The notes under the pieces are model-generated. The model saw nothing but the letters and a program-made list of their open reading frames with translations. It had not been told where the DNA came from and did no database searches. Source: Acidobacteriota bacterium (GTDB taxonomy: Bacteria; Acidobacteriota; CAIWXX01). Taken from it: a stretch of DNA of 64,000 bases. Both the position numbers and the translations under genes were made by a program. The stretch is from positions 1 through 64,000 of the forward strand of contig JBFMAF010000015.1 of the NCBI GenBank assembly GCA_040755995.1, given 5' to 3'. Shown piece after piece: positions 1-64,000 of this stretch; positions within the stretch are counted from its first letter, which is position 1; each line of letters starts with the position of its first letter.

Positions 1-144
1 TCCCTCCAACCGCCTGCTCCGCCTCGCGCGCACTGCTCCGCTCCGTATTTCGGCGCTTCCCCACCGCCCAATCTCGACCGGGTCGCTTCCCACTTGGCGA
101 CTTGGCGACCTACATCGCAACAGCCTCGGGCAAACCTCCTGGAT

Positions 145-174
145 TTGACAACCTCCTCGCGCGTCTGATAGAAA
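145..174 (+). promoter_or_regulatory. Putative sigma70 promoter of the arginine catabolism cluster
   Basis: TTGACA (145-150), 18 nt spacer, TGa-TAGAAA extended -10 (166-174); AGGAG SD before the ATG at 238. Confidence 0.5.
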
Positions 175-237
175 GCCTGCCTCGCGTGGTTCACGAGTAG
201 CGAGCATACGACCGTGGTCATAGCAAGGTAGGAGTGC

Positions 238-1572
238 ATGCCTGAAAAGAAAATCAGAGTCCTCATTCTCGGGGCTGCCGGCCGCGATTTTCACAATTTT
301 AACCTCTGTTTCCGCGACAACCCGACCTACGATGTTGTGGCATTCACAGCCACCCAGATCCCCGATATCGAAGACCGGAAGTACCCGGCGACGCTGGCGG
401 GGAAGCTTTATCCGAAAGGCATCCCGATACTCGCCGAAGAAGACATGGTCGATCTGATCCTGAAGCATCGAATCGATCAGGTCATCTTCGCGTACTCGGA
501 TGTCATGCACGAGCACGTGATGCACAAGGCATCGGTCGCGATGGCATCCGGCGCCGATTTCCGCCTGATCGGGCCCAGGGCGACCATGCTGGAATCCTCC
601 GCGCCCGTCATCTCGATCTGCGCGGTGCGCACCGGATGCGGTAAGAGCCAGACCACGCGCCGCATCGCGGAGATCCTGCGCGCGATGGGGAAGCGGGTAG
701 TGGCAATCAGGCACCCGATGCCGTACGGCGACCTGGTGAAACAGCGCGTGCAGCGATTCGCCTCGCTCAAGGACATGGACAAGCACGAGTGCACGATTGA
801 GGAGCGGGAGGAATACGAGCCGCATATCGACAGGGGCTGCGTGGTCTACGCGGGTGTCGATTACGAGGCGATCTTGAGGGAGGCCGAGAAGGAAGCCGAC
901 GTTATCCTCTGGGACGGCGGCAACAACGACACTTCGTTCTACAAGCCCGACCTCGAGATCGTGGTGGTCGATCCTCATCGACCGGGCCATGAGCTGAAAT
1001 ATCACCCGGGCGAGACCAACTTCCGTCGCGCCCAGGTGATCGTGATCAACAAGATCGACAGCGCCGACAGCGCAAACGTCGAGACGGTGCGTCAGAATAT
1101 CCGCGCGGTCAATCCAAGAGCGACCGTGGTGGATGCGGCCTCACCTCTGGCAGTTGACTCGCCCGAGAAGATCAAAGGAAAGCGAGTGCTCGTGATCGAG
1201 GACGGCCCCACACTCACGCATGGCGAGATGCAGTACGGAGCCGGAGTGGTGGCGGCGAGGAAGTTCGGAGCCGCCGAGCTGGTCGATCCGCGGCCATACA
1301 CGGTCGGTACGATAACCGAGACGTTCAAGAAGTACCCGAAGATCGGGACGTTGCTGCCCGCCATGGGGTACGGCGAAGAGCAGGTGAAAGACCTGCAGAA
1401 GACCATCAACAAGACCCCCTGCGACGTGGTGCTGATCGCGACGCCCATCGACTTGAGAAGGCTGGTCAAGGTGAAGAAGCCGGCGCTGCGCGTTTCGTAC
1501 GACCTCCAGGAGATCGGCCGCCCAACCCTCGAGGACGTCATCCACGACTGGAGGTTCGAACGCCGGGCGTGA
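238..1572 (+). CDS. arcE: COG2403 P-loop NTPase (cyclic 2,3-diphosphoglycerate synthetase-like), probable arginine synthetase
   Basis: N-terminal GAAGRDFHNFN, P-loop AVRTGCGKS, RHPMPYG, TIEEREEYE, WDGGNND; directly upstream of carbamate kinase and OTCase. Confidence 0.8.
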   Translation: MPEKKIRVLILGAAGRDFHNFNLCFRDNPTYDVVAFTATQIPDIEDRKYPATLAGKLYPKGIPILAEEDMVDLILKHRIDQVIFAYSDVMHEHVMHKASVAMASGADFRLIGPRATMLESSAPVISICAVRTGCGKSQTTRRIAEILRAMGKRVVAIRHPMPYGDLVKQRVQRFASLKDMDKHECTIEEREEYEPHIDRGCVVYAGVDYEAILREAEKEADVILWDGGNNDTSFYKPDLEIVVVDPHRPGHELKYHPGETNFRRAQVIVINKIDSADSANVETVRQNIRAVNPRATVVDAASPLAVDSPEKIKGKRVLVIEDGPTLTHGEMQYGAGVVAARKFGAAELVDPRPYTVGTITETFKKYPKIGTLLPAMGYGEEQVKDLQKTINKTPCDVVLIATPIDLRRLVKVKKPALRVSYDLQEIGRPTLEDVIHDWRFERRA

Positions 1573-1575
1573 GCC

Positions 1576-2520
1576 ATGGCAAGACGGGTCGCTCTGATCG
1601 CTTTCGGCGGCAACGCGCTCATCAAGAGCAACGAGCGCGGCATCCAGAAGGAACAACTGCGCAACTCGGACGCCGCCGCCCGGCTAATGATGCGGATCAT
1701 CCGCAAGGGCTATGATCTCATCCTGGTCCACGGCAACGGCCCGCAGGTCGGGAACATCCTGATCCAGGTCGAAGAGGCCATCACGAAGGTGCCTCCGCTC
1801 AGCCTCGACATCTGTGTCGCCGAGACCGAAGGCAGCATGGGCTACATGCTCGAGCGATCGCTCACCAACGAGCTCCGCAAGGCCGGAATCGACCGCGAAG
1901 TCATCACGATCCTGACGCAGGTCATCGTGGACAAGGATGATCCCGCATTCGAAACCCCGAACAAACCGATCGGCCCCTTCTTCAGCAAGTACCGCGCGCA
2001 CGCGCTGATGAAGGAGAAGAAGTGGCAGATGGTCGAGGACGCAGGGCGGGGCTACCGGAAGGTCGTCGCGTCGCCACGCCCCATCGCCATCGTCCCCAGG
2101 GACGCTATCGCCAAGCTCGTCGCGGAAGGCAAGATCGTGATCGCCGCCGGAGGCGGTGGAATACCCGTGTACATCAACGGCCGCGGTCTGATCCAGGGCG
2201 TCGAGGCGGTGATCGACAAGGACCTGGCCAGCGCACTGATTGCCGCCGAGCTCAAGGTGGACCTCTACATCATTCTCACCGAGGTGGACATCGTCTACTT
2301 CAACTTCGGGAAGAAGAACCAGAAACCCCTGCCCGTGCTGAGCGTCAAAGACGCGAAGCGATACATGTCACAGGGGCAGTTCCCTCCCGGAAGCATGGGC
2401 CCCAAGATCCAGGCGGCGATCAACTACATCGAAGCGGGCGGGAAGGAAGTGCTGATCACGTCCGCTGAGAAGCTCGGCAGCGCCCTCCTCAAACGCGCCG
2501 GCACCCGCATCGTGCCCTAG
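1576..2520 (+). CDS. arcC: Carbamate kinase
   Basis: AFGGNAL, HGNGPQVG, GGGGIPV, GVEAVIDKD, GSMGPK motifs. Confidence 0.95.
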   Translation: MARRVALIAFGGNALIKSNERGIQKEQLRNSDAAARLMMRIIRKGYDLILVHGNGPQVGNILIQVEEAITKVPPLSLDICVAETEGSMGYMLERSLTNELRKAGIDREVITILTQVIVDKDDPAFETPNKPIGPFFSKYRAHALMKEKKWQMVEDAGRGYRKVVASPRPIAIVPRDAIAKLVAEGKIVIAAGGGGIPVYINGRGLIQGVEAVIDKDLASALIAAELKVDLYIILTEVDIVYFNFGKKNQKPLPVLSVKDAKRYMSQGQFPPGSMGPKIQAAINYIEAGGKEVLITSAEKLGSALLKRAGTRIVP

Positions 2521-2614
2521 GCGAGGCGCGGCCTCAGGCCGATGAAACACGCGAGGCCGCTTTGGCCGCGCCCCGCGCAGAGAGTAGGAAGTGGAGAGTC
2601 GAGAGTGGAGAGTG
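2521..2614. repeat. Dispersed GC-rich inverted repeat followed by heptamer-like tandem repeats (copy 1)
   Basis: GCGAGGCGCGGCC (2521-2533) / GGCCGCGCCCCGC (2564-2576), then GAGAGT(G/C)-type units; second copy at 20486. Confidence 0.75.
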
Positions 2615-2687
2615 GGCGCGATGCCAAGGCCCGAGCTGATGGAGTAGAATGGCGGGTCCGTGATAGAGAAGAGATAATGAGCAGGAG

Positions 2688-3623
2688 ATGATCATGAAAG
2701 TGAAAGATCTGGTTTCGATCCACGACCTGACCGAGGAAGAGGTCCAGGAAGTCTTCACGCTGTCGAAAGACGTTAAGGCGCAGCCCCAGAAGTATCGCGA
2801 CACGCTGCGTCACAAGACTCTGGCGATGGTGTTCGAGAAACCCTCGCTGCGCACCCGTGTGACGTTCGAGACCGGGATGACCCAGCTCGGGGGCCACGCG
2901 ATCTACCTCGCGCAGGACGTGGGCCTGGGCAAGCGCGAGACCGTGCGCGACATTGCAAAGAACCTCGAGCGATGGGTCGAAGGGGTGATGCTCCGCACGT
3001 TCGCGCACTCGACGGTCACGGAAATGGCCGCGCACGCGCGCGTGCCGGTCATCAACGGCCTGACGGATCTGCTGCACCCCTGCCAGGCACTCGCCGACTA
3101 CTTCACGATGATCGAGAAGTTCGGCAACTTGAAGGGGAGGAAGCTGGCCTATGTGGGCGACGGCAACAACGTGGCGCACTCGTTGATGTTCGGCGGAGCC
3201 AAGCTCGGTGTCGAGGTCCGGGTGGCGACGCCCGCCGGGTTCGAGCCCAATCCAGCGATCGTTGCCCAGGCCACCGAGGACGCCAAGCGTACAGGGGCGA
3301 AGATCGCAGTGCTGCAGGATCCGGCCGCCGCGGTCGCGGGTGTCGACGCCGTGTATACGGATGTCTGGGCGAGCATGGGTCAGGAGAGCCAGGCACAGGA
3401 CCGTGCGAAGATCTTCCCGCCATACCAGGTCAACGCGAGCCTGATGGCCAACGCGGCGCCTCACGCGGTGTTCCTGCACTGCCTTCCGGCGCACCGGAAC
3501 GACGAGGTCACCGACGAGGTGCTCGACGGCCCGCAGTCGGTCGTCCTGGACGAGGCCGAGAATCGGCTGCACGTTCAGAAGGCGATCATGATCCTGCTCA
3601 TGGCGAGGCGGGCCGGCGCGTGA
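2688..3623 (+). CDS. argF: Ornithine carbamoyltransferase (catabolic context, arcB-like)
   Basis: FEKPSLRTR, HPCQ, YTDVWASMG, FLHCLP motifs; AGGAG SD. Confidence 0.95.
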   Translation: MIMKVKDLVSIHDLTEEEVQEVFTLSKDVKAQPQKYRDTLRHKTLAMVFEKPSLRTRVTFETGMTQLGGHAIYLAQDVGLGKRETVRDIAKNLERWVEGVMLRTFAHSTVTEMAAHARVPVINGLTDLLHPCQALADYFTMIEKFGNLKGRKLAYVGDGNNVAHSLMFGGAKLGVEVRVATPAGFEPNPAIVAQATEDAKRTGAKIAVLQDPAAAVAGVDAVYTDVWASMGQESQAQDRAKIFPPYQVNASLMANAAPHAVFLHCLPAHRNDEVTDEVLDGPQSVVLDEAENRLHVQKAIMILLMARRAGA

Positions 3624-3706
3624 TGAGCGTCATACGAATTCCGAATGGGATCGTATATCATGGGTGAAAGGCGCACTCCCGGAGCGCCCTTGAGCAGAGA
3701 GGAGAG

Positions 3707-4903
3707 ATGGTGATGAGAAACGCGTGGTACATGCTGGTGGTGTTCGTGGCGACATCAGGCTGCCTGCTGGCGGCCGATCCCTACCCCGACGTGATCCAGG
3801 TACAGCCGACTACGGCGATGGCCGGCCAGGTCATCCCCAACTTCAAGGTGGTGGGCACTCACTTCGACAACTTCAAAGGGCTCGAGTTCAGGAAATCGTC
3901 CGGTCCCGACACGCTGATCAAGGTAACCAAGATCATAAAGAAGGACCCGGCGTACGTGATCGCCCAGGTCCAGATCCCTCAGAACGCGACCGGGAAGCGC
4001 GTGGTTGTCGTGAAGACAAGCGTCGGCGCGTCCGTGATCACGGCCAACGCCGACAACGGGTTCCAGATCACGCCGTACAAGGCCAAGGGCCCGGACCTCA
4101 AGATCAGCCAGATCCGCTGGGGCACCTTCGACGGAACGCTCCGTGTGTACGTGCAGAATGCGGGCGGCACGCCCGTGAAAAACTTCAAGGTGGATCTATA
4201 CCTCGGTGGGGCTATCAAGCAGCGGTACACGTTCGCGCCCACGCTGCCCGCAGGGTCGACCGTCCCGTTCGAGACCACTTCGCTCCAGATCCCGAAAACC
4301 GCCGGCACGTACATCGTGAAGGCCGTCGTCGATCCCGTCGGCCAGATCACCGAGACGAACGAGACGAACAACTCGCGGGAGACCACCTTCGTTCAGCCGG
4401 CGGATGAGTTGGTGATACCGTCAGGCACATTCGCGACCCCTTCGCTTGTCCGAAACAAGACGGCTCCGAATTTCACGCACAAGGACTACCGGACGAAGCC
4501 GCTCACGCTGTACGACTACCGCGGTAAACCGATACTGCTGGTGCTCGGCACGATGTGGTCCCTCTACACGCAGGTAGAGACCGCCGCTCTCAAGAGTATC
4601 TACAGCGAGTACTCATCCAAAGGCTTGGTCATCATCGAGGTCCTTTACGAAGACACGAGCAGCGCTAGTCCCAAGGATCCGACTCCGGAACTGCTCAAAG
4701 TGTGGACCGAAGCTAACGAGCTGCCCTTCCCTGCCCTGTCAGATACGCTTTACAGCGACTCGTCGCACAGTGCCTACATGCTGTACGCCTCGCAGTACCA
4801 GCCGATGAACTACTTCATCAGGAAGGACGGGACGATCTACAATCTGATCGAAGGGTTCTACGAGACCGCGATCCGCAATGCTGTGAAAGAAATCACCGAG
4901 TGA
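3707..4903 (+). CDS. Secreted protein: Ig-like domain, CARDB domain and C-terminal TlpA/thioredoxin-fold domain lacking CxxC
   Basis: Signal peptide; GPDLKI...VDPVGQITETNETNN (CARDB); APNFT...DYRGKPILL..W (redoxin-like). Confidence 0.7.
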   Translation: MVMRNAWYMLVVFVATSGCLLAADPYPDVIQVQPTTAMAGQVIPNFKVVGTHFDNFKGLEFRKSSGPDTLIKVTKIIKKDPAYVIAQVQIPQNATGKRVVVVKTSVGASVITANADNGFQITPYKAKGPDLKISQIRWGTFDGTLRVYVQNAGGTPVKNFKVDLYLGGAIKQRYTFAPTLPAGSTVPFETTSLQIPKTAGTYIVKAVVDPVGQITETNETNNSRETTFVQPADELVIPSGTFATPSLVRNKTAPNFTHKDYRTKPLTLYDYRGKPILLVLGTMWSLYTQVETAALKSIYSEYSSKGLVIIEVLYEDTSSASPKDPTPELLKVWTEANELPFPALSDTLYSDSSHSAYMLYASQYQPMNYFIRKDGTIYNLIEGFYETAIRNAVKEITE

Positions 4904-4972
4904 GGGGAGGTCCCCCGGGGCCATCGGCGGCTCCGAGCTTGGCGCCCGCGGGCGCGAGGAGGATGCCGGGGA

Positions 4973-6487
4973 ATGAACCGAAGGCACTTCCTCTCGGTGG
5001 CCGGCTCTTCGGTTCTCTCCGCGTGTTCCGCTCGCCGCCCCCATCGAGCGCTCCCGGGCGTGATCGTTGAGAGCTACCGCAGCGCTCCGAACTCGCTCGA
5101 TCCGACCGCCGCGTTCTCCGACGTCGCCCACGAGATGTTCGGCCGGATTTATTCGGGGTTGCTGAGGTACGACGCCGAGGGAAAGCTCGCTCCCGACCTG
5201 GCCCGCGAGTACACGGTCTCGCCGGAGGCCGTCCACCTTCGCATCGCAGAGAACGCGACATGGCACGACGGCCGGCCGGTGGTGGCAGCCGACATTGTCG
5301 AGAGCCTGCGACGATACGGATCGAGCGACTACCCGTTCTCGTCGAACTTCGGAGCCATCGGAGCCGTGGACGCGTCGCGATGGCCGCAGGTAGCAATTCA
5401 CCTGCGGCATCCCTCGTTCGCCATCCTCCACGCTCTCACAGCGCGCGTCGTGCCTGCGCACGTGCGCGATCTTCGCGAGAACCCGGTGGGATGTGGGTTC
5501 TACCGAGTCGTTGATCGCCACGCGGATGACCTCAAGCTGCGGGCGCACGCCGGCTATCACGGAGTGCCCGCCTCGATCGAGACCGTCCACTGTCGTACCG
5601 TTCCCGACCCCACGACCCAGTATCTCGAGCTGCTGGCCGGTGAGACCGATGTCGCCGAAATATCCGCCGACCTTCATCGAGAGGCATCGTCGGACAGCGC
5701 GCTTCTGCCGCGGCTCCGGCTTTTCTCCATCCAGAGCAAGGCTATCGAGTTTCTTTTCTTCAACGTGCAGCGCATCGCCGACAAGATCCTGCGCCAGGCG
5801 ATCGCGAGCTGTGTGGACCGGGACGAGATGGTCCGGTACCTGTATTGGGGCAACGGCCGCGTAGTCGACAGCCCGTTCTTGAATCCGTTCAATACTCAAG
5901 CGCGCATGGTTGGGCCGAATCCTGACGTCGCCCGGGCTCTCTTGAAACGGGCCGGATACGACCGAACGCCGGTCGGCGTGAAGCGGCGGGACGGCACGCA
6001 AGTCGAATTCTCGATCATCTACAATGCCGACAGCGTCAAGCGCGGCCAGGTCGCGCAAGTGGTACGGCAGTCGGTCTTACGCACGCTCGGGATTCAGGCC
6101 CGGGTCGTGCCGCTCGAACGCGGGCTTTTCGAGACCCTGCTGTTTCGTCGCGACTATGACTGTGCTGTCTACGGCTTCTCCTTCTCGGCGGACCCCGACG
6201 ACGTCGGCAACCTGTATCTCTCAGGGAGCGAGAACAACGTGACCGGATTCAAGAGCTCGGACGTGGACGAGCTGTTAGCGCGTGCACGCGACCTGCTCCC
6301 GGGGGACGTCAAGTCCGGCTGCTATGCCGAGATCGAGCGGATCCTCACCGAAGAGCTCCCGGCGCTCCCGCTGCTCAGCTACAACTTCCCCATCGCGGTC
6401 TCGCGCCGGATCAGCCTCTCGCCGCCTTCGATCATCGGCGACACCTACCGCTTCACTCGCGATCAGAACTTGTGGCGGCTGGCGTGA
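4973..6487 (+). CDS. ABC transporter substrate-binding protein, family 5 (peptide/nickel), Tat-type lipoprotein
   Basis: MNRRHFL...LSAC signal; SLDP, YSGLLRYD, PDLA, WHDGRPV.A.DI; no permease or ATPase adjacent. Confidence 0.85.
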   Translation: MNRRHFLSVAGSSVLSACSARRPHRALPGVIVESYRSAPNSLDPTAAFSDVAHEMFGRIYSGLLRYDAEGKLAPDLAREYTVSPEAVHLRIAENATWHDGRPVVAADIVESLRRYGSSDYPFSSNFGAIGAVDASRWPQVAIHLRHPSFAILHALTARVVPAHVRDLRENPVGCGFYRVVDRHADDLKLRAHAGYHGVPASIETVHCRTVPDPTTQYLELLAGETDVAEISADLHREASSDSALLPRLRLFSIQSKAIEFLFFNVQRIADKILRQAIASCVDRDEMVRYLYWGNGRVVDSPFLNPFNTQARMVGPNPDVARALLKRAGYDRTPVGVKRRDGTQVEFSIIYNADSVKRGQVAQVVRQSVLRTLGIQARVVPLERGLFETLLFRRDYDCAVYGFSFSADPDDVGNLYLSGSENNVTGFKSSDVDELLARARDLLPGDVKSGCYAEIERILTEELPALPLLSYNFPIAVSRRISLSPPSIIGDTYRFTRDQNLWRLA

Positions 6488-6515
6488 ACACACATGACCC
6501 CGTCTCCCGCTTCCT

Positions 6516-6776
6516 TCAATCGGTGTCCTGGTCGATCGGATCGGGGTAGAATTTCTTGATCCATTCATCGCAGAGGCTGTGACTGAAGGTAGCGTCCGTG
6601 TGTTGTGTGATGTAGGACTCGACCTGCTGCCAGTACCCCTTGTCGTTGCGGATCTTCTTGCAGCCCGCGCATATCGGCAGCATCCCGTCCAGTTTCTTGA
6701 TCCTGGCCATGGCATCGCGCAGCTGATTCACCAGCGACCGATAGAGGTCACGGGAGTGAGTGGTGCGGGCCTGCAC
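6516..6776 (-). pseudogene. Stand-alone or truncated LPICxxCKKIR zinc-finger-like domain normally C-terminal to receiver/PAS proteins
   Basis: LPICAGCKKIRNDKGYW..VESYI..H...FSHSLCDEW; the last Cys position is TGG; no signalling domain upstream. Confidence 0.5.
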
Positions 6777-6829
6777 CGATTCCTGTTGACTCTGCCGAAC
6801 TCACCGATCGTCAAGGTCGGTGTGGAACC

Positions 6830-7963
6830 TCATCGGTCCGTGGCCCCGCCTCGCTGGGAGTGAAGAACGCGGGCGAGGGCTCCCACGAACGCCTGCATCA
6901 CCTCGATCCTCGAGATCGTAACCCGGATGAAGTTCGGGAAGCGGAAGCCCGTCATTGTGCGTACCATGATGCCCTCGCGCATGAGCTTGCGATAGGCGAG
7001 GGTGTCGCTGATCGGCAGTTGGATCATCACGAAGTTGCCCTCGTGTGCCACGCAGCTCAGTCCCAGGCGGTTGAGCTCAGGGAGCAGGTAATCCTTGCCT
7101 TTGCGCACCATTTCTCGAGTCCGCTGCACGTGCTCGCGGTCCTCGACGGCGGCGAACGCCGCCTCCTGGGCCAGTGAGTTCACCGAGTAGACGATGCACG
7201 TGCGACGAATCGCGTCCACGAGCTGCCGGCCACCGGCCAGGTATCCGATGCGGAGACCGGCCAGCCCGTACATCTTCGAGAACGTTCTGAAGACCACCAG
7301 ATTGGGATACTCGTCGAACATCCTCATGCCGTCCGGGTAGTCATCCGCCTCGACAAACTCGAAATACGCTTCGTCCAGGACCACCACGCATCGTTCGCTG
7401 ATCGCGTCGAGGAACCGTCGAAGCCGATCGGTGCTCCAGTACGTTCCCGTAGGGTTGTTGGGGTTGCAGACGAAGACTACCTTCGTTCTCTCGTCGACGC
7501 GATCGAGCAACCCCTGATCGTCGAACGTGTAGTCCTTCAAGGGGACCAGCCGCGCTTCGATTCCGGAGAAATCGGCCACCCATTCGTAGACCGCGAACGT
7601 CTTGTCCGCAGTGATGATGTTGTCGCCCGGCTCGCAGAACGCCTTCATCACAAACGAGATGACCTCGTTGGCGCCGTTGCCGACGAGAAACTGCTCAGGA
7701 TGTTTGTCGAATCGCCCGGCCAGCTTCTCGCGCATGTAAAACGAGTCGCCGCTGGGATAGACCGCGGCGCGCGACGGCGCGAACCGTCGCAGCACTTCCT
7801 GCGCCGCGAGCGGAGGTCCGAGCGGATTCTCGTTGTTGTTGAGGCGGTAGAGACGCGAGGAGCCGTAAAGCTTCATCAACTCCGGGTCGGGCTTGTTGGG
7901 GACATACGGCTCGAATCGCTTGACGTACTCAGGCTGCAGACGTTCCAGCGCCCAATCGCTCAT
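6830..7963 (-). CDS. hisC: Histidinol-phosphate/aromatic aminotransferase family (PLP class II)
   Basis: LNNNENPLGP, CNPNNPTG, LDEAYFEF, RTFSKMYGLAGLRIGY; no other his genes nearby, so substrate is uncertain. Confidence 0.8.
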   Translation of the reverse strand: MSDWALERLQPEYVKRFEPYVPNKPDPELMKLYGSSRLYRLNNNENPLGPPLAAQEVLRRFAPSRAAVYPSGDSFYMREKLAGRFDKHPEQFLVGNGANEVISFVMKAFCEPGDNIITADKTFAVYEWVADFSGIEARLVPLKDYTFDDQGLLDRVDERTKVVFVCNPNNPTGTYWSTDRLRRFLDAISERCVVVLDEAYFEFVEADDYPDGMRMFDEYPNLVVFRTFSKMYGLAGLRIGYLAGGRQLVDAIRRTCIVYSVNSLAQEAAFAAVEDREHVQRTREMVRKGKDYLLPELNRLGLSCVAHEGNFVMIQLPISDTLAYRKLMREGIMVRTMTGFRFPNFIRVTISRIEVMQAFVGALARVLHSQRGGATDR

Positions 7964-7993
7964 TTCGTATGGCAGCCGCGCGCCGGAGCCGGC

Positions 7994-9322
7994 TCAACCA
8001 CCTCTGTGCTGAAAGACGACCAGGTCGCCCTCGCCGGCGTACGGCAGCAGCAGGCGGGGCTCGAATCCGCATTCCATCAACGCGGGGGCGAAATGGCAGT
8101 GCCAGGCCCTGCCGATGTCCATCTCGAAATAGATGTTCGGCAGGCCTTCTTTCTGTAACATGTTGACGTGGGCAGCGAGCGTTTCTCGAGAATCCCGCCC
8201 CCACCAAATCGGATGCAGTGTGGCCCGAGCCGCCTCACGATCGAGGCCGGCCGAGAGCACGGCGTACGCGGCAGCCTCCCCGTCATCCCGCACCGTCCGT
8301 ATCTCTCTGGCGAATGCGAGCCGTTCGTATTCGCGTCGCAAGAACGGCTCGATCGCAGGATCAGACCACACCGCAAGCCCCAGATCCTCTTCCAGGTGTC
8401 TGTAGTACAAAGCGTTCTCGTGCACACGCCCATCCTTCAGCCGGATCGTGACGGTACCCAGGGGTTCGAAGAACCCTGCTGCCAGGTCAGATGCGAGCGA
8501 GTGGCTGATGATTCCAATGGCAGGTGTCCTGGCGATCGAAGTCAGGCATGCATCCACCAGGGCCTTTCCCACACCCGACTCGATCGTCTGAGCGAACAGG
8601 TACGGGCCGAACGACTGCACCAGCTTAGATCCTCGCCAGCGCCAGACGATCCCTCCACCCACGCTTCCACCTCGATCCACCGCGATGGCCGCGCGCAGCT
8701 CGCCGCACGAAACCATGTCGGCGATCTTGCCAGGCGAGCGGAAGCTGAAGGGTATGGCCTGTGGAGGGTAGTCTCGCAGCACCAGACGCACGCAAAGCTT
8801 CACCTCCTCAGGATCAGGTTCTCTGATCGCGAACATGCTTAGCGGCTTGGACTCCGGCAGCGGCAAGGCTTCCACCGCCGGGTATGAGCGCTCTTTGACC
8901 AGGGTGATCCGGAGGCGCCGGCCGTCCTGTGAGAAGTGGAACCGATCGACCATTCGAGAAGCGATCACCAGCCCCGTCTCCTCCAGCGACTCGTCCGCCC
9001 GGCGGGCGACGCGCGACGTCAGGTTGAACGCCTGCATGTTGAACTCGCGCGCCTCGAATCCAAAGTCCACTTCGACGTAATACCCGCCGCCGCGGCTGGC
9101 GAGGCTGATCAAGGCCCCGGGACTTGCTTTGTGACAGACGTACGTGAAGATCTCCTCGGAAGCGAGCGTGAGATCGAGCGCAGCGCGCTCGTCCAGGCCG
9201 AGCGCCAGCGATGCCTTCTCGACGAACGACGTCGCCACCTGCAGAAAGCGGTCGTCCGCGTTGACGGTTAAGCGGAGGCCCCTGCTCGGAACAGACAAGT
9301 CTTTTCCTCTCGGCCACCCCAC
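7994..9322 (-). CDS. Hypothetical protein: degenerate RsbW/HATPase_c-like N-terminal domain plus GNAT-like region
   Basis: LTLASEEIF and GLVIASRMVDRF resemble the anti-sigma kinase fold; GVGKALV resembles GNAT motif A; start uncertain. Confidence 0.55.
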   Translation of the reverse strand: MGWPRGKDLSVPSRGLRLTVNADDRFLQVATSFVEKASLALGLDERAALDLTLASEEIFTYVCHKASPGALISLASRGGGYYVEVDFGFEAREFNMQAFNLTSRVARRADESLEETGLVIASRMVDRFHFSQDGRRLRITLVKERSYPAVEALPLPESKPLSMFAIREPDPEEVKLCVRLVLRDYPPQAIPFSFRSPGKIADMVSCGELRAAIAVDRGGSVGGGIVWRWRGSKLVQSFGPYLFAQTIESGVGKALVDACLTSIARTPAIGIISHSLASDLAAGFFEPLGTVTIRLKDGRVHENALYYRHLEEDLGLAVWSDPAIEPFLRREYERLAFAREIRTVRDDGEAAAYAVLSAGLDREAARATLHPIWWGRDSRETLAAHVNMLQKEGLPNIYFEMDIGRAWHCHFAPALMECGFEPRLLLPYAGEGDLVVFQHRGG

Positions 9323-9487
9323 TATAACAGAATGTTCTGCACCTGCCCAAGCAGCCAGGGCGGACAGATCTGCTTGCCCAATGTGCCCGGCAAGTCCGAT
9401 TGCGTGGCGGTCACCTGCGTGCTGCTGTGGGACTCGGTATGCGCGATCGCGCGCGGTGTCATCGCATCCTCGTCTATAGAGCGCGAC

Positions 9488-12400
9488 CTATGTCGCGCTG
9501 TATAGCACGGATGCGAGCGTGTTCACGAGGTGATCGGCGTTTTCCTTGCTGAAGACGATCGGGGGCTTGATCTTGAGCACGTTGTGATCGGGGCCGTCTG
9601 TGCTCACTAGCACGCCGAGATCGCGCATGCGATTGGCGACATAGGCGGCGTGAAGACCGGCGGGATCGCGCGTCTCCTGGTCAAGCACCAACTCGACGCC
9701 GATAAAGAGGCCCACCCCGCGAACATCGCCGATAACGGGGTATGCCGGGATGAGGGCACTGAGGCGGTCCAGCAGGTAGCTCCCCACGACCCGTGAGTTC
9801 TCCTGAAGGCGCTCGCGTTCGATGACGTCGAGCACGGCCAAACCGATCTCGCACGATACGGCATTGCCGCCGAACGTGTTGAAGTATTCCATGCCGTTGG
9901 CGAATCTGTCAGCGATATCGCGCGACGTCACCACGATCGCCAGCGGATGGCCGTTTCCGGCGGGCTTGCCCATCGTCACGATATCTGGGACTACGCCCTG
10001 TGTCTCGAAGGCCCAGAAGTGAGTGCCTGCGCGCCCAAACCCGGTCTGCACCTCGTCGGCTATGCAGAGGCCGCCGGAGGCGCGCACGTGCCGGAATGCC
10101 TCGCCCATGAAGCCGTCCGGGAAGATGATCTGGCCTCCGCAACCCATCATCGATTCGCAGATGAAGGCGGCCACACCGCGCCCTCCGGCCTGCACCTCCT
10201 CGATCGTGCTCTGCACATGGTCGGCGTAGCGCAAGCCGCTGTCGGCGCTGTACCCCCTGAACTGGCCTCGATAGGGATCCGGCATGGGCACCTTGTGGAC
10301 GTACGGCGGTCTCCCCTTCCCGCCCGGCCCGTCGTGCTTGTACGGGCTGACGTCGATGAGCGCCTGCGTGTGGCCGTGGTAGGCCGAGTCGACGGTGATG
10401 ATGTCCTGCCGGCCGGTTGCCGTGCGAGCCAACCGAAGTGCGAGGTCGTTGGCCTCGCTTCCGGAGTTGAGGAAGAAGCAGACTCGCAAAGGCTCGGGCA
10501 GCTTCTCGCTCAGCCGGCGGGCGTACTCGACGATGCTGTCATGCAGATACCTGGTATTCGTGTTCAGCAGCGCCATCTGGCGCTGTCCCGCGGCCACCAC
10601 CTGCGGGTGGCAGTGCCCGACGTGCGCCACGTTGTTCACGCAGTCGAGGTAGGCGCGGCCGCCTTCGTCATACAGGTAGACGCCGAGGCCGCGCACGATC
10701 TTGAGCGGGGTGCGGTAGGCGATGCTCAGATTGGGCCCGATGCGTTGCCTGCGCCCCGCGAGGGTCTGCTCCTTGCTCGCGACCGAAGCTGCGACGCGCT
10801 CATCGGGGACGCGGAGAAGCAGGTTCGGGTTCGGGGAGAGGCTGAGGTAGACGGCGCGATGGCTCGGAGCGGCCACGCCCGGGAAGTCGCAACCCAGATC
10901 CAGCAGATCGACGATGATCTGGAAGTGCACGTGCGGCGGCCAGTCGCCGTTGGTCGGCGGCGAGCCTACACTGCCGATCCGGTCGCCGGCTTTGATCGGG
11001 GCGCCGGCGCGCAGCCCATCGATTGAGCTCCGGCTCAGATGGCCGTAAAGCGTAAAGAACCGAGTGCCGTCGCCAGTCGCATGCCGCAGTATGACGACCG
11101 GGCCATAGTCGTGCCGTCTCGCGTTGTCGTGAACGGTGTGGACGACTCCGTCGATTGGCGCGCGGACCGGCCTGTCGGCGGGGACGAATAGATCGATACC
11201 CAGGTGAACAGTGCGCCGCTCGCCGGTCGGGCTCGCATCGATGCCGAACTGAGCGACCGAGTAGAGTGCCCGGACCTCGTCGTAGCGCCCGATGCCGACC
11301 CGTTTCCCCGCTCGCTTGATCTCATCGAAGACTGCCTGGGTGAGCGCCTCGTTGCCGGCGGCCATCAGGAGACGCGAGGACAGAAGCGGGCTCGCGACGG
11401 AGAGATCGAGCACGTGTACGGGCTCGCGGCTCACATCAGGCTCGATCACAGGCGCAACGTGATCCGCCTGTCTCCGTACGTGCTCCACCACCTTCGTCGA
11501 ATCAGGACAGGCCGGAAGCCCGCAGGCATCGCGGAGCGAGTAGTGAGCCAGGCGAGGGTGGATTCCGTGCAATCGTGACAGGGCTTCCCAGGCGGGCGTC
11601 TCGCTGATCGAAAGATACTCGTTTGCCGGCTGCAGGCGGCGCTGGTGTGTCGCGTGGCAGACGCTCATGCACAGGCGCATGCAGATGAGGTCCCAGAGCG
11701 CCGCGATCTCGGCCTCGTGCAGCGGCTGGGCCTGGTGGTAGCCGCTCACGACCTGTGCCGCGACCGCAAGCGGGTCCGGCTCGCCCAGCAGTGCATACGC
11801 GACCGCGACGGCCGGCTCGCACACCAGGCAGCTCCAGATCATGTCTCCAAAGTCGAGGATGCCGGCAACGGTCTGGTTGTGCAGGAGCGGTTTCCCGCCG
11901 ACCAGCACGTTGTGATCGTTTGCGTCGCCGTGGATGATGACCCTCCGCAGCTTCTCGAGAGCCGGCGCTGTCTCGGATTCGAACCGGCGGAGAAGGTCCT
12001 CGACCAAGTGGCGCCGCTCGGGCGGCTCGATCTCCTCTCTGAGCTCGTGGATCACTCGAGCCGCCCTCGCCACATCCCAGTGGAATTCCCTGTGGAGGGC
12101 CACATGATCGAACCCGTCCAGGGCCCGATCCAGCTCGCCCATGAACCGGCCGAGGTCGAGCATGAGCTCAGCTGTGCGCGGCTTCACGGTGGCGAGCGGG
12201 ACGCCGGGCAGGTGGATCAACATTCGCACAAGATACTGGCGGCCATCAGGCCCCTCTGCATGTGCGACGGCGAGGCCGTCAACGGTTTTCACGACACGCG
12301 GACACAGCACTCGTGTGCTGCGGGCCGTGATGTGTTCGAGGGCCTGAGTCTGTGCATCGAGCAATTCGCGCGATTCCAGCGCATTCGCGATCTTCAGGAC

Positions 12401-12550
12401 GAACGCCTGCCCGCCGGTCGTCTCTATTCGGAAGTTCTGATCCCTCTCGCTGGGCAGCGCGTGTGTCGTGCCCGAGACGTCGAACAGCGAACGGGCGATC
12501 CCGGCCGCTTCGTGCTGGTCGAAACTTGGCGCATGCTGTACTACCGACAC
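9488..12550 (-). CDS. Three-domain fusion: APH-like (hydroxylysine-kinase-like) phosphotransferase, peptidase M23 and class III aminotransferase/phospho-lyase
   Basis: [24 protein letters not shown] and [31 protein letters not shown]. Confidence 0.9.
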
Positions 12551-12869
12551 GTCCTGTCTCCTTCCGGTGCTTACGGCAGTCTTTTAGCACAAAACCGGGC
12601 CGGACGGGGTCACGTTCATCCGCTCGCCGGCCGGCGGATCAGCTCGCTCCGCGTCAAAGCAGCCGGATACCCGCCTGCCTGCACTGTTCGATCATCTCAT
12701 CGGGCTTCGAGTTCCTCGATGCTCATGTATCTCTCCTACTCGTTGATTCCCGGCCCGACGCAAGATGACACGGTGAGGCTCGCGAGATCCCGAGTCTCCA
12801 CGTCTAATTATGGCCGAGGTGCCAGGCGATCCTGCAGCCTCCAGGGGTCCAGGCGTGGTCCGTCTGCAA

Positions 12870-13054
12870 TGCGGAAACAGCGTGCAAATGGTGTGGAAAA
12901 GCCTGCGGAATAGCTGTGGGAAACGCTGTCGACAGGGTGTGGACGCGATGTGAATATCCGTCCGGGTGTGCGCTCGACGCTCGCGCGGCTGCGGAAACTG
13001 CGGCGGAAAAGCTGTGCAAAACCTGTGGACGAGCTGCGGATAAGCTGTGCAAGG
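12870..13054 (+). repeat. Phased array of 14 DnaA-box-like 9-mers, all co-oriented
   Basis: TGTGGATAA-like units starting at 12870, 12881, 12892, 12904, 12915, 12927, 12938, 12949 and 12990, 13002, 13013, 13024, 13035, 13046. Confidence 0.75.
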
Positions 13055-13115
13055 CCGCGCGTCATCGAGGCCGTGCCACTGGGCAGCCCGCGCGGCATCG
13101 CACGCTGTGGATCGA

Positions 13116-14372
13116 TCACAGCCCGGCGCTTCGCAGCGTGACCTCGAAGCTTGTGCCGCCCCCGTCTCTCGGCAGGCACCGGGCGTCGCCGCCGTGGCGG
13201 CGGGCGATCTGACGAACCAGTGCGAGGCCGAGGCCCACGCCGCCGTGCGACTCGGCGGTCATCCGGGCCGGGCGGTAGAACGGTTCGAAGATGCGTTCGC
13301 GCTCGTCGCCGGCGACTCCCGGCCCGCGATCCAAAACCAGCAAGATCGCGCCATTCGCTCCTTCAGGCTTCACCTCGACTTCGACCGCAGACCCGCCGGA
13401 ATAGCGCCGGCCGTTCTCCAGCAGGTTGCGGACCATCCGTCGTAGCAGACGAGGCTCACCTTGGATCTGTGACAGTTGCCCGGTCACTGTGGCTCCCGTC
13501 CGCGCCGCTTCTTCGGCGACCAACCCGAGCAGATCCACCTCTTCCATCCGGCCAAGGTCGGTCACAGCCTCGAGTCGACTGGCTATCAGAAGCTCTTCGA
13601 TCAGGTCGTCGAGCTCGGCGATGTCTCCCGCAATCTGATCACGCAGCTCGGGGCGAGGCTCACCCTGGAGCAGCTCGATGCCCATGCGTAGCCGGGCCAA
13701 CGGCGTGCGTAGCTCGTGAGACGCGCTTGCCAGCATCGACCGTTGCGCTCGGACGAGGCCCTCGATGCGCTCAGCTGCATGGTTGAAGCTCCGAGCGAGA
13801 CTCGCCACCTCGTCATTGCCCTCCACCTTTACCCGTGCCGAGAGATCGCCGGCGCCGAGCGCGTCGACGCGGGCCTGGAGCCGCTCGAGGCGGCGCGTGA
13901 CGCGTCTCACCACCGGGTACGCTCCGATCGCGATCGCCGCTGCAAGCAGCGCCAGTACAACCAGGTGGCCTCGCGGCCCATGCGGGACTCGAGCGATCAT
14001 CCAACGTCCGTCCGGCAGCTGGAAAGCCGCAGTCGGCCCCACTCCGTGCGGGCGCATCCATCCGCTGCGCCCGTTGAGCGGATTCGGAGCGGGCAGGGGC
14101 GTGCCGACCGCCGCAAGCAAGGTCCCGTCGCTGGCTCTCACCGTGTAGTCGGCGGGTAGCTTGGCGGCGAGCCGCTCGAGCGCCCGCTGCACCTCGGAGA
14201 CGGGACGGCCCGGACCCGGGAGCAGCTCGCCCAACGTTGCCCCGACTCCCTCAAACGCCCGTCGCTCGTTCTCTCTCGCAGGGCCCAGCCACCACGCAAT
14301 CGACGCGAGTATGCCGAAAAGAACGAGAATCCCCACGACCGTCAGATAAACTTGTAAGTACAAACGTCGCAT
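13116..14372 (-). CDS. HAMP-domain sensor histidine kinase (CpxA/RstB-like)
   Basis: Two TM segments, HAMP, SHELRTPL, NLLEN, DRGPG, GLGL. Confidence 0.93.
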   Translation of the reverse strand: MRRLYLQVYLTVVGILVLFGILASIAWWLGPARENERRAFEGVGATLGELLPGPGRPVSEVQRALERLAAKLPADYTVRASDGTLLAAVGTPLPAPNPLNGRSGWMRPHGVGPTAAFQLPDGRWMIARVPHGPRGHLVVLALLAAAIAIGAYPVVRRVTRRLERLQARVDALGAGDLSARVKVEGNDEVASLARSFNHAAERIEGLVRAQRSMLASASHELRTPLARLRMGIELLQGEPRPELRDQIAGDIAELDDLIEELLIASRLEAVTDLGRMEEVDLLGLVAEEAARTGATVTGQLSQIQGEPRLLRRMVRNLLENGRRYSGGSAVEVEVKPEGANGAILLVLDRGPGVAGDERERIFEPFYRPARMTAESHGGVGLGLALVRQIARRHGGDARCLPRDGGGTSFEVTLRSAGL

Positions 14373-14397
14373 CAGCGCGCCCCGTGGTGCGTGATGC

Positions 14398-14426
14398 GAC
14401 GCGGAGACGCGGGGACGCGGAGACGC
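14398..14426. repeat. 8-bp tandem repeat GACGCGG(A/G)
   Basis: GACGCGGA GACGCGGG GACGCGGA GACGC; same unit recurs at 47416-47575. Confidence 0.7.
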
Positions 14427-14507
14427 AGTGATCGCCGTCCGGGCGCCCGCGACACAGCACCGCCCGCGGAGGCGATCCGCAGAGACGGCATCGTTACCGC
14501 CGTCGCG

Positions 14508-15203
14508 CTACTCATCATCTTGCCTCTTCGCAAATACGTAGCCGGCGCTGCGAATTGTGATGATCCGGCGCGGGCGTTTGGGATCGTCTTCGATGACGTT
14601 GCGTATCCTGGAGATGTGCACATCGATGCTGCGGTCGAACGCTTCGAGCGCCTGGCCGCGCAGCCGATCCATGAGCGCCTCGCGGCTCATCACCCGGCCG
14701 GGACGCTCGGCCAGCGCACAAAGCAGATCGAACTGGTAGCTCGTCATCGGGCGCGCCAGACCTCTGACTCGGACCACGCGCGTGTCGCGATCGATCTCGA
14801 GGCGGCCGAAGCGGAGGATCGGCGCGGCGTCGGCGGACCGTTCCCTTCGACGCAGGATCGCCTTGAGCCGCGCGAGCAGCTCGCGGGGGTTGAACGGTTT
14901 GGGCAGGTAATCGTCTGCCCCGAGCTCCAGTCCGACGATCCGATCGGTGTCTTCGCCGCGGGCCGTGAGCATGAGGATGGGGATGTCGGAGTCGGCTCTC
15001 ACGCGCCTGCAGACCTCGAGCCCGTCAAGGTCGGGAAGCATGAGGTCGAGGATTATCGCATCGAACCTCTCGTGGTGAAGAGCCTCCAGCCCTGCGGTCG
15101 CCTCGCCTGCCGAAGTCACCTCATAACCGCGCTCGCCCAGATACTCGCCCACCATCCCCGCCAGTTTCCGGTCGTCCTCGATCATCAGAACGCGTTCTGC
15201 CAT
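14508..15203 (-). CDS. OmpR-family response regulator (CpxR-like)
   Basis: Start MAERVLMIEDD; LDLMLP, GADDYLPKPF, winged helix RSIDVHISRIR...GAGY-like. Confidence 0.93.
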   Translation of the reverse strand: MAERVLMIEDDRKLAGMVGEYLGERGYEVTSAGEATAGLEALHHERFDAIILDLMLPDLDGLEVCRRVRADSDIPILMLTARGEDTDRIVGLELGADDYLPKPFNPRELLARLKAILRRRERSADAAPILRFGRLEIDRDTRVVRVRGLARPMTSYQFDLLCALAERPGRVMSREALMDRLRGQALEAFDRSIDVHISRIRNVIEDDPKRPRRIITIRSAGYVFAKRQDDE

Positions 15204-15322
15204 GGCGAAGTGCCCGGTGCCATCCCCTGGTTTCCGTTCAGTGCGGCCGTCATTCCGTGCGTACGACGCGAGGCTGCGCCCCGCTGCACGGAGGCGCAGC
15301 CTCACCTACTGTATCACAAGGC

Positions 15323-15871
15323 TTACTGGTGGAACTGCCGGGCCATTTCGACGAGCTCGGCCCTCTGCTCGGCCGTGAGCACGTCGGCCATGTCGGCGAT
15401 GGCGGTGACCACGCGCTGCGAGGCCTGGTCCGCCAGCTTCATGCCGTCCTTTCGCAGGTCGTCCAGCGCGATTCGATCGACGGTCGGCTTCGCGAACAGC
15501 TCGAGTCCCCTCTCGCGGTTCGCGCGGTGCTGTCTGGCCAGCGGTTCGAGATCGTTGATGGCCGCGTTGAGTATCGCCTTCACTTCGGCCCGCTGATCAT
15601 CGGTGGCGTCGACCTTCCAGAGGAGAAACTCGGCTACCATCTCCGCGTGCCGGCGCGCCATCTCCGGGTCGAACTCCCCGTGGAAACCGCGATGCTGCAT
15701 CGGCGCCCAGGGTCCGGCGGCCGATACACCAGATAGTGGAATGGCCACCACTCCGACGATCAGGGCGCCGGCCAGGCCGCCCGCGACAAGACCCGCCCAG
15801 AAGCCGTGCCTCGACTTCCTTGTCGCGTGACCCGTCTCAACCGCCGGTTGGACCTCGTTTGAGTTGCTCAT
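15323..15871 (-). CDS. Spy/CpxP family periplasmic protein
   Basis: N-terminal hydrophobic segment, ATDDQR and LTAEQR (LTxxQ) motifs; AAGGAG SD; first gene before RR and HK. Confidence 0.85.
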   Translation of the reverse strand: MSNSNEVQPAVETGHATRKSRHGFWAGLVAGGLAGALIVGVVAIPLSGVSAAGPWAPMQHRGFHGEFDPEMARRHAEMVAEFLLWKVDATDDQRAEVKAILNAAINDLEPLARQHRANRERGLELFAKPTVDRIALDDLRKDGMKLADQASQRVVTAIADMADVLTAEQRAELVEMARQFHQ

Positions 15872-15961
15872 GCTATTGCTCCTTCTTTCATCGGGGCCCG
15901 CATCATTGCGGCCCTCACTAGCAAGGATAGAGCGAGGTCATTTCGGCGATTTGTGCGGAAT

Positions 15962-15976
15962 GTAAAGAAATGTAAA
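15962..15976. promoter_or_regulatory. CpxR-type binding site GTAAA-N5-GTAAA upstream of the cpxP-like gene
   Basis: Exact GTAAAgaaatGTAAA; candidate -10 TATCCT on the minus strand at 15924-15929. Confidence 0.7.
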
Positions 15977-16095
15977 GCTGCCCACCGAGTGGTGACTACA
16001 GGATCGGGCTCTCGCCATGCTCCACCTCCGAGCTGCGCCTGTCTTCCGCTGAAAATCAGCCGGGCCCGACTCGAGGCACCGAGTGGTGCGTCTGG

Positions 16096-17145
16096 CTACG
16101 GCACGATCACGGTTCGTCCGATTGCGCCGAAGCGTTCGAGCTCGTCCAGCGCATGGTTGATCGCGCCGGCGTCCAGCGGGACGGTTCGAGTGATGATGTC
16201 GCTCAGATCGAGCACGCGGCGGCGCGCGAGCTCGAGCACCGGCGGCAGCTCGGAGAGCAGGTGGTCGCTCGAACCGATGATCTCCGCCTCCTTGCCGAGC
16301 ACCTCGATGAACGGGTGTATCTCGAACGGCCTGGCCGTGACTCCCACCAGGACGGCCCGCCCGAGGATCCCCAGGGATAGCACCGACTGGCGCATCGTCT
16401 CCGGAAGCCCGACAAGCTCCAGCGCCACGCCCACACCCTTGCCGCTAGTCATCCGCTTGATCTCGGCGACTGGATCCTCTCTCGCTGCATTCACCGCGAT
16501 GGCTCCATACCGCTGGGCTCGCCGCAGCTTCTCGTCGTTGATGTCGACGGCGTAGATGTCGAGGGCACCGAAGGCCCTCGCAAGCTGGATCGCGGAGAGC
16601 CCGAGGCCGCCGGCGCCGAAGATAGCGACTGACTCGCCGGGGACGAGGCGCGCCTTCCGCAACGCGTGGAAGCAGGTTGAAGACGAGCACATCAGGGCAG
16701 CTCCCACCCCGAACGGCATCTCGTCGGGCAGCGGCACGACGCTTCGCGCGGGCATGACGACGTACTCGGCATAACCACCGTCGCGATCCTTGCCGATCAT
16801 CTGGCAGTCCCCGCAGAACTGCTCGTTGCCGGCTGCACAGTAGTAGCAATCGCCACAGGTAGCCAGGTAGTGAAGGCAGACACGGTCGCCGGGATTAAAG
16901 CGGCTCACTCCTGCGCCGGCAACTTCCACGACACCGGCCACCTCGTGACCGAGTGTCACGGGCAGGGGGCCGGCTGACGCCGTGCCGGCGCGATAGTGCG
17001 CGTCGGTGTGACATATGCCCGCTGCCTTGACCCGCACGAGCACATCGCCCGCGCCTGCGTCCGGCTGCGGCATCTCATGCATCTGCAGCGGATGTCCTGC
17101 ATCTACCAGCCGGACTGCCGTCATCAAGCGCTTCTCCTGATTCAT
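16096..17145 (-). CDS. Zinc-dependent alcohol dehydrogenase (MDR family)
   Basis: GICHTD, GHE, CGDCYYC...C structural zinc site, GAGGLG. Confidence 0.92.
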   Translation of the reverse strand: MNQEKRLMTAVRLVDAGHPLQMHEMPQPDAGAGDVLVRVKAAGICHTDAHYRAGTASAGPLPVTLGHEVAGVVEVAGAGVSRFNPGDRVCLHYLATCGDCYYCAAGNEQFCGDCQMIGKDRDGGYAEYVVMPARSVVPLPDEMPFGVGAALMCSSSTCFHALRKARLVPGESVAIFGAGGLGLSAIQLARAFGALDIYAVDINDEKLRRAQRYGAIAVNAAREDPVAEIKRMTSGKGVGVALELVGLPETMRQSVLSLGILGRAVLVGVTARPFEIHPFIEVLGKEAEIIGSSDHLLSELPPVLELARRRVLDLSDIITRTVPLDAGAINHALDELERFGAIGRTVIVP

Positions 17146-17271
17146 CGATCTGTCCCTCGCCGAATCAGCATACCGCGTCCATTATAGCGGGAAGGCACCG
17201 TCTGTGGGGAAGTCGAATGGGATGTGCATTACTACTTGCGTTCCGATAGTCTGCCGTGTAAATCATCGGCG

Positions 17272-17430
17272 ATGTTTAGGCGTATGCTGGAGGACGCGCT
17301 CCCCAAGTCGAGCTTCTTTCTGTTCGGGCCGCGCGGCACAGGCAAGAGCACACTTCTGCGGAGCGTCCCGTCGCTGATGACCGTCGATCTGCTCGATCCC
17401 GAGGAGCAGCTCACGTTCACCAAGATCCGG
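17272..17430 (+). pseudogene. N-terminal remnant of an AAA_14/DUF4143-type ATPase
   Basis: MFRRML...SFFLFGPRGTGKSTLL...VDLLDP, then similarity is lost after about 50 aa. Confidence 0.65.
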
Positions 17431-17715
17431 CGGGGCCGGGCGCCACAGACGACTATTCTGCGGGACCCCAGAGCGAGTAGTCCACTTCGCAGAGGTCGTC
17501 CATGTCCATATCTACGTAGTAGCACAATTCCGACGCCTCCTCTTGCATGCAGTAGGTCAGTGACAGGATTCGTCGCGTCGGGCCCAGGTCCAACCAGCCG
17601 GATTCGCTTACACCGAAATCACCGGCACGGCCGAAGAACTCGCGGGCAATGGGGTCGGCGATCTGGCGCGCGCGCTGGATATCTGCTTCCGTCGGTCTCC
17701 ATCTGAAGGGGACAA

Positions 17716-18186
17716 CTACCTTGTCATCGATGTCGGCTGGCCCGGCCGGCCCCGGCCCGGAGCATGCCGGCGCCGCCTCGAGCTTGACTCGAGCAGGGTC
17801 CGCAACGGCCGGACCTCCTTGATGTAGTCATAGTCATCGTCATCATGGAGCAGAACGCCGCGAGTCTCCAGCACGAGCTGGGCAATGTAGCAATCGAGAG
17901 TCCCGCGCAAGGTGACTCCTCTGCGCCGACAATCGAAGTAGATGCGGGCAGCGGAGACGTGAGTAGCCCAGGCATCGCGGGGGAAGACGAGCGACTGGGT
18001 CTCGAGATAGCTGAGAAGAGACCTCCACTCGCGCGCGTCGGCCGCACCCTGCAGCACCTCCTGGCAGCAAATCCCCGGGATGGAGAAGGGGGCCTCATCC
18101 AGTTCGATTTGCCGAAAAGCTCGCACAGCCTCTGTTTCCCGGCCCCGGAAGAAATCCACCAGCACGGACGTGTCGACCACGATCAC
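17716..18186 (-). CDS. vapC: VapC PIN-domain toxin
   Basis: VVDTSVLVDF, QEVLQG, DCYIA, LLHDDDDY; GTG start overlaps the antitoxin stop; aberrant C-terminal run-on tail. Confidence 0.88.
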   Translation of the reverse strand: MIVVDTSVLVDFFRGRETEAVRAFRQIELDEAPFSIPGICCQEVLQGAADAREWRSLLSYLETQSLVFPRDAWATHVSAARIYFDCRRRGVTLRGTLDCYIAQLVLETRGVLLHDDDDYDYIKEVRPLRTLLESSSRRRRHAPGRGRPGQPTSMTR

Positions 18187-18386
18187 GTCTTGCCTCCACG
18201 GAGTGCCTTGTAGTCATACCCTGGTGCGAATCGAATGCGACCCGCGAGATCCAGCAGACTCCTGCGCTTCCGAGTCGCGATCAAGACACGCAACGCTTCC
18301 ATCACGAGGTCCTTCTTTGTTTCGATTCCAGTCAGCTTCCTGGCCTCTGCGACCATGGCGTCATCCATGATTATGTTTGTTCTCAT
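18183..18386 (-). CDS. vapB: VapB antitoxin
   Basis: MRTNIIMDDAMVAEARKLTGIETKKDLVMEAL, 67 aa; AGGAG SD. Confidence 0.88.
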   Translation of the reverse strand: MRTNIIMDDAMVAEARKLTGIETKKDLVMEALRVLIATRKRRSLLDLAGRIRFAPGYDYKALRGGKT

Positions 18387-18407
18387 CGGATCTCCTACAC
18401 ACGATGA

Positions 18408-18425
18408 TACACCCATTGAGGTGTA
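18408..18425. promoter_or_regulatory. Palindromic operator for vapBC autoregulation
   Basis: TACACC-N6-GGTGTA just upstream of vapB; extra TACAC half-site at 18396. Confidence 0.55.
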
Positions 18426-18620
18426 GAAACAACGGTCACTCTGCTGCCGCGGCGCAGTCGATGGAGAACGCGCTATTGCGTCAGCAATTCGTGCACCCGG
18501 CGTCGTAGAAGAGCGTACCGACCCTCTGCGCCCTGACAACCTGAGACCGCCCGCCCGTTCTCAAGTGCACATATGCGGCACAGGGCGTCTCCGCGTATGC
18601 CCGTGGTAGAATGTGCGGCC

Positions 18621-20486
18621 ATGGAAGACATCGGACGCATCTTGAAGGGGAGCGAGATCTTCGCAGGGCTGGACGAGCCGGTGCTGGAACTGCTCGTCGC
18701 AGCGGCTGAACGGCAGGAAGTGTTCGCGGGCGCCTATCTGTTCCAGCAGGGCGCCCCGCGCGAATCGCTGTTTCTGATCGTCGAGGGGCAGATCGAGGTG
18801 CTTCGCGACCGGGGGGATGGGCCGGAGCAGCTGGTGATCATGGGCCCGGGCGAATCTCTCGGCGAGAGTGCATTCGTCTACGCCGGGCTCCACACTGCCT
18901 CGGCACGAGCGCTGTCGCGCTCGGTCGTCCTCGCGCTGCACAGAGAGGCCGTCGGGCGGGCTCTTTCGCGGGACGGGTCCGCGGCAATGGAGTTCATGAG
19001 TCACGCGGCGCTCGAGGTGATTCGCCGGCTCCAGTACGCCAGCACCGGCCCCGGCGGGCTCGACAAGGCTTACGGGGCCGGGTCTACGCGGCTGGAGCAC
19101 GATCTGCTCGGGGAGCGCGAGGTGCCAAGCGACGCACTCTACGGCGTGCAGACGCTGCGGGGGGTCGAGAACTTCCCGATGTCCGGCGTCCGTCTGTCGC
19201 ACTACCCCGTGTTCATCAGATCGCTGGCGATGGTCAAACAGGCGGCTGCTCGTGCAAACGTGAAGCTCGGGCTCCTCGGTCCGGTCATCGCCAATGCGAT
19301 CGATCGCGCCTGCCAGGAGATCATCGACGGCCACTGGCATGGGCACTTCGTGGTGGACATGGTGCAGGGTGGAGCCGGCACATCGACCAACATGAACGCA
19401 AACGAAGTGATCGCCAACCGCGCGCTCGAGCTACTAGGGCACAAGCGCGGCGACTATGCCCACTGCCATCCGAACAACCATGTCAACCTCTCGCAATCCA
19501 CGAACGACGTCTATCCGACGGCGATTCGCCTGGCCACGGTCATTTCCTTGCGCGCTCTGGTGGCGGCCCTAGAAAAGCTCCGGAACGAGCTCGCGGCGAA
19601 GGGCGATGAATTCAGGGACATCCTGAAGATGGGCCGCACGCAGCTCCAGGACGCCGTCCCTATGACCCTCGGTCAAGAGTTCACTGCCTATGCGGTTACG
19701 ACCGCGGAGGATATCGCACGCCTTCGTGAGACCGCGCGGCTTTTCCTGGAGATCAACCTCGGAGGCACGGCAATCGGGACCGGCATCAATGCCGATCCGA
19801 GATATCCGCAGGTCGTGGTCGAGGAGCTTCGTCGCGTAAGCCATCTTGATGTCACGCTGGCGGAGAACCTCGTCGAGGCCACGCCCGACACCGGAGCCTT
19901 CGTGATGTTCTCCGGTGTGCTGAAACGAGTGGCCGTGAAACTTTCGAAGATGTGCAATGATCTGCGCCTGCTTTCATCCGGCCCCCGGTGCGGGCTCAGC
20001 GAGATCAACCTGCCGCCGAGGCAGCCGGGGTCGAGCATCATGCCGGGCAAGGTCAACCCGGTGATCCCGGAGGTCGTCAACCAGGTCGCCTTCTACGTCG
20101 TGGGCAATGACCTGACGATAACGATGGCAGCCGAAGCCGGCCAGCTGCAGTTGAATGTCATGGAGCCCATCATCGCCTTCTGTCTCTTTGAATCGCTTCA
20201 GATGCTGACCGCAGCGATCAAGACGCTCACTGACCGCTGCATCCGCGGCATCACGGCGAATCGAGATCGCACACGAGAGATGGTGGAGCGATCGATAGGT
20301 ATCGTGACGGCGGTGGTGCCGGCGATCGGCTACGAGCGCGCCAGCGAGGTGGCGAAGGAGGCGCTGGCGAGCGGCCGGCCCGTGCGGGACATCATCATCG
20401 AGAAGGCATACCTCACCGCCTCCGAGCTCGACTACCTGCTCTCCCCCGAGGCCATGACGCGCCCGCGCCCGCTGCAGAAACCTTAG
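18621..20486 (+). CDS. aspA: Aspartate ammonia-lyase with an N-terminal cyclic-nucleotide-binding domain
   Basis: cNMP domain (LFQQG, GESLGE, HTASARA); RLEHDLLG, GGAGTSTNMN, GRTQLQDA, GSSIMPGKVNP. Confidence 0.9.
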   Translation: MEDIGRILKGSEIFAGLDEPVLELLVAAAERQEVFAGAYLFQQGAPRESLFLIVEGQIEVLRDRGDGPEQLVIMGPGESLGESAFVYAGLHTASARALSRSVVLALHREAVGRALSRDGSAAMEFMSHAALEVIRRLQYASTGPGGLDKAYGAGSTRLEHDLLGEREVPSDALYGVQTLRGVENFPMSGVRLSHYPVFIRSLAMVKQAAARANVKLGLLGPVIANAIDRACQEIIDGHWHGHFVVDMVQGGAGTSTNMNANEVIANRALELLGHKRGDYAHCHPNNHVNLSQSTNDVYPTAIRLATVISLRALVAALEKLRNELAAKGDEFRDILKMGRTQLQDAVPMTLGQEFTAYAVTTAEDIARLRETARLFLEINLGGTAIGTGINADPRYPQVVVEELRRVSHLDVTLAENLVEATPDTGAFVMFSGVLKRVAVKLSKMCNDLRLLSSGPRCGLSEINLPPRQPGSSIMPGKVNPVIPEVVNQVAFYVVGNDLTITMAAEAGQLQLNVMEPIIAFCLFESLQMLTAAIKTLTDRCIRGITANRDRTREMVERSIGIVTAVVPAIGYERASEVAKEALASGRPVRDIIIEKAYLTASELDYLLSPEAMTRPRPLQKP

Positions 20487-20554
20487 CGAGGCGCGGCCTC
20501 AAGTCTAGCGGGGCTGCATCGGCCGCGCCTCGCGTAGAGAGGAGAGAGTAGTGG
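20486..20554. repeat. Dispersed GC-rich inverted repeat (copy 2)
   Basis: GCGAGGCGCGGCC (20486-20498) / GGCCGCGCCTCGC (20521-20533), then GAGAG-rich units, as at 2521. Confidence 0.75.
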
Positions 20555-20562
20555 TAATCTAG

Positions 20563-20796
20563 GCAGCTGAGCTTGCGTTTCCGCCTCCCGGGACATGGAC
20601 TGATCCGGGCGGATGCGGGACCACAAACCAGCCGCCGGTCGCGAATTTCACTTTCTCGACCAGCGGTTTCACGGCGTCGTTCAACGCGAGCGGGAGCAGC
20701 GATCCGGACGGCAGCATCGCCAGCTACGCATGGAACTTCGGCGACAGCACGACCGGTGCAGGCGTGACCGCCTCGCACACGTGCGCATCAGCCTGA
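20563..20796 (+). pseudogene. Start-less PKD-domain fragment
   Basis: Manual translation NQPPVANFTFSTSGFTASFNASGSSDPDGSIASYAWNFGDSTTGAGVTASHT between in-frame stops; absent from the ORF track. Confidence 0.8.
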
Positions 20797-20919
20797 TTGG
20801 CGGCCAGCATGTGCATGCCCGGCGATCTCCAGGCCCGGGCCGCCGCCGGGTCTCACCGTCGCAATGGCAGGGGGCACCCTCCGGTACTCGTGTCCCCACG
20901 GTCCTGAGCTCCGTGCGGC

Positions 20920-20948
20920 TTGACGCCGCTGCATGACGCCACTACACT
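20920..20948 (+). promoter_or_regulatory. Sigma70 promoter of the two-component pair
   Basis: TTGACG-17-TACACT. Confidence 0.6.
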
Positions 20949-21019
20949 TGGAGCGCATCATCGGGGGCGCATGGACTGCTGGCCACGACGGCACGCGCTC
21001 CTGCTGGTTCGCTCTTCGG

Positions 21020-21832
21020 ATGAGACTCGTCTTCGCCGCTCTTATCGCGGCGCTGATCGGCACGCTGATCACCGGAACGGCTCTGGTCCTGCTTCTGGTG
21101 CGCCGCGAAGCGCGGGTCTCACGGCTCCAGGCTGATTTCGTCTCCAACGTCAGCCATGAGCTGCGCACGCCGCTAACTTCGATCAGCATGTTCGTCGAGA
21201 CCCTGCGAATGGGGCGGGCGAAGGACCCCGAGCAGGTCAGCCTGTGTCTCGACGCGCTCGCGCGCGAGACGGCGCGCCTGAGAGAAGAGATCGAGCGGCT
21301 TCTGGATTGGGGACGGATGCAGGCTGGGCGCAAGGTCTACGCACGGCGGCCCGAGCCGATGGGGCCGGTCGTGCAGGAAGCAGCCGACGCCATGCGACAG
21401 GCTCTGGATGCCCGCCGGCAGCAGCTCACCGTGCAGATCCCAGGACAACTGCCTGCGGCGTCGATCGACCGGCCGGCGATAGTCGGATCTCTCATCAATC
21501 TGCTCACTAACGCCTCGAAGTATAGCGAGGAGGGAATGCCGGTGGAGCTTGGCGCGGCGGCCAATTCGCACTCGGTTCGCATATGGGTGCGGGACAGGGG
21601 CATCGGGATTCCGCCGAGCGAGCATCGCAACGTCTTCAAGCAGTTCTACCGCGTCGAAGACCGGGCGTCTCGCGGGGTCGAGGGATCAGGACTGGGACTT
21701 GCTATCGTCCGGCACGTCGTTCGGGCGCACGAGGGCCACATCGAGCTCGAGTCGGAGCCTGGGCGCGGGAGCACGTTCACAATCGTGCTGCCGGCAATCG
21801 TCGCGCCGGCAGAGGGCCGGCAGGAGTCGTAG
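21020..21832 (+). CDS. Minimal sensor histidine kinase (short N-terminal hydrophobic segment, no extracytoplasmic domain)
   Basis: SHELRTPL, NLLTNA, DRGIG, GSGLGL; start set at MRLVFAAL downstream of the promoter. Confidence 0.85.
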   Translation: MRLVFAALIAALIGTLITGTALVLLLVRREARVSRLQADFVSNVSHELRTPLTSISMFVETLRMGRAKDPEQVSLCLDALARETARLREEIERLLDWGRMQAGRKVYARRPEPMGPVVQEAADAMRQALDARRQQLTVQIPGQLPAASIDRPAIVGSLINLLTNASKYSEEGMPVELGAAANSHSVRIWVRDRGIGIPPSEHRNVFKQFYRVEDRASRGVEGSGLGLAIVRHVVRAHEGHIELESEPGRGSTFTIVLPAIVAPAEGRQES

Positions 21833-21837
21833 GAATC

Positions 21838-22527
21838 GTGCCTGAAGGTGGCGTTGCCAGAGTGCTCGTAGTCGAGGACGACAGGTCCATCTTGCTCGGG
21901 CTGCGGATGAACCTGGAGGCGGAGGGCTATCACGTGGAGACCGCCGCCGACGGGGAGAGCGGCCTGAAGAGTGCCCGGTCGCACGACTTCGACCTGATCG
22001 TCCTGGACCTCATGCTTCCCAAGCTCGACGGATTCGAATTCGTCTGCACGCTGCGGGCCGAGCACAACACGACGCCCATACTGATCCTGAGCGCCCGCGG
22101 CTCGGAGCTCGACAAGATCATGGGACTCGACCTTGGCGCCGACGACTACCTGACGAAGCCGTTCTCGGTGGGTGAGCTTCTGGCACGAGTCCGCGCGATT
22201 GCGAGGCGGCGGGGACGGGCTGAGCCCACGGTCTGGCGCTTCGGGCAGGTCGAAATCGACCCTGGCACGCGGGAGGTGCGCAGGAAGGGGAGCCTCGTGA
22301 AGCTGACCTCGACCGAGTTCGACATCCTGGCTGCGCTCATCCGCGCAAACGGGCGAGTCGTTTCGCGCGACCGGTTGATGGCGATTCTGCGGGGGCCCGA
22401 GCACTACGGGACGCGCCGCACGATCGACAACTTCATCGTTCACCTCCGTTCGCTCTTGGAAGACGATCCCGGCTCGCCGCGCCACATCACAACGGTTCGC
22501 GGCGTCGGCTACAGGATCGTTCGTTAG
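21838..22527 (+). CDS. OmpR/PhoB-family response regulator
   Basis: VLVVEDD, LDLMLP, GADDYLTKPF, TVRGVGY; GTG start uncertain. Confidence 0.92.
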   Translation: MPEGGVARVLVVEDDRSILLGLRMNLEAEGYHVETAADGESGLKSARSHDFDLIVLDLMLPKLDGFEFVCTLRAEHNTTPILILSARGSELDKIMGLDLGADDYLTKPFSVGELLARVRAIARRRGRAEPTVWRFGQVEIDPGTREVRRKGSLVKLTSTEFDILAALIRANGRVVSRDRLMAILRGPEHYGTRRTIDNFIVHLRSLLEDDPGSPRHITTVRGVGYRIVR

Positions 22528-24089
22528 GTCGCGCGGGTTCGCCGCGTGGCCGAAGCGTTGTTGGATTGCGGTTTCCCGCGCAGCAGGAAGACGAACGGCA
22601 GCAGCATGGCGAAGATGATGGTGAGCATGTAGAACACGTCCACGAATGCGGACACATATGACTGTCGCATCAGCTCGCCGTTGAGGAGGCCGAGAGCGAG
22701 CCTCTTGACGCTGGCCGGATCGAGGCCGGCTCTCGGAAAGAGCCCGCGCTGGATCCGGGCGAGGCTCTGCTGGTAGATCGGGTCGAACGGTGTCAAGTGC
22801 TCCACGAGCCTGGACTGGTGATACTGCGCCCTTTCGGAGAGGAAAGTGGTCGAGAGTGCGATGCCCACCGATCCGCCCTCGTTCCTCAGGAGATTGAAAA
22901 GCCCGGTCGCATCGCCCATCTCTTCCGGCCGGATGCGCGCGTATGCTCCGGTAGCGATCGGCACGAAAAGGAATCCGAGGCCGAAGCCCTGGCAGAGCCT
23001 GGAGAGCATGACGTAGTTGAAGCCCACCTGCAGGTTGATACTCCACAGCAGCCAGAGCGCGAACACGTTCATCATGATGCCGACGAAGACGAGGAACCGC
23101 GTGTCGACCTTGCCGATGAGGTTTCCCACGAACATCAGTGCGAAGAGCGAGGCGAATCCGCCGGGCGACAGAACAAGCCCCGCCCAGGTTGCCGTGTAGC
23201 CGAGCAGGTGCTGTACAAACAGCGGCAGCATGACGAACGACCCGAAGAGACCGAAGCCCAGAAGGAACATCAGCATCGTGCCGCTGGCGAACTCGCGGTT
23301 CCGCATGATGCGCAGATTCACCAGCGGCCGCTCGGCGGTGAACGATCTCCAGATGAACAGCGCTATCCCGACGACGGCGCCTGTCGCGAAGAGCTTGATG
23401 AAGTTGCTCGAGAACCAGTCGTACCGCTCGCCGCGATTCAGCGTCACCTCCAGGCTCCCCAGCCCGAGCGCGATGAAGACGAAACTCGCGTAGTCCACGC
23501 GACCTTCGGGTCGCTTCATGTACTCCGGATCCCGGATGAACGCCCATCCCAGGCAGTAGGCCAGGATGCCTATCGGGATGTTGATGTAGAAGATCCACGG
23601 CCAGTTCCAGTTGTCGGTGATCCAGCCGCCAAGGGTCGGTCCGATGATCGGCCCGAAGATCACCCCGACGCCGAAGAGTGCCATGGCCTTGCCGCGCTCC
23701 TCCGGCGGGAACGACTCGAGCAGTATCGCCTGCGACATCGGCACCATGGCGCCGCCTGCGAGTCCCTGGATGACCCGCATCACGACGAGGAACCAGAGAG
23801 CCGGCGCGGCTCCGGAACCGAGCGAGGCGATGGTGAACGTGACTAGACAGAACATATAGAACCGCTTACGGCCGAAGTAATTCCCGAGCCAGCCGGTCAT
23901 CGGCAAGATGACGGCGTTGGCCACCAGGTAGCTCGTGATGACCCAGGTGATCTCGTCGATCCCTGCCGAGAAGGTGCCTTGCACGTGCGGCAGAGCCACG
24001 TTGGCCACCGACGTATCGATCACCTCCATCAGCGTTCCCAGCATGGCGGTGAGCGCGATAACGTACTTGTTGTCGGTGTTAACAGACAC
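22524..24089 (-). CDS. emrB: DHA2-family (EmrB/QacA) MFS efflux permease
   Basis: DTSVANVALP, WVITSYL, GPTLGG, WIFYINIPIG; many TM segments. Confidence 0.92.
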   Translation of the reverse strand: MSVNTDNKYVIALTAMLGTLMEVIDTSVANVALPHVQGTFSAGIDEITWVITSYLVANAVILPMTGWLGNYFGRKRFYMFCLVTFTIASLGSGAAPALWFLVVMRVIQGLAGGAMVPMSQAILLESFPPEERGKAMALFGVGVIFGPIIGPTLGGWITDNWNWPWIFYINIPIGILAYCLGWAFIRDPEYMKRPEGRVDYASFVFIALGLGSLEVTLNRGERYDWFSSNFIKLFATGAVVGIALFIWRSFTAERPLVNLRIMRNREFASGTMLMFLLGFGLFGSFVMLPLFVQHLLGYTATWAGLVLSPGGFASLFALMFVGNLIGKVDTRFLVFVGIMMNVFALWLLWSINLQVGFNYVMLSRLCQGFGLGFLFVPIATGAYARIRPEEMGDATGLFNLLRNEGGSVGIALSTTFLSERAQYHQSRLVEHLTPFDPIYQQSLARIQRGLFPRAGLDPASVKRLALGLLNGELMRQSYVSAFVDVFYMLTIIFAMLLPFVFLLRGKPQSNNASATRRTRAT

Positions 24090-24290
24090 GGCTCCGTCCC
24101 TCAGGGTTCTCCTGCAATCGGCGCGTACCCCGTCGTGAATCCGGCCCGTCCCGTCGCGCGCCGCCAGTCCGAGAGGATGTGAAGACAGATCGATCCCGCC
24201 GCGCGCTCGGCCCGGCGGAGCCGTCTCGAGCGAGGAGGGCGGCCGAAAACCACGACGGTGTCAAATCGGATCACCACACCCACACACCCG

Positions 24291-25292
24291 CTACCCGCTG
24301 GTTGTGTCGATCTCCACGGTTACTGATAGACCCAACCGCAGCCTGTGTTGGGGATCGCCGGCCGGGTCGACACGGATCCTTACGGGCACGCGCTGGACAA
24401 CCTTGACCCAGTTCCCGGCTGCGTTTTCCGGCGGGAGCAGTGAGAAGGCGGCACCGGTGCCGGCGGCAATGCTTTCGACGACCCCCGTGCAAACGCGATC
24501 CGGGTCGATGTCCGCCCGTATTGTGACGCGCTGTCCCGGCCGGACATTCTTGAGCTGAGTTTCCTTGAAATTCGCTTCGACCCAGAGTTCTTTGAGATCC
24601 AGCGGCACGACGGCGCACAAAGGCTGCCCCGGGGAGACGACCTGCCCCACCTCCGCGGACTTGCGGCTGATCAGGCCCGTGACCGGCGAGGAGATGGTGC
24701 AGTAGGACCTCTGGAGGCGGGCGGTTTCCAGCGTCGCGCGGGCCGCATCGGCCTTGGCGCGGCTCACCACAAGCCTCGCCCTCGCGGCGCTCACCGCCTT
24801 CTCGTTTGCGACGACCTGGGCCGCGGCAACGTCCAGCTGCGTTGCGACCTGATCCAGCTTCTGCTTCGCGATCGACTGTCGCTCATAGAGCGCTCCGATG
24901 CGCTCCTTCTCGATCCGTGCAAGATCGAGCTGGCTCTGGGCCGCCTTGACCTGGGCCTCGTACTGCGCGATCATGGCCCGATCCGTCGCGAGCGCGCTCT
25001 CCATCTCCGCCAGCGCCGCTTCAGCGCGGGCGATGGCCACGTCGTAGTCTCGCGGATCGATCGTCGCGATCGGATCGCCCTTGTTCACGGGCTGGTTATT
25101 TGTCACGCTCACGGTCAGGAGTGTGCCGGGAATCCGTGATGCAACGTAGAACACGGCGCCCTGCACGTAGGCGTTGTCGGTGCTGACGTGAATCTGGGCG
25201 TGGCGCCACCGCTCCCATCCGACTCCTCCCCCCGCGAGAACAAAGACCATGAGGACACCAAGAGCAATCCATTTCTTGAGACCCGCAACCAT
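24291..25292 (-). CDS. emrA: HlyD/EmrA membrane fusion protein
   Basis: STDNAYV, ANFKETQL, FSLLPPENAAGNWVKVVQRVPV. Confidence 0.92.
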   Translation of the reverse strand: MVAGLKKWIALGVLMVFVLAGGGVGWERWRHAQIHVSTDNAYVQGAVFYVASRIPGTLLTVSVTNNQPVNKGDPIATIDPRDYDVAIARAEAALAEMESALATDRAMIAQYEAQVKAAQSQLDLARIEKERIGALYERQSIAKQKLDQVATQLDVAAAQVVANEKAVSAARARLVVSRAKADAARATLETARLQRSYCTISSPVTGLISRKSAEVGQVVSPGQPLCAVVPLDLKELWVEANFKETQLKNVRPGQRVTIRADIDPDRVCTGVVESIAAGTGAAFSLLPPENAAGNWVKVVQRVPVRIRVDPAGDPQHRLRLGLSVTVEIDTTSG

Positions 25293-25293
25293 C

Positions 25294-26631
25294 TCAGTCC
25301 TCCTCCTGGTCCGTCGATGCCATCGCGAGATTCTGGTAGAAGCCGGACAAATTCTCGCCCATCAGTGCCAGAACGGCTCCCTGTTTCTGGTACGCCTTGT
25401 ACCGCTGGGCGGCGAGGGTGAAGCGGCTCTCGGCGAGCAACGACTCTGCGTCCAGCACATCCGTCGTCCGCACAATACCCTCCTTGTACTGGTCCTCCAG
25501 AATGCGGAGGTTCTCTCTGGAAGCGCCGACGTTTACGCGCGCCGTCTCGGTCTCCCTGAGCGCCTGCTCGTAGTCGCGGTACGCCTGCTCGAGCATGATC
25601 TCGACACCGCGCTTCGCGTCTTCCAGCAGACATCGCGTCTTCTCCGCCGCCAGGACGTCCTCTCTCACCTTGGACGAGCGGGCTCCGCCATCGTACACAT
25701 TCCAGGTCATCCCGTAGAAGAGCCCGGTCACGTGCGGGTACAAGAGATAGCGGTTCTGCTCGTACTGGTGGTACGCCTGAACTATGAAGCTGGGATAGAA
25801 GTCCTTCTTGTGGTACTGGAGCAGCTTCAGCTCGGCCGCCAGCTTGTCAGACAGCGCTTTCACTGTCGTATTGTTTTCGAGGGCCTTGGATGCGCAGGAG
25901 GCGGTGTCCCAGGGCAGTGACGGAGGCGGCACGAGCGAGGGTGGCAGAACAAGTGGGCTCGATGGAGACCGGCCCATCGATGCATTCAGGGTTCGGCGCG
26001 CAAGAGCAATCTTGTCATCGAGGTCGGCCGCCTGGTCCATCACGTTGCGCAAGGCGACTTCGGTCTGGAGCAGTTCGTTCCTGGCCACGACACCATGGTC
26101 GAACTGGTCCTGGACAACTCGCAGATGATCCTTTAGCGCAGCCACACGCTGGTCTACCACCGTGCGGCGAGAGGCGAGCGTGATTGCTTCCATGTATGCG
26201 ACAAGCGTGCGCATCTGTGCCTGCCGCACGCTGTCGGCACCCTGCGTGGTCACGGCGCTCTCGCGCGCCACGGAGGCGGCCGTGGCCGCCTTGCGGCGTC
26301 CCCAGTCCCATACGATCTCACGAACGTCGAAACGGTACCTCCAGAAAACCTGCTCTCCGGCCGGGAACTGCAGATCGCCGAAGACGAAGTAGGGATCGTT
26401 GTCGAGGTTGTAGTGGGCCACGTCCGCGTTGACAGTCGGGTAGTACAGAGCCCTGATCTGACGGGTCTCCTCGCGCGCCACCTGGCTGTCGAGATCGGCG
26501 ACCTGCGCCTGCAGCGATGTCGTGGCTGCTTCCTGCAGCGCGGCCGACAGGGACAGCGGCGCCGGCGGCTCCTCGGCCGAGGCCAGCGCCGCGCTGCACC
26601 AGACACCCCACACCAACATTCCAACCTTCAT
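25294..26631 (-). CDS. TolC-family outer-membrane efflux protein
   Basis: Signal peptide from MKVGML; repeated YYP/FYP motifs, helical coiled segments; operon with emrAB. Confidence 0.87.
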   Translation of the reverse strand: MKVGMLVWGVWCSAALASAEEPPAPLSLSAALQEAATTSLQAQVADLDSQVAREETRQIRALYYPTVNADVAHYNLDNDPYFVFGDLQFPAGEQVFWRYRFDVREIVWDWGRRKAATAASVARESAVTTQGADSVRQAQMRTLVAYMEAITLASRRTVVDQRVAALKDHLRVVQDQFDHGVVARNELLQTEVALRNVMDQAADLDDKIALARRTLNASMGRSPSSPLVLPPSLVPPPSLPWDTASCASKALENNTTVKALSDKLAAELKLLQYHKKDFYPSFIVQAYHQYEQNRYLLYPHVTGLFYGMTWNVYDGGARSSKVREDVLAAEKTRCLLEDAKRGVEIMLEQAYRDYEQALRETETARVNVGASRENLRILEDQYKEGIVRTTDVLDAESLLAESRFTLAAQRYKAYQKQGAVLALMGENLSGFYQNLAMASTDQEED

Positions 26632-27064
26632 GGCGTCACCCTCTGTTCCCAGCCCCGGAGGTCTCCAGAGGCGCAGGATCGATTTGAGCACCGCGACGGT
26701 CCGACATGCAGAACCGGGCGGTTGTCTGAGTTCCAAGCCTTCCATGCACCCTCGGGGCCCTGCCCATCGCGCCCGAATCCCGAATTATGTCCGACTCGCG
26801 CGCGGAAGACAACGTGCCTGCATGTTTGCATGTTTGCATCTTTGCGACGAGGACGACGAGGATGCGGGGGTTCGCTTTTCGGGCACAGTCGCGTGAATAC
26901 TACCACCGTAGTAAGGAAGCCGCCACCAGAGTGAATCCACGCCGCCGGCGGGCCGGCCCGGCGTGGCAGGAGTGCCGCAGTCAGGCGAGAGGCTTCCGGG
27001 CGCCGGCAATCCGTCGGTGGGAAACCACGGCGGCACGGCCGCCGGTGTCCGGAGGGCGCGCGAA

Positions 27065-28465
27065 CTACTTCCGGTCCGGCGGGAAGACGGTCCACGGGGT
27101 GGCGGGCAGATCCTTCAGGTAGCCGTCGAGATAGTCGTACTGAGTGTGCTTCTCGACGAATTGCTTCGCGTCAAACGAGATGTCGCACGAGTGGCCCCAC
27201 CTCGCCCAGATGCGCCACTGCTTCGCCATTTCAGAATCCACGACCTTGCCGTCATAGGCCCCCGAAGGAGAGTATGGCGGCCCGCTTCCCGGCACCATCC
27301 CGTCGTCCAGGTCTTCGTGTCCGCAAATCGTCCGGCTGGTTGGGATTTCCTTTTCCAGATAGATGTCGTAGTGGTCGGCCAGCATCCTCTTGGCGGCTTC
27401 GACGTCGATCTTGCCATAGTGCAGCTTCATGAGCTGCTTCCAGCGTTCGCGCCGCGCCACCGCGAAGCTCCTGGTGTCGTCGTACGGATGGTCCGTCTCG
27501 TCCACCCGGATCGCGATGTCATCGGTGACGTTCGAGCCCGTGAAGTAGCCGTCCCTTTTCTTCTCCACACTGTGATGCTTCAGGCCCAGTTCGAGCCTGG
27601 CGATCTCGCCGGTGCGGGTGTCGCCGATCAGCCACGAGTTGGCATACGCGCCGTTGTTCTTCTCGACCATGATCCGAATCCATTCGTCGATGCTTCCGGC
27701 GTACTGCATGGCCTTGCGGGATCGTTCGAAGACTGGTATCCCCGTCTCGTCGAAGCCGCTGAATCCGCTGATGGTCGTCTCAGTCCCCACCAACCCGGCG
27801 CCGGTGATGAAGAAGTCCGACGTGCTGTAGATCGACGGGCCCCAGGTCTGCATGAGCATCCGCTGGCCGTTCTGCGGGAGTATGTCCACGATGATGTTGC
27901 AGAACCTGCCATCGACGTAGGAGCTCCAGGTGTTGTGAGCCATCACGATCCTGCCCCCGGCCGTGGCGCTCCCCGTCGCGATAAAGGCGCTGCAGCCCAT
28001 CGCCGGCTTCGCCGGCTCCTTCTTCTGTTCCGGCCACCAGTACCCCATGAGGTCCGTCGAGCCGTTCAACAGCAGGATGTCCTCGTAGGTGGCCGGCTTG
28101 CCGGCCTTCGTCATGCCGGCCGCCATCCCCTTCATCTCCAGCACGTACTCGTCCGAGAGTGTCCCTTTGAACAGGCGCGTGGCGGCATCAAGGAAGAAGT
28201 CCCAGTCTTTGGCAGTGTCGAACTTAGTGACGTAGATCGTGGCCCGCTTGCACTCGTCGATCTCGGCTGCGGTCAGGTATCCGCGCTGGAACCCGATCTC
28301 GAACGGCTCGCCTTCGAGGTGCAGGAAGATCCAGCCGTTCTTCTCCACGCGGCTGGCTTTCTCGAGCCACCCCGCCTCCTGAGGCGTCAGGGTCTGCGCG
28401 GCCTGGGCGCCGAGGGCCGAAGCGAACAGGAATGCGCAAAAGCAGGTCAAGATTCTTCTACCCAT
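27065..28465 (-). CDS. Secreted Ntn-hydrolase (peptidase C45 / phospholipase B-like)
   Basis: Signal peptide, GCSAFIATG nucleophile, AHNTW, TETTI, NNGAYANSW. Confidence 0.8.
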   Translation of the reverse strand: MGRRILTCFCAFLFASALGAQAAQTLTPQEAGWLEKASRVEKNGWIFLHLEGEPFEIGFQRGYLTAAEIDECKRATIYVTKFDTAKDWDFFLDAATRLFKGTLSDEYVLEMKGMAAGMTKAGKPATYEDILLLNGSTDLMGYWWPEQKKEPAKPAMGCSAFIATGSATAGGRIVMAHNTWSSYVDGRFCNIIVDILPQNGQRMLMQTWGPSIYSTSDFFITGAGLVGTETTISGFSGFDETGIPVFERSRKAMQYAGSIDEWIRIMVEKNNGAYANSWLIGDTRTGEIARLELGLKHHSVEKKRDGYFTGSNVTDDIAIRVDETDHPYDDTRSFAVARRERWKQLMKLHYGKIDVEAAKRMLADHYDIYLEKEIPTSRTICGHEDLDDGMVPGSGPPYSPSGAYDGKVVDSEMAKQWRIWARWGHSCDISFDAKQFVEKHTQYDYLDGYLKDLPATPWTVFPPDRK

Positions 28466-28621
28466 GATCTCTCCTCTCGATTGGCTCCTAACGGCATCGT
28501 GACGCTTCTACACGGGCCCACGCACGCGGAGACGCATCGGATACAGCCATTGCCGGACGGGCCCGGGATTGTGCGGCGAAGGCGATTCTCCTCACAGCCA
28601 CAACCAGGCTCCAAAGCCATT

Positions 28622-28684
28622 GATCCAGCCGGTTGAGCTTGGCGAGGGTTATGACGGCCCCGAGTTGGAGACGACTGTCGGCAC
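28622..28684 (-). pseudogene. Frameshifted, truncated DUF3368-type PIN toxin N-terminus
   Basis: GTG abutting the antitoxin stop; VPTVVSNSGP, 1-nt shift, then ITLAKLNRLD. Confidence 0.65.
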
Positions 28685-28951
28685 TCAGACCAATTCCTCA
28701 TCGAGCATCTGTGAATCGGTGGGCGGTTGGAAGCCATGGGCGTAAGCCTGACAGGCCATGACATCTTCCGGCAGGCCCGCCGTCTCCACTGCGGCACCGA
28801 GCGACATCCCCCCGCGAGCGAACTCGGCCAGTGCCTGCTCGATCCTCTTCTGTCGAAGGCCGAGCCTGATGAGCTCGACAGGCGCCTCCGACTCCGCGTC
28901 CTCAAGCTCGTGAGGCAGCGGTTCGGGCAAACGCAAGATACACTCTACCAC
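28685..28951 (-). CDS. UPF0175-family putative antitoxin
   Basis: 88 aa, ALAEFARGGMSLGAAVETAGL HTH-like motif. Confidence 0.7.
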   Translation of the reverse strand: MVECILRLPEPLPHELEDAESEAPVELIRLGLRQKRIEQALAEFARGGMSLGAAVETAGLPEDVMACQAYAHGFQPPTDSQMLDEELV

Positions 28952-29077
28952 GTCGTCCCCACCTCGTTTCGAAGGTCATCTCAAATTGTGGCAGTACGCA
29001 ACCCGGAAATCCGCATCATCCAACCATCCGCCCGGCATGCTCTGGGTGGGACTGCCCTTCAACCTGTCGCGACCCGC

Positions 29078-30739
29078 TCACCGGCAGGTAAACGGCACCG
29101 GGTTGCTCGATAGACCACTGACGACGACGCGCACGGTCACCGTGTCTCCCGCCCTCAGCTTTCTGGGAATCCGGACCTTCAGGCGTGAAGCGGTCGCCTG
29201 GATGACTTCAGCTCGATACGCGCCGAAGTAGACCTTGTTGGCCTTCTTGGCAACGGAGAAGCCCTTTCCGCTGACTGTGGCCATGGTCCCGGGTTTGTGA
29301 TTGCGCGATCGAATGGAAGCGATGTGCGGGCCCGACTCGACCACTGTGATCGTGGCTGTCTGGCTGTATTCGAAGCCGCAGGCGTTTTCAACAGAAACCC
29401 AGTAGCTTGCATCCGACGTGAGCGGTCCGGTGGCGTAGGTATCGGTGATCGCATCGTCGATCAGATCGCTCGTGTCGCCGCTCGCGCCTCTGTACCAGAT
29501 GTACGACAGCGGAGCCGTCCCGGCGGCGGCGACGGTCAAGCTCGCACTTTCGCCGCTCGGAATCGTCTGGCTCCGAGGCTGCGTCTCGATCGTCGGCGGC
29601 GTGCACGGAGACGACGTCCCGTCCTGTGTCACCGTCAGCGTTCTGCCGGCAATCGCGATCTGGCCGGTGCGGGAATTCGTCCCCTCGTTCGGCAGTACGA
29701 GGTAGCCCGCAGTCCCTTCCCCGCTCCCGCTCGCGCCTCCGGTGATGCTGATCCAATTGACGTTGCTCGAAGCCGTCCAGTTGCAGCCGCTCTGCGTCGT
29801 GACGCTCACGTTTCCGGGACCCCCAGCCGCGCCGAAGTTTTCGGTCTCACGCGATATCGAGTAACTGCATCCGGACGGGGTGCCGTCCCATCCCGCGAGC
29901 CGCGCGAACAGCCACCAGGCCGCCCTGCCCTTCAAAACGCAGTTGAGCGTCTCCGAATGCGCACAACCACCGCATACGGCCGCCAATTGCGCGAGCGCAC
30001 TTCCCGGGTGCGCTCCGATCCACTCGGTCGCCCAGTTGCCGTCGCCCCACGGATTCCCATCCCCGTTTGTGTCGTATTCACAGCCGTCCGTTCCGAAGAG
30101 GGCCATGAAGTTGCGCGCACCGTCCGGGTCGAAACTCTCGATGTCTGCGAAATCGAACAGGATCTTGTTGTTGGTCTGGCAGTAGGCGCGAATCTGCTCG
30201 TTGCGCAGATTCAGATCCCCAGCTGCACCACTGCCCGCAAGGTGCCCCGTCATGTAAACGAACTTCACGCTCGGATAGTCGTTCTCCAGCTGGGTCATCA
30301 GGTTGAGGTAGAGAGTGATGTTGTCGGGGGTCGTATCGGCCTGCCCGCACCACGACCACATCACCACGTTGCGGTCGTTGTCGGCTCTGTTCAGGAGATC
30401 CCTGGTCCTCTGAGCCCATGTCGTTCGATCCGGGTTGCCAAGGTCGCCGCTCGGCGTGTAGTCATTCAGGAAGATCCCAGCGGAGAATCCGTTCGAGGAG
30501 GTGTAGTAGTAGAGCGAGCCCGGGCTGCCGCGAAACGCCTCCATGCCCGTGACGAGCTGGCTTCCGTGCGACGTGTGACCGTAGCTCACACGCAACACTG
30601 ACTTCGCCTGGTTGATCCACGTGTCCGGAATCTTCGATATGTCGGCGCAGGTGTGGTCGATGATGATCGCAGCGCCGGCGGTACCGACCGCCAGGCAGCA
30701 TGAAATGATCGTGGCTATGATGACTCTGCTGGCCAGCAT
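29078..30739 (-). CDS. Secreted multidomain protein: uncharacterised N-terminal domain, BACON, Ig-like and IPT/TIG domains
   Basis: Signal peptide; DHT..., HTSHGSQ, WSWCG; CNWTASSNVNWI (BACON); QPRSQT...YIWYRG (Ig); basic C-terminal TIG. Confidence 0.75.
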   Translation of the reverse strand: MLASRVIIATIISCCLAVGTAGAAIIIDHTCADISKIPDTWINQAKSVLRVSYGHTSHGSQLVTGMEAFRGSPGSLYYYTSSNGFSAGIFLNDYTPSGDLGNPDRTTWAQRTRDLLNRADNDRNVVMWSWCGQADTTPDNITLYLNLMTQLENDYPSVKFVYMTGHLAGSGAAGDLNLRNEQIRAYCQTNNKILFDFADIESFDPDGARNFMALFGTDGCEYDTNGDGNPWGDGNWATEWIGAHPGSALAQLAAVCGGCAHSETLNCVLKGRAAWWLFARLAGWDGTPSGCSYSISRETENFGAAGGPGNVSVTTQSGCNWTASSNVNWISITGGASGSGEGTAGYLVLPNEGTNSRTGQIAIAGRTLTVTQDGTSSPCTPPTIETQPRSQTIPSGESASLTVAAAGTAPLSYIWYRGASGDTSDLIDDAITDTYATGPLTSDASYWVSVENACGFEYSQTATITVVESGPHIASIRSRNHKPGTMATVSGKGFSVAKKANKVYFGAYRAEVIQATASRLKVRIPRKLRAGDTVTVRVVVSGLSSNPVPFTCR

Positions 30740-30851
30740 GGAAGACCTCCTTTAGTTGCCGGCTCCCGGTCCGTGTATCGGACGGCCGCCGCAACCCGGC
30801 TCGAAATCGAGATCCTGCCTGCGAAGCATATGTCACCGGGGCACTAGAAAG

Positions 30852-30867
30852 TGTGACGCGGGTCACA
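30852..30867. promoter_or_regulatory. CRP-type binding site TGTGA-N6-TCACA
   Basis: Exact TGTGAcgcgggTCACA about 110 bp upstream of the start at 30739. Confidence 0.6.
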
Positions 30868-31011
30868 TGCGGGGAGCCCGTCTGGGCGCTGTCACGTTGC
30901 CGCCAATATCGACGATAAGACCGTGTTTGGGCTGCGCCTCGCGTCTGCGAATCGCGGATCAACGGTGTCGTCATCAACCCGGCTGACCTGAATACCGCGT
31001 ACGCAGGCGGC

Positions 31012-34000
31012 TCACCTCGCCGCGCAGTGATTCGTGCGCTCGATGATCTCCTGCTTCATGCCGGGGGATAGATCGTTGAAATAGGCGCTGTAGCCGGAAA
31101 CCCGCACGAGAAGCCAGGGATAGGCGTTCGGCTCGGCCGCGGCCTTTTCCAGCATGGCGCGATCGAGCACGTTGATCTGGTATTGCATCCCGCCGTTCGC
31201 GAAGTAGCCTCTGGTGAGCCCCGTGAGCGCCGCGACTCCCTGATCCCCGGCGAGCAGGCTTCGTTCCAGCAGCAGGTTGACGTTGACGCCGTTGCGGGCC
31301 AGGCTGGTGAGGTCGAGCCTGGCGGCGGAATTGAGAGAGGCGGTCGGGCCGAGGCGGTCTCGCCCGCTGGCGGGTGAGAGCCCGTTGGCGAGCGGCCTGC
31401 CGGCGGCGCGACCGCTGGGCAGCGCGCCTGTAACCTCGCCGAAGGCACTGTGCGCGGTCACCGAGTAGAAACCCGCCAGATACTTGCCGCCACGCGTGTT
31501 TTCGTGCCTGCTCAGCGAGTCGGAGAAAACGCGCATCACCAGACCGGCGTATCGATCCGCCTCGGGGTCGTCGTTGCCGTACTTCGGTGCTCTCTGGAGC
31601 CATCCGCGGATCGTGTGGGCTCCGTCGAAATCGCTGCGCAGCGCACCGAGTAGATCGACCATGGTGCAGAGCTTGCGCCGGAAGACGACGTCCTCCATGG
31701 CGGCCAGGCTGTCGGCGACGTCGGCGATCCCGACCGCCTGCACGCCGCTGGCGTTGTATCTCGCTCCACCTGCCGTCGAATCGACGCCGCTTTCGAGGCA
31801 GCCGCCGATGAGCAGCGAAGTAAGCGGCGTCGGATGCAGCCGCGCATTCGCCCTCTCGATAGCTCGAAGGTCGGCGACGAGCAGGTCGACCAGGTAGTCC
31901 GTTCGCCTCCTGAACTCCTCGACTACTTCTCCGATGCTCCCGAAGTGCGCGGCCTCCGGCGGCGGCGATCCGTCCTTCTTCAGACCGAGCGCCCATTCGA
32001 GCGGCAGCGCGAGATTGACCAGCGCCGCGTCGGTCGAACCGAAGGTGAGCCCGCACGCAACCGGCTCGACGCAGCCGACCGGCGAGTAGTCGCGGGCGTC
32101 GGGAAGCCCGATGCCTCGCCCGACGAGCATCGGCACGACCACATCGTCGTTCATCAGCGAAGGCGCGCCCGAGCCACCCTGTAGCGCCCGCGCCACTCGG
32201 TCGAGGTACTCGGGCGGGCTGTCCGCATGCACCCTCGCGTGATAATTCGGCTGCCGCATCCGCAGTTCATCCATCGCGTCGAGGAACATCCAGGTCAGCT
32301 CGTTGGTCGAGTCGCGCCCCTCGCGGTCCACACCGCCTACGACCACCACCTGGCCGTTGAACATCCCGCCGTGAATCCGCGTGATTCGCCCGCTGAACAC
32401 CGGGACGATCTCGCTCATCTTCACCGTGAAGCACCCGATCAGCTCCCGCGCCGCCCGCTCGTCGATGCGCCCTGCAGCCTTGTCCGCCCGGTAGTACGGG
32501 TCGAGAATGAAATCGAGGCGGCCGGGGGAGATCGCGTTGTCGAGACTCTCCAGGTTCATCGCGATCTGCGCGAACAGAATCGACTGCAGCGCTTCGCGCA
32601 ACGTCTCAGCCTTCAGCCTGGGAACGCGCTCGCATGACCGGGCGATTTCTTCGAGCTCCGCGCGCCTCCCCGCTTCCGCGCATTCCGACGCCAGGCGGCG
32701 CGCCAACTCGGCGAACTGCCTCGCCATGTCCTCCAGCCCCTGGCACACGATATCGACGGCCTGGTAGAAATCCCGCGCGCTGTCGTGCTTCGTTTTCGCG
32801 AAGAGCGCCGACGCGTTGGCGCGGATCCCGCTCGTCCCGAGTCTCAAGAGCGTCGCGTAGTCGGGCACGAAGTGCGAGATCCCACCGGTCTCGTTGATCA
32901 CGTACCTCCGGCTCAGAATCTGGTCTCGTATGAAGCGGGTCGCGCGGGGCAGCGGGAAAGCCTTCAGCGCCAGAAAGCGAGTCAGCCAGAACGGCACGAT
33001 TCGCAGCAGAAACTCCCACTTCTCCGCGGCTTCCATTCGCAGAGGGTTGACGGGCCGCTTCTCGATCGAGAGGAGATCCTCCAGAAAGGTCACGCCGTGC
33101 AGCTCAGGGAAGAGGCCGCCACCGACGCGTTTGGAGCTGAAGTTGCCCACAAGCAGCTCATCGTCGTAGATCTTCGCGCTCCGATTCCGCAGGACGTGCC
33201 GCAGCGCCTCGGCCTTCTGGACGATCACCGGCTTGCGGCGGTTCTTGCGTTCCACGAAGTATCGTGTCACCAAACGGGCGCGTTCGAGGCAGACCGCAGG
33301 CGGGGTCGACTGCACTACGCGCCGGAGCCGCCAGACCCTCTCGGTGAAGGTGCTCGGTCTCGCGTCTCCAGTTCCGTCGGTCTGCGCAGACGCGATGCTG
33401 ACCGTCAGTCCTCTGGCGGTGAAGAACTCGGCCGCGCGCGCAAGCGCCTGGTCGGCTTCTGCGCGGCTGATCGCGAGCTTCGGCTGATTACTGCCGATGC
33501 GGTCGATCTTTGCGATGCCACCCGAGTGGTATGGCAGCAGGCTGATCGTGTTGCTACGCTGTTTCTCCAGGAACCCAGCGATACCGTCCAGGCTCATCTG
33601 CCCGTCATTCTGCCCAGGGACGACGGCCATCCGGAACTCCACCCGCGCTCCCGTTTCAATCAGCCTCTCTGCATTGCCGAAAATCCGGGAAATCTCAGTT
33701 CCCACGAGCTGGTGATGCTGCTCCTCATCGCCTGCCTTCAGATCGAAGAAGAACAGATCCGTGTACGGCCTCGCCAGCTCGAACGCATCCCACTTCACAG
33801 CGCCGCAAGTTTCGACCGTGGTGTTGATCCCTGCGCGCCGACAGCCTGCGAGAAGCTCAGCTGCCGCCTCGGGTTGCAGGAGAGGCTCGCCGCCGGAAAG
33901 CGTTACGCCGCCACCCGTGGCAGAGAAATACGAGCCGTCGAGTGCGATCTGATCGAGCAGCTGCGAGGTGCTCTCGTCCCGGCCGATCTTCCGCAGCGCT

Positions 34001-34302
34001 TCCTGGGGACAGATGTCGGCGCACTTGCCGCAGGCGTCGCACTTGCTGCGGTCGATGCGCCCGTTTCCTTCCGCGATGATCGCGCCCTGCTCGCAAACTC
34101 TTCTGCACTCCAGGCATCCGGCGCAGCGATCCGCATAGAAAGCCATCTCGAAGGAGCGGCGCTTCGACTCCGGGTTCTGGCACCAGCTACAACCAAGCGA
34201 ACAGCCTTTGAAGAACACGACCGTCCGGATACCGGGGCCGTCGTGGAGGCAGAACCGCTGCACATCGAAGATGCGCGCATGGCCGGCCCGATCCCTTTTC
34301 AT
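31012..34302 (-). CDS. Fusion of a glycyl-radical activating enzyme (radical SAM plus ferredoxin insert) and a PFL-family glycyl-radical enzyme
   Basis: HDGPGIRT, GCSLGCSWCQNPE, two CxxCxxCxxxC motifs, SGGEP; then GCVEP Cys loop and RVSGY Gly loop in one uninterrupted frame. Confidence 0.92.
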   Translation of the reverse strand: MKRDRAGHARIFDVQRFCLHDGPGIRTVVFFKGCSLGCSWCQNPESKRRSFEMAFYADRCAGCLECRRVCEQGAIIAEGNGRIDRSKCDACGKCADICPQEALRKIGRDESTSQLLDQIALDGSYFSATGGGVTLSGGEPLLQPEAAAELLAGCRRAGINTTVETCGAVKWDAFELARPYTDLFFFDLKAGDEEQHHQLVGTEISRIFGNAERLIETGARVEFRMAVVPGQNDGQMSLDGIAGFLEKQRSNTISLLPYHSGGIAKIDRIGSNQPKLAISRAEADQALARAAEFFTARGLTVSIASAQTDGTGDARPSTFTERVWRLRRVVQSTPPAVCLERARLVTRYFVERKNRRKPVIVQKAEALRHVLRNRSAKIYDDELLVGNFSSKRVGGGLFPELHGVTFLEDLLSIEKRPVNPLRMEAAEKWEFLLRIVPFWLTRFLALKAFPLPRATRFIRDQILSRRYVINETGGISHFVPDYATLLRLGTSGIRANASALFAKTKHDSARDFYQAVDIVCQGLEDMARQFAELARRLASECAEAGRRAELEEIARSCERVPRLKAETLREALQSILFAQIAMNLESLDNAISPGRLDFILDPYYRADKAAGRIDERAARELIGCFTVKMSEIVPVFSGRITRIHGGMFNGQVVVVGGVDREGRDSTNELTWMFLDAMDELRMRQPNYHARVHADSPPEYLDRVARALQGGSGAPSLMNDDVVVPMLVGRGIGLPDARDYSPVGCVEPVACGLTFGSTDAALVNLALPLEWALGLKKDGSPPPEAAHFGSIGEVVEEFRRRTDYLVDLLVADLRAIERANARLHPTPLTSLLIGGCLESGVDSTAGGARYNASGVQAVGIADVADSLAAMEDVVFRRKLCTMVDLLGALRSDFDGAHTIRGWLQRAPKYGNDDPEADRYAGLVMRVFSDSLSRHENTRGGKYLAGFYSVTAHSAFGEVTGALPSGRAAGRPLANGLSPASGRDRLGPTASLNSAARLDLTSLARNGVNVNLLLERSLLAGDQGVAALTGLTRGYFANGGMQYQINVLDRAMLEKAAAEPNAYPWLLVRVSGYSAYFNDLSPGMKQEIIERTNHCAAR

Positions 34303-34328
34303 CTTTCCCTCGGCGGTTCGTCCGGGCT

Positions 34329-36179
34329 TCAGTTCAGCCGGACGATGCGCCCTACGCCGCCGAGCGGGTACTGAGCTCCGGACACGCGGCCGCTCAGGTT
34401 CACGGTCAGGTACGTGTCGAGCGACTGTTGGTTTGCCTCGCCCAGATTAACGTACGGCAGCGTACGGAACGGGTACTGATCTCCTCCCTGCACCATGTAG
34501 GTGGTAGCAGCCACCACGACATCGGGCGCGCCGGCAACCACCTGGCCGCCGCTCACGAGCACCCGCCCGTCGTCCAATGTGGCCTGCTGGATTCGCGTCC
34601 CCGCCACTACGACGTTGTTGTCGGCGTCGAGCACCTGCGCCGTTCCGGCGGCATCGTAAACCATCTTGAAGCCGGCGATCTGAGCGAATCTTCCTGCCAA
34701 CAATTCGACCTGCGAGACCGAGTTTTCGAGAATCTCCTTGAATTGAGCCGCCGGCACGCGGTCGACCACACAGACGAAGCCGGGAAACGGGAGGATGTTC
34801 CAGGTGTCGAGCTCGGTGATGTCGCCGGCCGGAATCACCGTGGCGTTTCGCATTGCCCCTCCGTTCACCAGGGCTACGTCGGGATTCGGAGCGCCGTAAC
34901 GCGGTGCCAGCCTTCGCGCTGCCTGCAGCAGCGAGTCCACGACGAGGTCTCCTTCGTTCGTTTCGCGCGCCCGGATGCTCTCGCGTAGACCGTCGAGGGC
35001 GACGTCGCTCACCGCCACTACGGTCGCGTCCAACTGGGCGAGGCCGTCGTTGACCGGGTCCACAACCTCGCGGCGCACCCGCTGATCCGGCTTCACCGAG
35101 TCCGGGTTGCCAGGCCCTGCGACGCGCACGGGACCGCTGCGCTGGTCGTACCTCACGATCTCGCCATTCGCATCGAACCCGGCGATCAGCCGGCCGACAT
35201 ACCAGTAGTACTGGCGCGCCGTCACGATGAGGACCGGCCTGCCAGCCGCGTCCTTGGCCTGGACCGGATAGCCGCCGAAGACATGCGCCTCGTCCCCTGG
35301 GATAAGCAAATCGCCCGGGTTCGCGAGCAGCTCGTGGCCGCCGCCGGCCACGATGATGTCGATGCCGTCGAGTGTCGGGGCAAGGGCAATCTCATTGAGG
35401 ATGTTCTGGAGGTGGCTGATCAAGACGATCTTGTTGACACCTCGGGATCGCATCAGGTTGATCTGGCGCTGGACGGCGCCGGTAACATCGACGTTCACAC
35501 GGACGCGCCGGGGGCTGGATATGTACGGAAGCTGCGGTGTGGTGGCCCCGATTATACCGATCTCCTCGCCTCCCTTGGTCACGACGACGCTTCTGCAGAT
35601 CGTCCCACGCTTCACCCACAGCTCCAGCTCCCGCTCCCCGCTGAAGTCCAGATTCGCGCCCAGCCAGGGCGGATTGCTGCGCAGGTGCGCGAAGCTGCGG
35701 ATGTAGTCGGCGAGGACGTCGGGGCCGAGGTCGAACTCGTGGTTGCCGAAGGCCACGGCATCGTACTCGACATAGCTCTGGCCGACAGCATCGTAGTAGG
35801 GCACGCCGTGTGTCAGACTCTGGTTGAACTGCGCGCTGGCGAGGAAGTTGTCACCCGAAGAGACCTTGATGAGACCGTGGCGCCCGCGCACGGCGCTCTC
35901 CGCTTCCTTCTCGATCCGTCTCACGCAGCCGACGAAGCGATCGATCCCGCCAAACTGCTCAAGCCCCTCCCCTGCGTTGACCAGATGCGATTCCATGTCG
36001 TTGCTGTGGATGACGGTGAGCCAGTAGGCCACGGGCGCGTGGCCGGCGGCGACGTACACGTCCTTCCCGTTCGCCACAACCGGGGCGAGGCAGGCTTGCG
36101 GTGAAAGAAACAGCAGGAACGTGCCGAGCATGCCGAGACGTGCTGCGCCCGAGAAAGATGCGTCGTTGGTCTGTCTCAT
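34329..36179 (-). CDS. Secreted bifunctional metallophosphatase/5'-nucleotidase
   Basis: HSNDMES, GDNF, GNHEFD, ISHL, GGGH, NGGAMR, GGDQY. Confidence 0.88.
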   Translation of the reverse strand: MRQTNDASFSGAARLGMLGTFLLFLSPQACLAPVVANGKDVYVAAGHAPVAYWLTVIHSNDMESHLVNAGEGLEQFGGIDRFVGCVRRIEKEAESAVRGRHGLIKVSSGDNFLASAQFNQSLTHGVPYYDAVGQSYVEYDAVAFGNHEFDLGPDVLADYIRSFAHLRSNPPWLGANLDFSGERELELWVKRGTICRSVVVTKGGEEIGIIGATTPQLPYISSPRRVRVNVDVTGAVQRQINLMRSRGVNKIVLISHLQNILNEIALAPTLDGIDIIVAGGGHELLANPGDLLIPGDEAHVFGGYPVQAKDAAGRPVLIVTARQYYWYVGRLIAGFDANGEIVRYDQRSGPVRVAGPGNPDSVKPDQRVRREVVDPVNDGLAQLDATVVAVSDVALDGLRESIRARETNEGDLVVDSLLQAARRLAPRYGAPNPDVALVNGGAMRNATVIPAGDITELDTWNILPFPGFVCVVDRVPAAQFKEILENSVSQVELLAGRFAQIAGFKMVYDAAGTAQVLDADNNVVVAGTRIQQATLDDGRVLVSGGQVVAGAPDVVVAATTYMVQGGDQYPFRTLPYVNLGEANQQSLDTYLTVNLSGRVSGAQYPLGGVGRIVRLN

Positions 36180-36276
36180 TGTCTTCTCCGAGGTGGGTGT
36201 TCGTCCAGCGTGCCGGGCTTGGGTTTCATGTCTGTAATCCCCTCGACAATATGCGCCCAATGAGTCTCCGTTTCAA

Positions 36277-36324
36277 GTAGGGGCGACGCATGCGTCGCCC
36301 TGGGGCGCATGGCGTGCGCCCTAC
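36277..36324. repeat. GTAG-type REP doublet
   Basis: GTAG plus the perfect palindrome GGGCGACGCATGCGTCGCCC, followed by an inverted REP ending CCCTAC. Confidence 0.8.
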
Positions 36325-36438
36325 TCCGCACGGCGTCCGCTCAGGGGAAAGTGGAAGCAGTGGTAGACGTCAACGAGTCCCTGCGAGCCGGACAGCTCAG
36401 AGCGCGCCCCCGCCGGTGTGCCGGCGGGCGACTGCCGC

Positions 36439-38484
36439 CTACTTCTTCGCCTCGCCGCCTTGTCCGAGCTGCGCGAGCCGGCTCTTGAGCTCCGGCTGGT
36501 CCGGCACCAGCTGCAGCGAGGTTTGCCAGGTCTTGATGGCAGCGGGAATCTGGCCAGATGCGTAGTAGCAGTCGCCGATGGCATTCAGCACACGGTGGTC
36601 TGTCCCGTGCGATGACATGTAGCGGTTGTAGTTTTCGATGGCGGGCTCGAAGCGTCGCATTGCCTGCTGAGCCGTGGCCAGGTAGAGATAGGCCTCGGGC
36701 TGCTTCAGCTCGGGGCCTGCGACAATCGGTTCGAGCGTCTGCACCACCTTTTCGTACTCCTTCTTCTGCAGCCTCAGCCTCGCCAGGCCGATCTTGAACT
36801 CGACGACATCCGGGTAGTTCTTCTCGCCGGCCTCCAACGCAGCGAACGCGGCATCGTCGTCCTCACGGCGCGCGTACTGGTCTGCGACGATCAATTCATA
36901 GATGTAGCTCTTGTCGGCCGGGAGCACCTTGGAGTAGACCCAGGGGGTTGGGACGGCGGCGACGGGTGAAATCGAAAAGGGCACTTCCTTGCTCGACAGC
37001 ACCGCGCCCCCGGTTCCGGTGAGGTCGAAGCGCACGGCGTATTCCCCCGCTGGAAGATCGCCCGTGGGCAGCATCAGGTTGTAGTGCGTCTGGAGCGAAA
37101 TGGACTGCAGAGTACGCTCGGTCTTGGACACCTCCTGTGCCTCCTTTCGTATCGTCGCAACGACGCTGACGCCGTCGGTCGGGCCTGCGACCTGGAAGGT
37201 GGCACTGAGCGCCGTGCCGCGCAGGAAGATGGCCTGCGGCCGCAACTCGGGCTGTGTGGAACCGTACTGGAATGGACGAAGGATCGCATCCTGCGGTGTC
37301 GTCTTGAGCAGACCTGAGAGCAAGGGATCGAGCAGCTGTGTCGAGGCAGCGGCGGCGGGGATTTCAATAGAGGTCTCGAAATCGGAGAACTCCTTGCTCA
37401 CGATGTTCTTGACCAGCAGCGTGAGCTTGTACTTGCCCGGTATGGCGGGAAAAAGGTCTGTCAAGCAGAGTGAGCCGCCCTTCAACAGTTTGAGAGTCGC
37501 CTCGTCGAACTCCATGGGCTGCGTCTTGTTGAACTCGTAGACGGTGCGGCCCCGGTCGTCCTCGATCTTTCCATAGATCTTGTAGCTGGTGAAGTACTTC
37601 TTCTCGTACTGGTCGACCGACAGCGTCTTCGGCTCGATGGCGTAGTTGACGAAGTAGGTGCCTGATGGAGCCCTGGTGACGCGCACGATGTACCGGCACT
37701 CGACATAGCTCAGCGAGTAGTCAGCCTCGATCTGGCCGCGGTACCTGGACACCTTCTCTGCGTATCTCGGATCGATCAGCTTCTGCGGATACGCGGCGAT
37801 GTTGGCGAGAAGAACCTCGGATGAGAGGGCTGCGCCCATGCGGTCGGAGGTCTGCCCGACCAGAAGGTTGAGGGAGTACTCGGCCAGCACCGGCTCGTAC
37901 TCCTTCAGCTTCTCGTAAGCTTCCTCGGTGTTCGCCGGTGCGCCGTCGTAATGGCGCATGAAAGCAACAGGGCCGTCGCTTCCGGGATGGTAGAGCTTGT
38001 ACTCACCGTAACCGTGTCGCTTGAAGAAGATGACATTGAAGCCCGAAGGAAATCCGAACTCCGTCTTGCCGCGATAGAACCACACCTCGGTCGGAACGAT
38101 CGTCAGCGTCTCCTCGAAGCGCTCAACCTGATCCGGCTTTCCGAGGATGATGTAGACCCGGCCGCGGTCCGTTCGCCATCCACCGGCAGGGCTGTCAATG
38201 AAGTAGGTGTTGGCGTAGTTGATCCTCCGGTAGTGTTCATCACGGAACTCGTTGGTCGGCGTCCCCGGTGTGGGATCGCGCTGGGCCCAGAAGGCCTCGA
38301 TGAAAAAATCCCTGTCCTTGTCGCTCGTGAACGACAGGAACACCTGCTTCTCCAATGGCGTGATGATGTAGACGACCTCCTCCTGAAACCACTTCCTATA
38401 CTTCTCCGGCAGGTCCTTCTCCGCGACGGCCAGCAGGTTCGCCGCGTTCGCGAGAATACAAAGAGACAGCATCAGATGTTTCAT
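36439..38484 (-). CDS. GWxTD-domain protein with C-terminal TPRs
   Basis: Signal peptide from MKHLML; FWAQRDPTP, GWRTDRGRVYI; TPR helices. Confidence 0.88.
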   Translation of the reverse strand: MKHLMLSLCILANAANLLAVAEKDLPEKYRKWFQEEVVYIITPLEKQVFLSFTSDKDRDFFIEAFWAQRDPTPGTPTNEFRDEHYRRINYANTYFIDSPAGGWRTDRGRVYIILGKPDQVERFEETLTIVPTEVWFYRGKTEFGFPSGFNVIFFKRHGYGEYKLYHPGSDGPVAFMRHYDGAPANTEEAYEKLKEYEPVLAEYSLNLLVGQTSDRMGAALSSEVLLANIAAYPQKLIDPRYAEKVSRYRGQIEADYSLSYVECRYIVRVTRAPSGTYFVNYAIEPKTLSVDQYEKKYFTSYKIYGKIEDDRGRTVYEFNKTQPMEFDEATLKLLKGGSLCLTDLFPAIPGKYKLTLLVKNIVSKEFSDFETSIEIPAAAASTQLLDPLLSGLLKTTPQDAILRPFQYGSTQPELRPQAIFLRGTALSATFQVAGPTDGVSVVATIRKEAQEVSKTERTLQSISLQTHYNLMLPTGDLPAGEYAVRFDLTGTGGAVLSSKEVPFSISPVAAVPTPWVYSKVLPADKSYIYELIVADQYARREDDDAAFAALEAGEKNYPDVVEFKIGLARLRLQKKEYEKVVQTLEPIVAGPELKQPEAYLYLATAQQAMRRFEPAIENYNRYMSSHGTDHRVLNAIGDCYYASGQIPAAIKTWQTSLQLVPDQPELKSRLAQLGQGGEAKK

Positions 38485-38599
38485 AGCATCTGCGATACTA
38501 GCGGCTGGCCTGACCGGTGTCAACGCCTGCACGCCTGCGCCTGCACCCGTTGTGAACGCCGTGCAGGTGCGCAAGGCCTGCGCCCCGCTCGTTGGCGAT

Positions 38600-40786
38600 C
38601 TAGGGCTGCCCCCGCCTGCCTCCGAGCGCCTGCGCAGCTTCGCTCGCGACGCGCGCGGCGCGCTCCGTCTCGCCGATCGACCGCAGGAACCGAATGACGG
38701 CGGTGAATGCCTCCGGGGTCTTGGCTCTGTGATCGTCGAAAAGAGCGACGGCCTCCTGGCGCCGGCCGGCGTCGAGGAGCAGCATGGCGAGCGTGATGCG
38801 GGCGCCGACGTTGGACGGCAGCGCCGCGAGCTCCCTGCGATACTCCTCCATGGCCTCACTCTTCTGTCCCTTCTGTTCGAGCACTCTGCCGATGTGGTAG
38901 TGGAGCGACGGGAGAAACACGCGCGGGTCGCCCTTGGCCATCTGTCTTTCCGCCCGCCTGAAGCAAACAAGCGCATCGTCGAGCCGGCCCTTCTGGTAAG
39001 CCACTATTCCCTTGACGTAGTGTGGCATGGGAAGCGCCGGGTCGAGCGCAATCGCCCGGTCCATCGCGAGGGCGGCCTGGGCGGCGTTGCCCTTCGAGAA
39101 CTGCACCTGACCCTGGAGCTCCCAGCCCTTCGCGAGGGTTGGATCCTTCTCCAGGGCCGTCTCAATATAGTGCAGGGCTTCGTCCGGCTTGTTCAGTTTC
39201 CACAGCAGCCGCGCCACGCGCACGAGGGCATAAGGGTTCCCGCTATCCAGCTCTGCCGTCCGCCTCAGCACATTCGCCGCGTCTTCTGTGCGGCCGAGCG
39301 CACTCAGGGACCTCCCGAGCTGCTCCATCACATCCACCATGTTGGGATTCTCCGCGAGAATACTCTCGAAGGCGGACGCCGCGCCCGCCTCGTCGCCTTT
39401 GCGATGCAGCTGCAGTCCCAGGCGGAACTTCTCGATCAGGTGGATCTTGTCCTTCGGATCCGGCTTCTGTGCGTTTTCGGGCAGCTGGGTGGAGACCACG
39501 CCGATGTAGCCCAGAGCCTGCAACTTCTCGAGCTCTTCTTCGGATATCTCGGCCGGCGCCTCGACCGAGCGACTTGCAAGAGTCTGGTCGATCTCGTATC
39601 GGTACTGGCCGGCAGTTGTCGCGAGCTTTGCGGCCAGATTCTCCTTCTCGCCCGGATCCTTCGTGAGGTCGTAGAGCTCCTCGCGCGGAGACTTGATGAA
39701 TTTGTATTGCGCGTCGGTGAGCGAGTACAGCTCGCTCCAGCCGAAGTGATACATCGGGTAGAGCGATTCCGAGTAGATGACCCGCCTGGGCCGGCTCGCG
39801 CCGATGCCGATCAACGAACTGCCCTCGAGGGCGAGCGGCGATTTGAGCGCGTAGAAGTCCAGGATCGTCGGCACGATGTCGATCAACTGCACGGGCGTCT
39901 CCACTCGCTCCCCGGCCAGCGCCCCGCCCGGGTACTTGACCAGCAGTGGCACATGGATCATCGCGTTGTAGATGAAGACTCCGTGCTCCCCCTCGCCGTG
40001 ATCTCCGAGCCCCTCGCCGTGATCCGACGTGAGTATTATCAGCGCCTGGTCGTACAGGTCGGTGTCCCGCAGGTACTGGACGAAGTCGCCGACAAGCTCG
40101 TCCACGTAGGCCACCTCGCCGTCATACGGCCGTCCGGCGTACTCCGTGCGGTACGGCTCGGGCGGCGTATACGGACTGTGAGGTTCATAGAAGTGAAGAA
40201 GCATGAAGAAGCGTTTTGCGGGCTGATCACTGCGTACCTGGTCGAGCCATGTCTCGGCGGCTGCGAGCGTGTCTTTCCCGTGACGCTGCAGCTCCCCCAT
40301 CGACACCTCGGCCTTCTCGCGTGTCATCTCGGAGTCGTAGTGCTCGAAGCCCAGTCCGATCCGAGTCTGCCCGCGTAGAACGTACGACGAAACGAAGCCC
40401 CCGGTCTGAAAGCCTTCACGTTTGAGAACGTCCGCCAGCGTCTCCTGGTTCTCGCGCACAAAGAAGCCGACGTTGTCCCGCACGCCCGTCTCGAACGGCA
40501 GCATTCCTGTCAGAATCGTGACGTGCGATGGCAGCGTCTGGGGGCAGTGTGAGTAACAGTGTTCGAAGAGAGTCGACTCCTTCGCGAGCTGGTCGATGGC
40601 CGGCGTCCGGACCCGATCATAGCCGTACGCCGGCAGATGATCCGCTCGCAGCGTGTCGATCGAGATCAGGATCACCGGCGCAGACGCGCGGGCCTTGCTG
40701 AAGTCGGGCGGCCGCCCGCACGACGCGGCACCGATCAAGAGCGTAGAGGCCACGAGCAGCTCACAACATCTCTCCAACCCACGCAT
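38600..40786 (-). CDS. Sulfatase-like hydrolase/transferase with TPRs (probable lipoprotein)
   Basis: ISIDTLRADH, TLPSH, EPHSPY, SDHGE, AASC lipobox; C-terminal TPRs. Confidence 0.88.
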   Translation of the reverse strand: MRGLERCCELLVASTLLIGAASCGRPPDFSKARASAPVILISIDTLRADHLPAYGYDRVRTPAIDQLAKESTLFEHCYSHCPQTLPSHVTILTGMLPFETGVRDNVGFFVRENQETLADVLKREGFQTGGFVSSYVLRGQTRIGLGFEHYDSEMTREKAEVSMGELQRHGKDTLAAAETWLDQVRSDQPAKRFFMLLHFYEPHSPYTPPEPYRTEYAGRPYDGEVAYVDELVGDFVQYLRDTDLYDQALIILTSDHGEGLGDHGEGEHGVFIYNAMIHVPLLVKYPGGALAGERVETPVQLIDIVPTILDFYALKSPLALEGSSLIGIGASRPRRVIYSESLYPMYHFGWSELYSLTDAQYKFIKSPREELYDLTKDPGEKENLAAKLATTAGQYRYEIDQTLASRSVEAPAEISEEELEKLQALGYIGVVSTQLPENAQKPDPKDKIHLIEKFRLGLQLHRKGDEAGAASAFESILAENPNMVDVMEQLGRSLSALGRTEDAANVLRRTAELDSGNPYALVRVARLLWKLNKPDEALHYIETALEKDPTLAKGWELQGQVQFSKGNAAQAALAMDRAIALDPALPMPHYVKGIVAYQKGRLDDALVCFRRAERQMAKGDPRVFLPSLHYHIGRVLEQKGQKSEAMEEYRRELAALPSNVGARITLAMLLLDAGRRQEAVALFDDHRAKTPEAFTAVIRFLRSIGETERAARVASEAAQALGGRRGQP

Positions 40787-40889
40787 GCGGCTCATTCTAT
40801 ACAGCGTGTCACGACTCTACAACCGATTCAACGAATCGACGAATCGGCGCAGTGTGTGTCGCGCAGTATGGTTCCAGAGGTGAGATTTC

Positions 40890-41912
40890 TCAACGCTGGT
40901 AGCGGTTCACTGCGTTTGTGTGAGCGCTCAGGTTTGCCGAGAAGACGTGTGTTCCGTCGTTCCGAGAGACGAAGTAGAGGTAGTCGGTCTTCGGCGGAAA
41001 GAGCGCCGCCTCCAGCGCCGCGGCTCCGGGGTTGCAGATCGGCCCAGGCGGGAGGCCCGGATATAGATACGTGTTATAAGGTGAAGCCATGGCAAGGTCC
41101 GACCGGTGAATTGTGCCGTCGTAGACACCCTCGATCATCATGGCATAGATCACGGTCGGGTCGCACTGAAGGAGCATGCGGCGGCTGAGACGGTTGACGA
41201 ACACGGACGCAACCAGCGGGCGTTCGCCGTCCTGCCCCGTCTCCCTCTCGATCATGGACGCCAGAATCACGGCATCGCGGAATCCCAGCGATGGCGCAGA
41301 GCGCCCGCGCAGCTCCCCGTACCTCCGAAGAAACGTGTCGACCTGCACCCTCACGATCTCGGCGGCGCCGACCCCGTGCCGGAACGCATAGGTTTCGGGG
41401 AAAAGGTACCCCTCGAGATCGCGCGCTTCTCCGTCGTGGGCACCGATCAATGACGTGTCTCGCGCCGCCGCGAGGTAGTCCGAGGCCGGGCACACACCCC
41501 CCTCATCGAGACGCGCGGCAATCTCAGCCGCCGTGAGACCCTCTGGTATCGTTACCTGGTGCAGCACCACCTCTCCCGCCTGCAGCTTGCGCAGGACCTC
41601 CACGGGTGTTGCCGGCATCCTGAACTCATACTCGCCCGCCTTGAGCGACGTCTCACCCTTCCAGCGATAGTAGAGCTCGAGGAACCTGGCGCTCTCGATC
41701 ACGCCGTTCGACTGCAGTCGACGAAAAATCGGCGGAGGGCTCATGCCCGGATCGATCATGACCACGATCACCGGCGAGCGGCCCGTGTACGGCCGCCGCG
41801 CCAGTCCTTCGACGAACCTCGGCACCAGCAACACAGCGGCAGCCGCAACCGTCAGCCCGAGAGCGAGCGCCAGCCACCGTAGCCCAAGGCGAGACCTGTT
41901 CTTCATTCTCAC
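40890..41912 (-). CDS. mltG: Endolytic transglycosylase MltG
   Basis: LEGYLFPETY, ASMIERE, LQCDPT, SPYNTY, GLPPGPI. Confidence 0.95.
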   Translation of the reverse strand: MRMKNRSRLGLRWLALALGLTVAAAAVLLVPRFVEGLARRPYTGRSPVIVVMIDPGMSPPPIFRRLQSNGVIESARFLELYYRWKGETSLKAGEYEFRMPATPVEVLRKLQAGEVVLHQVTIPEGLTAAEIAARLDEGGVCPASDYLAAARDTSLIGAHDGEARDLEGYLFPETYAFRHGVGAAEIVRVQVDTFLRRYGELRGRSAPSLGFRDAVILASMIERETGQDGERPLVASVFVNRLSRRMLLQCDPTVIYAMMIEGVYDGTIHRSDLAMASPYNTYLYPGLPPGPICNPGAAALEAALFPPKTDYLYFVSRNDGTHVFSANLSAHTNAVNRYQR

Positions 41913-41991
41913 TTCTCAGATTGCCCGCTATCAGCCGCGCACATTCTCCTCCCTCGTTTCCCTTTACCCTTTCCCCTTGTCCCTTGTACCT

Positions 41992-42408
41992 CTAACTCTT
42001 CCTGCTGTCGAGGAAGCTCTGCAGGATGAGAATGGCGCTCATTTCGTCGACAAGCTGCCGTTTGCGGCTGGCTCGTATGTTCTGCTCGCGCAGCGCAGCC
42101 TGCGCCACCACTGTAGTAAGGCGTTCGTCCCAGTACAACACCTCGATCGAGCACAGCTGACGAAGCGATTCTCCGAAGGCCTGCACCTGTTCGGCCATCC
42201 TGGACGGCGTGCCGTCCATGTTGAAGGGAAAGCCGAGAACGACCGCACCGACATCGTTCTCCTCGATGAATCGGCGCAGGGCATCGAGGTCGCGCGGGAG
42301 GCTTGTCCGCTGCATGATGCCGCGACCGGAGGCCAACGTCCGGGTCTCGTCGGAGAGGGCCAGACCGATCCGCTTCTCGCCGTAGTCGAGGCCGAGCACG
42401 CGACTCAT
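41992..42408 (-). CDS. ruvX: Holliday junction resolvase-like protein YqgF/RuvX
   Basis: LGLDYGEKRIGLALSD, WDERLTT, SAILILQSFL. Confidence 0.93.
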   Translation of the reverse strand: MSRVLGLDYGEKRIGLALSDETRTLASGRGIMQRTSLPRDLDALRRFIEENDVGAVVLGFPFNMDGTPSRMAEQVQAFGESLRQLCSIEVLYWDERLTTVVAQAALREQNIRASRKRQLVDEMSAILILQSFLDSRKS

Positions 42409-42418
42409 GACAAGCCCC

Positions 42419-44107
42419 CTAAGCACTCGCGCAGCAGCCGCGCGGATCTCCACTGAGCGACCGGAGGAGCTCGCCGGCGGAACGCGCGCGGACTCCCGCC
42501 ATCTTTCCGAGCGCGACGATCGGGGGCGGGCGGAGCCCCGCCGCGTTCAGGGCGTCGCCGTAGAAGATGTCCGCACTCGGCCCGTCGGCCACTAAACGCC
42601 CCTGCTTCATGACAATTGTCCGGTCCGCGTATTCCAGCGCCGCGCGCATCGAGTGCGTGATAATGAGGATGGTGTGCCCGGCGCGATTCAGGTCGGCCAA
42701 CAGGCCCAGGATCGCACGGCAGCCGGCGAGATCCAGTCCGGTGGTGGGTTCGTCCAGGATCAGGATACGCGGCTCCATCACGAGGACTGAGGCGACCGCG
42801 ATCCTCTGCCGGCTTCCCTTCGGCAGCGTGAACGGATCGACCTGGTCCTGGCCTGCGAGGCCCACTCTCTGGAGCACCGTGGCGACGCGCGCCCGCGTCT
42901 CCTGTTCGCTCCAGCCCATGTTGCGCGGACCGAACGCGACCTCTTCGGCGATGGTCGAAGCGAAGATCTGGTGGTCCGGGTTCTGGAACACGTAGCCGAT
43001 CTGCGATGCGAGCCAGGCAAAGCGCGCGCGGGCGAGGTCTTCTCCGGCTACTCGAACGGCGCCTCCGCGCGGGCGGAGGAGGCCGGCCATCAGCTTCGCC
43101 ATTGTCGTCTTGCCGCATCCGTTATGTCCGAGGAGCGCGACGAACTCGCCTTCCGTGATCTCGACCGAAAGGTCCTCGAACAGCGTCTTGGATCCGTACG
43201 CAAAGCTGACGCGATCGAGCGCGATCACGGCACGGGCGTTGCGCGCCACACGCGGCTCCGCACCGGAAGCGGGCGTCTCGCGCGCCGCGGGGCCGGCCGT
43301 GAGTGCTACACGCAGGTCCTGTTCGGCCATCGAGTCGAGGCCCAGTTCGGAGGCCAGCACTGCCGGCTCGAAAGGCTGAACCGAGTTCGACTCGAACAGG
43401 CCCGGCTGCATGAGCAGTTCGCGCGACCCCTCCGCCGCCACTCGTCCGGCCTGCATGATCACCAGTCGCTCGGAGTGCAGCGCCGGTTCGATCTCATGTT
43501 CCACGATGACGAGCAGGTCCGCCTGGCCTGCGATCCTCTCGTGCAACGCGAAGATCTGTTCCTTGCCCAGCGGATCGAGGTCGGTGGTAGGCTCATCCAG
43601 GATCAGCAGGCGCGGCCTCATGGAGAGGACCGAGGCGATCGCCAGTCGTTGCTTCTCGCCGCCGGAGAGTGTCGCAGGGTTCCGGTCCTCGTAGCCAGAC
43701 AGGCCGACGATATCCAGCGCCCAGCTCACGCGGCGCCGGACCTCGCCTGCCGGCACGTTCAGGTTCTCAGGCCCGAAGGCGACCTCCTTTACTACGTTGG
43801 TAGAAAATAACTGCCGCTCGAAATCCTGGAACACGAGGCCGGCCAGCGGCGCCATGCGTGCGACAGGGTGTGAGGCTGCTCTGAAACTCGCGACGGACTC
43901 CCCGGCGATTTCGATTTCGCCTTCGAGCTCACCTTCGACGGCGGTGCCGAGCAGGCCGCGGAGCGCCATGCACAGCGTCGACTTCCCGGCGCCCGTGGGG
44001 CCCATGACGAGCAAATGCTGGCCCTTACGCGCCGACAGGCTCACACCGTCCAGCGCTTTCGAGGCCGCCGCTGCATACTTGAACGAGACGTCTGCAATCC
44101 TGAGCAC
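42419..44107 (-). CDS. ECF transporter ATPase with two fused ABC domains
   Basis: GPTGAGKST and GHNGCGKTT, FQDFERQ and FQNPDHQ, LSGGEKQR, two LDEPTT. Confidence 0.9.
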   Translation of the reverse strand: MLRIADVSFKYAAAASKALDGVSLSARKGQHLLVMGPTGAGKSTLCMALRGLLGTAVEGELEGEIEIAGESVASFRAASHPVARMAPLAGLVFQDFERQLFSTNVVKEVAFGPENLNVPAGEVRRRVSWALDIVGLSGYEDRNPATLSGGEKQRLAIASVLSMRPRLLILDEPTTDLDPLGKEQIFALHERIAGQADLLVIVEHEIEPALHSERLVIMQAGRVAAEGSRELLMQPGLFESNSVQPFEPAVLASELGLDSMAEQDLRVALTAGPAARETPASGAEPRVARNARAVIALDRVSFAYGSKTLFEDLSVEITEGEFVALLGHNGCGKTTMAKLMAGLLRPRGGAVRVAGEDLARARFAWLASQIGYVFQNPDHQIFASTIAEEVAFGPRNMGWSEQETRARVATVLQRVGLAGQDQVDPFTLPKGSRQRIAVASVLVMEPRILILDEPTTGLDLAGCRAILGLLADLNRAGHTILIITHSMRAALEYADRTIVMKQGRLVADGPSADIFYGDALNAAGLRPPPIVALGKMAGVRARSAGELLRSLSGDPRGCCASA

Positions 44108-44338
44108 CTGCGTATTATATACAGCGCGTCATACACAGCGTCTACTCGTCCAAACTATTGTGGACTTATGACGCGCTGTATAGCGGTTCGCTTCGGTGTT
44201 GGACCCGTCGCCAACAGCATCCGTGCCCGTACCCGTTCGCGCACCGGAGAAGGATGGGCCGGAATCGGGTACGGGCATAACTCGAGAGCGGCGACCATGC
44301 ACAGGATTCGCTAAGCGCCGGCGCGCCCGCGAGCGGCG

Positions 44339-44367
44339 TTGACACCTCCGCGGCGGTATGGTAGCTT
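44339..44367 (+). promoter_or_regulatory. Sigma70 promoter of the STAS gene
   Basis: TTGACA-17-TAGCTT with TG extension. Confidence 0.65.
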
Positions 44368-44441
44368 TTTCAATGCTTTCAGTCTGCTGGAAAGTACCGT
44401 GAGTCATACGGGTTCTGGCATCGGAGAAAGGAGCATTGGCC

Positions 44442-44777
44442 ATGAAGATTGGGACGAGAAAGGTCGGTGAGGTTGTCATCCTGGACCTCGAGGGCAAGAT
44501 ACTCATCGGCGATGGCTGCCAGGAATTGCGCGATGCCGTGTGCAAGGCTCTGGACGAGGGGCACAACAAGATCCTGCTGAATCTGGTCGGCGTGCCCTAT
44601 ATGGACAGCACTGGTCTGGGTGAGGTGATTCGAAACTACAAGACCGTGATGGACAAGGGTGGGAAGCTCAAGCTGCTCAGTCTGACCAGCCGGATGAAGG
44701 ATCTCATGTCGATGACGAAGCTCCTCACGGTGTTCGAGGTTTTTGAAGTGGAGCAGGAGGCGCTGGCAAGCTTCTAG
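44442..44777 (+). CDS. Anti-sigma factor antagonist (STAS domain)
   Basis: ILDLEGKI, VPYMDSTGLG phospho-Ser motif; AAGGAG SD. Confidence 0.9.
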   Translation: MKIGTRKVGEVVILDLEGKILIGDGCQELRDAVCKALDEGHNKILLNLVGVPYMDSTGLGEVIRNYKTVMDKGGKLKLLSLTSRMKDLMSMTKLLTVFEVFEVEQEALASF

Positions 44778-44984
44778 TAAGCCCCGCCTGAACGAAGGTA
44801 GAAGTTCGCCTGGGCAGTAGAAAGGCGATCGTTGCGTGCCGGCAGCGGCAGCGCCTCGCACGGTGCAGCCAGGCCGGCCGAGTGCTATGCACAATCGATC
44901 CTCTAGCTTGAGGGCCGCTCGGGCCGGGCCGTGCAAAGCCCGAGGGGATGCTGGGCGACAGAGGATGTCCCGGGTGTAGTCCTC

Positions 44985-47309
44985 ATGCCAGCGGAAAAAT
45001 CCGGCAAGCAGGGCGTCCCGGAGACTCTGCGAAGCCTGCAAGTAGCGATCAGGGCTTCCAGCCTTTACACGGTCAACCACCCGACGAGCCTGAAAGCGAT
45101 CAACACGGCCATCAGCCACCTGCAGAAGTTCTTCGAAGAGAAGGATGTCATCAATATCCAGATCGCCAACTCCACGGTCTTCTGGGACAAGGCGCAGCAG
45201 GACCGTGACAACATCCACGTGAAGAACTTCGTAGCCGAGGTCTCGACCCGGAATGTCGTCGGCCTCACGTTCCAGCGGAAGCTGACGATGGATGAATTCA
45301 AGGGCTTCATGCGGGTCATCAGCCTGAAGGCGGCGAAGACCGAGGAGCTCGGCGGCATGCACAAGGCCCTGGCGGCAGAGAACATACAGAACATCAGGGT
45401 TGGTCTCTTCACGCCGGACTCCGTTGCAGGTGCTGGTGCGGGTGTTGGTGGTGGCATGGGCTTTGGTGGAGTGCCGCTGCTGCCGGAGATGGCGGCCTTC
45501 GCCAACTACTTCACGGGCAAGGAATCGGGCCTGGCCGGATTCGAGGAACGTTTCTTCCGTGAGACGGACAGCAATCCCGCCTTCATTGGACAGCTCGTCT
45601 CGCGCGCGGCGAAGGAGGTGGCGGAGGCCGAGGGCGAGCACTGGGTGGTGCACTACCTGCGTTCGCTCGAGAAGATCGCGACCGCCTTCTCGGCGAAGGT
45701 GGGCCCCGACCCTGAGGCGCTCAGGAGGGTGCTTATCCCCGTCGCGCTCTCCTTCGACCAGGACGTCAAGCACGAGCTCCTGACCCTGGGTCGGGAGTAC
45801 GCAACATCGGCCGGCGGTTCGATCTCCGAGATGTATCCCGACATCATGAGCGAGATTGTCGCCGATCGGATTCGCCACGAGTACGTGGAGGGAAAGAAGA
45901 CAGGCAACGATCTTGGAGACAGGGCCATCGAGTTGCTGAAACATCTCGAGAATTCCGAGAAGGCAGTCGGGCTGATCGAAAAGAAGCTGGTCGAATCCGG
46001 CATGGCCCCCGAACAGATCGGCGATGTGGTGGACCAAATCCACTGGAGCGAGTACACGGTCGGCCAGAAGCTGGGCCGGATCATGGCCGGTGAGAAGCCC
46101 TGGGCGCGAGACTTCGACAAGGTCCACTCCACGCTCGTCGAGCTCGTCAAGGGTGCGCAACTAGCCGAGGCCACCTCGCTCGTTCGATCCTACGTCTCGG
46201 GGCTTCGCGCTCGGGAGGAGGAGGTCAGGCGGCTGGTCGCCGAGAGGTGTACGAAGCTCCTCGACCCGTTCCGCGAGGGCCCCGAATGCGAGAAACTGGC
46301 CGACTTCCTGGGCAGCGAGCTCAGCGAGTGCCTGCGGGTGGAAACCGCCGTGCCGGCCTGCGAGGCCATGGCGGCTACCCTCGGCAGCTTCGTCCAGGAG
46401 TGCTTGAAGCAGCGGCAATTCAAGCGTGCCCGGGATCTCATCGTCGAGCTCGACGAGATGCGGCTGGGATCGGACGTCGAAGCGTGGAAGGCGGACCTGG
46501 TCAGGAAAGCATTGCGCGGAATAAGCGATACGTCGGTGATCTCGGTGCTCACGGGGGAGCTCCACGGCCCCGACGGCGCCCGTGATCCCCAGGTGGCGAA
46601 TCTGATTCGCACCTTGGGCGCAAGCATAGTCGAGCCCCTGATCAGCACACTCGGAGAGGAAAAGGACAGGAGCAAACGCGCCCGCCTGGTCGAGGCAATA
46701 ATGATCGTAGGCCAGCCCGGCGAGGACTTCATCATCTCGGCCTTGAACGATCGGAGGTGGTATCTGGTCCGCAACCTGGCGATCATGCTGGGTGAGATCG
46801 GAGGCGAAAGATCGGTTTCATCGCTGGAGAAGGTCATCTATCACAGGGATTCGCGAGTGTCGCGCGTGGTTGTGCGCGCGCTCATCAAGATCGGTTCGCC
46901 GGCGGCATACCGCGCGCTCGCGCGTGCACTGGAGATCGGCCCCGAAGATCTGCGGCTGCAAGTGATCGCCAGCTGCGCCGTTCCCGGCAATGAAGCCATC
47001 CTGCCGGGCCTCGCCGAGATCGCCAGGGCCAAGCCCCAGGCCAGCGCCGCCGACGCAGTTCGAAAAAGGGCAATCGAAGGCCTCGGCAAGATCGGATCGC
47101 CGCAAGCGGTGCCGGTTCTGGCCGACCTGCTCGAGAAGCGCTCGCTGTTCTCTATGGCCGAAGAGTCCGATACGCGGCTGGCCGCCGTTCGCGCCCTGGG
47201 CGCTATCGACTGCCCGGAGGCGCGTGAGGCACTGGCGCGCGCAGCCCACAAGGACCCAAAGGACGATGTGCGCCGCGAAGCGATGCGGTGGCTGGGCGAG
47301 GAATTCTAG
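44985..47309 (+). CDS. HEAT-repeat protein
   Basis: LYTVNHP N-terminal domain; C-terminal PBS-lyase-like HEAT repeats (DRRWYLVRN, AIEGLGKIG). Confidence 0.8.
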   Translation: MPAEKSGKQGVPETLRSLQVAIRASSLYTVNHPTSLKAINTAISHLQKFFEEKDVINIQIANSTVFWDKAQQDRDNIHVKNFVAEVSTRNVVGLTFQRKLTMDEFKGFMRVISLKAAKTEELGGMHKALAAENIQNIRVGLFTPDSVAGAGAGVGGGMGFGGVPLLPEMAAFANYFTGKESGLAGFEERFFRETDSNPAFIGQLVSRAAKEVAEAEGEHWVVHYLRSLEKIATAFSAKVGPDPEALRRVLIPVALSFDQDVKHELLTLGREYATSAGGSISEMYPDIMSEIVADRIRHEYVEGKKTGNDLGDRAIELLKHLENSEKAVGLIEKKLVESGMAPEQIGDVVDQIHWSEYTVGQKLGRIMAGEKPWARDFDKVHSTLVELVKGAQLAEATSLVRSYVSGLRAREEEVRRLVAERCTKLLDPFREGPECEKLADFLGSELSECLRVETAVPACEAMAATLGSFVQECLKQRQFKRARDLIVELDEMRLGSDVEAWKADLVRKALRGISDTSVISVLTGELHGPDGARDPQVANLIRTLGASIVEPLISTLGEEKDRSKRARLVEAIMIVGQPGEDFIISALNDRRWYLVRNLAIMLGEIGGERSVSSLEKVIYHRDSRVSRVVVRALIKIGSPAAYRALARALEIGPEDLRLQVIASCAVPGNEAILPGLAEIARAKPQASAADAVRKRAIEGLGKIGSPQAVPVLADLLEKRSLFSMAEESDTRLAAVRALGAIDCPEAREALARAAHKDPKDDVRREAMRWLGEEF

Positions 47310-47415
47310 GGCAGCGATACGGCGCGTCAGACCCGCTTGACCTCGTTGAACCGGATGTGGACCTATCACGCGCTGTATGTCGCACTCGGACGGCCGGCCA
47401 CCGCGTTTCGCGATT

Positions 47416-47575
47416 GACGCGGAGACGAGAGGAGTGGGAGACGCGGAGAAGGCAGTGAATCTCCTCACCGCGTACACGTGTCACCGCTTCGTCAAGACCT
47501 TCTGAGCGCACGCGCTCGCTGGCTCCTCTCCCGCCCCTCTTTCCCGCCTCCCCGTGTCTCCGCGTCACCGCGTCC
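47416..47575. repeat. Inverted clusters of degenerate 8-bp GACGCGGA repeats between convergent genes
   Basis: GACGCGGAGAC at 47416 and GACGCGGAGA near 47440; reverse-complement units at 47548-47575. Confidence 0.6.
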
Positions 47576-47627
47576 GCCGCATTCGCGAACGAAGGCAACT
47601 GACTGGCACGCTCTATGCCGCCACTCT

Positions 47628-49814
47628 CTACCCGACCTCGAACGGTATGCGTGCGGAGCTCTTGCGGGCGCCGCCGCGGGCAGACGCTTCGACCTCGAGC
47701 TGGTAACGGCCGGGGCCAAGCTGAGTGGGGAGCTTGATTCGAAGGAGCATTTCGTAGTCGCTGGTGCTCAGCCACTCGCCGCGAAGAAACTTGTGGGCGG
47801 AGACCGGTGTGGGCGAACCGTCGGAGCCGGTCACGCGGAGAGCCAGATCGAGTGGAGGCGCGTCGGGCTTGTCCTGTTTCTCGAGGCCGTAGAGCTTGAC
47901 CAGCATCAGGCATTCGTCGCCCGCGCGCAGCTCGGGCTTCGCCCGTGCTGCCACCTGTTTGCCTTCGAACGTCAGAGGGAAGCATGAAGCCTGGTTCTTG
48001 GCGAGTACATTGGTCCACTCGCCGCCTTCGGAGAGCAGGCAGGAGGAGACCGAGAGGCCGATGAAGGGCAGAAGCGAGACGCGGGAGCTGCCGACGGCGC
48101 ACTTGCCGGTCTCCAGATCCCGGGCGATGCCGAGCAAGCGGTACACCCCGGGGGGAACAGACATCACGCCGAGGTAGCGCAGGCCGCCGCGAGCGGTCCC
48201 CGCTGGGAGCTCCGAGGGTCCGGCGACGGATGCTCTCGCCTGATGGTGCGAGTAGCCGATCACATCACCCGTGGAATCATTCGTTGCGAACAAGAAGAAT
48301 TCGAATTCGCGCTCCTTCGTCACACCCATCGAGGTGAGCACCTCCTCAGGCATCTCGACCACGCCGACGATCTGAGGAAGGCCTCCTGCCTCCGCTGATT
48401 CGGCGGATTCGGCAGTGACCGTACACCCGGGAAAGCTGAAACCATACGCCGGCACGTCGATCCCGACCGGGGATCGCGCGCTGTTGAGGATGGACGCCAC
48501 CTGAAGCTGCCGTTCGAGATCGTTGTACTCTACGAAAGGCTTGTCCTCGTAATAGCCCTTTCTGTAAGAGATCTTGGTGCCCGATCGTTCCAGGTCCACG
48601 TCGATCTCGTGATACTTGCCGGTCTTGGTCGATGGAGCGCGATAAGTGAGAAGGTAGTAAGAGGTGGTGGATTCGGCTACGGTGGTCATGACGCGATCGA
48701 TGAGGTTCGTGTGCCGGAAGACCTGTCCGCCGGTCTCGCCGGCCAGCTGCTCGAGCATGACGTGCGTGCGGACTGCTGAATCCTCGGTTGTGGTCGCCTC
48801 GCCGATCTGCCGTCCGCCGGTCGGATCGATCGAGAAGATGCGGCAGTCGCTCGTCGAGAAGTTGTTTGCGGCCTTCTCCAGGGTGTTGATGTTCCGGTTG
48901 TCGACGTCGCGCGTCGAGGTATCCATCTTCGTAAATTCGCCGAGCGCGAATTTTTCCGCGTTCAATGTCGCTTCGTCCAGCGTCTCGCCTCCGAGTGCCT
49001 TGATATCGAAGCCGTGTGAGAAGAGGACCATGACCTTCCGTCCCGGCATGGCGTCGATGCTTCGCGCGAAGGTGCTCAGCCGGTCAAGATAGCGCCCCAC
49101 ATCGGTCCGGTACTGCTGGACATCCGAGCGTTTCAAGTCCCTGTACAGGTAATCGTCCTCCTCGGCGCGCATATCCCTGGGGCCCTGTGTGAGGCCCTTG
49201 CGGAGCCATGTCGCCTTGACTGGTCCAGTCCGCTCCACCGGGACGATGCGAACCAGCCCCGCGGAGTCTGCGAGGAACTTGTTGCCCCTGGTCGACGCCA
49301 GCGAAGCCACCGCATCCGCGAGCTGTTCCTTGTCCTGCGTGAAGTTCATGTGCATCCTCACCCCTGCCGTCAGGTCGATGGTGAAGATCGCCGCATCATC
49401 GCCCGGCACCATGTCGCCGTCGATGAACTTCAATGTCGCCTCGCGCGCCGCCCGCAGCCCGCCGAGGTCTCCGAAACTCAAGTCGAACAAGAAGATGAAG
49501 TGGCGCGCCAGACGGATGCCGCCCGGCGCCGGCGGCGGAGCAGCCTGGGCGACCGGCAGAGGGATCTCTACGAGGAGCATGTCCTCGATCTCCTGCGGGT
49601 TCCCATTGTCCTTGATGCGGAAGTCCCCTTTCTTCAAATCCTTCACGGGCCTCCCATCATTGCCCGTCACCACGACCGGCACACTGATCACGGCGACCTC
49701 GGCCTTCTCCGTGACAGCTTGCTGAGAGCGGGCGTCGGCGAGTGCGCCCGCCACGGTGACGGCCGCGAGCAGAACCGCGAACGAACTGGTCATTCCCTTC
49801 TTACTGAAAATCAT
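47628..49814 (-). CDS. VWA (VWFA-related, acidobacterial type) exported protein
   Basis: Signal peptide; VPVVVTGNDGRPVKDL, FLFDLS, GRKVMVLFSHG, LAGETGG, YYLLTY. Confidence 0.82.
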   Translation of the reverse strand: MIFSKKGMTSSFAVLLAAVTVAGALADARSQQAVTEKAEVAVISVPVVVTGNDGRPVKDLKKGDFRIKDNGNPQEIEDMLLVEIPLPVAQAAPPPAPGGIRLARHFIFLFDLSFGDLGGLRAAREATLKFIDGDMVPGDDAAIFTIDLTAGVRMHMNFTQDKEQLADAVASLASTRGNKFLADSAGLVRIVPVERTGPVKATWLRKGLTQGPRDMRAEEDDYLYRDLKRSDVQQYRTDVGRYLDRLSTFARSIDAMPGRKVMVLFSHGFDIKALGGETLDEATLNAEKFALGEFTKMDTSTRDVDNRNINTLEKAANNFSTSDCRIFSIDPTGGRQIGEATTTEDSAVRTHVMLEQLAGETGGQVFRHTNLIDRVMTTVAESTTSYYLLTYRAPSTKTGKYHEIDVDLERSGTKISYRKGYYEDKPFVEYNDLERQLQVASILNSARSPVGIDVPAYGFSFPGCTVTAESAESAEAGGLPQIVGVVEMPEEVLTSMGVTKEREFEFFLFATNDSTGDVIGYSHHQARASVAGPSELPAGTARGGLRYLGVMSVPPGVYRLLGIARDLETGKCAVGSSRVSLLPFIGLSVSSCLLSEGGEWTNVLAKNQASCFPLTFEGKQVAARAKPELRAGDECLMLVKLYGLEKQDKPDAPPLDLALRVTGSDGSPTPVSAHKFLRGEWLSTSDYEMLLRIKLPTQLGPGRYQLEVEASARGGARKSSARIPFEVG

Positions 49815-49896
49815 GAGACCCTCCCATAGCATTGTTTGCAAGCATCGCGCACGGCGAGCCATGGCGGCCGGCCGCCGCGCTCGATCCGCTTCCGAG

Positions 49897-50448
49897 TCAT
49901 TGTCCGGCTCCGAATGCCGGCGACAGCTGTGCCAGCAGCAGGGCTGCGATGGTCTTCGCATCCCGAATCGCGCCTCGCCGCACGAGCTCCACGGCCTCCG
50001 TCATCGCCACCGGCACGACTTCGATCGACTCGTCCTCGTCGGCGGATCGCCCCTGGGCAGGGAGGAGTCCGGCGGCAAGGAAGCAATGAATCTTTTCGTC
50101 GGTGAATCCGGGCGTAGTGTAGAAATCGCCCAGGGGAATCCACGTAAGCGCCGCGTAGCCGGTCTCCTCTGCCAGCTCCCGCTGTGCGCATGCAAGCGGC
50201 TCCTCGCCGGCTGCGTCGAGCTTCCCCGCCGGCAGTTCCAGCAGCATCTCGGCGACGGCGTACCGGTACTGGCGAACCAGGACCACTCGCCCGTCGTCCA
50301 GGAGTGGGACAACCAGTGAGGCGCCCGGATGGCGCACGACCTCGCGGATCGTCTCGACCCCGTTCCCGAGCCGCACGCGATCCACGTCGAGCCTGACAAT
50401 GCGTCCCGAATACACTCGCTCACCCTCGAGCCTATGTTCTATCTCCAT
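49897..50448 (-). CDS. nudF: NUDIX hydrolase, ADP-ribose pyrophosphatase family
   Basis: REVVRHPG, QYRY, ELPAG...AQRELAEETG, DAKT. Confidence 0.88.
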   Translation of the reverse strand: MEIEHRLEGERVYSGRIVRLDVDRVRLGNGVETIREVVRHPGASLVVPLLDDGRVVLVRQYRYAVAEMLLELPAGKLDAAGEEPLACAQRELAEETGYAALTWIPLGDFYTTPGFTDEKIHCFLAAGLLPAQGRSADEDESIEVVPVAMTEAVELVRRGAIRDAKTIAALLLAQLSPAFGAGQ

Positions 50449-50788
50449 GCCCAGCATTATCCACGATTCTGGGCCGAATGGCATCGGCCCTGGGACGAGA
50501 CGGCGTCGTGGAGTTGGGAATGGCAAGATTCGCGGGGCATCAGACGGCTGAAATCGTTGCGAGGCGCCGTGAGCTACCACTCGGAATGCGATCAGTATCC
50601 GCGTAATTTCTGCGCTCTGCGCAATCTGCCGATCTACTCGGGCCGGTGCCTGGCGACTGCCCCGGGCCGAGTGATCACACCCGGGTGGATGGGTGGATTG
50701 CGGCGGTTGCGATGAAAGCGCAGCCGTACTACGATGTTCACGTGCTCCGTCTCATCGCCGACCTTTACGAATCATGCGAGGTGCTGCA

Positions 50789-52444
50789 ATGACGACGCAT
50801 CCACTGGCGGGCAAATCAGTGCCCGACGAGCTCCTTATCGACGTCGAGGCGCTCGAGAGAGCCTACTGCGACCGCGGGCCGGATCCCGCAGATCCGAATC
50901 AGCTCGTGAGCTTCGGCACGAGCGGCCACCGCGGCTGCTCGCTCGATGGGACCTTCAACGAGGCCCACATTCTGGCCACCACCCAGGCGATCTGTGACTA
51001 CCGGCGGGCGCGGGCAATTCACGGGCCGTTGTTCATGGGCAAGGACACGCACGCTCTTTCTGCGCCTGCGCAACGGACCGCCATCGAGGTGCTGGCCGCC
51101 AACGGGGTTGAGGCCTTCATACAGAAGGATGACGGCGTCACGCCGACGCCATCGATATCGAGGGCGATCATTCAGTTCAACCGTGGTGGAAGCGGGCTCC
51201 AGGCGGACGGGATCGTCGTGACACCGTCGCACAACCCGCCCTCCGACGGCGGCTTCAAGTATAACCCGCCCAATGGCGGTCCCGCCGACACGGAGGTGAC
51301 ACGCTGGATCCAGGATCGCGCGAACCTGCTGCTGAGGGCGGGCAACGCGGAGGTCAGGCGGATTGCGTACGAGGCGGCGCTCAAGGTGCCGACCACGCAC
51401 GAACACGACTTCATCGCCCCCTACGTCCGGGACCTCGTCACGGTCGTGGACATGGACGTGATCCGAGCCGCAGGCGTGCGCGTCGGAGTCGACCCGATGG
51501 GAGGCTCAGCCATTGGATACTGGGACCCCATCAGAGAGCGGTATGGGATCGACCTGGCAGTGGTGAATACGCTCGTGGATCGCACGTTCCGCTTCATGAC
51601 GGTCGATCACGACGGCAAGATCCGGATGGACTGCTCGAGCCCGTACGCCATGGCGAGGCTCGTCGGCCTCAAGGACAGCTTCGACGTGGCCTTCGGCAAC
51701 GACACCGACGCGGATCGCCATGGGATCGTCGCGAAGTCCACGGGGCTGATGAATCCCAATCACTATCTTTCGGTGGCTATCAACTACCTGTTGACCCACC
51801 GGCCGGCCTGGACGAACTCGTCGGCCGTCGGCAAGACCCTGGTGAGCAGCGGGCTCATCGACCGCGTGGTGCGCGACCTCGACAGGAGGCTCGTCGAGGT
51901 CCCCGTGGGCTTCAAGTGGTTTGCCCGGGGGCTGCTCGATGGAACGATCTGCTTCGGAGGCGAGGAGAGCGCCGGCGCAAGCTTCCTGCGAATGGACGGC
52001 ACCGTCTGGTCGACCGACAAGGACGGCCTCATCCTGGGGCTGCTTGCTGCCGAGATCACGGCCCGAACGGGGAAGGATCCGGGGGAACACTACCGGGAGC
52101 TGGCGGCGCGGTTTGGCGTGCCGCACTACGTTCGCATCGACGCTCCTGCCACACCGGCGCAGAAGGCTGCTTTGAAGGGGCTGTCGGCGGAGTCGGTAGT
52201 CGCACAGGAGCTCGCCGGCGAACCCATACTCGGGAAGCTCACACGAGCCCCTGGCAACGGCGCGCCGATCGACGGCTTGAAGGTCGTCGCTGAGAACGGC
52301 TGGTTTGCCGCCCGGCCGTCGGGCACTGAGAATATCTACAAACTCTACGCGGAGAGCTTCAAGAGTCGCGCCCACCTCGACGAGATCGTCCAGGAGGCTC
52401 AGCGGATCGTGCTCCAGTCCCTCCGTGGCAGCCGAACTGCCTGA
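50789..52444 (+). CDS. pgm: Phosphoglucomutase (alpha-D-glucose phosphate specific)
   Basis: [34 protein letters not shown]. Confidence 0.96.
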
Positions 52445-52446
52445 CC

Positions 52447-52490
52447 CTTCTGCACTTTGCACTTTGCATCCTGCATTTTTATTTTGCCTT
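52447..52490. repeat. 7-bp tandem repeat (TTTGCAC-like) after the pgm stop
   Basis: CTTCTGCACTTTGCACTTTGCATCCTGCATTTT. Confidence 0.65.
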
Positions 52491-52534
52491 GCCCCCTGGG
52501 AGGGAGTCTGGTATAGTGCGACCGGTTCAGTGAC

Positions 52535-52993
52535 ATGAGGACAACGGCTGGCCGCGCAATTCTCACGTTCGTCCTGATCCTGGCGCTGTGTAGCCCGGTG
52601 GTGTCGAGCCCCGTGAAGCCGGCTATCTCGATGGAGATAAAGGGCCCCGGCAAACCGGTGCAGCCCGGGCCGCTGACGATACGCATCGAGATCGTCGCCA
52701 AGATCCAGGTCGCATCGGTCAACGTGAAGGCCTACATGGACAAGATGCCGGCGCAGACGACACCGCAGCCTCCGTTGGCGTTGAACCGGGGCGACAGGCG
52801 AAGCGTCGATGTCATCCTGCAGATCACCGACAGGAAGGAACATTGGTTCTTCGCCGAAGCCGAGGTCACGCTTCTCTCAGGCGAGCGCCTGAGCGTGATG
52901 AAATCCCTGGTCCTCAACCCCAGCAAGAGCGGTAAGAGCAACAAGCCCGACACGACCTACGATACTTACCGGGCCGAAAAACCGCACAAGTAG
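52535..52993 (+). CDS. Hypothetical secreted protein, beta-rich
   Basis: Signal peptide, coding-like composition, TGGTATAGT -10 upstream. Confidence 0.65.
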   Translation: MRTTAGRAILTFVLILALCSPVVSSPVKPAISMEIKGPGKPVQPGPLTIRIEIVAKIQVASVNVKAYMDKMPAQTTPQPPLALNRGDRRSVDVILQITDRKEHWFFAEAEVTLLSGERLSVMKSLVLNPSKSGKSNKPDTTYDTYRAEKPHK

Positions 52994-53119
52994 CCGCCAC
53001 CTCCCGCGATAGACAGGTCGGGGCGCCGAAATTGCAGGCGCCTGGGCAGCCGCGGTTGCGCGACTTGCGCGTGCAACATCCTCTCGCAAGAACCGCCCGG
53101 AGCGTCTATAATGGGCCGC

Positions 53120-53683
53120 ATGCCGTTCAGAGCTGAGCACCAGGCGCTCAACGAGTTCCTGGACAAGAGGAGCATGAAGCGGTCGCGCAAGCGACAGCTC
53201 GTGCTGGAGTGTTTTCTCAGGAGCGAGTCCCACCTGAGCGCCGAGGATCTGTACCGGCTCGTGCACAGGGAGCATCCTGAGATAGGCCGATCTACTGTGT
53301 ACCGGGCGCTCAAGCTTTTCTGCGAAAGCGGAGTGGCCCGCCAGGTGGACCTGCGCGACGGGCGCGAACGCTATGAGCACCACTTCCAGCATCCGCACCA
53401 CGATCACATGGTGTGCACCACTTGCGGCCGCACCTTCGAATTCGTCTGCCAGGAGATCGAAGCCCTGCAGGGGCGAGTCGCCGAATCGATCAAGTTCGCT
53501 GCTGCGAGCCACACCCTGCAGATTTTCGGCGAGTGCGCTGCCTGCCGCCGGAGGGCGAGGAGGCGCCGGCTCACCGCGCCTCCGACCTCACACAGGTTGA
53601 TCGAGCTCGATCGCAACACGACCAGGCAGAAGGCGGTCACGGCCGGCAGTGATCCGGCGGTGCGGGGCACGCGCCACCGGTAG
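53120..53683 (+). CDS. fur: Fur-family transcriptional repressor
   Basis: HLSAEDL, STVYR, HHDHMVCTTCG, C-terminal CAAC. Confidence 0.9.
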   Translation: MPFRAEHQALNEFLDKRSMKRSRKRQLVLECFLRSESHLSAEDLYRLVHREHPEIGRSTVYRALKLFCESGVARQVDLRDGRERYEHHFQHPHHDHMVCTTCGRTFEFVCQEIEALQGRVAESIKFAAASHTLQIFGECAACRRRARRRRLTAPPTSHRLIELDRNTTRQKAVTAGSDPAVRGTRHR

Positions 53684-53813
53684 ACACGGCTTGCGCCGGC
53701 CGGGGTCCGCCGCTTTCCGCGACGTCCCCTGCACGGCAGCGCGTGAAACCGGCGCAGCGCCCGGCGCGGCCGGACCGGCCCCGCGTCCGCCACCGGTCTG
53801 AGGCAACTCCTCG

Positions 53814-54662
53814 CTAGTTCCCGGCCAGATCGGGGCTCAAGCTTCGCTGAATCTCCTCCACGAAACGCGTCTCCTCGGCCAGCGCCTCCTGGGCCGCAGC
53901 GTTGAGCCGGTGGCGTTCCTGCCACGCGGCTCGCAAGAGCGACTCGACCTCAGGCCCCGGAGAGCCTCCGTCGACCGCTTTGGCCCATTCCCCCTCGAGC
54001 ATCCCGATCAACACATCCATGTCGTGAATCTCGCCGAGCCGGTCCTGCACCCGCTTGCACGAGGAGAGCCAGGCATCGGTGTGGGCACCGAGCGCCTCTG
54101 CAAACAGCTCGAGACGATACCGCAGACGCTTGAAACAAATACGCAGCTGGTGAACCGGTGCCGCGTTGTCGGACCGGCTGACCTCCGGCATGACCTCGCG
54201 GATCGCCTGAAGCTGTGGCAGCAGGTGGGCCGGGGCCTCGGCGACGAAGCGCCGGTGATCATCCGCCGTCACCACGACTGTGACGACAGGCATGGGTAGC
54301 CATAGCATCGGCCGCAGCTTCTTGAGAATCTCGCGGCGGTCGGACATCAGGCGCGTCAGGTAGGCCTGGCCCTGTGTCGCGCTTGAGTCCGATTGCAGGG
54401 CGAGCTTCCGCATGTTCTCCAGTGCGACATCCAGATCCCGAAGCTGCCCGAGCTTCTTCCTGATGCGCGATGCGACCTTCTTCAGCCTGCCCAGCTCCTC
54501 CACCGGAAACACCCCTTGAGCGGCGGCCAGCCGCCTGGCGCTCACCCGCAAGTCGTGGATATTGTCAGGCGTGGCTCGCCTGGCCGTCTTCCGGCAGAGC
54601 CTGGCGAAGATGGCGATGCGCTCCTCGAGGATTCGGGCGCCCGCCTTCCAGAATGTTTCCAT
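53814..54662 (-). CDS. CHAD-domain (polyphosphate-binding) protein
   Basis: HDLRVSARR, LGQLRDLDV, HQLRICFKRLRY, LGEIHD. Confidence 0.88.
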   Translation of the reverse strand: METFWKAGARILEERIAIFARLCRKTARRATPDNIHDLRVSARRLAAAQGVFPVEELGRLKKVASRIRKKLGQLRDLDVALENMRKLALQSDSSATQGQAYLTRLMSDRREILKKLRPMLWLPMPVVTVVVTADDHRRFVAEAPAHLLPQLQAIREVMPEVSRSDNAAPVHQLRICFKRLRYRLELFAEALGAHTDAWLSSCKRVQDRLGEIHDMDVLIGMLEGEWAKAVDGGSPGPEVESLLRAAWQERHRLNAAAQEALAEETRFVEEIQRSLSPDLAGN

Positions 54663-54924
54663 GGACCTCACCAGGGTGGGCACATTATAGTTGGCATCTA
54701 TCGCAGATTCAAAACGGACGCGCCCGCGGCCATCGCGGCCGCCGTGATGGTCGATCCTGTGCTGGTATCCCCCGACAACGAAAGCGACCACGACGACTGT
54801 GGCGATCACGATTCCTCCCGCAAGATTCGAGTCGCTGGACAGACGCAACTCGCACACGCGCACGACGCGCACGCTCGCAACTTGACTCCGCCGGTCACGG
54901 AATGCTATTAGTTAGGCGCTCAGC

Positions 54925-55001
54925 GGGGTCGTAGTTCAGCTGGTTAGAACGCCGGCCTGTCACGCCGGAGGTCGCGAGTTCGAGTCTCGTCGGCCCCGCC
55001 A
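54925..55001 (+). tRNA. tRNA-Asp (GTC)
   Basis: Acceptor GGGGTCG/CGGCCCC, anticodon arm CCGGC-CTGTCAC-GCCGG, TTCGA T-loop, encoded CCA. Confidence 0.97.
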
Positions 55002-55122
55002 TTCTTCTCCGGCATCCCGAAGGTTCTTGCGCGCCGCGGGGGGCCGCATTGAAATCGGGCGCCGGAGAGATGTCGCGCGCAGTGCGCCCATACGCAACAC
55101 GGCGGGCCGCGGTGGCCGGCGT

Positions 55123-57486
<2,364 letters not shown>

Positions 57487-57606
57487 GATCTCGCTCCTCT
57501 CGCCGCCGACTTACCTTCGATTCATCCGCTCACAATTCACATTATGACTCATCCGGCGGGCCGCATCAATCGCGCGTGCCGGTCTCTCTCCTCGATAGGA
57601 CTCCGG

Positions 57607-57921
57607 CTACTCCTCCTCCAGGCTCGCGCGCAAGGGGAACCCGTTCTCTCGCGCCAGCTCGTGCACGTGATCGACCTTCGTTTCGGCGATCTCGTAGGGA
57701 TAGACCCCGCAGATTCCCGCCCCCTCGACATGCACCTGGAGCATGATTCTGACGGCTTCGCCCGGGGGTTTGTTGAAGACGGCCATGAGAACCTGCACCA
57801 CGAATTCCATGGTTGTGTAGTCGTCGTTGTGGAGGATCACCTTGAACAGGGCCGGCTTCTTGGTGACAGGCCGCGTCTTCTCAAGGACTTCGCCGCCCGG
57901 TTTCCGCTCTTCGGTCGCCAT
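57607..57921 (-). CDS. clpS: Clp protease adaptor ClpS
   Basis: VILHNDDYTTMEFV, IAETK, FPL. Confidence 0.96.
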   Translation of the reverse strand: MATEERKPGGEVLEKTRPVTKKPALFKVILHNDDYTTMEFVVQVLMAVFNKPPGEAVRIMLQVHVEGAGICGVYPYEIAETKVDHVHELARENGFPLRASLEEE

Positions 57922-57974
57922 ACCCCCTCACTCCTCCCGCCGCGCGCCTCGAACGCCCCCACGCGGGTGAGGTG

Positions 57975-58003
57975 AGTCCCGCGCGGACAAGCCGCGCGGG
58001 ACT
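57975..58003. terminator. 12-bp GC hairpin after the FmdB-family gene
   Basis: AGTCCCGCGCGG-acaag-CCGCGCGGGACT; no U-tract. Confidence 0.4.
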
Positions 58004-58009
58004 GCGCTG

Positions 58010-58315
58010 TTAGGCAGGTTTAGTTTCCGAAGAAACGCGGGTCTCGCTGGAGCTGTCCTGCGAAGTTGCCTTCGTCGAGGGTTTCTCTCCAGCGGATGTT
58101 TCAGGTGAGCTCTTCGCGCCGGAGCCGTTCGGCCCCTTTCGCGCATAATCCGTTATGTACCACCCACTCCCTTTGAAGTGAATAGCAGGAGACGATAGAA
58201 GTTTCTCAACTTCGCCTCCGCACGCCGGGCAGGTCTTGACCGGTGGCTCGGAGAACTTCTGGATGACTTCCGTCCGTCTCCCGCATACGAGACATCCGTA
58301 CTCGTAAAGTGGCAC
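58010..58315 (-). CDS. FmdB-family zinc-ribbon protein
   Basis: MPLYEYGCLVCG, CPACGG, FKGSGWYITDY. Confidence 0.9.
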   Translation of the reverse strand: MPLYEYGCLVCGRRTEVIQKFSEPPVKTCPACGGEVEKLLSSPAIHFKGSGWYITDYARKGPNGSGAKSSPETSAGEKPSTKATSQDSSSETRVSSETKPA

Positions 58316-58537
58316 CTACTCGTTACCTCCGTCGTGCAATCAAGCCTCTAATCATATCCCCTGATTCCCGGGGTGTCAAGGTCGCGCGATTCCCCGCAAT
58401 CCGGCGGTCGTATGCGTCGTTCAGTCGCCGTCCATCAGAGGGGGCTGAGGCCGGACCCGATACCGAAGCTTGATAATCGGGACCAGAGTCCGTAATATAG
58501 CAGCAGGAGGAGGGGAGCTCTCACAGCACGACGCCGG

Positions 58538-59176
58538 ATGATCACCGGGTTCAACACGGACATCAAGCACAAGGGCCAGGTCTACCACATACAGACCGAG
58601 GACAAGGGTCTGTCCAACCCAGTCATCGAATCCCTCGTGTACAAGGGGGGCGAGATACTGGCCACGCGTCGCAGCTCATACAAGGACCAGCTTGATGAGG
58701 GGTTCGATGAGAAAGAGCTTACGAAGCTCATGGAGGAGCAGCACCGGCGGGTGATCTTCGACATCCAGAACGGCCGGCTGGATTCGAAGGAAGGCAACCT
58801 GCTGGAAGGCTCTGACGAGAGGACCCTCGACGAGCTGGTGATCGAGTACCTGGCCACGTTGCTCGGCGGTGAGAGATTGAAGATCAAGCTTCCCGATTCG
58901 CTCGACATCCTGCCGGGCCTCCCGACCGAGTTCGTGGTGTCGACGCGCAAGGACCTGACGCTCGAGCCTGTGCCGGGCTCGCGGGTCACCGTCGACCTGG
59001 TGGTCTCTGACAAGACTCACTCTCTGTTCGTCGGAATAACCGACAGGTTCGGCAAGACCACGGCGCGTTTCACTGTGCCGGAATCGATCGGCGAGGACGC
59101 GATGCTGGTCATCTCGGCGGCGAGCGAGCGGGGTCAGGCCGAGTGCAGGCACGCCATACGGCGAGCCCGCAAGTAG
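58538..59176 (+). CDS. Conserved hypothetical protein
   Basis: MITGFNTDIKHKGQVYHIQTED N-terminal domain plus Ig-like C-terminus; TTGATA-17-TAATAT promoter upstream. Confidence 0.75.
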   Translation: MITGFNTDIKHKGQVYHIQTEDKGLSNPVIESLVYKGGEILATRRSSYKDQLDEGFDEKELTKLMEEQHRRVIFDIQNGRLDSKEGNLLEGSDERTLDELVIEYLATLLGGERLKIKLPDSLDILPGLPTEFVVSTRKDLTLEPVPGSRVTVDLVVSDKTHSLFVGITDRFGKTTARFTVPESIGEDAMLVISAASERGQAECRHAIRRARK

Positions 59177-59278
59177 CCGCAAAGCGCGTCGACCCAGCCT
59201 GCGCCCTTACCTGAGGTGGCCTCCGCAGCTCTACGCCGGCCCGGCACGAGCCCCGGCGCTGAAGCGCCCGGCGTGTCG

Positions 59279-60325
59279 TCAGAAGTAGTAGAACGCCAGC
59301 CCCAGTATGGCGTAGATCGCAAGCAGCTCCACCCCCTCGAACCAGTTGCTCTGGCCGTTCAGAATCACGAACGGCACGGCGATGGTCGAAGCGGCGATGG
59401 CTACGATCTCGATCGAAGTGAAGGCCAGTGCGATGGGCTGCCCGATGAAGTACCCGATGATGACCAGAAGGGGCCCCACGAAGAGTGCGATCTGGAGGCT
59501 CGATCCGAGGCAGATGTTCAATGAGACATCCACCTTGTTCTTCATGGCCATCACGACCGACGACGCATGCTCCGCTGCATTGCCGACCATCGCGAGCAGG
59601 ATCGCCCCCATGAAGAGGTCGTTGAATCCGATCTTGTGGCCCACGTCGCCGACCGTGTGGACGATGTTCTCGCTCAGATAGCTGACCACGACCGCCGCCA
59701 CCGCGAGCAGCAGGCCGGCGGTCTTTGCGCCCCACTCAGGCTTCTCGTGCTTCTCTTCCCCGCCGAACAGGTGCCGATGTGTCTTCAGCGAGAAGAGCAG
59801 TGAAATGAGATAGGTTCCGATGAGGACCACTGAAACCCAGAGCGTCAGGCGGATCTCCTGCGCCTTGGCCAGGCCCGGATCGGTGATGTGGACCGCCGCC
59901 GGGATGAGAACCCCGATCACGGATAGCACCAGAAGCGACGACCCGGATTCGGCAGCGATCGGTGAGAAGGTTTGAACCGAATGCTTCCAGCCACCCAGGA
60001 GGATCGAAAGCCCGAACACCAAGAGCAGATTGCCAATCATGGATCCCGTGAGCGTTGCCTGGACGAGCGGAATCAGGCCGCCCTTGAGCGCGTAAATGGC
60101 GAGAATCAGCTCGGCCGCGTTTCCGAACGTGGCGTTCAGAAACCCGCCCATCGCCGCGCCCGTGCGCGCAGCCAGAGACTCCGTCGCGCGCCCCATCAGC
60201 GCGGCCATGGGCACCATGGACACGCAGCTGAGCAAGAACAGCGGCATCCCGCCGATACCCAAGAGATGAACCAGCACGGTCGCAGGAATGGGTAGGTAGA
60301 ATGCCAGCTTGAGCGCCCTGCGCAT
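59279..60325 (-). CDS. cax: Calcium/proton exchanger (CAX/ChaA family)
   Basis: Two GNAAE motifs, GSMIGNLLL, GSSLQIALF. Confidence 0.93.
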   Translation of the reverse strand: MRRALKLAFYLPIPATVLVHLLGIGGMPLFLLSCVSMVPMAALMGRATESLAARTGAAMGGFLNATFGNAAELILAIYALKGGLIPLVQATLTGSMIGNLLLVFGLSILLGGWKHSVQTFSPIAAESGSSLLVLSVIGVLIPAAVHITDPGLAKAQEIRLTLWVSVVLIGTYLISLLFSLKTHRHLFGGEEKHEKPEWGAKTAGLLLAVAAVVVSYLSENIVHTVGDVGHKIGFNDLFMGAILLAMVGNAAEHASSVVMAMKNKVDVSLNICLGSSLQIALFVGPLLVIIGYFIGQPIALAFTSIEIVAIAASTIAVPFVILNGQSNWFEGVELLAIYAILGLAFYYF

Positions 60326-60435
60326 GGTCGCGATGATACCACGCCGAACTGCGGATCGCCAGCGGCACGCTCGGGGTGTATATCCCATGGCCGGCCGCTC
60401 CAGGGCCGGAAAGACCGTGGGTTCGTGTCGTCGGG

Positions 60436-60465
60436 TTGACCGCGCACAGGTCGGCACTATACAAT
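60436..60465 (+). promoter_or_regulatory. Sigma70 promoter, probably giving a leaderless pyrE mRNA
   Basis: TTGACC-18-TACAAT, ATG 7 nt downstream, no SD. Confidence 0.6.
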
Positions 60466-60472
60466 CCGCCCC

Positions 60473-61033
60473 ATGAGCGATGCGAAAGACTGGGATGAAC
60501 TGAAGGCGCTGCTGCTGCAGCGATCGCTTGCGTTTGGGGACTTCGTCCTGACGTCGGGCAAGCGCAGTAATTACTACTTTGATAGTAAAATCACGACGCT
60601 TCATCCGCGCGGCATCTACCTCGCGGCCCGCGCGATTCTGGGCATCGTGCGGGAGCAGGGCCTACGAGCCGACGCGGTCGGCGGGCTTACCCTGGGCGCC
60701 GATCCGCTGGTCTCAGGGTGCGCACTGGTCAGCCAGCTGGAGGGGCCCTACCCGCTTCAGGCTTTCATCGTCCGGAAGGAACCCAAGGGGCACGGCAGCA
60801 AGCGGCTCATCGAGGGGCTCTGGGAGAAGGATACGGTGCGCAGCGCGATCATCGTCGAGGACGTCTGCACGACCGGATCGTCGAGCCTGAAGGCGGTGGA
60901 GGCGGCCGAGGAGTACCCGATGGAAGTGAAAGCGGTGATCGCGCTGGTAGACAGGGAAGAAGGAGGCAGCGAGAGGATACGCGCTCGATACCCGTTCTTC
61001 CCGGTGTTCCGTCGAAGCGATCTGTTTACATAG
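60473..61033 (+). CDS. pyrE: Orotate phosphoribosyltransferase
   Basis: GDFVLTSG, RKEPKGHG, IVEDVCTTGSS. Confidence 0.94.
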   Translation: MSDAKDWDELKALLLQRSLAFGDFVLTSGKRSNYYFDSKITTLHPRGIYLAARAILGIVREQGLRADAVGGLTLGADPLVSGCALVSQLEGPYPLQAFIVRKEPKGHGSKRLIEGLWEKDTVRSAIIVEDVCTTGSSSLKAVEAAEEYPMEVKAVIALVDREEGGSERIRARYPFFPVFRRSDLFT

Positions 61034-61048
61034 GCTGGAGGCCGGATC

Positions 61049-61624
61049 ATGCAGGCAATCGAAGCGGTAACGGACAGGAGGCCGGCGGCGCGCAGGGCTT
61101 TTCTGGAATTGCTGGCGGTCGTCGGATTCGCTGCTCTCACGGCGTTGTTGTCGCAGGTGTCGTTCCACGTTCCGGGAATCCCCGTCCCAGCGACCCTTCA
61201 GACGCTGGCGGTGCTCGCATCCGGCTACTACCTGGGCGCGCGTCGAGCCGCGGCCAGCCAGCTCACCTATCTGGTGATGGGTGTGATAGGCCTGCCTGTG
61301 TTCGCGGCCAGCCCGATTCTTCCTGCCGGCGTCGGGCGCCTCTTGGGTCCGACCGGTGGATACCTGCTGGCGTTCCCGGTGGCGGCGGCGATAGCGGGGT
61401 ATCTGCTGCGGCGGCCGCTCGCCCGGAGCTGGTGGTTCAGGTTGGCAGCGTTCAGCGCCGCGGGCCTTGTGATTCACCTGTGCGGCCTGCTGTGGTTTGG
61501 GATTGTGTTCAAGGCACTGGCTTCTCAGCTGCTTCTCGTCAGTTTGCTGCCATTTCTGCCAGTCGACGCGGCGAAGAGCGCCCTGCTGGCATCCATCGCG
61601 CGGCGCCCCTCGCTCGGCAAGTAG
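61049..61624 (+). CDS. bioY: Biotin transporter BioY
   Basis: PVPATLQT, GLPVFA, GPTGGYL, PFLPVD. Confidence 0.92.
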   Translation: MQAIEAVTDRRPAARRAFLELLAVVGFAALTALLSQVSFHVPGIPVPATLQTLAVLASGYYLGARRAAASQLTYLVMGVIGLPVFAASPILPAGVGRLLGPTGGYLLAFPVAAAIAGYLLRRPLARSWWFRLAAFSAAGLVIHLCGLLWFGIVFKALASQLLLVSLLPFLPVDAAKSALLASIARRPSLGK

Positions 61625-61724
61625 GCACGGGAACGACGCCCCGCGGCCGGTGGGCCGCGGTGTGCCAGCTCGACGGCCGGCTGGCGCCCTGCTCGTAGCC
61701 GTGGTCCGCGGCGCCGGACAAGGC

Positions 61725-62129
61725 TCAGCTGCGTGCCCGGCGCACGAACCTGATCGCGTACTCTTTCTCGCTCACGCGGGCCACCTTGTTGTCGACCAAT
61801 CCTGCCTTGAGTGCGGCGTGCTGGACGTCGCCGAACAAGACGTTGACTCCCTTTTCCAGGGCGACTTCCTTTCGGGGGATGACCGCCCAGACGGCGCCGT
61901 TGGCCTTGAGCAGCATCTTGAGCACCTTGAACAGATCCGTCCACTCGCCGCCCTCTTCCGGCCAGACGAAGATCAGGTCGGCGGTCTCGTCAGGGGCCAG
62001 CTTGCGGCGGATCGCAACGCCCGTAGGCATCATGGACTTGGCTTTTCGGAAAAAATTCTCGTGCCCGTTGAAGAAGTACACGAGGTTGTTCGGCTTGACG
62101 CCCAGTTTCCGATAGATGCTCCATTCCAT
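61725..62129 (-). CDS. DUF3052-like protein
   Basis: RKLGVK, GAVWAVIP, AGLVDNKV motifs; GGAGG SD. Confidence 0.7.
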   Translation of the reverse strand: MEWSIYRKLGVKPNNLVYFFNGHENFFRKAKSMMPTGVAIRRKLAPDETADLIFVWPEEGGEWTDLFKVLKMLLKANGAVWAVIPRKEVALEKGVNVLFGDVQHAALKAGLVDNKVARVSEKEYAIRFVRRARS

Positions 62130-62207
62130 ATTCAGGACCCCTCCCGTGCGGCGCGCTTCCATGATATGGAATCACCGACCCGATTTCAACGAGGAAGATG
62201 GGGCCCT

Positions 62208-62235
62208 GTAGGGGCGATGCATGCGTCGCTCCTAC
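62208..62235. repeat. GTAG-type REP
   Basis: GTAGGGGCGATGCATGCGTCGCTCCTAC, related to the REP at 36277. Confidence 0.75.
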
Positions 62236-62241
62236 CGCGCC

Positions 62242-63456
62242 CTACCGTGCGGACCAATCGATTCGAGCGGTGAGCTGCATGACCACGAAGAGAGTCACGA
62301 TTGCGCCCACGGTCACCGCCAGCCCCGTGAAGCCCTCGAAGAAGAAAGCGTACGAGAATCCGACCAGATAGACAAGTTGAGAGAGCGCCGTTTCGACGAA
62401 GGCGAACCGCGTGCCCACGACCAGCCTCATGTACGAGACGACGAGGAAGAGCGAGACGGCCGAACAGATGGCGAAGGCCGCATGGATCGAGATGTGGTCG
62501 ACGAGATATGCGAGGAGCAGGTGGAATGCGAAGAAGGCCGCAGCCAGGAAGAAGTAGTTCATCGGATGCACATCGACGCGCTTGAGAACGCAGACGATGA
62601 ATATGAGGAAGAAGAAGAAGCCCAGCGACACCGGCGCGAAGAACGAGATGCGCGCGGCCATCGGTCCCGGGTTGATCTTCTTTGGCATCTGCAGGCCGAT
62701 GCCGTTGCCCGAGATGAGGTTCTTGTACGTCCACGCGAGCTCCCAGCCGTCAGCCTTTCGATTCTTGACGGTCGGCGACATCGTATTTCCCGGAAAGTCG
62801 AAACCGTCGAAGTCGGTTGTCATAACAAGGCTGAAGTCTCTGACCTCGCCGATGCCGTCGGCGAATCTGTACGTGAACGTATCGAGCCCCTGCGACACGT
62901 ATGCCACCGAGAGCGTGTGGCGTGCTTCTACCTCCGTTGGCACGCGGGCCAGAACCTTGTCGCCTCCCACCCGCTCGAACGGCGTCGCCGCGTCATCCAC
63001 CGTGAACACGAAGTCATCGTAGATGCCGTTGGGCGCGGGGAATGCGAAGAGGATCTCGACATCGTCGGGCCGGCCGGTTGTGTTCTGGAAGACGTACTTG
63101 CCCGCAAACTTGACGCGATAGGTTGAGTACCACAGCAGTCCCTTTCTCCTCTGGTCCAGATGGATGTCCAGCCGGACCCGGCTCTGGATGACTGGTATCG
63201 CGTGCTTGTCCACGCACGTGTGCTTCACCCACGCCTTCTTCACCTCATCCCATTTCTCCTCTGTTGCGGGCCGCTCGACCAGCACGTAGGTGTCTGGGGC
63301 GCGCTGCTGGAGCGGCGTGCCCCAGAGCTCGCCAACGGCCTGCCGCAATCGGTCGTCCTGCTGCGACGTCCTGACGGAAATGCTCGACCCCAGGATCATC
63401 CAGCCTGCGCTCGCCATGAGAAACACGGCGATGATACCTGCGATCTTCTTCGACAT
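62242..63456 (-). CDS. Inner-membrane CreD-family protein
   Basis: N-terminal TM, RRKGLLWY, HPMNY, six C-terminal TMs, LTARIDW. Confidence 0.8.
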   Translation of the reverse strand: MSKKIAGIIAVFLMASAGWMILGSSISVRTSQQDDRLRQAVGELWGTPLQQRAPDTYVLVERPATEEKWDEVKKAWVKHTCVDKHAIPVIQSRVRLDIHLDQRRKGLLWYSTYRVKFAGKYVFQNTTGRPDDVEILFAFPAPNGIYDDFVFTVDDAATPFERVGGDKVLARVPTEVEARHTLSVAYVSQGLDTFTYRFADGIGEVRDFSLVMTTDFDGFDFPGNTMSPTVKNRKADGWELAWTYKNLISGNGIGLQMPKKINPGPMAARISFFAPVSLGFFFFLIFIVCVLKRVDVHPMNYFFLAAAFFAFHLLLAYLVDHISIHAAFAICSAVSLFLVVSYMRLVVGTRFAFVETALSQLVYLVGFSYAFFFEGFTGLAVTVGAIVTLFVVMQLTARIDWSAR

Positions 63457-63663
63457 GGCTTACAACCTCCTGTGAATGGGCGCATCGCGCCAACCAGCCT
63501 GAGCCGATCGAAAGGCGCTCGGCTACGGGATACGCAACGCGACATGAATTGTCGTGCACGGATTCAGTAGACCAGAGCTGGAAGGAGCAAGAATGACGAG
63601 ATCGAGGAAAGGTTGTGGAGAAATGTGGCAGCCATGAGGCAAGGCGAAGTTGCGCGTGCGTCC

Positions 63664-63690
63664 GGGCCGGGTACGAAGGCCGGTCCCTAC
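63664..63690 (-). repeat. GTAG-type REP (reverse orientation)
   Basis: Minus strand GTAGGGACCGGCCTTCGTACCCGGCCC. Confidence 0.65.
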
Positions 63691-63753
63691 AGAGTCCACG
63701 CACGGTCGTTTATGATCTGGTCGGGCTCGAAGTGCAGAAGGAGAAGCTGAAGT

Positions 63754-64000
63754 ATGGGTGAGAGATACGATCTCGTCGTCATCGGATCGGGGCCGGCCGG
63801 TGAGAAGGGGGCGGCGCAGGCTGCCTACTTCGGGAAGAGGGTGGCGCTGGTGGAGCGGTCGGAGCATCTCGGGGGGGCCGGCATCAACACGGGGACCATC
63901 CCGTCCAAGACGCTCCGCGAGACTGCGCTCTATTTCTCGGGGCTTCGCCAGCGCGGCCTGTATGGCATCGACTACTGCCTTCGCGACGGCCTCACGATCG
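63754..64000 (+). CDS. sthA: Soluble pyridine nucleotide transhydrogenase, 5' part (runs off the window)
   Basis: Manual translation MGERYDLVVIGSGPAGEKGAAQAAYFGKRV...GGAGINTGTIPSKTLRE (no CxxxxC). Confidence 0.85.
   Translation, partial: MGERYDLVVIGSGPAGEKGAAQAAYFGKRVALVERSEHLGGAGINTGTIPSKTLRETALYFSGLRQRGLYGIDYCLRDGLTI

Follow-up and report, generated by a model that had tools for sequence, protein, structure and literature searches.

A candidate self-activating glycyl radical enzyme with activase and enzyme in one 1096-residue chain

The window analysed here, a stretch of 64,000 nucleotides from an Acidobacteriota bacterium, contains a gene (P0001) in which an activase and a glycyl radical enzyme (GRE) are encoded as one chain. 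As read from sequence, the activase would activate the GRE half joined to it and this half would break a C-O bond of a neutral polyol larger than glycerol, a reading to which we give an even chance. Somewhat more tentatively, we propose a natural self-activating GRE family with built-in, defined docking and a new polyol C-O cleavage, spread among anaerobic bacteria and a eukaryote, with at least two origins. No description of an activase-GRE fusion was found in the literature searched; the supplementary tables of GRE networks could list such proteins. Stairs et al., in 2011, are said to have perhaps mentioned a PFL-activase fusion in a eukaryote; none was found in passages of three algal papers.

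An activase and a GRE in one reading frame

The translated frame at 31012-34302 (minus strand) contains no internal stop. The features of the gene and its flanks are as follows.

31012-34302, minus strand: P0001, activase-GRE fusion gene (single ORF, 1096 aa)
34303-34311, minus strand: purine-rich, putative Shine-Dalgarno-like stretch before the fusion ATG (sequence)
33394-34302, minus strand: activase domain, aa 1-303, radical SAM core with a 2x[4Fe-4S] ferredoxin insert (TIGR02494, structure match)
34180-34203, minus strand: CX3CX2C, aa 34-41, with C34, C38 and C41 (motif and alignment)
34009-34125, minus strand: two CX2CX2CX3C ferredoxin-type motifs, aa 60-70 and 88-98 (Pfam and motif)
33349-33393, minus strand: polar linker, about aa 304-318, without stop or start codon, predicted disordered (pLDDT)
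31015-33348, minus strand: GRE domain, aa 319-1096, PFL2/diol-dehydratase-like fold (PF02901, PF01228, structure match)
32872-32886, minus strand: GGISH, with H477 equivalent to glycerol dehydratase His164 (alignment)
32533-32550, minus strand: ESLDNA, with N589 at the glycerol dehydratase His281/HypD Asp278 site and D588 at the HypD Trp277 site (alignment)
32350-32373, minus strand: HGGMFNGQ, cap helix and next strand (alignment)
32023-32076, minus strand: Cys loop GCVEP (C744, E746) and STDAA (D758, equivalent to glycerol dehydratase Asp447) (alignment, motif)
31450-31467, minus strand: YSVTAH, with Y946 equivalent to glycerol dehydratase Tyr640 and V948 as in propanediol dehydratase (alignment)
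31090-31104, minus strand: Gly loop RVSGY, aa 1067, with G1070 (31095) as the expected radical site (Pfam, motif)
30852-30867, minus strand: terminator-like hairpin, 145 bases 3′ of the fusion stop (consensus match alone)

Translation, Pfam (Radical_SAM 28-235, Fer4, PFL-like 321-955, Gly_radical 972-1076) and motifs bear out the initial annotation, which had described a complete activase and a complete GRE in one 1096-residue frame with neither a stop nor an ATG at the junction. The window DNA has no in-frame ATG, GTG or TTG over junction residues 280-329. The first in-frame start past the junction is a GTG at V330, and starting there would remove the TERV helix. CX3CX2C, both ferredoxin-type motifs, GGEP (aa 137), TERV (aa 320, 33345), GCVEP (aa 743, 32062-32076, minus strand) and RVSGY were all located in the translation. 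The term self-contained goes too far, as the protein still depends on SAM, an external reductant and Fe-S assembly.

The activase half scored 300.6 bits with TIGR02494 (cut-off 174.35) and superimposed on PFL-AE (3cb8; VIA-align) with a Z of 31.2 and an rmsd of 1.9 over 241 residues. Residues D21 and N43, which flank CX3CX2C, align to Asp16 and Asn38 of PFL-AE; these touch the Gly loop (PMC9326890). The motif and both flanking residues are invariant in 53/53 aligned proteins, and both ferredoxin-type motifs are present in 46/53. It has every mark of a TIGR02494 GRE activase: it passes the cut-off and contains CX3CX2C, the ferredoxin insert and the residues that contact the Gly loop. On the GRE side, PF02901 (539.8 bits) and PF01228 (85.5 bits) were above cut-off, and the half shows the architecture of the PFL-like superfamily, a barrel followed by a Gly radical domain at the C-terminus, with both the Cys and the Gly loop. 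Both halves are whole in sequence, with every catalytic motif conserved.

Among the 120 matches listed, 68 carry both domains, so that close homologues are not all split genes. Full-length fusions account for 56/120 of these matches, P0001 included. All 56 hold CX3CX2C, GCxE and R[VI]SGY, the linker being the sole varying part, and the fused frame was confirmed at the DNA level in loci L001, L002 and L003. It could be argued that the join is an assembly error or chance read-through, that the cell cleaves the chain, or that one half is inactive. No reads are listed for the window junction, and decay is seen in the Anaeramoeba paralogue P0129, where the Cys-loop register and the Gly-loop Arg are lost. 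We regard such an artefact or dead gene as very improbable, given intact motifs throughout, 55 further full-length fusions from four data sources among the matches listed, and codon use of the two halves (0.71 and 0.75) inside the 5-95% range of the genome (0.61-0.77).

Active site and candidate reaction

Residue equivalences in the GRE half were read from sequence alignments and counted by hand. In the clade, which comprises at least 125 proteins here, H477, C744, E746 and D758 are invariant (125/125) and Y946 is found in 123/125. His164 of glycerol dehydratase, the equivalent of H477, is the proposed acid for the departing hydroxyl (PMC13450708). Three pocket positions are exchanged across the clade: N589 replaces His281 in 122/125 proteins, H644 replaces Phe333 in 118/125 and G650 replaces Tyr339 in 124/125. 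Within HGGMFNGQ, H644 also occupies the HypD Ser334 site and G650 the HypD Phe340 site. No Arg stands at the IslA/HypD Arg site (G473) or at the PflD/YbiW Arg site (F636). We take Asp447 and Tyr640 of glycerol dehydratase to have active-site roles. As judged from these residues, the pocket is wider and more polar than in the diol dehydratases, with the His/Cys/Glu/Asp/Tyr set retained. GRE active sites are described as plastic (PMC8473560, PMC7077986).

For the GRE half, the likeliest activity is C-O elimination or ring-opening isomerisation of a sugar-like polyol. The CxE motif (C744-V-E746), an eliminase/isomerase trait, is present in 125/125 clade proteins. A single Cys followed by Glu had been taken as the mark of an eliminase; it does argue against PFL, but CxE is not exclusive to that class and is also present in the isomerases HplG, YbiW and PflD and in the decarboxylase HPAD (PMC13450708). 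The substrate loops are indeed unlike those of CutC, HypD and glycerol dehydratase, as had been noticed. However, the same active-site residues occur in 50 non-fused sister proteins, so that they are not specific to the fusion.

By analogy with the family, a reduced [4Fe-4S] cluster at C34/C38/C41 would cleave SAM, and the 5′-deoxyadenosyl radical would abstract the hydrogen of Gly1070 once the C-terminal radical domain has flipped out, with D21 and N43 gripping the Gly loop as in PFL-AE. The Gly radical would then generate a thiyl radical at Cys744, which would take hydrogen from the carbinol carbon. Glu746 may deprotonate the carbinol hydroxyl while His477 protonates the adjacent leaving oxygen. 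The product would be an aldehyde or ketone formed by dehydration, or would result from ring opening where the oxygen is in a ring.

Another GRE reaction, namely a decarboxylation or an activation of hydrocarbon or acyl chains feeding beta-oxidation as proposed for A. fulgidus PFL2, seems to us quite unlikely. CxE is used by decarboxylases too, and PFL2, the best sequence match of the GRE half (511 bits, E 1e-151; 37% identity in structural alignment), is a proposed methylalkylsuccinate synthase (PMC13450708). In L001 and L002 the fusion lies directly 3′ of acyl-CoA dehydrogenase, enoyl-CoA hydratase and biotin carboxylase genes, but these loci represent one lineage and no acyl-CoA genes are found near the window's fusion gene. 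As a substrate clue, the acyl-CoA context was rejected: 10/26 clade loci compared with 2/32 unrelated metagenome GRE loci showed it, and the difference was gone against a same-genome control (10/21 clade loci versus 12/35 control stretches, p = 0.40; 10/21 versus 10/35, p = 0.16, when only ACAD, ECH and carboxyltransferase were counted), in a test whose queries were drawn from the clade loci and whose related members are not independent. Structure scores are lower to BSS/MASS and HPAD/AAD (succinate synthases Z 38-40, decarboxylases 41-43, with PFL at 35), and the decarboxylase models are far below cut-off (indoleacetate 272 of 1100 bits, hydroxyphenylacetate 227 of 1150). An X-succinate-synthase-type small-subunit ORF does not fit beside the fusion ORF, none being found on the same strand in the 26 bases upstream or the 272 bases downstream. 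Residues 745-763 of the fusion contain no Arg, a stretch that may include the position of Arg508 of BSS, the presumed fumarate ligand after the Cys loop. Finally, a hydroxylated substrate would better suit the polar pocket, in favour of polyol C-O cleavage.

The gene neighbours of the fusion reveal no substrate. The upstream gene stops 26 bases short of the fusion ATG, and 7 terminator-like hairpins were found in the region as compared to 3.2 expected in shuffles. No microcompartment or propanediol/glycerol genes occur near the window's fusion gene, and no PTS or aldolase context within the window. The 5′-nucleotidase-like and Ig-domain neighbours were dropped as a link to the fusion, since among the loci compared they matched only loci of their own genome. 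Across the clade loci, neither a shared aldehyde/alcohol dehydrogenase nor a conserved downstream enzyme or transporter adjoins the gene.

Docking of the two halves and origin of the fusion

AlphaFold modelling of the full P0001 chain, which the initial annotation had suggested, gave a pTM of 0.90, against about 0.71-0.73 expected from our own calculation for unrelated domain orientation, with a 19-residue linker whose residues 306-313 have pLDDT <50. P0030 has a 53-residue linker, 42 residues of which have pLDDT <50, and its pTM was 0.90 too. These models, built on one 53-sequence alignment and hence not independent, suggest a defined docking pose of the activase at both linker lengths. Since the model aligns to closed GRE structures over 773 residues, the pose would correspond to the resting state at best, not to the activation step. 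The activase is predicted to occupy a specific face of the closed GRE barrel, the linker serving only to keep it close. We modestly favour activation within a single chain over activation of the dimer partner.

Alternatively, both halves could be functional but without any special mechanism: like a free activase, the tethered one would serve the partner subunit or separate molecules, and the join would simply aid co-expression and gene transfer. Anchor-to-anchor linker length varies from 15 to 53 residues (median 19) among 53 fused proteins and reaches about 135 in P0026, the active site is identical in split sisters, and GRE dimers are joined via N-terminal helices beside the linker entry (PMC13450708). 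Related GREs lacking an adjoining activase exist in genomes having 3-8 GRE matches and 1-2 activase matches, and the clade is patchy (2/401 sampled genomes of the window's phylum). Against this, the whole-chain pTM stays high even where the linker is long and disordered, which favours a specific interface, and no linker shorter than 15 residues occurs among the 53. We consider this loose arrangement somewhat unlikely.

Tethering may also carry a cost, as a fixed 1:1 activase:GRE ratio hastened radical loss in PFL (PMC13450708). The tethered activase is real, but self-reactivation, as put forward initially, has to be restricted. Oxygen cleaves the GRE backbone at Gly (PMC13450708), so re-activation cannot mend oxygen damage and could be possible only after reductive loss of the radical.

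Fused homologues occur in Anaeramoeba and in several bacterial groups. A phylum search centred on G041 found no further genomes, and a metagenome scan keyed on activase patterns gave 1 fused locus in 80, the others being mostly split pairs of other GRE families. In nine loci (L004, L005, L007, L017, L132, L135, L139, L140, L141) the GRE is immediately preceded by a co-directional activase, and in L131 such an activase lies upstream across a 255-base gap. These activases cluster with the fused ones (0.936), and the fusion probably derives from such an activase-then-GRE gene pair. Because these split relatives share the active-site residues, the chemistry was not brought by the fusion, which may have been retained as a one-gene, dedicated, portable unit. 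A single origin was favoured by a first tree (0.993), but the best tree of a wider taxon set had two changes and a single origin is not demonstrated. An AU test, in which P0146 was scored as fused by its partial N-terminus and P0264 was left out, did not reject one fused clade (p = 0.30).

Structural knowledge of GRE activation is limited to PFL-AE bound to a 7-residue peptide; flip-back of the radical domain is not understood, half-site loading is unsettled and insoluble activases are a main bottleneck (PMC13450708). The full activase:GRE complex is called "not yet accessible" (PMC9326890). With a natural 1:1 chain and matching split relatives as controls, cis and trans activation, radicals per chain and docked-state cryo-EM become testable. 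If true, a self-activating family would offer a first structure of the full activase:GRE complex and a one-protein way past the activase bottleneck. The conserved clade of at least 125 proteins is itself marked out as lacking an assigned substrate.

Comparison with known systems

In characterised GRE/activase systems, including the glycerol and propanediol dehydratases, the activase is a separate polypeptide, whereas here both are in one ORF. As compared to PFL-AE (3CB8) and TIGR02494 activases, the radical SAM fold, CX3CX2C, DGPG and Asn38 Gly-loop contacts are alike. PFL-AE differs in that the fusion activase is covalently linked to its target and has a 2x[4Fe-4S] insert that PFL-AE lacks.

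The GRE half reached no curated GRE family cut-off. As initially claimed, it is not PFL (GCVEP has no adjacent Cys-Cys; TIGR01255 135.9 vs 994.2 bits), and cut-offs and active-site residues also set it apart from CutC, HypD, glycerol dehydratase and IslA. With CutC (TIGR04394, 408.8 vs 1050 bits), H477 stands at the Asp216 common beta-1 site. The IslA/IseG/HpsG and HpfG models gave 439.9 (NF048011) and 426.7 bits (NF048009) against 1000; the sulfonate anchors (two Arg, one Gln) are absent, the Arg189 site being occupied by G473, the Gln193 site by H477 and the Arg678 site probably by Y946. HypD (NF043068) gave 437-439 vs 1100 bits, as compared to 1244.7 for the same genome's own HypD. Equivalents of HypD His160, Cys434, Glu436 and Thr645 are kept, while, with numbering transferred by motif, Arg156, Lys326, Ser334 and Phe340 are absent (G473, H644 and G650 at the Arg156, Ser334 and Phe340 sites). 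The Asp278 and Asp339 sites are both Asn (N589, N649); each D-to-N change abolished HypD activity (PMC7077986).

PflD/YbiW isomerases (anhydro-sugar-phosphate C-O lyases; 8ID0, 8ID7) share CxE and the His477 equivalent, and PflD also has Gly at 650 and His at 951. Their Arg at position 636 (E. coli), which we take to bind phosphate, is Phe in the fusion, and NF007437 (PflD) was not reached (457.5 vs 1109 bits).

The best model was TIGR01774 (PFL2-3), with 635-637 bits slightly below its cut-off of 678.2, where the own genome's HypD was below too. The nearest folds, level at Z 50-51, were those of propanediol dehydratase (5i2g, 9rcp), PFL2 (2f3o) and glycerol dehydratase (1r8w), as aligned by VIA-align. 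A. fulgidus PFL2 (2F3O) shares E-x-x-GISH, IVP-x-F, RxRQPN and S-x-DAA with the fusion. It differs by a separate activase, by EQA instead of DNA on the first barrel strand, and by FSGQATNQ and YPMTTN instead of HGGMFNGQ and YSVTAH, and falls outside the fusion clade by identity. This closest solved relative by sequence is itself without agreed function. Glycerol dehydratase (C. butyricum, 1R8W) and propanediol dehydratase (5I2G, 9RCP) superimpose with an rmsd of 1.8-2.1 over about 770 residues at 34% identity. The equivalents of His164, Cys433, Glu435, Asp447 and Tyr640 are retained (H477, C744, E746, D758, Y946), and the Val at the propanediol dehydratase position is common to the fusion. In contrast, the pocket closers His281, Phe333 and the aromatic residue at Tyr339 are absent (N589, H644, G650), and Trp-His before Asp447 of glycerol dehydratase is Ser-Thr in the fusion.

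A single gene for activase and glycyl radical enzyme

The fusion gene is a single open frame of 1096 residues (window 31012-34302, minus strand), and its translation agreed with all the motif coordinates of the initial annotation. The Pfam domains of its product, P0001, and the adjoining upstream gene are as follows.

Within the first 235 residues, minus strand: Radical_SAM and Fer4 domains (Pfam)
Residues 321-955, minus strand: PFL-like domain (Pfam)
Residues 972-1076, minus strand: Gly_radical domain (Pfam)
Window 34329-36260, minus strand: 5'-nucleotidase-family gene, directly upstream, 26 bases from the fusion gene

The activase half scored over the curated cut-off for glycyl radical enzyme (GRE) activases (TIGR02494, 300.6 versus 174.35 bits). 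The GRE half stayed below the cut-off of every GRE family model shown, the best being TIGR01774 (635 versus 678). No in-frame ATG, GTG or TTG occurs at residues 280-329, so that a full GRE cannot start independently at the junction. In codon use, neither half stands out from the genome.

Protein searches scored 8000 candidates and gave 2420 matches, the best 120 of which were counted. A search for proteins with both domains, suggested by the initial annotation, found them in 68 of these 120 listed matches; close homologues are thus not all split. Full-length fusions, P0001 counted in, made up 56 of the 120, and CX3CX2C, GCxE and R[VI]SGY were all kept in 56/56. Two outliers were 40-43% identical to P0001, compared with 55-67% in the core fused group. 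Among the fused proteins, named members belong to Deltaproteobacteria, Bradymonadales, Acidobacteria, Myxococcota, Desulfarculales and the anaerobic protist Anaeramoeba flamelloides, and the fused frame was confirmed in DNA at three other loci (L001, L002, L003). Across 53 aligned sequences the two halves are conserved, and the linker alone is free to vary (15-53 residues between anchors, median 19). Two Bradymonadales proteins, P0026 and P0128, have a linker of about 135 residues (measured in P0026) and another low-complexity insert within the GRE. Judged from sequence, the fusion in P0001 is almost certainly genuine.

Databases already contain fused proteins, named after one half or both. 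By word search, 'fused', 'fusion' and 'single polypeptide' are absent from the main text of a 2026 GRE review (PMC13450708). A natural activase-GRE fusion is not described in the accessible parts of PMC3660698, PMC4034769, PMC8003979, 10.64898/2026.07.20.739533, PMC12756279, PMC8473560, PMC9326890, PMC9850924 or 10.1101/2025.02.23.639758, nor was one found in the available portions of the literature searched. The architecture is real, conserved and built from two well-known parts, and apparently undescribed. Adjacent genes often fuse, and the fused GRE has its chemistry in common with its split relatives; the fused chain renders an open structural question directly testable.

Gene context points to no substrate. 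The 5'-nucleotidase-family gene is probably co-transcribed with the fusion gene and was not found beside family members at the other loci compared; a terminator-like hairpin lies downstream of the fusion gene. Neighbours differ between the other loci (domain scans of 40, 60 and 31 of 347 called ORFs, in overlapping sets). In a single lineage (L001:1-10664, L002:1-11252) the fusion is last in a run encoding two carboxyltransferases, biotin carboxylase, (beta-keto acid cleavage enzyme), enoyl-CoA hydratase and acyl-CoA dehydrogenase. The apparent association with acyl-CoA genes as a substrate clue did not survive a same-genome control. The window also encodes a sulfatase with TPR repeats and, after it, a TPR protein with a GWxTD domain (36439-40795, minus strand), a secreted-looking protein (BACON, Ig, TIG and an unassigned N-terminal domain) followed by a phospholipase-B-like protein (27065-30739, minus strand), and an ORF that by eye looks like a cyclic-nucleotide-binding domain joined to aspartate ammonia-lyase (18573-20486, plus strand).

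Split relatives, origin and variants

In an initial tree of 153 GRE domains, a single clade (support 0.993) held the 65 fused proteins without exception, together with two short proteins; one of the short proteins is probably a truncated call and clusters with a 1088-aa protein. In a wider tree, the core fused group and its split sisters were each supported at 100/100. These two and the divergent fusions found in Anaeramoeba, a Waddliaceae bacterium and Desulfomonilia lie within a single node (99/98), the branching order there not being settled. A single origin of the fusion is possible, an AU test not rejecting it (p = 0.30).

Two-gene relatives, activase then GRE on the same strand, occur at ten loci, and their activases cluster with the fused ones (support 0.936). 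No activase adjoins the clade GRE at L133, L134, L136, L137, L142-L147 or L149; the copies at L136 and L148 are fragmented. Five genomes with stand-alone clade GREs (G677, G705, G716, G619 and G445, carrying L133, L137, L142, L143 and L149) each have 3-8 GRE matches versus 1-2 activase matches, so these GREs share an activase or are inactive. Clade matches were found in 2/401 sampled genomes of the window's phylum versus 26/401 in the phylum of genome G042, a patchy distribution that fits transfer or patchy loss.

Several variants were observed. In the P0264 cluster (1052-1054 aa, 3 members) the GRE joined to the activase is a distant one (27% identity) and lacks the Glu in its Cys loop; this is probably a separate fusion event, with different chemistry. 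The P0133 cluster of Desulfomonilia (1113 aa, 5/7 members full-length) combines an activase without the ferredoxin insert and a GRE that differs in pocket signature and carries a long insert; it is a second subtype, perhaps with another substrate. A second fused paralogue of Anaeramoeba flamelloides, present in two assemblies (P0129/P0283; KAJ3428281.1, KAJ6231265.1), keeps CX3CX2C, has a shifted Cys loop and a Gly loop without Arg, and lacks DGPG; it is possibly a dead or repurposed copy. P0191 (1008 aa, one sequence) has the reverse order, GRE then activase, with the Gly-radical domain not matched, and may be a frameshift artefact.

The genome of the window (G000) has four additional GREs, each with a separate activase. 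One locus (G000:C6:38649-41872) encodes an activase and a HypD over the curated cut-off (1244.7 versus 1100 bits). Two paralogous GRE-activase loci (G000:C3:89095-92989 and G000:C56:16247-20198; DNA about 81% identical) fall outside assigned families, as does a third GRE with a long N-terminal extension (G000:C44:54936-58401).

Predicted docking and activation

AlphaFold2 folds were built on the 53-sequence alignment. The P0001 model had a mean pLDDT of 90.6 and a pTM of 0.90, pLDDT falling below 50 only at the termini and at linker residues 306-313. By calculation, two well-folded domains of these sizes placed unrelatedly should give a pTM of about 0.71-0.73, and 0.90 calls for an inter-domain error of about 5-7 A. 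A family member with a 53-residue linker, 42 residues of which were at pLDDT < 50, also reached 0.90, making the predicted pose independent of a short tether. The model suggests an activase docked in a defined pose on the GRE; this pose is a lead, since the two folds share the same sequences. The GRE half aligns to closed structures over 759-773 residues (propanediol dehydratase, PFL2 and glycerol dehydratase tied at Z 50-51), and the model thus represents the closed, resting state. The activase half matches the activase of pyruvate formate-lyase (Z 31), whose Asp16 and Asn38 align with D21 and N43, both invariant in 53/53; in the accessible part of PMC9326890, Asp16 and Asn38 are Gly-loop contacts.

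One chain carries two intact, conserved halves, and a defined docking surface is predicted. As in the parent families, the activase would cleave SAM and generate, in cis or in trans, a radical on Gly1070 for transfer to Cys744. The term 'self-contained' used by the initial annotation goes too far: SAM, a reductant and Fe-S assembly remain necessary despite the tether. The self-(re)activation suggested there cannot extend to oxygen damage: the backbone is cleaved at the radical Gly (PMC13450708, section 3 as available), which the tether cannot reverse. The cleaved chain would be shorter by its 26 C-terminal residues and still have an activase potentially serving other chains. As a fixed 1:1 ratio made both activation and radical loss of PFL faster (PMC13450708, section 2.4 as available), fusion may trade persistence for readiness.

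The active site compared with characterised enzymes

Residue equivalences to glycerol dehydratase were counted along sequence alignments. His164, Cys433 and Glu435 of that enzyme correspond to H477, C744 and E746 of P0001, and Asp447 and Tyr640 to D758 and Y946. His281, Phe333 and Tyr339 are changed to N589, H644 and G650, and the Trp-His preceding Asp447 to S756-T757. Asp447, Tyr640, His281 and Tyr339 have functional roles in glycerol dehydratase. The P0001 residues are near invariant across 65 fused, 50 sister and 10 further split proteins. For glycerol dehydratase, His164 is given as the acid acting on the leaving hydroxyl and Glu435 as the base (PMC13450708, section 5.6 as available).

HypD sites were mapped via the HypD of the same genome and the accessible part of PMC7077986: the two essential Asp sites are both Asn in P0001, and Arg156, Ser334 and Phe340 are absent. 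Where CutC has Asp216 and IslA has Gln193, P0001 has His477, and the IslA Arg189 site is without Arg (PMC8473560, in part). Position 636, Arg in E. coli PflD and YbiW, is Phe. The mismatch of putative substrate loops to CutC, HypD and glycerol dehydratase reported by the initial annotation is thus borne out by differing residues at aligned sites. R642, present in 61/65 fused proteins, could be an anion binder. From these comparisons, the likelier reading is a C-O eliminase or ring-opening isomerase of a neutral polyol larger than glycerol. We read the GRE as putatively retaining diol-dehydratase acid-base chemistry, in a pocket that is wider and more polar and lacks an anchor for phosphate or sulfonate.
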